Program-made: the position numbers and the translations under genes | The notes under the pieces: model-generated | The model's input: only the letters and a program-made list of their open reading frames with translations | Databases searched by the model: none | Told to the model about the DNA's origin: nothing | Shown: positions 1-32,000 of the stretch, in pieces | Numbering within the stretch: the first letter of the stretch is position 1 | Layout of the letters: every line of letters begins with the position of its first letter | NCBI GenBank assembly: GCA_030614005.1 | Contig: JAUWKS010000002.1 | Span: 60,001 to 92,000 of the forward strand | DNA: 32,000 bases | Direction: 5' to 3' | From: Candidatus Heimdallarchaeota archaeon | GTDB lineage: Archaea; Asgardarchaeota; Heimdallarchaeia; JABLTI01

Positions 1-119
1 TATCTTTTGATGGTCTACTAAATATTGTCATTACTAAAACCTGTTTAAGTTCTCTGATAGTACAAAAGTTATTTCTACTCGAGAGTTAAAAACACCACAA
101 AAAAAAGAGAGGAGAAGTC

Positions 120-506
120 TTATTGTAATATAAATATAGAAATAAAACTTCCTAAGAAAAATATGTTAAATGCTAACAAAAAACTATTTGAAATTAAACC
201 AAATTTTGCTATTTTTCTTTTTCCTTTTTTTATGCTAAGAGCACCTGTTACTATACCAATTATATTACATATATTAAAAGTAATAAATATAGCAAGGATG
301 CTATAGGTTCCAATATATTCCCAGATATAGAACATTATTAGTATTAGTAACCACCATACTGTGATAAGGAAAAATAGACCCAAAGAAAATGAAACATAGG
401 ATAATGTAGCAAATAATCTTTTTTCATTTGAATTAGTGCTAACTTCATTTAAACTTCCATTTTCTTGAGGAGATGTTTCCCCACTAATTTTATTTTCATT
501 CATCAA
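120..506 (-). CDS. Small integral membrane protein (about 3 TM helices), function unknown
   Basis: 128 aa ORF with a polar N-terminus and three hydrophobic segments; the 'IIGIVTGALSIKKGKRKIAKFGLI' pattern is typical of small DUF4190-like membrane proteins. Confidence 0.6.
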   Translation of the reverse strand: MMNENKISGETSPQENGSLNEVSTNSNEKRLFATLSYVSFSLGLFFLITVWWLLILIMFYIWEYIGTYSILAIFITFNICNIIGIVTGALSIKKGKRKIAKFGLISNSFLLAFNIFFLGSFISIFILQ

Positions 507-642
507 ATTTCCTTACTCCTTTACATCTAAGTATAATTTTTCATACATAAAACCTTTTAGCGCCCCAAAATGTTGTAGTATACATTTCATCACTATAAAG
601 TTCATTGAAATTGTCTTTAATATCTATGCCAAGTGAGGTAAT

Positions 643-912
643 ATGTTTTGCGTAGAGTAACTGTGCATTATAGAAAAACAAGTACCCTTCACTGTCATCA
701 CAAGTAGAGTGTTTGAATTGCCAATAAACATCATAATAATAAATAGCAGTGCATGCCATTTGTCTACCTTCTGGATCGATGGGAAAAGAACAATAGGGGA
801 AATAGCTGAGCAGGTAAATTGTGATATTGGAAAAACGAGTGTTCAGTATCTCTACAAAATACTCAAATTTTATGAAAAACACGGAGTAGTAGAATTAGAG
901 GCATTGGATTAA
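643..912 (+). pseudogene. Winged-helix domain fragment, probable gene remnant
   Basis: 'WIDGKRTIGEIAEQV...YLYKILKFYEKHGVVEL' is a recognisable wHTH signature. ATG at 643 follows GAGGT (635-639) and is in frame, but an in-frame TAA at 658-660 interrupts it. The open part is the track ORF 709-912. Confidence 0.4.
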
Positions 913-975
913 AGAAAGAAAAAATATTTTATCACCCCTAACAGGAGTAATAAAATCAAATGTGTTTAAATTGAA

Positions 976-1941
976 TTAGGTTACTTTTACACCACAGTCA
1001 GGGCAAAAAGTGATATCATCATCAATTTCTGCACCGCAACCAGGACAAGTATTTGTTCCATCATCTTCTATGGGACTCTCATCTGTTTGAGAGATACTTC
1101 CATCCATTGGTGGTGCATATCGTTTTCCTTTTGGTACTTCGATTTTCTTAGAAACTGCATCCAAACGAACATTTTTCGTGTCCTTTTCTTTGTAAATCAT
1201 TTCAGCCCAGTAAACCGGATAAAAGTATATTTTCTTATCAGTTAGAGCTAATTTTTCAAAGAGAACTCTTTGTGCATGCTCTGGTCTAGTAGCATATTCT
1301 TCTATTAATTCTGCAATGAGTTTATCCATATCAATATAATCTTTTGGTACAATAGCTCCTTCAGCATCTAAGAATGGTAAACCCATATCAGAGAAATCAG
1401 CTTCTTCTAAATTTTCAGGATTAATTGAAATGCCAGCATAATTCCTTGCTTCCATGATCTCACTTTCAGAGAGGACATGTTCAATTCCTTTTATTTGAAG
1501 CTCTGGTTTTGAGGTTGGTTTCTTTTTCCCACTGCTGAAAAGCCCATCAAAGAAACCTTTCTTCTTTTCTGTTTTAATCTCAACTTCGGTCTCTTCTTCT
1601 TCCTTTTTTTCGACAACAAGTTCCTCACCTAAAATAAAGGTTGAAACTGCGTCGTCCAATAAATCGATGTCATATGTTCTTTCAGTTAGATAACGAATTT
1701 CATATCGTCCACCTACAACTAAATATGGTTCAAGTCCCTTGGTTATTTTTTTAACAACTACTTCATTGTTTTTTGGGCGCTTGAAGATACCTTTGAAAAC
1801 ATCTAACTTTTCTTTATTGAATAAAGAGTCAGCTTCCGCATCAGATATTTTAGATTTTGCTAGAAGAATCTTTGTGTCAACAAATTCATCAATCCGTTCA
1901 ACACTGGGATCTTCTAATCGATAATCGTATTCTTCACTCAT
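976..1941 (-). CDS. Hypothetical protein with C-terminal double zinc ribbon
   Basis: 321 aa ORF, acidic/charged, ending in CPGCG-x7-FCPDCG. Confidence 0.75.
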   Translation of the reverse strand: MSEEYDYRLEDPSVERIDEFVDTKILLAKSKISDAEADSLFNKEKLDVFKGIFKRPKNNEVVVKKITKGLEPYLVVGGRYEIRYLTERTYDIDLLDDAVSTFILGEELVVEKKEEEETEVEIKTEKKKGFFDGLFSSGKKKPTSKPELQIKGIEHVLSESEIMEARNYAGISINPENLEEADFSDMGLPFLDAEGAIVPKDYIDMDKLIAELIEEYATRPEHAQRVLFEKLALTDKKIYFYPVYWAEMIYKEKDTKNVRLDAVSKKIEVPKGKRYAPPMDGSISQTDESPIEDDGTNTCPGCGAEIDDDITFCPDCGVKVT

Positions 1942-2037
1942 AATAATACACCTAAACGTTAGTATTGGTTTTCTTTTAGTAGAACTCTTTGAAAAAGATA
2001 ACTAAATGGACATATATCAATAATAGAAAAAAAATGA

Positions 2038-2946
2038 CTATTTCACCTGAAAATCCGTTTGTGTTTGCTTCAATTTAGAAATAACATCATCTCGAGTGTA
2101 GTGAGGTTCTGGGCCGGAAAATGAGATGGTAAACGAAGCTGCGGTAGCAGCAATCAACCCCGAATAATAACAATCATTAGTAATAATATACTCAAGTAGG
2201 TATGCAATAATAAAGGCATCACCTGCACCCGTTGCATCAACAACATCGGTCTGAATAGTAGGTATATCATATCGCTTCTTTCGATGGTAGATGATTGCTC
2301 CTTTATGGGCTCGAGTGATAACTAATGTATTCAAGTTAGTGGCGAGTGTAAGGTCAATTGCTTCCTTAAGACGGGAAGTGCCAGTAATTCCTTTAAGTTC
2401 AATATCATCTACTTTTAAAACATCCAGTTTTGGAAAATATTCTTTATAATCCAACCAAGGTTTTAACACAATAGATCCATTGCTCTTCTCTGTACTTCTA
2501 GTAAAACCTTGTCCATCCAAAGAAACGATTTTAAAAGTATCTCGAACGTCATCGATTAATTGGGGGTCAATTTCATTAAAAACAGGACCAAGATGAATGC
2601 ATGGAACGGAATAATATGTTTCAGGGATATCTTTGAACGTTATCTTCTCTGAAAACGAAAGTACTTTTTGCGTTCTTTTACCAGATGCTTTGTATTTATT
2701 TTCAAAGCGCATAGAAGTTTGACCGGAAATAGTAAAACCGTCCAAATCAGCATCTAATGAATTAATTATTTTAAGATTTTTCATATGAAAATCTGTGCCA
2801 ACTTTAGAGACAACACCAATACTTTCTCCTAAAGCTTTGGCAGTAGCAGCAGCATAGACTGGAACTCCACCAATATGTCTTTGTTCTTTACCATCTGGTG
2901 TTTTAATGAGATCCTCTGTTATACTTCCTAAAACAATGAGATTCAA
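2038..2946 (-). CDS. PfkB/ribokinase-family carbohydrate kinase
   Basis: N-terminal 'GSITEDLI...GGVPVYAA' and C-terminal PfkB signature 'VVDATGAGDAF'; TTG start. Confidence 0.9.
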   Translation of the reverse strand: MNLIVLGSITEDLIKTPDGKEQRHIGGVPVYAAATAKALGESIGVVSKVGTDFHMKNLKIINSLDADLDGFTISGQTSMRFENKYKASGKRTQKVLSFSEKITFKDIPETYYSVPCIHLGPVFNEIDPQLIDDVRDTFKIVSLDGQGFTRSTEKSNGSIVLKPWLDYKEYFPKLDVLKVDDIELKGITGTSRLKEAIDLTLATNLNTLVITRAHKGAIIYHRKKRYDIPTIQTDVVDATGAGDAFIIAYLLEYIITNDCYYSGLIAATAASFTISFSGPEPHYTRDDVISKLKQTQTDFQVK

Positions 2947-2974
2947 CTTATCACCAAATAATTTTCATTATTTT

Positions 2975-3115
2975 GCTCCTCTGCCTATGCTTCAAGTCTT
3001 CTCTTCATCGAGGTGGTTGCCCTCTCTGAGTTAACAGTATCATGGTCAGTGAAGGAATGCATCTCAGCATCCATAGCAGTGTTGAGTTCTTCTCGTCTAC
3101 TTGCCGACAGTGAGA
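2975..3115 (-). ncRNA. Candidate structured RNA overlapping the 3' end of the RAMP-HD gene
   Basis: GC 69/150 (46%) over 2971-3120 versus 31/120 (26%) over 3121-3240. Hand-found hairpins at 3091-3115, 3054-3072 and 3010-3024, plus a CUUCA/UGAAG closing stem. Confidence 0.4.
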
Positions 3116-4112
3116 TAATGCCTTTGTTGATTTTTAACTTATTGTCATAATAATCATTTATTGCCAAGTTAACCATTATTAACAGATGATTTTGTAAAGT
3201 GCTCTTTCCATAGAGCATTGATTCTACAATTCTATTTAATTCTTGTGAACAGTGGATATAGGAATATAATTTTATGTGACTGTTTTGCTGTCCTTCGATT
3301 TCTTTTTTCAGTTGTTTGAAATCAATACTTCCGTCTAATTTATTATATCGAAAAATTGTTTTGAATGGTTTCTTCCGAGTAATGTAAGAAGCAAAACCGT
3401 CATAGTATTGAATGAGTGAATGATAAGGATTCTCTCGAGATAATGAGGTGTGATGATGTAAACATGCTTCCCTTATTTCTTCATCTTCAATGTCTATCTG
3501 TTGGAAAATTTTACTATTGTGCTTTTCTGTGTGGACAAAATCATGAAGCATAAGAGCGATAAGCAACCTTTGTAATTCTTCGGGATAATCAGCTCGTATA
3601 CCAGCTCGAATTTTGAATTTCTTATAACACCATGTTTGATTGCAAGTAAAGCATCGTTTGCGTTTAGAACCTTTATCATAAATGACCGTTGTATTCTTGC
3701 ACTGAGGACATTTTTCAGATAGGGGAACAAATACAGTTGGAGTTTTGTGTGAATGCTCTTTTATTTCACACGATTCCCAAATAACTCGACCGAGTCCTTC
3801 AGCAGTTTTCGTACCCAGGAATGTTTTCTGAAGAAAATATCCTATCTTACGTTTTAGTTGTTCTTCTGAATACCCCATGCAACTGACTTTCACATATCCT
3901 CTAAAACCTTGCAAAACGGATGGATATTGACTCATGCAATAAACTAACTTCCCAATAGAAGTAAAAAGGGGTTTGGATTCTTTTTTTGGATCTCCAACCA
4001 CTTTTACTAAACAACCATGTTTCCAATAAGTTGACTTAGAAATGACGATAGGGGTTAGCAAACGACCTATAAGGACAGCAATTTTCTTTTGTTTTACTTG
4101 TAAGTTTTCCAT
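2985..4112 (-). CDS. Fusion of RAMP-like (Cas5-type) domain, Zn ribbon and Cas10-type HD nuclease domain
   Basis: N-terminal 'LLTPIVI...FRGYV...FLGTKTAEGLGRVIW' (G-rich loop); CPQC...CFTC; 'LMLHDF...CLHHH...YYDGFAS...STLQNHLL'. Start moved to ATG 4112 (GGAG upstream); the track uses GTG 4124. Confidence 0.75.
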   Translation of the reverse strand: MENLQVKQKKIAVLIGRLLTPIVISKSTYWKHGCLVKVVGDPKKESKPLFTSIGKLVYCMSQYPSVLQGFRGYVKVSCMGYSEEQLKRKIGYFLQKTFLGTKTAEGLGRVIWESCEIKEHSHKTPTVFVPLSEKCPQCKNTTVIYDKGSKRKRCFTCNQTWCYKKFKIRAGIRADYPEELQRLLIALMLHDFVHTEKHNSKIFQQIDIEDEEIREACLHHHTSLSRENPYHSLIQYYDGFASYITRKKPFKTIFRYNKLDGSIDFKQLKKEIEGQQNSHIKLYSYIHCSQELNRIVESMLYGKSTLQNHLLIMVNLAINDYYDNKLKINKGIISLSASRREELNTAMDAEMHSFTDHDTVNSERATTSMKRRLEA

Positions 4113-5029
4113 GCATCTAAACACTCCTGTAATAATTTATTTTGAGATTTAGTTCTTTCAACCTCAATGATAGATAATCTCCCATCTCCATTTTCTTGCC
4201 CCAATTTTCTCTCGAAAACTATCTTCTCATATGAAACATCTTTTATCTCAAGACGACCATATCCACTATTGCTCCCTCGACCAAGATGTTTTAATGATAG
4301 AATCCCATCTATGAGTAACCCAAGTAACCATTGCGGTAGGTTGTCTGAAAATTCCACATAGAATTGAAACTCTCCACTGAAATATTGTTCACTAAAGTCT
4401 TGCAAGACTTTTCCATCTCTTCGAGAAGCATGACGATTCTCAGTTGAAACATGAACAAATGAAAGACCTTTTTGAGTAGTGATTTTATTCAAAGGTTTGT
4501 CGGTTTGTACGAGAGCATCTGTCCAGATTCTTATGCATGACTTCTCCCCAAGCATACCAAATAATTGCCTTACTGCGCAGGGATTCTCTCCACATTTGCC
4601 CATAAGATGTTCGTTGATTAGCAAGGTTGGCTCATCATTGCTTTTGAATCTCTCTTTCATAGTAGGAGAACAATATTCTATTCCTCTGTTATGTAGAATC
4701 TCCATGATACTATGTCTAATTGCACCACGAACACCCTTAACCACTCGAGAGCTTCCAAGTTCTTCTTTAAGGGTAATGATTTGTATTTTAGAGTCGCTTT
4801 TCTTTCCTTCTACTTTAGCTCTTAACTCAGTTAAATCATCAAGAATCAAATCTTTGTTGAGTGAGAGGAATTCCTCTATTTCGGAAACCTTAACATTTGT
4901 TCTGCCTTGAAATTGATAAGGAACATTTCCACCCTTCATAAGAAAGGAACTCGAACCACTGCTACCATTAAGTGTTTTCGTGAACCAAGCATACACCTTT
5001 ACTGTTAAACGATTGAATGTTGTAGCCAT
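4094..5029 (-). CDS. Cas7/Csm3-like RAMP superfamily protein
   Basis: 'SSRVVKGVRGAIRH' (S-x-KG-x-R type motif), Cys cluster 'EYC...KCGENPCAVRQLFG', and C-terminal G-rich loop 'LGRGSNSGYGRLEI'. Start probably ATG 5029 (MATTF); ATG 5041 is the alternative. Confidence 0.85.
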   Translation of the reverse strand: MATTFNRLTVKVYAWFTKTLNGSSGSSSFLMKGGNVPYQFQGRTNVKVSEIEEFLSLNKDLILDDLTELRAKVEGKKSDSKIQIITLKEELGSSRVVKGVRGAIRHSIMEILHNRGIEYCSPTMKERFKSNDEPTLLINEHLMGKCGENPCAVRQLFGMLGEKSCIRIWTDALVQTDKPLNKITTQKGLSFVHVSTENRHASRRDGKVLQDFSEQYFSGEFQFYVEFSDNLPQWLLGLLIDGILSLKHLGRGSNSGYGRLEIKDVSYEKIVFERKLGQENGDGRLSIIEVERTKSQNKLLQECLDAWKTYK

Positions 5030-5048
5030 TTCAATTACCATATAAATA

Positions 5049-5106
5049 TATATTTAAATGTATATTTAAAGGTTTCTTTGATGAGAAAATTAATATATTT
5101 TTAAAT
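5049..5106. promoter_or_regulatory. Divergent archaeal promoters (TATA boxes) for the RAMP operon and abrB-like gene
   Basis: Minus-strand TTTAAATATA at 5070-5061 and again at 5058-5049, preceded by purine-rich AAGAAACC. Plus-strand TTTAAATA near 5099-5106 lies about 25 nt before ATG 5130. Confidence 0.55.
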
Positions 5107-5129
5107 AGACATAATCCATTGTGAGAAGA

Positions 5130-5309
5130 ATGACCGAGCAAAAAGTGCCAGTGATAAAATTTACCAGAAAAATAGGAAAGGTAGGGGACAGTATAAGAAT
5201 AACAATACCAAAAGAAATTACAGATTCATTGACTATAGAAGAAGGACAGTATTTTGAGATTTATGCAATAAATAGCGAAACTATTGTAATGAAAAAAATA
5301 AGGGAATGA
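5130..5309 (+). CDS. AbrB/MazE/SpoVT-family DNA-binding protein
   Basis: 'RKIGKVGDSIRITIPKEITDSLTIEEGQYFEI' is a classic swapped-hairpin signature. ATG 5130 preferred over GTG 5121. Confidence 0.85.
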   Translation: MTEQKVPVIKFTRKIGKVGDSIRITIPKEITDSLTIEEGQYFEIYAINSETIVMKKIRE

Positions 5310-5340
5310 ATTTTATTAGAAAATCAATAGTCACCCATGT

Positions 5341-5393
5341 GGAGCGTCGTGAATCACTGTAAGGGATGAACAGCGACGGCATGAGTCTGCTCC
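5341..5393 (+). ncRNA. GC-rich intergenic stem-loop, candidate small RNA or element end
   Basis: GC 39/70 (56%) over 5331-5400 versus 11/60 (18%) over 5401-5460. Nested pairings GGAGC/GCTCC, CGTCGT/GCGACG and CTGT/ACAG. Strand uncertain. Confidence 0.45.
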
Positions 5394-5509
5394 GAGCAAG
5401 AACATTGAGAACAAAAGTTATAACAGATTAAAAGATATTATTTCTAAAATTAGTAATTAGAATAATCCGAGCATCAAAAAATAAAACTAATAGAAATTGA
5501 GGAGATAAA

Positions 5510-7711
5510 ATGCCTGCGAGAGAAAATATTTTTGTGAAATGGTTAAAAGATAAAAGCAAAAGCAAGGGATTAGAAATACCAAAAAACACTACTGGAATTT
5601 TTACTACAAATAAAACTCATTTACCTCAAAATCTCCAAACCTTAGCGAAAACGATACTTGAATTAGGGGAAAGAGATGGCGAATTAGGAATACAAGCATT
5701 ACTACTGAGATTGAAAGGAGCAGAACGAGTAAATCAGCAAGATCTTCCATATGTTCATTCGGCTTTAGATACTGTAGTCTCCAGTTTAGGATATGAGAAT
5801 CGGAATGAGTTAATTCAATTCTTTGCAGTACCAGATGTTGATAGAAAAACCGTTTACAATCCGGATGAAGATCAAATATTTGATGAGAAAATGGGGGAGA
5901 TTTATACCGCAGTTCTTAGTACGATTCAAAAAGTTCGTCCAGGAATCCAAGTTACTCTTCCAAGGTTAGCTGAGCTTGCTAAATCACCGAAAAAATTTGT
6001 TGAAGAGGTTATCCTTGCGATTCTTGAACAAAAACCAGTACTTGGAGAATACCTACAATTTGAACAGGTATTCATTCGAGAAGAAGATACAGATGAGCTT
6101 ATTGATGAATTGATCGCTCAACCTATACCACGCTATGGGCACTTTCATTGCTCTCACTGTCAAGAAATTATAGAAAATCGGTCTGCAAATACTTGTCCAT
6201 CATGCGGTGAAAAAGTTTCCCGCTGTATAGTTTGTAAACTCCCAATCTCCGCTGATGATAGCATTGGCAAATGTTCACAATGTGAAGGGTTAGCTCATCT
6301 AACACACTTACAAGAATGGGTAAAAGTCAAAGGGAAATGCCCAAGATGTTTACAAGCTACCAAAGTAGTTATTTTGAAAGAAGCTAAACCAATACAGGAA
6401 GAAAAACTGGCATTTGGAATAGAATTGTCAGGTATACAAATTGTTAATTCCGGCGAATGGAAAGATATACCTGAAGGCTCTACTGTTGATGATGTTCAAG
6501 GGTTTTTCAATATGCTCTTTGCCACTAATGAGAAAAAATTATTCCTCTGGCGACGTAATAAACTTCATTCTATAGGTTTTTTTGAGCATGGCAAATTCTT
6601 TATTCATGAAATGAAACTTTTCGATTCGGTAAAGGAATATCTAATTGCTACAAATGTAGGATTAAAAACACCAGAAAGTCTACAAAGATATAGAGAAGCT
6701 CGTAGTTTTGGATGGGAAAATTATGAAATAGTGGATAATATTTGGGAAGCTATAAATAAAAGATATTCAAGTATTGAATATAGTTACGGGCACAGAGCCG
6801 GGGAACAGTTTAGTTTTAAATATGAAATTATGCGTCATCCTTTTATTGAAGAAAAATACCCAGAATTAGTGTATGGTTTAAAATCAAATAGTATATGTTA
6901 TGAAATTTTACCACCTTTAGATTCCGATATCATCTATGGTGAAGATTGGTTTATTTGGTTATTAGCATATGAAAGTGGTTGGGAGTCATTTAAGAAACTA
7001 AACGATTTTGCCAGAAGTGTTTTTCCAGAATTTCAAGAGCTATATAAAGAATGGATAGAAAGAGATGTCGATAGAAAAAATAAACAAACAAAGAAACGTC
7101 CATTTAGGGATTATTATAAACTTAGTCAAAAAATGGATCCAATTAGTTATACAAGAAGAAAAACACATGTAACTAAAAAACAGGAGATTTATTTCTCAGA
7201 GAGATATGAAAGATTCCTCAAATTACTATTTTTAGCAATTTACGGTCCCTTCAATGCAAACGATGATTGGTTACAAGGATGGCCAAATTTTAATTCTCTC
7301 ATGGATTTCTGGACTAAAAAGGAAGATATTCATCATTTCTGGAATCCAAATTTAAATGAATATATTACCGTTAAAAAACATCTTGAGAAAAACATCCTCC
7401 CAATGAAAATCTACCCTGCAATAGTACCATATGATTCTTCTTGTAAAAATAGTTTAGATTGGATTTTTTGGGCTTTAGCAATAACAAATGATTGGCAATC
7501 GTATAAAGATGTAATTGAGTTAGCTGCTGAAAAAGAAAGCGAAGTAAGAAATTCATTAAATAGATTTCAAGACCGAGATAGAAAGAAATGGACAGATGAT
7601 GTACTAAAATATATTATCATATATGAAATCGCTAATAGAAGACCACTTGAAGCATCGAAAATGGAAATAGTTGTTGACCTTGATTATAATAAAATCAATT
7701 TTTCAAGTTGA
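5510..7711 (+). CDS. Large protein with central Zn ribbon and RING-like finger
   Basis: 733 aa. CSHC...CPSC followed by C-x2-C-x12-C-x2-C-x4-H-x2-H-x3-W-x6-C-x2-C. Flanking regions not recognised. Confidence 0.75.
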   Translation: MPARENIFVKWLKDKSKSKGLEIPKNTTGIFTTNKTHLPQNLQTLAKTILELGERDGELGIQALLLRLKGAERVNQQDLPYVHSALDTVVSSLGYENRNELIQFFAVPDVDRKTVYNPDEDQIFDEKMGEIYTAVLSTIQKVRPGIQVTLPRLAELAKSPKKFVEEVILAILEQKPVLGEYLQFEQVFIREEDTDELIDELIAQPIPRYGHFHCSHCQEIIENRSANTCPSCGEKVSRCIVCKLPISADDSIGKCSQCEGLAHLTHLQEWVKVKGKCPRCLQATKVVILKEAKPIQEEKLAFGIELSGIQIVNSGEWKDIPEGSTVDDVQGFFNMLFATNEKKLFLWRRNKLHSIGFFEHGKFFIHEMKLFDSVKEYLIATNVGLKTPESLQRYREARSFGWENYEIVDNIWEAINKRYSSIEYSYGHRAGEQFSFKYEIMRHPFIEEKYPELVYGLKSNSICYEILPPLDSDIIYGEDWFIWLLAYESGWESFKKLNDFARSVFPEFQELYKEWIERDVDRKNKQTKKRPFRDYYKLSQKMDPISYTRRKTHVTKKQEIYFSERYERFLKLLFLAIYGPFNANDDWLQGWPNFNSLMDFWTKKEDIHHFWNPNLNEYITVKKHLEKNILPMKIYPAIVPYDSSCKNSLDWIFWALAITNDWQSYKDVIELAAEKESEVRNSLNRFQDRDRKKWTDDVLKYIIIYEIANRRPLEASKMEIVVDLDYNKINFSS

Positions 7712-7950
7712 AGATTGTTGTTTATTCCCTCTCATAAGATTTTTTTTATCATCAAGGAAATTAATCGAAGGAAAAAAGAGTCGAGAAGAAGAAAAAGAAG
7801 AAGAGAGAGTTGTTAAAAGATTAACCATTCAAAAATCATTCGAAGCGAAGAAGAAAGAAGTAAAAACATTACTGATAAAAGTAAATGAATTTATAACAGT
7901 AATTCAATTAATTGATTGTATTTATCAGAAATGAATATTTGTGAAGTAGA

Positions 7951-9174
7951 ATGTCAATTCAGAAAAAAATTGCTAAGAGAATTGGTATTACACCAGAAGG
8001 AAAACCCATTCCGCCTAAGATTGATAATGAGGAAGCAAAAAAAGCACAAAATGAGCTTAATACAATACTCAAAAGGGATGATATCAATTCGAATGCTCTT
8101 CCATCTAATGAAGGGAATATTCTAACTATTTTATTACACGGGTATATTTCATCAAAGTGGTTATGGGTTGACCCATTCTTTGGAACTTTAGGCTGGCTGA
8201 GAGATCATAAAAATGAACCAAAACCGAGAAACTATGGCTGGCATCAAACTCCACCACCACCTCATATGTTTATTCCTTTTGATATTAGTATTTCTCCAAC
8301 AATATATCCAGAAGGAGCATTTAATACTTTGATTCGTGAGGGATATGAAGTATTAACATATTCGCAACAAGATGCCACAGGGAAAATCGATATTTCAGTG
8401 AAGGAGTTAGAGAATATCATAAAAGCTATAAGGAAAGTCTTAGGCAATAGACGATTGGTACTCGTTGGACATTCGCGAGGGGGAATATGTATAAGAAGAT
8501 ATTTGGATTTACATACAAATTCAGAAGTAGAAAAAATAATTACTTTATCAACTCCTCATGGAGGATCTCAGTTCACCAGTATAAAAATGCTAAAGGAACC
8601 AGCCAAAATTTTTCTTAATAAATCCAATATTAAGGGCATTTGGGATGCTTCGGGAAATAGAGCAGTGAGAGATTTAGCGTATGAACAAATGGTACCTAAC
8701 AGTGAATTCTTACTAAATCTAAATGATAGACAAAAGTCAAAGGACATTGAATATATAACTGCGGGTGGAACTAATGCACAATATGCATATATTTACACTT
8801 GGTCTGCAACTCAAAAAGTTACTAAAAGTTTAATGACAGATATCTTTAGCTATCAAATTAGAGAGAAAATACAAAACGTCTCTAACAAAATAGGCAAACA
8901 ATGCCCAGTGAATAAGGTTGAGTCTCAAGAAAAGACATCTCCACTAAAACAATTCCAATGGATAGCTTATCCGAAAAAAATAATTACGTTATTTGAGAAA
9001 ATAAATGCCCCAGAAATTATAAACGGGGATGGAGTTGTTTCATTACAAAGTGCAATATTGAAGGATGCCACAAGAAAATATAAAATTGATGCAAATCATG
9101 AAGAAATAGCTGTAAGTGATGACACGAAGAAATTACTTTTGAAAGAGCTCAAACTAACTCAAAACAAGAAATAA
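7951..9174 (+). CDS. Alpha/beta hydrolase (PGAP1-like/lipase type)
   Basis: 'LLHG', nucleophile elbow 'VGHSRGG', 'LSTPHGGS', 'GDGVV' and late 'NH' motifs. Confidence 0.85.
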   Translation: MSIQKKIAKRIGITPEGKPIPPKIDNEEAKKAQNELNTILKRDDINSNALPSNEGNILTILLHGYISSKWLWVDPFFGTLGWLRDHKNEPKPRNYGWHQTPPPPHMFIPFDISISPTIYPEGAFNTLIREGYEVLTYSQQDATGKIDISVKELENIIKAIRKVLGNRRLVLVGHSRGGICIRRYLDLHTNSEVEKIITLSTPHGGSQFTSIKMLKEPAKIFLNKSNIKGIWDASGNRAVRDLAYEQMVPNSEFLLNLNDRQKSKDIEYITAGGTNAQYAYIYTWSATQKVTKSLMTDIFSYQIREKIQNVSNKIGKQCPVNKVESQEKTSPLKQFQWIAYPKKIITLFEKINAPEIINGDGVVSLQSAILKDATRKYKIDANHEEIAVSDDTKKLLLKELKLTQNKK

Positions 9175-9237
9175 GAAATTGATAGATTAGTAATTAAAGT
9201 TAAAAAGTTAAAAACACTTGAATATGTGGGATAAGAA

Positions 9238-10152
9238 ATGAGTACAAGTAGTCCAACAGCACAAGGAAAAAACTTCTCACTCATAGAGGATAAAAAGAAG
9301 ATATTTATCGAGTGCAGAGATTTGATTAAAATCTATGCAGATGAAAAGAATAGAGTCAGAGTTCCTGCACTTCGTGGATTAGAAATGCAAATTACTCAAG
9401 GGGAAATCTCACTCGTAGTTGGACCCAGTGGTTCAGGCAAATCCACTCTTCTCAACATTCTTGCAGGCAATCTACTACCTTCAGCTGGGTTAGTGAGAGT
9501 AGGAGATACTGATATTGCAAAATTCTCTCGTTCTAAAATGGTCGATTATAGAAAAAGACGTGTTGGAGTTGTTTGGCAACTTCCACAAATGAATCTTATC
9601 TGGGAACTTTCTGCCTCACAAAATATTCAAGTGCCGATGAGAATTCTCGGTATGCCTCGTGAAGAGCGAATGGCTCGTACCCGTGAACTTTTAGAAGAAG
9701 TAGAATTACTCGATAGAGCTCATCATAAACCTACACAGCTCTCTGGAGGAGAGATTCAAAGAATCTCTTTAGCTGTTGCACTTGCTAATAGACCTGAACT
9801 AGTTGTTCTCGATGAACCCACAGGAGAATTAGATTCACAAACTTCTGGCAAAATTATTGATTTCCTTGAAAAAGTTAACAGAGATCTTGGTATTACCATG
9901 ATTTTGGCTACTCATGATCGCAGATTAATGGCTCGTGGTTACCGTACAATGTTACTAGTCGATGGGCGCATAACCAGTGTTCGAAGAGGTTTTGTTAATC
10001 CAGAGAAAATACCTGTTTTTGTTGATGCTTTTGGCGCACTACAAATCCCCCTAAACCTTCGAGAGAGGTTTCAATCCCGTGAAGATATTATTCTAAGTCG
10101 CGAATCTGAAGAAGTCTACAAAATATTTGTTCCAGAAGACGAAGAGCATTAG
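9238..10152 (+). CDS. ABC transporter ATP-binding protein (LolD/MacB-like) with C-terminal AbrB/MraZ-like extension
   Basis: Walker A 'GPSGSGKS', signature 'LSGGE', Walker B 'VVLDEPT', H-loop 'ATHD'; tail 'VDAFGALQIPLNLRERF'. Confidence 0.9.
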   Translation: MSTSSPTAQGKNFSLIEDKKKIFIECRDLIKIYADEKNRVRVPALRGLEMQITQGEISLVVGPSGSGKSTLLNILAGNLLPSAGLVRVGDTDIAKFSRSKMVDYRKRRVGVVWQLPQMNLIWELSASQNIQVPMRILGMPREERMARTRELLEEVELLDRAHHKPTQLSGGEIQRISLAVALANRPELVVLDEPTGELDSQTSGKIIDFLEKVNRDLGITMILATHDRRLMARGYRTMLLVDGRITSVRRGFVNPEKIPVFVDAFGALQIPLNLRERFQSREDIILSRESEEVYKIFVPEDEEH

Positions 10153-10337
10153 AATGTAGAACTACTTTCCTTTGGTCTCAAAATAGTGGGACCTCCATTT
10201 TTTACTATTTTGTTATATCACGCAACGAGATTTTTATGTTCCACATTGTCAATTTTTGTGGTGTTTATATTGTATTATTTTTACCTCTATTTACAATCAA
10301 AAGTACTTGATTGACAGAATATTTGGATGAATCTAGA

Positions 10338-10925
10338 ATGGGTATTCTTTCTAAATTGTTTAAGAAATTCGATAAACGGGTCAATATTGCTATGTGTGGG
10401 TTAGATAATGCAGGAAAAACGTCCATTCTTAATTATTTAAAAAATGGCGAACCTAGTGAAAGTATAGCTACTATGGGAGTTAATTTTGAGAGACTAAAAC
10501 TAGGTAAATTAGACCTTTCAATTATGGATTTAGGAGGACAACAAGTTTTTCGACAGTTTTGGCCAGGATATATTGAACGAGCAGATATACTCATATTTGT
10601 TATTGATTCAAGCGATATTCAAAGATTAGTATTAGCAAAGGAAATCTTCCACGAAGCAGTAAAAAATTATTGCACACCAAATATTCCTATATTAATTTTA
10701 GCCACTAAACAAGATATGAACAACATTTGTTCTCTTGCTTATATTATTCAGAATTTTCATCTTACAACAATGTTTGAAAGAACAATCCATATACAAAAAA
10801 CAAGTGCACAAACAGGATTAGGTATTTACGAAGCATTTCAATGGATTCATGATCAGATTCTTACCACAAAAACGCGCCGTGCAATTCGTAATATTTCCAG
10901 AACTGTTACTCCTAAACCCACTTAG
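10338..10925 (+). CDS. Arf/Arl-family small GTPase
   Basis: G1 'GLDNAGKT', G3 'DLGGQ', G4 'TKQD', G5 'TSA'. ATG 10338 gives MGILSKLFKKF; the track uses TTG 10311. Confidence 0.9.
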   Translation: MGILSKLFKKFDKRVNIAMCGLDNAGKTSILNYLKNGEPSESIATMGVNFERLKLGKLDLSIMDLGGQQVFRQFWPGYIERADILIFVIDSSDIQRLVLAKEIFHEAVKNYCTPNIPILILATKQDMNNICSLAYIIQNFHLTTMFERTIHIQKTSAQTGLGIYEAFQWIHDQILTTKTRRAIRNISRTVTPKPT

Positions 10926-11116
10926 AAAGATGTGAGGGGGTTTTCAGCTATTTTTTTCTTCAAATCTATTGGTAGCACGAATTTTTTGATTTAAAGTAAC
11001 AATTTTAACTCTAAATGATAATTATTACTTAGGAAAAAATTATTATAGACTTCACTCTATATAGATTCAATCTCTAAGTATTTATTATCTATTCAATTAA
11101 ATCCTGGTGGCAACAT

Positions 11117-11329
11117 ATGAGCGGTACTGGTCGTAGAAAAAGCAGCATAATGAAATATGTACCTAAAGAGAGGATGGAGTTGAGGGGATTTCTAGAAGCT
11201 GAAGGTGTCAGCAATATCGATCGTCATGTCGTTATAATAAATTGTGAACGAGTAGAAGAAGACAAGCTTGACCAATTTGTTGAGAAAGATGATGAAATTA
11301 TTGTTCTCCCTATTCTAAAAGGAGGATAA
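11117..11329 (+). CDS. ThiS/MoaD/SAMP-type ubiquitin-like protein
   Basis: Ends 'DDEIIVLPILKGG'. The first beta strand may lie upstream of the ATG (frame open back to 11078). Confidence 0.75.
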   Translation: MSGTGRRKSSIMKYVPKERMELRGFLEAEGVSNIDRHVVIINCERVEEDKLDQFVEKDDEIIVLPILKGG

Positions 11330-11397
11330 AATTCTTTTTTTTTATTCTAAAGATCTTTCTTCTCTTATTTCGAATTATTTGACTGTGCTATATTTGA

Positions 11398-11856
11398 TTA
11401 ATCTTTTATTATATACCTGAATAAGAAATAAGAAGCAATTGTTAACCCTATTCCTATGCAACCAAATAACAAATCAACCCAATCATATACCGATCTATCA
11501 CTAAACCCTTTGAAAAGAGCCATGAAAATAAGTAATGGTCCTAAGAAAACAAAGGTCAAACTGAAAGTCATTGCTGAACCCATTTTTATTGCAACCCAAC
11601 CTAATCCGGGAGCAATATCTGTATTTGATGTTTTCTTTTGTCTTCTACGCTTTCGCTTTAATCGAACTTTTGTTGTGGAATCTTTTGCAGTACCTTCTTG
11701 ATTCCTCTGCATCATTTCATCTGTTTGCATTTCTAGGATCAGTGCATCTTTTTCTTCAGAAGTTAGCGATGAAAAATCAATTTCTCCTTCCTCTATATCT
11801 TCTTTGTTTTCTTTTTTTGAGTCATCAGAATTTTCAGAGGACATAGCATCAACCAT
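11398..11856 (-). CDS. Hypothetical membrane protein (acidic N-terminus, 2 C-terminal TM helices)
   Basis: 152 aa with an acidic tail, a basic KRKRRRQKK stretch and two hydrophobic helices. Confidence 0.7.
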   Translation of the reverse strand: MVDAMSSENSDDSKKENKEDIEEGEIDFSSLTSEEKDALILEMQTDEMMQRNQEGTAKDSTTKVRLKRKRRRQKKTSNTDIAPGLGWVAIKMGSAMTFSLTFVFLGPLLIFMALFKGFSDRSVYDWVDLLFGCIGIGLTIASYFLFRYIIKD

Positions 11857-12066
11857 CTTTTAGTTAGTACTGTTAATTTAACATCAAAAATCATTCGTTT
11901 ATTTCGAAAATTGCTGTTTTGTTACTTTTTTTAAAAATAGTCATTATATACGAAAATATTAAAGAACTATCGTTCTTTGCTTTTCATTATAGAACCAGAT
12001 GATTAATAATCAGTATTTTCAAAGTAATTTGTAAATAGTGATTAGATTCTATGGAGTGTTAGACCA

Positions 12067-13917
12067 TTGAAAATTGTTCCAGATACTAGTGTTATTGTAT
12101 CCAGATTTATTGTATCAGAAATTCTTCAATTAAAAGATGAAATTGAGGAAATCATTCTCCCCCGAATAGTTATTAGTGAAATAGAAAACATGGCAAATAA
12201 TCGTCGTTCTAAAGGATTTGAGGGATTAGAGGAATTAAAGAACCTCCGATTTGAATGCAATCATCTTGGTATTGCGGTTACACTAGCTGGTGCTCGTCCG
12301 AACCTTGATGAAATCAAACTTGCTTCATCAGGTGAACTTGATTCAAAAATACGTGATGTTGCACGGGAACATGATGCAGTTCTTTATACTAGTGACAAAG
12401 TATTAGTTTCAATGTGTGAAGTTGAAGGTATTGATGTTGAGTATGTTAAAAGTCCGCCCAAATTAAAACCATTAAAACGTATTTTTGATTATTTTGATGA
12501 GACAACAATGTCAGTTCATTTACGAGAAAAAGTGCATCCGCAAGCTAAAAAAGGAAAGCCAGGAGACTGGCAATTGGTAAAAATTGGCGATAATATTTCC
12601 ACTCATGATGAAATTAATGAAGTTATTACCGATATTGTTTCTACTGCGCGTACAACTCCCAATTGCTTTATTGAAATGGATGAACCCGGAGTGCAAGTTA
12701 TCCAACTTGATTCAATGAGAATTGTTATTGCCCGACCTCCATTTTCAGATGCTCTTGAGATAACAGCTGTTAAGCCTATTGTTAGACTCTCACTAGAAGA
12801 TTACCATTTATCTGAAAACCTACTCAACAGATTACGAGAAGGTGCAGAAGGAGTGCTAATTGCTGGGGCCCCTGGAGCAGGAAAATCAACCTTTGCGCAA
12901 GCATTAGCTGACTTCTTTGCTTCTCAGAAAAAAACCGTAAAGACAGTGGAAAAACCGCGAGATCTTCAAGTCGGTCCTGAAGTATCTCAATATACCGCAC
13001 TAGGTGGCGATTTCAGAAAAACAGCTGATATCATGTTACTCATTAGACCAGATTTTGTTATCTTTGATGAATTAAGAAAAACGAATGATTTCAAAGCTTT
13101 TGGAGATATGCGTCTTGCAGGAATTGGTTTAGTAGGAGTAATACATTCTACAACCGCTATAGAAGCAATTCAAAGATTTATAGGCAGAATTGATCTTGGT
13201 TTAATTCCGAGTATATTGGATACTGTCATCTACATTGCAGATGGCAAAATAGCCGATGTTGTTGAACTTCGAATGACTGTGAAAGTCCCCTCAGGTATGC
13301 AAGAACGTGATCTTGCGCGACCAGTAATTGAAGTTAGTGATTTTGAAACACATCGTTTACGTTATGATATCTTTGTTTTTGGTGAACAAGTTTCTGTGAT
13401 ACCAGTTGACAAAGTTGGGTCTAAAAATCTTCCACCCTTAAAGAAGAGCGAACAGAAAAATATTGAGAGAACAATTCGAAAAGCAATAAATGTTGATCGA
13501 TTGATTATTACTAAAATCGGACGAAATTCCATTCGCCTTGAAGTTTATCCAGAGGATATTCCACGCATTATTGGTCGAAAAGGTAAAACAATCAATGAAC
13601 TCGAGAATAAAATTGGTATGCGCATTGATGTGAAACAAATTTCCTCTGATAGAGAAGATGTCGAGAAACCAACCGAAGTTGCAACGAAGAATAGTGAAAC
13701 ACCAATTGATGTTCGCCTTACTAAAAGTTATATAATTTTAAGCCTCCCAGAACACCAACAAGGAACTAATATTGAAGTAGTTACAGAAAATAGAAGTATT
13801 TTCTCAGGCTCGATTGGTAAGAAAGGAGAAATAAAAATTGACCGCTCAACCTCTATTGCAAAAGAAATAATCAAAATAATTAATAGAGGCGAAATGATTT
13901 TTGCCAAGCTAAAATAG
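12067..13917 (+). CDS. PIN-domain ATPase with KH domain (PINA / PINc-VapC family ATPase)
   Basis: N-terminal PIN 'VPDTSVI', Walker A 'GAPGAGKST', Walker B 'IFDELR', KH 'IIGRKG'. Confidence 0.92.
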   Translation: MKIVPDTSVIVSRFIVSEILQLKDEIEEIILPRIVISEIENMANNRRSKGFEGLEELKNLRFECNHLGIAVTLAGARPNLDEIKLASSGELDSKIRDVAREHDAVLYTSDKVLVSMCEVEGIDVEYVKSPPKLKPLKRIFDYFDETTMSVHLREKVHPQAKKGKPGDWQLVKIGDNISTHDEINEVITDIVSTARTTPNCFIEMDEPGVQVIQLDSMRIVIARPPFSDALEITAVKPIVRLSLEDYHLSENLLNRLREGAEGVLIAGAPGAGKSTFAQALADFFASQKKTVKTVEKPRDLQVGPEVSQYTALGGDFRKTADIMLLIRPDFVIFDELRKTNDFKAFGDMRLAGIGLVGVIHSTTAIEAIQRFIGRIDLGLIPSILDTVIYIADGKIADVVELRMTVKVPSGMQERDLARPVIEVSDFETHRLRYDIFVFGEQVSVIPVDKVGSKNLPPLKKSEQKNIERTIRKAINVDRLIITKIGRNSIRLEVYPEDIPRIIGRKGKTINELENKIGMRIDVKQISSDREDVEKPTEVATKNSETPIDVRLTKSYIILSLPEHQQGTNIEVVTENRSIFSGSIGKKGEIKIDRSTSIAKEIIKIINRGEMIFAKLK

Positions 13918-13930
13918 TCGTTAGAGAAAG

Positions 13931-14638
13931 CTAAGCCTTCTCTAATAATTTTATTTCTTTTTGCTCAGCAACAATTACTCGAGAAATTAGCCCTTTTGGA
14001 AAAAGACCGTTTTCCATAACACCTGGAATATTATTCAATTGTTTTTCCAATTGCTCTGGATTAGCTATTTCCTTGAAATCAGTATCAAGGATTATATTTC
14101 CATTATCAGTAACAGTTGGTCCAAGTTTGTCCGAAGCTTTCCTTAGGGAAACTTTACCCCCCAATGCTTCCAATTCTCTTTTCACAAATTCTTTTGCTAA
14201 TGGTATTACTTCAACTGGTACAGGAAAACTGCCACCCAATGTTGATACTAGTTTTGAAGCATCAACAATAATGATTACCTCACTTGCAGCTCCAGCAATA
14301 ATTTTTTCCTGGAGCATAGCTCCTCCTCCACCCTTAATTATATTTAAATCGCTATCAACTCGGTCGGCTCCATCGATTGTTAAATCAATTTTAGGGTATT
14401 GATTCAGTGAACCAACTTGGCAACCTTGTTCTATTAACATTGCTTCTGTATCAAATGAACTTGGGATACAAATAATTTCGCTAAGATTAATATCAGCTTT
14501 CTTAAGCAATTTAATAAATTCTCTAACGGTTGAACCACTTCCGACGCCAAGAATCATTTTTTCTTTAACATATTCAAGTGCTTTTTGTGCTGATCTTTGT
14601 TTCATTAGCAATTTTTCGTCTTGTTTTTGAGTAGGCAT
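13931..14638 (-). CDS. rpiA: Ribose-5-phosphate isomerase A
   Basis: 'GVGSGST', 'DGAD', 'KGGGGA' and 'VTDNGN' motifs. Start trimmed to ATG 14638 (14647 possible) to avoid overlap with the upstream gene. Confidence 0.95.
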   Translation of the reverse strand: MPTQKQDEKLLMKQRSAQKALEYVKEKMILGVGSGSTVREFIKLLKKADINLSEIICIPSSFDTEAMLIEQGCQVGSLNQYPKIDLTIDGADRVDSDLNIIKGGGGAMLQEKIIAGAASEVIIIVDASKLVSTLGGSFPVPVEVIPLAKEFVKRELEALGGKVSLRKASDKLGPTVTDNGNIILDTDFKEIANPEQLEKQLNNIPGVMENGLFPKGLISRVIVAEQKEIKLLEKA

Positions 14639-14663
14639 ATAATTCATCTCGTTATTTTTAATT

Positions 14664-15245
14664 TCATGATGTGAATAATGCTTGTAACTCGTAATAGGAA
14701 ACATCACCTAAACGGTCCACACAGGCAATTAGTAACTCTTTTTTAATACTCTGAATTTGTACAACAATCTTATCAAGTTCTTCAAGATTTATCGTTTGTC
14801 CTTCAGCAAGTGGGACAATCATTGTTTTTGAAGGTGTTTTCCCAATCTTTGCTCCACGAGGATACAATCGATATTTCACCAATTTACTGATTCCACGATT
14901 TATAATATATCCTCTGTTTCTTAGATCTTTATAGACAAGGTAATCACTCCAGAACCCTTTCTCTTTTTTAGAAAATAAGGTAGAGCATTCACTTATGCTT
15001 AAAACAATTCCAGATTCATTTAGTATATTAATTACTCCTCGCTCATAGAGATGAAGAGTTTCCTCGAAATTTAGTGTAAGAGTTTTGTCTTTGTTAAGCA
15101 TACCATAAAAACCATTATCATAAATTATGCGTGCATCTTGATGATCTTCTACGAGAATCGAATCTTCTCGGAATTTTGCTTGTATTACCGAAGGATTTTT
15201 CTTGTTCTTATTTGGTAGTTCTTTATCATCAAGAATTTCGTTCAT
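14664..15245 (-). CDS. endA: tRNA splicing endonuclease subunit, apparently non-catalytic
   Basis: 'YLVYKDLRNRGY...RLYPRGA...KELLIACVDRLGDVSYY' matches EndA, but the catalytic Tyr and His positions are substituted. Confidence 0.85.
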   Translation of the reverse strand: MNEILDDKELPNKNKKNPSVIQAKFREDSILVEDHQDARIIYDNGFYGMLNKDKTLTLNFEETLHLYERGVINILNESGIVLSISECSTLFSKKEKGFWSDYLVYKDLRNRGYIINRGISKLVKYRLYPRGAKIGKTPSKTMIVPLAEGQTINLEELDKIVVQIQSIKKELLIACVDRLGDVSYYELQALFTS

Positions 15246-15344
15246 TTTATTATCACACCACTTTTACTGTAGAAGTATTACTGATTTATGTATTAACTGA
15301 GAAAAATCACTTTTTAAACAATTGGTCAACTAATTGATTGTTAG

Positions 15345-17315
15345 CTAATTATTTCCCTCTATTTCACGTATTAAATCACGAAGATCGGCTGCTTTCTCAA
15401 ATTCAAGTTTTTGAGCTGCTTCTCTCATTTGGTCTTTCAATTCCATCAGAACTAAAACAAGATCACTTTCTTCCATTTTTGCTAATTCTTTTACTTTCTT
15501 TGAGGAAATCGTTTCGATCTTCAATAAACCATCTGTAATATTTTCCAGTGATTTTTGAATCGTTTGAGGAGTAATATTGTATTTTCTGTTGTAAGCAATT
15601 TGAATTCTTCTTCGACGATTATTATCATCAACTGTGCGTATTATTGAATTAGTCATCTTGTCCGCGAAAAGAATTACTTTACCATTAATATTCCTTGATG
15701 CACGACCAATTATCTGTGTGAGGGAACGAACGGAACGAAGAAAACCTTCTTTGTCAGCATCTAAAATCATCACTAACGATACTTCGGGTAAATCGAGTCC
15801 TTCTCTCAGTAAATTTATACCTACTAGAGCATCATATTTTCCTTTTCTAAGGTCACGTAAAATCGTTACTCTATCAATAGTATGAACTTCAGAATGAATA
15901 TAATGTGCTTTAATGCCTTTCTCAATAAGATACTCTGATAACTCTTCAGCCATTCTTTTAGTTAAAGTAGTTACTAGGGTTCGTTCATTTTTTGCTGTTC
16001 TTAATTTAATTTGATCAAGAACCACATCTATTTGATGCTCAATTGGTTTGATTGTTATTACCGGATCAACTAATCCTGTAGGACGAATGATTTGTTCTGC
16101 AACTAATTCAGCATTCTCAAATTCAAATGGACCAGGTGTTGCAGATGTAAAAACGGCTTTTCGCATGAAAGATTTAAATTCATCAAATTTGAGAGGACGA
16201 TTCTCTAGAGCTGTTGGAAGACGAAAACCGTATTCTATTAAAGTTTTTTTCCGTGAACGATCTCCACCATACATCCCATTAGTTTGAGGTATAGTTATGT
16301 GGGATTCGTCAATTACCATTAAAAAATCATCAGGGAAGTGATCCAGTAACACATAGGGTCTTTCCCCCACTTCTCTTCCATCAAAATACATCGAGTAATT
16401 TTCGATTCCGGAACAGTATCCAACAGTTCGAAGCATCTCTATATCATATCTTGTTCTTTCTTCTAACCTTTGAGCCTCAAGGAGAAGATCATTATCTTTA
16501 AAGTACTTGAGCCGCTCTTCAAGTTCTTCTTCAATCCTTGCAGCGTGTTTTTCTAGTGATTCGTCTTCTGTCATAAAATGGGAAGCCGGATAAACTTCAT
16601 AGGACTCAATTTCTTGAATTTTGTTTCCAGTAGGAAATTCATTTTCAGTTATTTTTTCGATTTCATCACCAAACATCTCTATCCTGAAAGTGCTTTTATC
16701 AGAATGTGGTGGAAAAATTTCGATGGTATCTCCTTTTGCTCGAAAAGTTCCTCGTTTGATTTCAAAATCGTTTCGTTCGAACTGTAGAACAACAAGTCTT
16801 CTGAGGAATTCTTGGCGTTTTATTTTCATCCCTTTCACTAGTGAAAGTTTTGTTCTGTATGATCGTGGTGCACCTAAACCATAAATTGCTGATACACTTG
16901 CGACAACAATAACGTCATCACGTGTTGCAAGGGAATGAGTGGTTGAATGTCTCATTTTTTCGATTTCTTCATTTATAGAAGTCTCTTTTGCGATGTAGGA
17001 ATCTGATCTTGGAACATATGCTTCAGGTTGATAATAATCATAGTAAGACACAAAATACTCCACAGCATTATTCGGAAAATAATGCCTGAAATCCGAGCAT
17101 AATTGTGCAGCTAATGTCTTATTTGGTGAGAGAACAAGAGTAGGTTTCTGAATCTGTTCTATTACATTTGCTACAGAGAAAGTTTTGCCGGAACCTGTAA
17201 CTCCCTGTAAAATTTGATAGCGAAATCCTTTATTTAATCCATCAACAATAGCCTTTATTGCTCTTGGTTGATCACCTTTTGGAGTAAGACCATCTGCTAG
17301 AACAAATTTTCCCAT
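15345..17315 (-). CDS. uvrB: Excinuclease ABC subunit B
   Basis: 'GVTGSGKT', beta-hairpin 'YYDYYQPEAY', 'DESH', 'INLLREGLD', C-terminal UVR 'LEFEKAADLRD'. Confidence 0.97.
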   Translation of the reverse strand: MGKFVLADGLTPKGDQPRAIKAIVDGLNKGFRYQILQGVTGSGKTFSVANVIEQIQKPTLVLSPNKTLAAQLCSDFRHYFPNNAVEYFVSYYDYYQPEAYVPRSDSYIAKETSINEEIEKMRHSTTHSLATRDDVIVVASVSAIYGLGAPRSYRTKLSLVKGMKIKRQEFLRRLVVLQFERNDFEIKRGTFRAKGDTIEIFPPHSDKSTFRIEMFGDEIEKITENEFPTGNKIQEIESYEVYPASHFMTEDESLEKHAARIEEELEERLKYFKDNDLLLEAQRLEERTRYDIEMLRTVGYCSGIENYSMYFDGREVGERPYVLLDHFPDDFLMVIDESHITIPQTNGMYGGDRSRKKTLIEYGFRLPTALENRPLKFDEFKSFMRKAVFTSATPGPFEFENAELVAEQIIRPTGLVDPVITIKPIEHQIDVVLDQIKLRTAKNERTLVTTLTKRMAEELSEYLIEKGIKAHYIHSEVHTIDRVTILRDLRKGKYDALVGINLLREGLDLPEVSLVMILDADKEGFLRSVRSLTQIIGRASRNINGKVILFADKMTNSIIRTVDDNNRRRRIQIAYNRKYNITPQTIQKSLENITDGLLKIETISSKKVKELAKMEESDLVLVLMELKDQMREAAQKLEFEKAADLRDLIREIEGNN

Positions 17316-17462
17316 GATAAAGTTGCACCAAAGATTTCTGTTTATTAGCTACTATCAAATTGTCAGTAGGGAGATAACTTAAAGTATTTCCAATCGTTTT
17401 GGAAAAAAATAGAGAGAAAGGAACAAGTCCCTTCTAGGTTTTCTTTACTGTAATCTAACTAA

Positions 17463-17663
17463 CTAATCTTCAACAGAGAAAGCTAGTTTACAGCAAGCTT
17501 TGTATTTCACAACTTTACCATCTTTCACTGTAGCAGTAAAATTGACAACATCTACACCTGTAACTCCACGAAGAGTTTTAGAGGCATCTTCAACAGCATT
17601 TCTAGCAGCATCTTCCCAACTTTTATCGGAAGAGCCAATTATTTCTACGACTTTAATGACCAT
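17463..17663 (-). CDS. Dodecin-family flavin-binding protein
   Basis: 66 aa: 'KVVEIIGSS..SWEDAARNAVEDASKTLRGV'. Confidence 0.9.
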   Translation of the reverse strand: MVIKVVEIIGSSDKSWEDAARNAVEDASKTLRGVTGVDVVNFTATVKDGKVVKYKACCKLAFSVED

Positions 17664-17792
17664 TTTTTTTCACCGTTATTAAAATGATAATACAACAAAG
17701 AGCTTTTTTACTGAAAAGAGTTTCCCTATTAATTGGTAATTGTCGGTTGGTGTAAAAAGTTTCAAAAGGCAATTATCAAAGTTATATCTGCT

Positions 17793-18485
17793 ATGACCCA
17801 ACAAAATAATGCTAATCTCTCAATTGATTTTCACGTCCATGTTGATGAACGTGTTAAGTATTGGCAAATTCCAAATGTTTTACGTGTACGAGAATTAGAT
17901 GGGGTCGGTATTCTTACACATAACAGCTTTCGATTTGCAAAGAAAATCGTTGATAAATTTAAAGAAAAAGATAAGAAGAAAATCTACTTTGCGGGTGTAG
18001 AAATTGATACAGCGGATGGTCATTTAATTGCTTATGGAATTGACCAAGAAATTCCTAGAGACCGTTCTTCAGAAGAGACAGTAGAGATAATACGAGATTT
18101 AGGTGGAGTGTCAATTATTCCTCATCCGTTTATGTCTCATAATAGTATTGGTTGGAAATCCTATATTGTTAAAGCTGATGCTATGGAGTTCTATAATGGA
18201 TTTGCTAAAATCTTTCTAAATTTTCCCAATTATATGGCGGAAGTATCTTTTCGACACAATAGTTTTGGCAAGGTAGGAGGGTCTGATGCCCATTTTGCTC
18301 AAGCTGTTGGTACTTGTTATACATTGGTCGATACTGACGGCGTGCGAACTGAAGAAGAAATCTTAGAAGCACTTAGAAAACATAAGACTATTCCAAAAAT
18401 AAACCCAATTGATTTCTATGATATTCGGAATTTCATCGCAGTAGTTTTTACACCAAAAACAGACAGAAGAATAATTCGATTTTGA
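17793..18485 (+). CDS. PHP-domain metal-dependent phosphoesterase
   Basis: 'DFHVH', 'THN', 'GVEI', 'PHPF', 'GSDAH'. ATG 17793 preferred over the track start 17733. Confidence 0.9.
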   Translation: MTQQNNANLSIDFHVHVDERVKYWQIPNVLRVRELDGVGILTHNSFRFAKKIVDKFKEKDKKKIYFAGVEIDTADGHLIAYGIDQEIPRDRSSEETVEIIRDLGGVSIIPHPFMSHNSIGWKSYIVKADAMEFYNGFAKIFLNFPNYMAEVSFRHNSFGKVGGSDAHFAQAVGTCYTLVDTDGVRTEEEILEALRKHKTIPKINPIDFYDIRNFIAVVFTPKTDRRIIRF

Positions 18486-18492
18486 TATTATT

Positions 18493-19149
18493 TTACTCTT
18501 CAAACGTTTTTTCAAGATTTGTAGAGAGACTTGATAATTCCAAATATACTTTGGATCTAGCTATTGGGTCGCGAATACTATTTGCAACATCCACTGCTTT
18601 TCTTATTAGTGAAGTGCTCTCTTCACCAGAAAGAATTACAGACAAATAACCGTAAAGATATGCTTTTTGTGCCTTAGCTAAATTTTCAGCGAGATTCAAT
18701 GCTGTAACTATTAAATCGCTTTTCTCTAAGAGAAATGACATATCCCCAGCAGCTGTGGTGATATCAAGTATTGCATCTCTTCTATCAAAATCATCTTTTA
18801 TTTTAGTAGAATTTTTAATTGCTTCCAAAAGAATATTTTCTGCTTCATCCTCATACCCGAAAGAAGCTAAGGCAATTGCATAGAAACTCTGTGCTCGAAC
18901 ATATGCTCCTTTATTGTCTATTTCAGTAAAAAGGGCAGGTATTTTTTCCAAGGTATCTTCTTTGTTTATCTCTCGAGCATATTCAATAATACCAATAATA
19001 CAATCACAGAAAGCATAGCTTCTTGATACTTTGTCTTCAATTTCAAAGGCAGCGTCAACAGCTTGTTCAATAAGAATCATACGAGCTAAATTATCCTCTT
19101 GGTCTATTGTTTTTCCTAAATCATCTTTGTTTTGCACCTTATTAGTCAC
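18493..19149 (-). CDS. Hypothetical alpha-helical repeat protein
   Basis: 218 aa with recurring 'A..I.D...R..A' units (IEDKVSRSYA, IKDDFDRRDA, IRDPIARSKV), TPR/HEAT-like. Confidence 0.65.
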   Translation of the reverse strand: MTNKVQNKDDLGKTIDQEDNLARMILIEQAVDAAFEIEDKVSRSYAFCDCIIGIIEYAREINKEDTLEKIPALFTEIDNKGAYVRAQSFYAIALASFGYEDEAENILLEAIKNSTKIKDDFDRRDAILDITTAAGDMSFLLEKSDLIVTALNLAENLAKAQKAYLYGYLSVILSGEESTSLIRKAVDVANSIRDPIARSKVYLELSSLSTNLEKTFEE

Positions 19150-19247
19150 CTTAATTCAAACGATACAGAGAATAATTTTATGCTTGTAATTTACTTGTTT
19201 AAATCCGATTTAAAAAGATAGTTAATTATTAGTTAATGATTTCTATT

Positions 19248-21308
19248 TCAGAAATTTTTTGCCTCACTTTTTGGTATTGATTCATATCTATCAAAAGCCA
19301 TTTGCCAAAATGCTCTTCCTTCTGTGTCAGATCTTAAATCATGATCAATGTGGAACGATTCAGCTACAGGTAAATCACCTGTGATAATTAACAAATCTTG
19401 ATCAGTTCGTACATCAACAATACTGCCTCTTCGTTTCCCTAAAATTGAGGTGATTTTTCCAAGATAAGTTGTTGGAGTGGTAATTTGTATTCTATAAACT
19501 GGTTCTTGTGGTGTTATTTTACCATTTCTTAATGCGTCCCAAACAGCATTTCGCAACAATGGTACTGTATGTTCATATTTCTCTCCATTATCTGTAGAGA
19601 AGTTTAGAATTATTACTCGAACACCAAAAACTGGTTTTGAAGAAATAGGACCAGTAAGTAATGCATCTTTAACTCCTGTGATAATATGCTCTTTTGTCTC
19701 AGGAGATAATTTTGAAAACAATTCTTGAGGTATAATTATTTCATTATTATATTGTTTGAATTTCTCAATGTATATTTGACCATCAGCAGATATTTGCAGT
19801 TGTTCTTCCTCAGAGATTGGTTGTGTTTTGTTAATTGGTTGTACAAACAAACTTACTTTAGAACCAAACAATTCTGAATTGATTTTTGTACTAGATTTGT
19901 TAATCCTTTCAGCAATTATTACAATTGGTGGAGATGTGGTACAAGCTACTTCCTCAGATAAATCAGTCACAACTGTCTCGAGATGAAGTTCTCCTAGCCC
20001 AAGGAGTAGAATTTCACCTGATTTTTCATCTGTGGTAACAATTAGATTTGGATCCTCAAGGTCAAAACGTTCAAGAGCTCTTTTTAGAGCAGGTAAGTCT
20101 CTCAACATCTTTGGCTCTAAGGCGATGGTAACTACAGGATTAGCAAGATATTCAATGTCCTCAAATGGTACAAGTTCTTTTGGGGAAATGCTTGCAATTG
20201 TTTCTCCAGGGTGGACTGTACCCAAACCAGAAACTGCAACAGTATTTCCTGCGGGAATATTATTTATCCTTTTTTTATCAGAACCCATAAAGACATAAGC
20301 ATTCTGAATTTTCGCTTTCGTATTTGAATTAACTAAATATACTTCAGTTTTTTCGGTTAATATTCCTGAGAATATTCTGCCTAAAACTAGTGATCCTGCG
20401 TGTTGATCTCGCAAGGTTTTCGTTGTACAAAATATTAATGGAACGTCTTCCCCTGAAGCTCTACATTCTGTCATTGCTTTTCCAACGGAAGAAGTTAAAT
20501 CTCCACGCCAAATTGTCTGTACGCGGTACTTTTGTGCATCTATTGGATTTGGTAAATGATCAATGATCATTTCAATTAGTGGTTTCTCAATGGGTAGGAG
20601 TTCTTGTAAAATCATTTCTTCTTTTTTATTGTATAACTCAATTATCTTTTCAAAGGTGATGTCAGTTTCCTGTACAATTGGTAAAGAAATAGCCCAACGA
20701 TGTAATGCGGAACCAAAGACTACACTACCATCTCGAGTAGAACTGCGCCATTTAGGTAAATTTTTCCCTTTGGCAAATTTAACTACAAGTGCATTGAAAT
20801 TATTGTAAATTATCTCAATTCGTTCGGCAATTTGTTTCGCAGACAGTTTTAATTCTTTGATTAACCGGTCTATTTTATTAATAAAGAGAATTGGTTTTAC
20901 TCCTTCAGCAATACATTGGCGAATAACAGTTTCAGTTTGAGCCATCACTTGTTCAACAGCATCAATTACCACAATCGCACCATCTGCAATACGCAAAGCG
21001 CGAGCAACCTTTCCAGAGAAATCAACATGACCAGGACTATCAATAAGATTAACTAAATAATCTTCATTGCCTTTTTTGAAAATTAGAGAGATATTTGCTG
21101 TTTTCATGGTGATTCCACGTCTTTGCTCTTCGGGAAGAAAATCAAGAGCTCTAGCTTCACCTGCTATTGAAGGAGCTAAAATACCACCAGATGCTAACAG
21201 AGAATCAGATAGCGTCGTTTTTCCATGGTCAATATGTGCAACTAAAACAACATTGCGAATATTTTTTTGATTCTTCATTAATAAAGCAATTTTTTTTACT
21301 TGGCTCAT
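19248..21308 (-). CDS. Elongation factor 2 paralog (aEF-2p type)
   Basis: 'AHIDHGKTT', 'RGIT', 'DSPGH', 'NKID' and domain V 'FWQMAFDRY' present; the domain IV HRG diphthamide loop is absent. ATG 21308. Confidence 0.9.
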   Translation of the reverse strand: MSQVKKIALLMKNQKNIRNVVLVAHIDHGKTTLSDSLLASGGILAPSIAGEARALDFLPEEQRRGITMKTANISLIFKKGNEDYLVNLIDSPGHVDFSGKVARALRIADGAIVVIDAVEQVMAQTETVIRQCIAEGVKPILFINKIDRLIKELKLSAKQIAERIEIIYNNFNALVVKFAKGKNLPKWRSSTRDGSVVFGSALHRWAISLPIVQETDITFEKIIELYNKKEEMILQELLPIEKPLIEMIIDHLPNPIDAQKYRVQTIWRGDLTSSVGKAMTECRASGEDVPLIFCTTKTLRDQHAGSLVLGRIFSGILTEKTEVYLVNSNTKAKIQNAYVFMGSDKKRINNIPAGNTVAVSGLGTVHPGETIASISPKELVPFEDIEYLANPVVTIALEPKMLRDLPALKRALERFDLEDPNLIVTTDEKSGEILLLGLGELHLETVVTDLSEEVACTTSPPIVIIAERINKSSTKINSELFGSKVSLFVQPINKTQPISEEEQLQISADGQIYIEKFKQYNNEIIIPQELFSKLSPETKEHIITGVKDALLTGPISSKPVFGVRVIILNFSTDNGEKYEHTVPLLRNAVWDALRNGKITPQEPVYRIQITTPTTYLGKITSILGKRRGSIVDVRTDQDLLIITGDLPVAESFHIDHDLRSDTEGRAFWQMAFDRYESIPKSEAKNF

Positions 21309-21344
21309 TGTTGTCAAATCCAGATACTTTATTTAATACGAAAT

Positions 21345-21617
21345 TTACCCACCATGTGCTAAAGGAAGAATAGTTATTTCTTGATTATTTGAAAGTTGAA
21401 AATCTAATAGACCCATCGAAAGAACATCAGTTTTATCCACAATTACCAATATATCACTGCGCAATTGGCCATCTCTAAAGAGCAAAGATCGTAATTTAGG
21501 TTTTTTTTCGCTTACAAGATTTAAAGCATCTAGAATAGTAGAACCTTCGTTTAAATCCATTTCAATCGGATTTATCTGTTCAAATACCGAACCTTTGAAA
21601 ACGAATAGTACTTTCAA
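21345..21617 (-). CDS. MoaD/SAMP-type ubiquitin-like protein
   Basis: 90 aa beta-grasp pattern ending 'ITILPLAHGG'. Confidence 0.88.
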   Translation of the reverse strand: MKVLFVFKGSVFEQINPIEMDLNEGSTILDALNLVSEKKPKLRSLLFRDGQLRSDILVIVDKTDVLSMGLLDFQLSNNQEITILPLAHGG

Positions 21618-21652
21618 ATCATTCCCTCAAAATAGCTTTTTTTAGTGTTAGT

Positions 21653-21928
21653 TTATTTGTTAATTGCTAGCATTAGTACTTTAACCCAATCATCAATTGT
21701 GATTCCTGGTGTTGTAATAGATTTCTGTTGATATAATTGACTTAGATTTGTTTGAATAGCTTTTTCATTGGATGGGGTGCCAATTAATATCTGTTCAATA
21801 TCATCTATAGCTTCTTCCGGATAGATAAAGAAATCACCTGTTATTTTTACTTCGGAAATAACTTTTTTTTCAACAGCTAATTCTACTTCTATAACACCCT
21901 TTTCAGCTCTTAGACTTGCACTTTTCAT
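21653..21928 (-). CDS. Lipoate-protein ligase C-terminal domain protein (stand-alone)
   Basis: 'KGVIEVELAV...ISEVKITGDFFIYPEEAIDDIEQILIG'. Confidence 0.85.
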   Translation of the reverse strand: MKSASLRAEKGVIEVELAVEKKVISEVKITGDFFIYPEEAIDDIEQILIGTPSNEKAIQTNLSQLYQQKSITTPGITIDDWVKVLMLAINK

Positions 21929-22031
21929 TCATCAACATCTCACTATCTGCTAATACCAAAGGAAGAACCAGTGATTAATAAAGTCTACTAAAAAGAAGAA
22001 GAATAAACCGAGAAGTGATTCACTCGGTTAA

Positions 22032-22445
22032 TTATTTTGGGGGAGCAACAATTTCTTGGAGATGAGCTTCAATCTCTTTCAGAGATCCAGCAAGCTCAGT
22101 TAACGATAGACCTTTTTCTAATAATACAGTAACATTATCGATGGTCTCTTCTGCTTCTTTCATGCGTTCGTCGCGGATTTTTGCTAAATCCTCTTTAATA
22201 GAAACTAAATCTGCTTTTGAAACCATGTCTTTTGATAATTGTTCTAATCTATCTTCAAGTGGAGTTATGTCTACTGTAACAGCTCCAGGAGTAGCTGTTG
22301 CTACGCTGCCACCTCCAGTAGATTCACCAGCTTCATTTAGTTTATTCATTATCTGAACGAGAAAGAATTGTAATTTACCTATCTTGTCATCTAAGCTTGC
22401 AACTGTTTTCTTAATTTCACTTATTTCTTGATCGATTTTTGCCAA
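22032..22445 (-). CDS. Coiled-coil protein of unknown function
   Basis: Two heptad-rich segments separated by a G/A/T/P linker. TTG 22445 follows AGGTGA, removing the track's overlap with tadC. Confidence 0.65.
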   Translation of the reverse strand: MAKIDQEISEIKKTVASLDDKIGKLQFFLVQIMNKLNEAGESTGGGSVATATPGAVTVDITPLEDRLEQLSKDMVSKADLVSIKEDLAKIRDERMKEAEETIDNVTVLLEKGLSLTELAGSLKEIEAHLQEIVAPPK

Positions 22446-22458
22446 ATGTTTCACCTTT

Positions 22459-23352
22459 TCAGCCGATTGGGATGACAATAACTTGTAATTCAATTGTCAA
22501 TTTATACGTAATCCAGCCAATTAAAACCATAATTGAGGAATGTTTTAAGCCTGCTTTTGCTTTTCCTTCGCCCATTTTTCCTGCTACTAAACCACTGAAA
22601 AGTCCTTCAATCATAGTCATATGCAAAAAGAGCGTTTTGTATGATTCAAGTACCGTTGGTGGTAGTCCCATTTGTACGCCTCCAAGTCCACTATCTTGGA
22701 AGTTTTCATACATTAATGCCATTGGGTAAAAGAATGTCTGAAACAGAACAACGATTACTAGAAGGAAAATAATGAATGCAGCATAAATTATCCAAATATA
22801 TGGTCTCATTTGGCCAAGACGTTCTTTTCTTAATCCTAAGATATCTTCGACATGTTTTTGTGCAGATTCAAAAATATCTTCGATTACTCCACCAGACCGC
22901 TGAGCTTCCAGTATCAAAATTGATGATCTGTTATTTAGTTCAGTATCTGCTACGTCGGTGAAGGAACGCATTGCTTGATCAAAAGGAATACCCCAGGAGA
23001 TTTTTGCAGCCATTTTTTGCAGTTCAGGAGTAAGAGGACCATAATTTCTCTTTGAGGATTCTGTGACTGCTCTTGGAAGAGATAAACCTGTTCTTTGAGC
23101 ATCAGTTATATCTCTGAGAAGATTAGGTAAATTAGCGTCAATACCACTTCTCCAAGTTTCATCAATATATACAGCAACTGAAGGAGGTGTTATTGTGAAT
23201 AAAATTGCAAATGCTATAAAGTCACTTGCAGTAATTGGACCAGAATTAAATACTTCAAACCATACAAGAGCAGCTAATGTACCCATTAGCACTCCGACAC
23301 TAACTGATATACCCCAAATAAGATTCTGGGTTTTTTGCGTAACTTTTGGCAT
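22459..23352 (-). CDS. Type II/IV secretion system F-domain membrane platform protein (TadC/FlaJ-like)
   Basis: 'LPNLLRDITDAQRTGLSLPRAV', 'ISWGIPFDQAM', 'RSGG', 'GLVAGKMGEG...AGLKHS'. Confidence 0.9.
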   Translation of the reverse strand: MPKVTQKTQNLIWGISVSVGVLMGTLAALVWFEVFNSGPITASDFIAFAILFTITPPSVAVYIDETWRSGIDANLPNLLRDITDAQRTGLSLPRAVTESSKRNYGPLTPELQKMAAKISWGIPFDQAMRSFTDVADTELNNRSSILILEAQRSGGVIEDIFESAQKHVEDILGLRKERLGQMRPYIWIIYAAFIIFLLVIVVLFQTFFYPMALMYENFQDSGLGGVQMGLPPTVLESYKTLFLHMTMIEGLFSGLVAGKMGEGKAKAGLKHSSIMVLIGWITYKLTIELQVIVIPIG

Positions 23353-23712
23353 CGATTTTTCCTCACTAAATGAAATTATGCGAACCTTATATAAATATTG
23401 TATCGGGAAATAAGGTTAGAATTTTTCTAGTGCTTAGTTAAGAGATTAATGATAAATAAATTCTCTGTTTCTGCTATATTAATATTTTTAATGTTAATAA
23501 TTTTTTCTAGATTAGTTTCGTAAGAATCTTGAAGCTCATTTACTCTCATCTATCTTAGAAATACTTAAGTTATTTAGAGGAAAGTTACATAGTATTAGTT
23601 AATTTATACCAAGCAAAAAGATTTTAGAGTTCAAATAATGACTTATTTAATACCTAGAGATTCTCTGAAAAAACAATATGCAATATGTGCAGTTATTGAG
23701 GTGTAACTTGAA

Positions 23713-24807
23713 TTGAAGCAATCCATTTGGCGGAATAAGAAAGGACAAATCCAGGGTGTTGATTTCGCTCTGGCAATGGTTATTTTTATGATTTTGTTTG
23801 CAGAAGTTATTGTGTTATCATTATCCTATATTGAACCGAAATTCCAGAATTTGGATGATCAAGCTTTTCAATCTCAAGCGAACCAAATTTCAGAGATGTT
23901 TTTTGGCAGCACAGGTTATCCATCTCATTGGGAATACAATTTATCGTCTCAGTTTAATTCGTTTGGATTACGTGAGATAGGTAGCACAAATCTTGATGCG
24001 AATAAACTATCGCGAATTCACTCGAGAGGATTATATGCTCTCGACTATGATAATTTAAAAGGTAATTTATCACAAGAGAGGAATTTCGGATTCCAGTTAA
24101 TTATCGAATCACTGTTTGATGTAAATGGAACATTCACTCTTGCTCAACCCAATTCTACTATTGATATTAGTACTACTGTAGGGAATTGTACTGTTTGGAG
24201 TTTCTTAGTAGGACCATTTAGCACCATTCTGTATTCAAATAGATCAGTTACAGATAATGCTGGTGATTTTACAACCACTTTTCCGATGACTGCAATTCCT
24301 AATGGATTCTATACATTAGTTATATTTGCTCAAAGTAAAGAAGGCTATTTTGCGGTAGATGTTAAAAATGGCGTTTTTGGAACTGAAACTTATAAGAGAT
24401 TAAAGCTATTAGTTCAAGAACAAGAAAACAACAATGGATTAGCTGAGATTAACACAGAAAACGATGGAACTTTGACAACATTAACTGCAGTGAATGTTTT
24501 TCCTTTCAAAATTGGAGAGGAGAGTTCTGGAAATGAAACTATTAGCATCACCTCACCTACAACAAATGAAGTTCTTAATTTAAGAATGCCAACAAATGGA
24601 ACATGTGTAACAATCTTAACGGGACTAAATGGAGTAAATGAGTATTCTAGGAAATATTTCGTTTTCCCAACGCAGTTAAGCGATAAATTTGGAACAAAAT
24701 TTGGTGATGATATACTACCAAATAATGTCGAAATTTTCAAAACAGAAAAACTAGTAATAATTAGACAATGCATATTTAAGGCGGTGTTTTATGTATGGCC
24801 AGAATAA
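23713..24807 (+). CDS. Archaeal pilin-like protein with class III signal peptide
   Basis: 'RNKKG|QIQGVDFALAMVIF' followed by 'GYPSHWE...FGL'. TTG start with GAGGTG upstream. Confidence 0.8.
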   Translation: MKQSIWRNKKGQIQGVDFALAMVIFMILFAEVIVLSLSYIEPKFQNLDDQAFQSQANQISEMFFGSTGYPSHWEYNLSSQFNSFGLREIGSTNLDANKLSRIHSRGLYALDYDNLKGNLSQERNFGFQLIIESLFDVNGTFTLAQPNSTIDISTTVGNCTVWSFLVGPFSTILYSNRSVTDNAGDFTTTFPMTAIPNGFYTLVIFAQSKEGYFAVDVKNGVFGTETYKRLKLLVQEQENNNGLAEINTENDGTLTTLTAVNVFPFKIGEESSGNETISITSPTTNEVLNLRMPTNGTCVTILTGLNGVNEYSRKYFVFPTQLSDKFGTKFGDDILPNNVEIFKTEKLVIIRQCIFKAVFYVWPE

Positions 24808-25247
24808 GACAAACCATTAATTTAAAAAATAAAAAAGGACAATTGTTCCTTCTAGAAGTTTTCATTGCCCTAACTGTATTAATACTTTTAATGGTTGCAA
24901 TTTATCAAGTTGAATTTACTTCATTACCAAGCTACCAAGATGATCTTTCTGACATAGGGCACAATGCCTTAGAATCTTTGAATATAGCAGGTGACTTAAA
25001 ATCATTAGTTTTTAATGCTCAAACTCTTGAATTAGGAGAGAGTTTGAATGAAGCACTTCCTGATAATATTATTTGGCGATTATCAGTTGAAGATAGTGCT
25101 GGATCTACTCAATTCCAAATTTATTGGGATAGAACTCCTCCAATTGGAAGCTCAGTTGGAGTAACAGATTATTTCCTGTATGGTGAAGTAGATAATTTAT
25201 CTCATTATCGAACTATTCATCTCGAGCTTTGGAGAATTGTAGGGTGA
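24795..25247 (+). CDS. Archaeal pilin-like protein with class III signal peptide
   Basis: 'KNKKG|QLFLLEVFIALTVLILLM'; overlaps the upstream gene. Confidence 0.8.
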   Translation: MARIRQTINLKNKKGQLFLLEVFIALTVLILLMVAIYQVEFTSLPSYQDDLSDIGHNALESLNIAGDLKSLVFNAQTLELGESLNEALPDNIIWRLSVEDSAGSTQFQIYWDRTPPIGSSVGVTDYFLYGEVDNLSHYRTIHLELWRIVG

Positions 25248-25254
25248 ATGAAAA

Positions 25255-25959
25255 ATGAATTGGTTACTTAATCTTAAGAAAAATTTACGGAAAAACAACA
25301 AAGCACAAATTTTCTTGATTTGTACGATAATAATAACTATTTACATGCTTTCATTCATTACCATCATTTATGAATTGAATGTAACACAATATAGTCGAAC
25401 TACTGAACTCAGCGAATTTCAGGCGACATATGATAATTTCAAAACTGAGACTAACGCGTTTATGAATGGGATGCTTGCAAATTATTCTCAAATAGCTACC
25501 GTTATTGATAGCAACATTACTGCAGGCACTATACTACAGAATTGGTTGGATTTCGCTGAAAGCCAAATTTTAACAAAAGGATATTTCGCAGTTTTAGAAA
25601 TTAATGAAATCGTGCCTATTACATTACCAATTGAAGTAGTAAAAGGTAATGGATTTATTTCTATAAGAGCCAATATTGATATTTATTTAGAATGTAATTA
25701 TCTCTCAATAGATACAGAATTGCAATATGACAATAGATATACAATCGAGTACACCAATACGGCTACTACAACAATAATTAATTTCTATTATGAGACAAAT
25801 TATGGAACAAATTATATTGGCTATGCGGATGTTACAATCAACGGATCAGCAGCTACCAATTATTACAATGGAACCTATATTTACAATACACCTGTTGTTG
25901 CTACTGATGTAATTCAAGGTATAACGCCAGAACAAATAATAGTTTCATTAACTGTTTAG
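25255..25959 (+). CDS. Archaeal pilin-like protein with class III signal peptide
   Basis: 'KNNKA|QIFLICTIIITIYML'; N/T/Y-rich C-terminal domain. Confidence 0.75.
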   Translation: MNWLLNLKKNLRKNNKAQIFLICTIIITIYMLSFITIIYELNVTQYSRTTELSEFQATYDNFKTETNAFMNGMLANYSQIATVIDSNITAGTILQNWLDFAESQILTKGYFAVLEINEIVPITLPIEVVKGNGFISIRANIDIYLECNYLSIDTELQYDNRYTIEYTNTATTTIINFYYETNYGTNYIGYADVTINGSAATNYYNGTYIYNTPVVATDVIQGITPEQIIVSLTV

Positions 25960-28865
25960 GATTCAGTTGATGAATATTTTTTTCTTTTCTTTAGTATTAA
26001 TATAGTTGGTACTATCGTCCCTATTAATATAACAGGGATTCCAATTGATAGAGAGATAATTAGAATTTTCATTGTATTCGAAGGCTGTTCTTCTTCCTCA
26101 ATTATGAAAGAATTTGATGAGCGAAATTGACCTGAATAAGTATTTTCTGAATCCATAAAAGCTACAACAACATAGTATTCTCCTGGTTGAACATCAGTAA
26201 CAATTGCTGAGCTAAACCAAGTTCCAGAAGTAGAATTTATTTCCAACATTCCTCGATGGAGTGGCATAACATCACCAACACGCATTATACCAAAACTACG
26301 AATTTGGGCTTTTCCTAGCTCGTTTAGAGGGCCGATATTTGAAAAATTCGAGAATGCTTGAATATTCTCAAAACTGAAAAATATTGATTCTGAATTTGAG
26401 TCAATTGTTGCAGTGAAATTAAAATCTTGTACAGATATCTGATAATTTTCGAGGTAGATTGTCCTATAATGAATTCTTGAATAGAATTTAGAGGAGGAAT
26501 AGGAATAATCATTCGTACTGCTAATAAAACGAATTTCATCATCTTCTTCATCATACAACATGTAAGGATAAGAATAACTCATCTCTAATGGAGAGTATCT
26601 ATTAATCAAAGACCAGTCAGAGTTTGTTGATTTTCCTCTATAAAGCAAATACGTTTGATTTCGATATTTATTCAAATCTTCCCAAAACGCTAAGACTTTA
26701 GCGTCAATTGTTACAATTAATCTAGCATTACTTATCACAGTCTCATTATCATTGAATAAGAGATCAATATCAGAGAGTGTTCCATTAGAGAGTTTTTCGC
26801 AATAAAAAAGAGAACGCTGATTATCAGTTATTTCCTCCCAAAGATAATGAACACTAGAAAGTTCATCGTTGTATAGCACTTGCAAATTACTCAAATAATC
26901 ATTTGAACTTCCAACATAAAGTAATTCTTTTGAACTAAAAATAGAGCTATTGTCACGAATATTATAATAAAGTTTGTTCTGGGAATTTACTAAATCTCTT
27001 TCGTACCATAAGATGTGCAAGTTATTGTTCTTATCGAAATGTAAGGATGGTTTTTTTGATTGTGTAGAGCCAGTTTGCAGTTTTTGTGGTGCTGACCAAT
27101 TACCAGTGTTTTTAGTTCTATAATAAATCTCTGAAACTGTTTCATTTTCTCGGGTGTAAATAAGGAAAATACTTCCAACACCATCAGCAGATATCTTAAC
27201 ATCTCTGATGGTCGTTTCGTTTTCTATGATTTCAATAGGTTGCCATGAACCGGTATTAGTTCTATTTCTATAATAGAGATGGCTTGAAGAGTCACTATCA
27301 TTTTGTACAAGCCAAACTAGATGCAAATTTCCATTAGTATCAATTGTAATCTCTGCATTGGAGGCATTTTGATCCGATACCGATATTTGTTGATAATGAC
27401 TCCAACTATCACTAAATGAACTACTATGATATAATACAATTTTATTATTCCCATTCTTTAAGCCTGCAACTGAATGTAAAGATGGATAGCTAATGTTTTT
27501 TGATTGAACCAATTTTGGTGCTATCCATAATGTATTATCAATTGTTGAAAGAACTTCTTCTTGACCTAAGGTATAGGGAAAAATAGGATTAGGAGGACCA
27601 TCAAATCGAGACGCATGTTCCTTCATATACACAATGTCAATAGGCAAATAATTTATTTTTTCAAGACAGGGTGAAGTAAAATGTGTTCCATTAAAGATAA
27701 GTTCTGTATCCATTATTGTATTTGAATACGAACGGTCTGAAGCACCAAAAACATGTGATATTTCATGTTGGATAATATTATCAAACTGGCTTTGACTGGT
27801 ATGAAAATTGAGAACATCAAAACGACCACCACTAGTATAAGCCCAATTTCCACAATAAGCTGCAAGGCCAAGTATATCACCTGGACGATCTGAAACAGCA
27901 ATAAGAATATCATAACCGCCATTCATTGCTTTGGTGGTTGTCCAAAAACCTTCAACTAAGTCATAATCATGAAGATTATCCCAAGTCCCATCTTTCAACC
28001 CAAGCTTTTTACCAACATGTATCCAAGCATCAGCAATCATTTGGCTGATATTTAGCAGCGATGCATCTGGTTGCCACTCTTTATCTTCAGCTAAAACTTC
28101 AATATTAATACTAACAGGATAATTATTTTCTAATCGTTCAATTGCTTGATTGACAGAATCTCGTATCGTTTTTCCATTATAAAATGGAGGAATATTATCA
28201 TGAACAAAATAAGCTAAAACGATATGCTCATCTGGATTAAAAGTCACATGAATAATAAGAGCATCCTCAATTGTATAAGAGCTTTCATCTTCTGAAGAAG
28301 TTAATGCAATAGCAGTTATTTGCCAAGAACCACGATTTAAAGGAATTAATGCATGAGCATTCACTAGTCCTTCATCGAAATCAGGACCAAAGGTAACATC
28401 TTTCTCAAATGTTTCATGTTCACTTAGAGATTGACAAAAATTTTCGATGCTAATTTCTAATTCTAATGATTCAAGTTCTCCATCCATATTTGCATCTTGA
28501 AAATACTCAAGTCCATATTTTGATGGTATGCTCTTTAGAGTGAGGAGGAGTGAAATATCTTCAGTAGCAATTTCACTTTCTAAATTAATTGTTGCTTTAG
28601 CGTTTTCACCTTTTAAGATAACAGTATCTTCTAATGTAATTGAATTAACAACGATACTTCCACTTCCTTGGAAATTAAGTGTCTTTTTCTGTTGATCTTC
28701 GGTGTAGTTTAGAAAAGTATCATTGAAATGCTCTTCCTTAGAAGTGAATTGATAGAAAGTCATTGGAAAATTAATGCTATTTATAGAGTTAAAACAAATT
28801 GTTGTAGATAGAATAATTACAATGCAATAGACGAAGAGTCTTCTAAAACGGGTTTGTGAGGGCAT
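25956..28865 (-). CDS. Secreted, membrane-anchored zinc metalloprotease with beta-propeller-like repeats
   Basis: N-terminal hydrophobic signal, 'QHEISHVFGASD', repeated 'D..GNLHLVW / LHILWYE / VHYLWEE' blades, and a C-terminal TM helix followed by KKRKK. Confidence 0.8.
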   Translation of the reverse strand: MPSQTRFRRLFVYCIVIILSTTICFNSINSINFPMTFYQFTSKEEHFNDTFLNYTEDQQKKTLNFQGSGSIVVNSITLEDTVILKGENAKATINLESEIATEDISLLLTLKSIPSKYGLEYFQDANMDGELESLELEISIENFCQSLSEHETFEKDVTFGPDFDEGLVNAHALIPLNRGSWQITAIALTSSEDESSYTIEDALIIHVTFNPDEHIVLAYFVHDNIPPFYNGKTIRDSVNQAIERLENNYPVSINIEVLAEDKEWQPDASLLNISQMIADAWIHVGKKLGLKDGTWDNLHDYDLVEGFWTTTKAMNGGYDILIAVSDRPGDILGLAAYCGNWAYTSGGRFDVLNFHTSQSQFDNIIQHEISHVFGASDRSYSNTIMDTELIFNGTHFTSPCLEKINYLPIDIVYMKEHASRFDGPPNPIFPYTLGQEEVLSTIDNTLWIAPKLVQSKNISYPSLHSVAGLKNGNNKIVLYHSSSFSDSWSHYQQISVSDQNASNAEITIDTNGNLHLVWLVQNDSDSSSHLYYRNRTNTGSWQPIEIIENETTIRDVKISADGVGSIFLIYTRENETVSEIYYRTKNTGNWSAPQKLQTGSTQSKKPSLHFDKNNNLHILWYERDLVNSQNKLYYNIRDNSSIFSSKELLYVGSSNDYLSNLQVLYNDELSSVHYLWEEITDNQRSLFYCEKLSNGTLSDIDLLFNDNETVISNARLIVTIDAKVLAFWEDLNKYRNQTYLLYRGKSTNSDWSLINRYSPLEMSYSYPYMLYDEEDDEIRFISSTNDYSYSSSKFYSRIHYRTIYLENYQISVQDFNFTATIDSNSESIFFSFENIQAFSNFSNIGPLNELGKAQIRSFGIMRVGDVMPLHRGMLEINSTSGTWFSSAIVTDVQPGEYYVVVAFMDSENTYSGQFRSSNSFIIEEEEQPSNTMKILIISLSIGIPVILIGTIVPTILILKKRKKYSSTES

Positions 28866-28924
28866 TGCATTCTGTAGAGTATTCCTCTAAGTATAAAAAA
28901 AATAAGATGAGTATGTTTGAAAAA

Positions 28925-29566
28925 CTAATCTAAATTAGTCTTTATTGTAATAAGAATGGCTTTTTTAATTAATGATAGAGGCATAGAAGGAGTAATCTTT
29001 TTCATTTCTGCAGCTTGTTTAGGAAGATAGGGAATATGGATAAAACCATATTTAATTTTTGAAAATTTTTCGCTAGAGGTTAAATAGTGTAAGGCTCCAT
29101 AAATTAAATTATTACAAACGTATGTCCCAGCAGAATTTGATATTCTTACAGGTATACCTGCTTCTTTAATTTCATTAAAGGTGTGTCGAACATTTATTGT
29201 AGTAAAGTATGCCACTGGTCCATCACGAACTATTAGCTCATCTCTTGGTTTGTTTTTCTCATTATCTGCAATATCAGCATCGGCTACATTGATGCCTATT
29301 CGTTCAAGAGAAATACCCATCCTACCTCCTGCTTGTCCAATTGAGAGAATCAAGTCGGGGTTAATAGTTTCAACGATAGTAATAAATTCATTAATGGTTT
29401 TTCTAAAAACAACAGATAGTTCTTTAGAAACTATTTTTGCCTCCGGATTATTTTTTCCTTTATTTAGAACTAATTTCTGGTTATCTAATTCTTGAATAAC
29501 CAATAAAGCAGGGTTAATGGATTCTTTTCCAAAGGGTCCAAAGCCCGTCAAGAGAACTTTCTTCAT
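28925..29566 (-). CDS. pcp: Pyroglutamyl-peptidase I (pyrrolidone-carboxylate peptidase)
   Basis: 'VLLTGFGPFG', 'GQAGGR...ER', 'SAGTYVCN', 'GFIHIP'. ATG 29566 after GGTGA. Confidence 0.95.
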   Translation of the reverse strand: MKKVLLTGFGPFGKESINPALLVIQELDNQKLVLNKGKNNPEAKIVSKELSVVFRKTINEFITIVETINPDLILSIGQAGGRMGISLERIGINVADADIADNEKNKPRDELIVRDGPVAYFTTINVRHTFNEIKEAGIPVRISNSAGTYVCNNLIYGALHYLTSSEKFSKIKYGFIHIPYLPKQAAEMKKITPSMPLSLIKKAILITIKTNLD

Positions 29567-29661
29567 TTGAATCACCAATTAGAGTCAAACATCGTTTTTA
29601 GCTGCTTAAAAAGATAATCCTTTTAGACTCAAATCGAAATGATTATTAGGTTTTAGAGCTC

Positions 29662-30468
29662 TTGATTCTATATCAAAAAGATATTCGTCTCGCGGAGCAG
29701 AATAATTTGAGTACTGATGAAGCTTTAATCCAATGCCCCATTTGTAATGAAAACGCACCTCAAGGATACTTGTTGTGTCCTTTTTGTGGAGCAGATCTAA
29801 CTACAATCTATGAAACCAAAATCTTCCCCCCAATTGGTTACAAAGAAGTTTGGGGACGAATTGGGGCATTACTGACAAAACCCCGCTCTGCTTTTCTAGA
29901 TATTTCAGATAATCCGGATTCAAAAGGAGTTACTCTTTTTATCTTTGCAATTGCTTTTGGGATGGCTTTACAGATTTTTGCTCTGCTGATGCATAATTAT
30001 TTTTTCAGTTGGAGATTACCAGTCATTTTTATTCTTATGTGGATCTTTTCTCTACTACTACCTTTGTTTATATGGTTAATAGGTAGCTTTGCAATTCGTA
30101 CTGCAGCCCGACTTCTTGGCGGTAAAGCTTCAAAAAAACAGATTCGAGGAATAGTAGGTTATGGTATGCTTCCACCAACTTTAGCATCATTATTCAATGC
30201 TATTTTGTATGTTATTGCTTTACCATGGAATAGAACAAACATCTATGATTTTACAGAGGTTTTTGCAACAATGACTCGATTTCGTAATTCCTTTGCAGGC
30301 ATCTTAGGTTTAATTATTAATATTTTAGGATTTGTGGTTGCAGGAGTATTTATTGTCTTTATGCTAAAACCAGCAAGCAATTTTTCATGGATTGAAGCAA
30401 CGGTCTCAACGGGATTGCCAGTGATCCTCTTTATTGCACTATTGCTTACGTATTACTTTGCAACATGA
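29662..30468 (+). CDS. Yip1-domain membrane protein with N-terminal zinc ribbon
   Basis: CPIC...CPFCG, then 'ALLTKPRSAFLDI' and about 5 TM helices. Confidence 0.8.
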   Translation: MILYQKDIRLAEQNNLSTDEALIQCPICNENAPQGYLLCPFCGADLTTIYETKIFPPIGYKEVWGRIGALLTKPRSAFLDISDNPDSKGVTLFIFAIAFGMALQIFALLMHNYFFSWRLPVIFILMWIFSLLLPLFIWLIGSFAIRTAARLLGGKASKKQIRGIVGYGMLPPTLASLFNAILYVIALPWNRTNIYDFTEVFATMTRFRNSFAGILGLIINILGFVVAGVFIVFMLKPASNFSWIEATVSTGLPVILFIALLLTYYFAT

Positions 30469-30606
30469 GAGAGATTCAGAGGCGAGTTTACAGAAAACTA
30501 TTTTGGCACATTCCACTAGAATTATATAGGTAATATTTCTTGACTAATTATTTGTATAATAAAAACTTCAGCAAATGTTTCGAGAAAATCGAAAGAGGAT
30601 TAAAAA

Positions 30607-32000
30607 ATGTCAAAAGAAGCATCCCAGACAGATGAAGAAGAATTAGAACTTGAACCTAAAAGTGATGTAAAACAAAGTGAGCCTAAAAAAGAGTTAACTC
30701 CAGAGGAAAAACAGACTAGGAAAAAGAAGATAATTCAAACCTCTATTATTGCTGTTGTTATTATTGGTCTGTCAATCGGGGCTTCCTTTCTCGGTCCAAC
30801 AAATATGGAACCAGGGTTGTATCAAGTTCAGTTGGATATAACTGACGGTACTAACTCTTATACTATTACTTTTAATATCACAATGGCCACCAGTGCAAAT
30901 ACACAACGGGTGGAATATATCATTAATCTTGGTAGTAGTGGTAAATCCTGTATCATTCTAACCAATCAAGCATTCAAATCATCGACTCAAACGAAAATTG
31001 AGTATCGAGTTGGCATTTTAGATTCAAATAATAGTTCCATTGAGACACTTGCTTTAACGGACCTTAGCTCTCAAATTGTAGGAGAGGGAATGGATAGAAA
31101 AATCCGGGCTACGATAATTGAAGAGATTCATAGCAACGAATTAGGGACTTTGGTTACTGTTGGATACTTTACGATGGCAATTCCATTTAAAGCAGGTATT
31201 GCCATAGGTTTGTTGGTCATAGTTGCAGGTCTTTGGATTTCTGAAATCGTTCCTACCATTGTAGGTGCATTTCTCGTACCAACTGTTATGGTTATTACAG
31301 GCATATCAGATACTGCGGTTGCATTACAACCATTTTTTGATCCAGTAATAGCCTTATTCTTTGGTGGGTTCATTATCGCTGAAGCACTCAAAAAACATAA
31401 TATTGATCGTCGTTTGGCTTTAGGTATTATTGGAAATGCTACTGCTCGTCCCAATCTTTTACTGCTAATTCTAATGGGATTAGCTGCTTTCCTTTCAATG
31501 TGGATGAGTAATACTGCGAGTGCAGCAGTAATGATACCAATTGCTATTGCAATGGTCGATCAAATAAAAACTAGTGGTCGAGACAAAGATATTTCTGGAT
31601 TCAAAAAAGCGTTAGTGTTAGGTATAGGTTATGCTGCTTCCACAGGTGGGATTGCCTCTGTTATTGGAACACCAGCGAATCCTATTGCTATAGCCGGTTT
31701 GAGTAATATTGGTATAGAAATTTCATTCCTCGAATGGTTCGCTTTTGGACTGCCTTTTGTAGTGATTATGCTTATTATTATCTGGGGGTATCTCCTTCTT
31801 GTCTTTAAACCAAAAGTCTCGAGGGAAAGTTTAGCTGATGCTCAAATTGTTTTCAAAAAGGATTTGAAAAAGATGGGAAAAATGAGCAAGAAACAATGGG
31901 TAACAGTGATTATTTTCTTGTTCACCATTGCGCTCTGGCTTCTTGCAAAAAGAATTAGCATTTGGACAAATGGAGTAATATCTCTTAGTTCTGGTATAAT
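30607..32000 (+). CDS. DASS/SLC13-family anion transporter with N-terminal extension (partial, runs off the window)
   Basis: I translated it by hand; it is absent from the track because there is no stop in the window. Open from ATG 30607. Motifs 'WISEIVP', 'LFFGGFIIA', 'SMWMSNTA', 'IGTPAN'. Confidence 0.9.
   Translation, partial: MSKEASQTDEEELELEPKSDVKQSEPKKELTPEEKQTRKKKIIQTSIIAVVIIGLSIGASFLGPTNMEPGLYQVQLDITDGTNSYTITFNITMATSANTQRVEYIINLGSSGKSCIILTNQAFKSSTQTKIEYRVGILDSNNSSIETLALTDLSSQIVGEGMDRKIRATIIEEIHSNELGTLVTVGYFTMAIPFKAGIAIGLLVIVAGLWISEIVPTIVGAFLVPTVMVITGISDTAVALQPFFDPVIALFFGGFIIAEALKKHNIDRRLALGIIGNATARPNLLLLILMGLAAFLSMWMSNTASAAVMIPIAIAMVDQIKTSGRDKDISGFKKALVLGIGYAASTGGIASVIGTPANPIAIAGLSNIGIEISFLEWFAFGLPFVVIMLIIIWGYLLLVFKPKVSRESLADAQIVFKKDLKKMGKMSKKQWVTVIIFLFTIALWLLAKRISIWTNGVISLSSGI

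Follow-up and report, generated by a model that had tools for sequence, protein, structure and literature searches.

RAMP proteins are RNA binders, and to our knowledge no RNA is known for the ARAMP and HRAMP systems, array-less CRISPR-like systems of type III descent whose original description is said to be that of Makarova et al. 2020, CRISPR J 3:156. The ARAMP module is array-less, derived from type III CRISPR and found in Asgard archaea, and its mechanism has been called 'enigmatic' (PMC8730458; PMC12669027); a distinct Cas1 is present in most of its loci (PMC8730458). Neither PMC8730458 nor PMC12669027 mentions an associated RNA or an insertion polymorphism for the module. In this work, we describe an ARAMP module located within a 32,000-nt stretch of DNA from Candidatus Heimdallarchaeota archaeon (the window, to which the positions below refer). 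The 3′ end of one of its two genes runs into a conserved RNA-type element, and the same element marks the end of a piece of inserted DNA.

The two genes of the module lie on the minus strand. The upstream gene, P0003 (4094-5041, 315 codons), encodes a Cas7/Csm3-like RAMP protein (Pfam RAMPs, 8.5e-8; PADLOC Csm3, 1.4e-7), and the end of its ORF is overlapped by that of the downstream gene, P0001 (2985-4124, 379 codons, TAG stop at 2985-2987), which encodes a RAMP-Zn ribbon-HD protein. The zinc ribbon was the sole family match of P0001. When its AlphaFold2 model (pLDDT 78) was compared with the PDB by Foldseek, the matches were confined to RAMP subunits of CRISPR effectors (E-values from 2.6e-3, probability about 1), namely Csm3, type VII Cas7/Cas5, Cmr1 and Cas7-11, the N-terminal fold being the part that matches. 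The HD-type His/Asp residues H194, D195, H202, H224, H225, D242 and H313 are invariant in the alignment of 24 homologues. The folded part of the protein ends at about residue 340, and the last ~39 codons are those occupied by the RNA element.

This gene pair is an ARAMP module, i.e., a Cas7-like RAMP and a RAMP-HD fusion with no array. P0003 represents the Cas7-like RAMP, and P0001, with its RAMP fold (Cas5-like or Cas7-like) and its HD residues, the second RAMP joined to a nuclease. The initial annotation of this DNA had supposed that the module encodes an RNA replacing a CRISPR array, and the array is indeed missing: neither the window nor a k-mer scan of the entire 3.6-Mb genome (MAG 90% complete) yielded one, and direct repeats separated by spacers, as expected of an array and its crRNAs, are absent from both. 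The scan of the window for tRNA and tmRNA genes gave nothing. The homologue family is small (92 representative clusters), its named members being mostly Asgard MAGs assigned to Heimdall-, Borr-, Sif- and Thor-archaeota or to the 'Asgard group', and the module is array-less and Asgard-restricted apart from two MAGs labelled Bathyarchaeia and Zixibacteria. The 4.86-kb insertion described below carries no Cas1, which does not bar ARAMP membership because PMC8730458 ascribes a distinct Cas1 to 'most' loci. By tblastn, the source genome contains seven such RAMP+HD pairs.

Upstream of the RAMP gene, and divergent from it, lies a gene (5121-5309, plus strand) for a 62-aa protein with the AbrB/MazE fold (Pfam MazE_antitoxin, 1.8e-7), which is likely a regulator of the cassette. 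At other loci (L070:228-1880, minus strand, and 18 more), a protein of ~525-550 aa is encoded divergently upstream of the RAMP gene; judged by a weak LAGLIDADG_3 match (1.6e-5) and an HTH match, it is a candidate mobility or regulatory factor.

The initial annotation had placed a guide or scaffold RNA at 2975-3115, over the 3′ end of the HD gene. This segment does overlap a conserved, covarying and strand-specific RNA-type element that shares the 3′ end of the HD ORF; the true element is slightly larger, spanning ~168 nt of the minus strand (2949-3116). It comprises a core of ~139 nt (2979-3116), matched by the covariance model that we call R1, a terminal hairpin, H4, and the end motif GGUGAU(AAG), and with it the inserted cassette ends on the right. 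Copies were collected with nhmmer iterated over 80 loci (genomes and metagenomes) plus the source genome, giving 54 matches, 45 of them distinct and full-length, of which 44 were used for the structure and for the counts of stop codons. Across these 44 distinct homologous copies, the core is kept at the nucleotide level. Judged from the aligned copies, the window element belongs to a putative, hitherto undescribed family of structured non-coding RNAs confined to one lineage. Its members have two hairpin domains with covarying pairs, a conserved 3′ box rich in purines, a terminal hairpin whose sequence varies, and the GGUGAU end motif. The search of Rfam 15 gave nothing at the gathering threshold, and at E-values up to 10 only chance-level matches (E >6). 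The rise in GC content reported at this place was reproduced (0.47 at 3001-3100 vs. 0.28 at 3101-3200), with equal peaks also at 4501-4600 and 5301-5400.

R1 finds nine copies in the source genome: one behind each of the seven RAMP-HD pairs, the two most divergent included, and two orphans. Within the order, 11 of the 12 genomes contain 2-13 copies each, and there was no match outside the source genome when 150 evenly sampled genomes of the phylum were searched with stricter filters. On Borrarchaeota loci only matches with E-values of 0.08-0.3 were obtained, at the right place, so the model is lineage-specific. A related element is nevertheless present there, ~90 nt past the HD stop and thus outside the HD ORF. 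Common to both are the GCAUGAG motif and a hairpin of the GAGAGG...CCUC type; the Borrarchaeota element likewise ends with GGUGAUA and has 23 consensus pairs (97% paired, seven covarying). At one Borrarchaeum locus (L034:4815-5285, plus strand), an ORF continues across the RNA element and enters a GIY-YIG nuclease domain (Pfam, 3.3e-15).

The consensus structure was obtained with RNAalifold on the 44 sequences, complemented by pair counts. The results clearly showed that the 25 consensus pairs are formed in 94.4% of cells vs. 31-41% when the 3′ partners were slid by 1-3 columns, that double-sided (compensatory) changes in 15 pairs amount to 126 cells vs. 11-27 in the slid controls, and that the covariation score is 0.349 vs. 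at most 0.071, none of 500 shuffles reaching the observed pairing values; these controls are not formal probabilities and the structure was derived from the same alignment, yet the margin is wide. The covariation analysis proposed in the initial annotation thus yielded 15 pairs with compensatory changes across the 44 copies. There are 98 G-U cells, and pairing is better on the sense strand (94.4%) than on the antisense strand (87.4%), therefore the functional strand is that of the genes. The comparison of RNAfold energies with shuffles, which had been proposed as well, gave no thermodynamic signal: the minus strand of the window copy folds at -31.8 kcal/mol, its shuffles at -32.8 on average (z +0.26), and z is +1.70 for the plus strand. 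The missing single-sequence signal does not argue against the element, as it is covariation that carries the case.

Domain 1 is a long hairpin (3063-3114) where CUCA/UGAG and AUC/GAU close GGCA/UGCU below an apical stem. Double-sided changes occur in pairs 22-69, 23-68, 25-67, 26-66, 31-62 and 32-61. The apical stem varies in length and sequence (for instance, AGUGA/UCACU, GCGGA/UCCGC or CUACCA/UGGUAG), and its inserts of up to ~30 nt stay paired. A smaller hairpin, H2 (GGAUGC-UGAGAU-GCAUUC, 3055-3072), excludes the AUC/GAU helix (P1b). Its GGAUGC/GCAUUC stem, recognized already in the initial annotation, forms in 94.7% of cells, and one of its pairs, the outer one (GC 17, AU 13, GU 3), covaries. 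The alignment is equally compatible with H2 and with P1b, the other H2 pairs being nearly invariant. In addition, the UGAG of the H2 loop could pair with the 5′ CUCA, thereby forming a pseudoknot.

Domain 2 (2996-3035) is a hairpin with internal loops, built of GCU/GGC, CUC/GAG and GAGG/CCUC, the second pair being a compensatory U-A in the window copy. Its helix 5 is 96.6% paired, with double changes in five of six pairs, and helix 6 is 93.2% paired. The GAGG/CCUC pairing, also predicted from the window alone, turned out to be kept and covarying family-wide, its closing pair being GC in 13, CG in 12 and UA in 6 copies. Two further predictions, the UCUC..GAGA/GUC..GAC hairpin and the three-way junction made by CUUCA/UGAAG and CUGA/UCAG, proved peculiar to the window copy, and their places are taken family-wide by CUCA/UGAG, AUC/GAU, GGCA/UGCU and GCU/GGC with CUC/GAG. 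The recurrence of CACUG at 31- and 30-nt spacing is likewise true of the window copy, while the motif itself is not conserved in the family.

The purine-rich 3′ box, GAGAAG..GAAGCAUAGGCAGAG (2979-3003), consists of nearly invariant columns and holds the HD stop TAG (2985-2987). It is followed by H4 (2950-2973), a hairpin with a 7-bp stem and a GAAA loop that abuts GGUGAU. Its stem has at least 6 bp in 26 of the 44 copies, with stem sequences unrelated among copies, and GGUGAU, GGUUAC or GGAGAC follows 0-2 nt past it. The initial annotation had also advised looking for a variable segment next to a conserved scaffold; no hypervariable, single-stranded, guide-like segment was found inside the element, which is largely invariant.

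The C-terminal tail of the HD protein, taken at first for an unconserved one, is alignable among the 24 homologues down to 42% identity, the conservation being at the nucleotide level. One may ask whether the tail is instead a conserved peptide (DAEMHSF..NADSE..KKRRL), e.g., a localisation or interaction motif, with the base pairs being coincidental. It does align among the 24 homologues, and its basic KKRRL end recurs; still, we hold this reading to be highly improbable, since it is already contradicted by frames, stops, entropy, disorder and the Borrarchaeota position. Some homologues read the same tail nucleotides in another frame. Across the 44 copies, the HD frame stops from +6 to +132 nt past the invariant GAUGCUGA, the TAG within the conserved CAUAG serving as the stop in 16 copies and the others stopping earlier or later, and a long ORF is altogether missing upstream of some elements. 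On neither strand does any frame stay open throughout the family, and stops interrupt all frames in several copies. By codon position, the column entropy of the tail is 0.69/0.81/0.81 vs. 0.70/0.56/1.21 in the gene body (62 codons, same loci), i.e., the tail has no third-position excess. The confidence of the AlphaFold2 model drops exactly at residue 341, residues 341-379 having pLDDT <40 and being modelled as disordered, and the Borrarchaeota element lies outside the ORF. The lack of codon periodicity, the shifting stops and frames and the disordered tail therefore show that conservation acts on the nucleic acid, with the ORF merely running in: the HD frame has no stop before the element, and so gains a tail of ~39 residues that is disordered according to the model.

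The comparison with related genomes provided the evidence, new here, that the element is the terminus of inserted DNA. All 12 genomes of the order share the synteny of the downstream gene, PfkB, and its neighbour, and only in the source genome does the module precede PfkB. In the two closest relatives, the flanks join, which delimits the inserted DNA, missing from their orthologous PfkB sites, to window 2946-7807 (4.86 kb, minus strand); homology to the empty sites resumes at 2945. The right edge of the insertion is the element-ending GGUGAUAAG, directly before the PfkB start codon (2944-2946, 3 nt beyond GGUGAU), which reads TTG in this genome, as against ATG in the empty sites, the native leader having been replaced by the insertion. 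A second insertion, C9:96836-102202 (5.37 kb), is also fully delimited; for C67:37186 and C122:10153, whose left flanks are on other contigs, the right boundaries were tested, and one further copy is common to a relative and partly deleted there. At all four testable sites with an empty site in relatives, the right boundary falls 30-40 nt past the R1 core, i.e., just past the terminal hairpin and the GGUGAU motif.

Between the two fully delimited insertions, homology is limited to a 2.46-kb core (window 2949-5407) that begins with the tail element and closes with a second RNA-like element; the other 2.4-2.9 kb of each is unrelated cargo. The second element (5324-5410, plus strand), a conserved, GC-rich and hairpin-rich sequence, forms the other edge of the 2.46-kb core, with the AbrB-like gene on one side and P0005 on the other; three further sites in the genome (C9:99214, C9:157813 and C7:20766) carry it at 87-94% identity. 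The cargo gene P0005 (5510-7711, plus strand), inside the 4.86-kb insertion, encodes a protein of 733 aa that has double zinc ribbons and falls into no Pfam, NCBIfam or PADLOC family; the sister insertion is without P0005 and carries a gene for a HEAT-repeat protein instead. At the left ends (window ~7760-7807; C9:~102150-102202 of the source genome), both insertions have polypyrimidine (CU-rich) tracts of 30-50 nt on the module strand, in two cases only. Farther to the left, ~1.3 kb (window 7853-9150, including a 407-aa ORF at 7951-9174) is present in the source genome and in one relative (G158) and is replaced by ~88 nt in another (G152); this difference is a separate indel adjoining the insertion site.

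No target duplication was seen at the delimited insertions, and no convincing terminal inverted or direct repeats were found in the 4.86-kb insertion. Near its left end, 16 nt of the 3′ box recur in inverted orientation; this was treated as chance, as there is no counterpart in the second delimited insertion. The absence of target duplication and terminal inverted repeats, as in IS200/IS605-like elements, the right boundary coinciding with the element end at four of four sites, and the multi-copy nature of the element with its orphans would also suit a DNA-level transposon end, where a recombinase moving the cassette recognizes the hairpins as single-stranded or cruciform DNA, as at IS200/IS605 ends, and the RNA is incidental. 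We regard this as improbable: no recombinase, transposase or integrase family was recognized in the two fully delimited insertions, the 98 G-U cells would be better tolerated in RNA than in DNA, the element is situated inside a transcribed ORF, and the left ends share no structure with it.

Several modules (L074, L025, L052, L023 and L049) adjoin tRNA genes, and the tRNA starts ~10 nt past the GGUGAY end motif. The two orphan copies of the source genome (C94:2290-2428 and C9:140372-140510, both minus strand) have no RAMP-HD pair by tblastn, and the latter comes after a 546-aa ORF and a divergent c3-type gene. At L060:3868-4229 and L075:3469-3828, two tail elements of different subtypes stand in tandem, ~223 nt apart, upstream of a Snf7 (ESCRT-III) gene, as if a new module had inserted next to what is left of an older one. 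The orphan and tandem elements in general look like the remains of older modules at the same sites.

The persistence of orphan and tandem copies after decay of the RAMP and HD genes would be explained equally well by a purely cis role, which weighs against an RNA partner of the RAMP proteins. The element would then be only a cis-acting mRNA element, an intercistronic or 5′-leader structure that stabilises or processes the RAMP-HD message and that of the host gene or couples their translation; H4 and the Shine-Dalgarno motif GGUGAU would supply the expression signals removed by the insertion, and the RAMP proteins would not be partners. In accord with this, GGUGAU or GGAGAC stands 0-2 nt past H4 and is followed 3-9 nt later by ATG or TTG in many copies, at the PfkB and RpoE-like sites the inserted DNA reaches up to the start codon and takes the place of the native leader, and orphan elements have been retained in front of Snf7 and other genes at loci with a decayed HD gene. 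However, the motif and the hairpin persist before a tRNA gene or without a nearby start codon (L074, L025, L052, L023), ~60 nearly invariant and mostly unpaired positions suggest a specific binding partner, and the element is strictly linked to every RAMP-HD pair across two Asgard classes. A role in cis only is thus a possible explanation, though in our estimation a rather unlikely one.

We give a probability of about one half to the reading that the element, for which conservation, covariation, strand bias, linkage to every module, terminal position and insertion polymorphism are observed directly, is the right-end RNA of a mobile ARAMP cassette and probably the RNA partner of the RAMP proteins, a fixed scaffold replacing the crRNA. 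Most probably, it would be transcribed as the 3′ part of the RAMP-HD mRNA, fold, and be bound, and perhaps processed, by the two RAMP proteins. As a fixed RNA scaffold in the place of the crRNA, it would resemble the TnpB omegaRNA, which comes from the gene 3′ end and the transposon right end. The terminal Shine-Dalgarno-like GGUGAU may keep the downstream host gene translated after the cassette separates this gene from its promoter. A covariation-kept RNA at the end of every module and of the inserted DNA is a concrete candidate partner for ARAMP; defined ends and empty sites are now available for experiments, and the covariance model for finding more copies.

More speculatively, ARAMP may be an OMEGA-like RNA-guided system that arose from type III CRISPR and serves its own cassette: the scaffold RNA of the right end would extend by transcription into flanking host sequence, which would serve as the guide, and the Cas7-like/RAMP-HD complex could then recognise the empty site or a transcript from it and cut or mark this target. 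If so, retention or homing of the cassette beside housekeeping genes would be promoted. We find this quite improbable. A blastn-short search of the genome for complementarity to the nine copies gave only 15-18-nt matches in A-rich parts on both strands, at chance level, and between the element and its own empty sites the longest cognate matches were of 6-9 nt, the same as the non-cognate ones. An IS110/IS1111-type bridge or seek RNA was considered as well and rejected, as there are no variable loops matching the own target or donor sites above the non-cognate level (6-9 nt).

The locus can now be set against the known systems. Its presumed binders have the same RAMP folds as the Cas5 and Cas7 proteins that bind the type III crRNA with its 8-nt 5′ handle and spacer, but the ARAMP element is a single folded RNA of ~170 nt with a nearly fixed sequence, no repeats and no variable spacer. 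The ..GRAAC/GAAGC stretch of the 3′ box may loosely resemble a repeat-derived type III handle. The CRISPR-associated transposons (CAST, types I-F3 and V-K) likewise have Cas effector genes and an RNA just inside one end of a cargo-carrying mobile element beside conserved host genes; in contrast to them, the ARAMP cassette lacks Tn7 genes, an array or spacer, terminal repeats and a target duplication, and no match was found between its RNA and the attachment sites. With the ARAMP/HRAMP systems it has in common a Cas7-like RAMP, a second RAMP joined to a nuclease, the lack of an array and the restriction to Asgard archaea. It differs from its Borrarchaeota relatives, where an 862-aa protein with a Cas1 domain precedes the module, in having instead the AbrB/MazE-like gene and the second RNA-like element.

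The closest parallel is provided by the TnpB/IscB omegaRNAs of the OMEGA systems (IS200/IS605-type), which are array-less as well, and where a structured RNA also overlaps the effector ORF at its 3′ end and coincides with the right end of a multi-copy mobile element. The initial annotation had drawn this analogy from the overlap with the ORF, and it proves closer than claimed, since the ARAMP tail element is both an RNA-type element over the effector 3′ end and the right terminus of an insertion-polymorphic cassette. The OMEGA effector is a RuvC nuclease, whereas the ARAMP proteins are RAMP and HD, with no RuvC-type TnpB/IscB protein, the cassette carrying a class 1-type RAMP pair with an HD domain; no TnpA, end hairpins or target motif of the IS200/IS605 kind were recognized in it, and, unlike OMEGA elements, ARAMP insertions carry variable cargo to the left. 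The comparison also suggests that an RNA at the right end of a mobile element can link class 1 Cas proteins to that element, as it does TnpB and IscB.

Follow-up and report, generated by a model that had tools for sequence, protein, structure and literature searches.

A probable Cas10-type HD nuclease domain fused to a Cas5-like RAMP protein in an array-less gene pair of a Heimdall-group archaeon

The ARAMP modules, described by Makarova et al. (2020, CRISPR J 3:156) according to PMC8730458 and PMC12669027, are characterized, in the passages of these two papers that deal with them, as type III-derived systems of Asgard archaea with diverged Cas5 and Cas7 proteins, no CRISPR array, and a distinct Cas1 in most loci; a Cas1 homologue is present in most, not all, of the ARAMPs treated in PMC8730458. 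In the same passages, the usual nucleases of these modules are HNH and PD-(D/E)xK, and a Cas10-type HD domain located on Cas5 is not mentioned (PMC8730458, PMC12669027). [quoted passage not shown]

In our study, we analyzed a pair of genes on the minus strand of the window, which is the whole stretch of 32,000 nucleotides examined here. The explanation that we consider best, and to which we assign a good probability, is that residues 168-340 of one of the two encoded proteins (P0001) constitute a Cas10-homologous HD nuclease domain in the permuted order of Csm1, fused to a Cas5-like RAMP domain and devoid of palm domains, and that the pair is one copy of an ARAMP.

The gene pair and its copies in the genome

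The features of the two genes, all of them on the minus strand, are the following:

4094..5041, minus strand: Cas7-like RAMP gene (P0002, 315 aa), the upstream partner; its end and the start of the HD gene overlap
2985..4124, minus strand: HD gene (P0001), a fusion of Cas5-like RAMP, Zn ribbon, and HD domains; ORF from GTG at 4124
3735..4097, minus strand: N-terminal single-RRM RAMP domain of P0001, with its G-rich loop (G104, G110, G112, W116)
3627..3713, minus strand: CxxC...CxxC zinc ribbon of P0001, inserted between the RAMP and HD domains
3105..3623, minus strand: HD domain of P0001 (residues 168-340), Cas10/Csm1-like, in circularly permuted order
2985..3104, minus strand: low-confidence C-terminal tail of P0001 (residues 341-379), pLDDT below 50

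Read from its GTG, the P0001 ORF has 379 aa, and read from the ATG at 4110-4112 it has 375 aa; the ATG is the likely translation start, since the homologues and a database copy of 375 aa begin there. The model of the whole protein (pLDDT 80) comprises an N-terminal beta-rich domain, the ribbon, a helical domain, and a tail (from residue 341 onward) that is disordered. Scans of P0001 against the libraries (Pfam at its threshold, NCBIfam, and PADLOC, which gave no match for this protein) recognized the zinc ribbon only and not the HD domain; the ribbon is S27e-like in Pfam (E 1.5e-4, below the cut-off). Sequence searches of the PDB, conducted with P0001 alone and with the profile of an alignment of 31 homologues (A1), retrieved only an S27e-like ribbon and a non-significant match to the G-rich loop of Csm3. 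The partner P0002 matches the Pfam RAMPs family (PF03787, E 8.5e-8) and the PADLOC Csm3 model (E 1.4e-7), and it keeps the motifs KGxRG..H, C/H/C/C, and STENR as well as a G-rich loop.

An exhaustive structural search showed that the N-terminal domain of P0001 matches RAMP proteins of type III, IV, I, and VII complexes (9g9a_G, Z 8.2 over 114 aligned positions; 7xfz_B, Z 7.7; 3w2v_B, which is Cmr3, Z 5.8; and many others). The domain is a clear RAMP fold with one RRM, and these scores do not separate Cas5 from other RAMP groups. In A1, the zinc ribbon occurs in P0001 and its five closest relatives and is absent from the remainder. The tail (residues 341-379) is probably a conserved nucleotide element that lies within the ORF and is translated with it, and not a domain of the protein; in one paralogue (c5), the conserved nucleotide block of this tail is found after the stop codon. 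RNAalifold gave no usable structure for the seven gene tails, whose alignment is poorly anchored, the ends of the paralogues not being at the same point. We also considered the N-terminal extension of 120-220 aa found in some Asgard Cas10 proteins as a counterpart of the RAMP domain, and rejected it (hhalign P 0.76).

The predicted complex of P0002 with residues 5-345 of P0001 obtained an ipSAE of 0.66 (best control 0.00), a score that may reflect likeness to known complexes rather than binding, because Cas5-Cas7 complexes have already been solved. Of 80 solved complexes, 58 attained the ipSAE mark, as did 2 of 110 mismatched pairs; at least 65% of the contacts were common to the prediction runs, and the pLDDT of the partner was at least 75. 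In this prediction, the Cas7-like protein contacts the RAMP domain of P0001 around its G-rich loop, and the HD domain is outside the interface.

The Cas7-like and Cas5-like-HD pair is present in seven copies in this Heimdall-group genome, whose assembly has 3.6 Mb and is 90% complete. In all seven, the Cas7-like gene comes first, directly upstream, and the two genes abut or overlap; the Pfam RAMP matches of the assembly are confined to these copies. Neither Csm1, Cmr2 (Cas10), a Cas3 HD domain, Csc3, nor a canonical Cas1 was found in the 90%-complete assembly, and a 20-mer scan detected no CRISPR array in the assembly, although it is important to consider that arrays are often missing from MAGs. 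The window also contains no direct-repeat array, tRNA, or Rfam match. Three copies (c4-c6) adjoin a gene of 672-698 aa, and its c4 member, the one scanned, has a weak Cas1 match (PADLOC E 5.5e-5). In addition, a neighbor of c4 is a PD-(D/E)XK nuclease (Pfam E 1.2e-9), with a homologue beside c5. The copy in the window has neither a Cas1-like nor a PD-(D/E)XK gene adjoining it. In a wider sample of 200 Asgard species genomes, 14 had the HD domain, and a single genome had as many as 11 copies of it.

Like the ARAMPs, the modules of this genome belong to an Asgard host, consist of diverged Cas7 and Cas5 homologues, and lack an array, and among the copies c4-c6 there are neighbors of the diverged Cas1-like and PD-(D/E)XK kinds; the P0001/P0002 copy differs from most ARAMPs in having no Cas1-like neighbor. 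Taken in this way, the pair fits ARAMP, the array-less module of Asgard archaea, as one of its copies.

Motifs and fold of the HD domain

The conserved elements of the HD domain are listed in their order along the protein, with their coordinates in the window:

3537..3548, minus strand: LHDF, with the HD dyad (H194, D195), in the first helix of the HD domain; invariant
3519..3521, minus strand: H202 in KHxSK(I/L), compare KHSKLG of Csm1
3450..3455, minus strand: HH motif (H224-H225), compare YHH/KHH in Cas10
3387..3407, minus strand: YYDGFAS (D242), the D..AS..R motif, compare YIADNIASGxDRR in Csm1
3162..3203, minus strand: late His helix STLQNHLLIMVNLA (H313 at 3186-3188), equivalent to HD motif I, the first of the motifs in Cas3

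The original prediction, made from the letters of the sequence, had described an order of HD, HH, D..AS, and a late His. Translation bears this out: P0001 has HD, H, HH, D..AS, a helical/beta-hairpin insert, and then the late His, at the coordinates given, and no conserved His helix precedes the HD motif. The late helix that it had placed at about 3180-3203 is present and is longer than described, since its span of 3162-3203 passes the lower limit of 3170 set for the finding. Seven residues of the domain (H194, D195, H202, H224, H225, D242, and H313) are invariant in the 31 homologues of A1, as are G104, G110, G112, and W116 of the RAMP G-rich loop, and the seven remain invariant in the 33 homologues of a second alignment (A2), which adds to A1 two paralogues that are 44-62% identical. 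The wording of the motifs in the family is LHDFVH, KHxSK(I/L), NHH, YYDxLASxIxRKK, and NSLRNHLL, and the late His helix of P0001 aligns with the 'SL..HL..T.A' of Cas10. The His, His-Asp, and Asp metal ligands of the HD superfamily are found on a helical core (H194-D195, D242, and H313), and, judged from the sequence, the presumed ligands are all intact.

A search of 5.8 billion proteins identified 75 homologues of P0001, all of them without an assigned name and nearly all from MAGs of the Heimdall group or other Asgard archaea. A HMMER profile search of 1.84 billion representatives yielded 123 family members or fragments, and no Cas10 was among these matches. The most distant full-length relatives (P0112, P0140, P0165, P0170, P0196, and P0199) keep HD, D..A..R, and the late 'xHL' His, which is invariant even in relatives that were found only at an E-value of about 1e-4. 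This conservation down to the most distant relatives implies that the motif order is real and under selection.

It also weighs against an explanation in which the domain is of the Cas3 type, of the Cas10d type, or a generic HD-GYP or phosphohydrolase HD, and the late His is incidental. We regard this explanation as very improbable. The only library family that matches the HD domain is the generic HD family of Pfam (PF01966), which speaks in its favor; this match is sub-threshold, occurs in 17 of 33 members (best E 0.0019), and is the only one of phosphohydrolase type, while HD-GYP and Cas3_HD gave no match in any of the 33. The HD domains of Cas3 / Cas3'' and Cas10d belong to the same superfamily as that of P0001 and have the same types of ligands; nevertheless, their motif I His lies ahead of HD, whereas in P0001 it is the last.

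The fold leads to the same relatives as the motif order. Modeled alone, residues 166-345 of P0001 obtained a pLDDT of 91 and a pTM of 0.89. Against 48,161 PDB representatives, the best match of this model was Csm1 (6ifk_A, Z 7.9, rmsd 4.0, 152 aligned), and Cas10 proteins were four of the five best matches (the others being 6mua_A, Z 7.0, and the Cmr2 chains 9x25_B, Z 4.5, and 6s6b_K, Z 3.6), the best unrelated chain having a Z of 3.9. The HD hydrolases Rel, YhaM, and 2pq7 reached about Z 3, and no Cas3, Cas10d, or HD-GYP chain appeared in the top 50 of these representatives, which also weighs against the explanation just discussed. In the exhaustive search with the whole-protein model, the helical domain likewise matched 6ifk_A (Z 8.5), and it should be noted that a Z of 8-10 is middling in absolute terms for a helical domain.

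When the Foldseek candidates were re-scored, 20 Csm1 entries from five species obtained Z 6.1-9.8 and the next match Z 2.9. These entries include S. thermophilus 6ifk/6ifl, E. italicus 9g9a, T. onnurineus 4uw2, and S. epidermidis 7uzw. In all 20, model residues 14-17 to 180 lie collinearly on Csm1 residues 1-2 to 231-250, with about 130-154 residues aligned. The Foldseek E-values themselves are poor: no PDB match fell below E 0.001 for the whole-protein or the HD-domain model, and the best value for the latter was 0.74; nevertheless, the Csm1 chains had the top TM scores. A shape search of the ESM Atlas was uninformative (TM 0.35 or less). Because of these E-values, the argument from the fold rests on two factors, the gap to the next matches and the coverage of the domain. 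At its start, the alignment is consistent with a match in register, as model residue 16 pairs with Csm1 residue 1-2; if this stretch is ungapped, H29-D30 of the model would fall on H15-D16 of S. thermophilus Csm1. The His of the 'DISLADH' motif of the same protein is H201, inside the aligned range (to residue about 238), and from this collinear alignment we infer that H313 may join the metal site.

The likeness to Csm1 therefore covers the fold, the motif order (HD, K-H, HH, D..AS..R, then 'SLxxH'), and, to a similar degree, the wording of the motifs. There are also differences. The HD domain of P0001 is C-terminal to a RAMP domain, whereas that of Csm1 is the N-terminal part of a protein with palm/cyclase domains; between the D motif and the His helix there is an insert of about 70 residues in P0001 and of 100-120 in Csm1; and P0001 has 'HDFVH' where Csm1 has 'HDIGK', the profile similarity being weak (see the comparison below). 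As had been proposed, P0001 contains no palm domain: the palm/cyclase domains with GGDD are absent, the protein ends about 40 low-confidence residues past the HD domain, and no Cas10 model of PADLOC or NCBIfam matches it.

Two motif orders among Cas10 proteins and the profile comparisons

In the Csm1 series, taken from Asgard genomes and PDB entries, the motifs follow one another as LHDIGK, KHSKLG, (Y/K)HH, and YIADNIASGxDRR, with (D)ISLxDH about 100 residues further on. By its sequence order and its collinearity with Csm1, the HD domain of P0001 is arranged in the same way, with the HD helix first and the motif-I His helix last.

A separate observation concerns the Cas10 proteins themselves. 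Many Asgard type III Cas10 proteins show the opposite order, with 'PADTRxP..SL..HL..T.A' located 45-65 residues before 'LHDIGKP'. These unpermuted proteins (loci L034, L036, L058-L061, L063, and L066-L069) were confirmed as Cas10 by PADLOC, with E-values down to 3e-69. The late-His order had been taken as a trait of type III; this holds for the classical Csm1/Cmr2 and not for this sizeable group of Asgard Cas10 proteins. Their unpermuted HD domains bear on the textbook view of the permutation as a hallmark of type III, and also on schemes of evolution in which the His helix changed its place on the branch that led to type I-D.

We compared the profile of the HD domain of the P0001 family with alignments of Asgard Cas10, Csm1-type, Cas3, and Cas10d-like HD domains, using hhalign run locally:

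12 unpermuted Asgard type III Cas10 HD, native order: Prob 92.8%, P 4e-7, score 50.4, 83 columns
The same 12, late helix placed first: Prob 94.6%, P 6.6e-8, score 53.9, 105 columns
6 Csm1-type HD, native order: Prob 10%, P 0.003, score 27.2, 63 columns
16 Asgard Cas3 HD, native order: Prob 0.9%, P 0.06, score 18.6, 31 columns
12 Cas10d-like HD, native order: Prob 0.7%, P 0.077, score 19.9, 20 columns

In the controls, the reversed alignment scored 15.0 and 20 column-shuffled targets scored 8.7-16.7. At the level of sequence profiles, the Cas3 and Cas10d-like scores are thus background, at the level of the shuffled targets, which is a further point against a Cas3-type or Cas10d-type origin. The 83 columns aligned with the Asgard Cas10 domains in native order span HD, H, HH, and D..AS..R; once the late helix is placed first, 22 columns are added and the His helix is now aligned. 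An hmmsearch with the HD profile was conducted on 4,472 proteins (the ORFs of the genome itself plus 21 Cas10 and 20 Cas3 proteins). After the seven copies of the family, its three best matches were all Cas10, with alignments across HD, HH, and D..AS..R. An hmmsearch with native and with de-permuted profiles gave no discrimination, and the L069 protein alone rose, from 6.2 to 9.3 bits. Together with the structural matches, these comparisons support the view that the HD domain of P0001 is related specifically to that of Cas10. The circularly permuted Cas10 arrangement of the original prediction is in agreement with two of the results, the Csm1 collinearity and the rise in the hhalign score on de-permutation.

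The best relatives by sequence are the unpermuted HD domains of Asgard type III Cas10, from the same phylum, in which the His helix comes before the HD helix and the palm domains follow, whereas in P0001 the His helix is last and nothing follows. Since the closest sequence relatives are unpermuted and the fold and order are like those of Csm1, the permutation of the ARAMP HD domain may have had a single origin with that of Csm1 or may have arisen independently. In the second case, the domain would derive from an unpermuted Asgard Cas10 HD that was rearranged on joining the Cas5-like domain, and not from an already permuted Csm1/Cmr2-type protein. We consider this a rather doubtful alternative, although two results are consistent with it. 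First, the scores of 50.4-53.9 were obtained against Asgard Cas10 domains with 'PADTR.P..SL..HL' and then 'LHDIGKP', and only 27.2 against the Csm1-type HD. Second, de-permutation creates a seamless junction, at which the loop 'KIRKGLG..' that precedes the ARAMP HD helix is aligned with the loop of Cas10 that connects its His and HD helices. On the other side, the whole domain model is collinear with the Csm1 HD, which is permuted alike, and the Csm1 alignment consists of six poorly aligned sequences, so that its lower score may be technical. A first hhalign run against five Csm1 N-termini gave a Prob of 1.5% with the His helix as the sole aligned piece; with -mact 0.01, the alignment to the Csm1-type domains extends collinearly over 169 columns, among them those of the His helix.

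It had also been suggested that P0001 goes back to a Cas10 ancestor from which the palm/cyclase domains were lost and which was fused to a RAMP. The kinship of the HD domain to Cas10 agrees with a common ancestry; the proposed loss and fusion, with the direction and the route of the change, are more conjectural, the best match being an unpermuted Cas10.

Predicted activity of the fused HD domain

In type III complexes, Cas10 sits on Cas5 (Csm4/Cmr3), and an HD domain fused to a Cas5-like domain would stay at the same end of the Cas7 filament. In the mechanism that we propose for the Cas10-homologous domain of P0001, the Cas7-like protein and the Cas5-like domain would assemble on RNA, as in class 1 effectors. 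This assembly would put the HD domain where that of Cas10 sits, at the Cas5 end of the complex, and there it would cut nucleic acid, most likely ssDNA, as the HD domain of Cas10 does. A metal-dependent nuclease is to be expected because all the ligands are intact, and by analogy with Cas10 its substrate would most probably be ssDNA. Signaling through cOA would be absent: because no cyclase was found in the module or in the genome, none of the Cas10 type is expected.

It is also conceivable, though in our opinion unlikely, that the HD domain is intact and is not an ssDNA nuclease, and that it cleaves RNA or a nucleotide signal, or acts as a structural or regulatory substitute for a large subunit. 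The HD superfamily acts on many phosphoester substrates, and Rel/SpoT and other HD hydrolases are among the weak structural matches (Z about 3); the roles of the Cas10 HD in vitro also vary, and in S. epidermidis Csm1 a mutation of the HD only reduced ssDNA cleavage (PMC3902914). However, the sole strong relatives of the domain are the HD domains of Cas10, named in the PDB as single-strand-specific deoxyribonucleases, and the invariance of seven His/Asp residues points to a catalytic role more than to that of a scaffold.

A broader and more speculative reading, which we would not expect to hold in full, is that ARAMP is a minimal, self-contained derivative of type III, in which the Cas7 filament and the Cas5-HD protein load a structured RNA encoded by the cassette instead of a crRNA, and a Cas10-derived HD domain, permuted independently of Csm1/Cmr2, is the sole catalytic output. 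If this were true, the same nuclease fold would have been permuted a second time, by convergence, and ARAMP would be an RNA-guided DNase that works without array, cyclase, or helicase.

To our knowledge, ARAMP modules have been named and never tested. An intact Cas10-type HD domain on a Cas5-like subunit would give them a concrete predicted catalytic center, and it would add to the RAMPs a second line of evidence for the link between ARAMP and type III. By its description, subtype IV-C is comparable, being likewise a reduced type III derivative without cyclase that has a Cas10-type HD domain; in IV-C, this domain is located on Csf1, the substitute for the large subunit, and arrays are present, whereas the HD domain of P0001 is located on a Cas5-like protein.

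Order of the HD motifs in Asgard Cas10 proteins

In many Asgard type III Cas10 proteins, identified as Cas10 by PADLOC, the HD domain is unpermuted, which runs against the common view that type III Cas10 is characterised by a permuted one. These proteins are encoded at loci L034, L036, L058, L059, L061, L063, and L066-L069 of the Asgard genomes G003, G032, G112, G004, G076, G017, G064, G070, G047, and G001. A His helix of the form 'PADTRxP..SL..HL..T.A' lies 45-65 residues ahead of their 'LHDIGKP' motif and, when the group was compared by hhalign with the Csm1-type HD domain (score 53.3), this N-terminal helix was paired with the C-terminal His helix of Csm1.

Architecture of the Cas5-like-HD protein

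Two segments of the window's HD protein, and one gene beside its cassette, are considered here and in the following section:

2985-3104 (-), C-terminal tail, conserved and modelled with pLDDT below 50
3627-3713 (-), zinc ribbon (CxxC...CxxC) lying between RAMP domain and HD domain
5510-7711 (+), divergent neighbour of 733 aa, with a double zinc ribbon/RING-like region

The CxxC...CxxC ribbon is an insertion. Within our alignment of 31 homologues, it is restricted to the window's protein and its five closest relatives; all remaining family members have their RAMP and HD domains joined directly, without a ribbon. As for the tail, its conservation seems, from the sequences compared, to be at the nucleotide level: in paralogue c5 (L022, around 9950-10040), the block ATCTCA..ATCGGCAA...GATGyTGAGATGCAT is located 3' of the stop codon and holds the inverted pair ATCTCA/TGAGAT. 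Independent support for the Cas7-like and Cas5-like-HD proteins acting together comes from P0112, a metagenomic protein of 536 aa and a distant member of the family, in which both are present in a single polypeptide.

Genes adjoining the cassettes

Of the seven cassettes, three lie beside a homologue of the 733 aa neighbour: c1, c3, and c4. The metagenomic protein P0119 (475 aa) combines this neighbour's ribbon (54% identity, E 2e-23) with half of the ARAMP HD domain, the C-terminal one (51% identity, E 1e-19), and the two parts are directly joined; this is either a rearranged remnant or a genuine association.

A neighbouring gene set is common to the three copies c4 (set at L021:12411-18497, genome C67), c5, and c6, and it looks like the 'full' ARAMP form. 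As annotated on copy c4, the set includes:

523 aa protein, LAGLIDADG-like segment and HTH
246 aa protein, HTH
672 aa protein, weak C-terminal Cas1 match
PD-(D/E)XK nuclease
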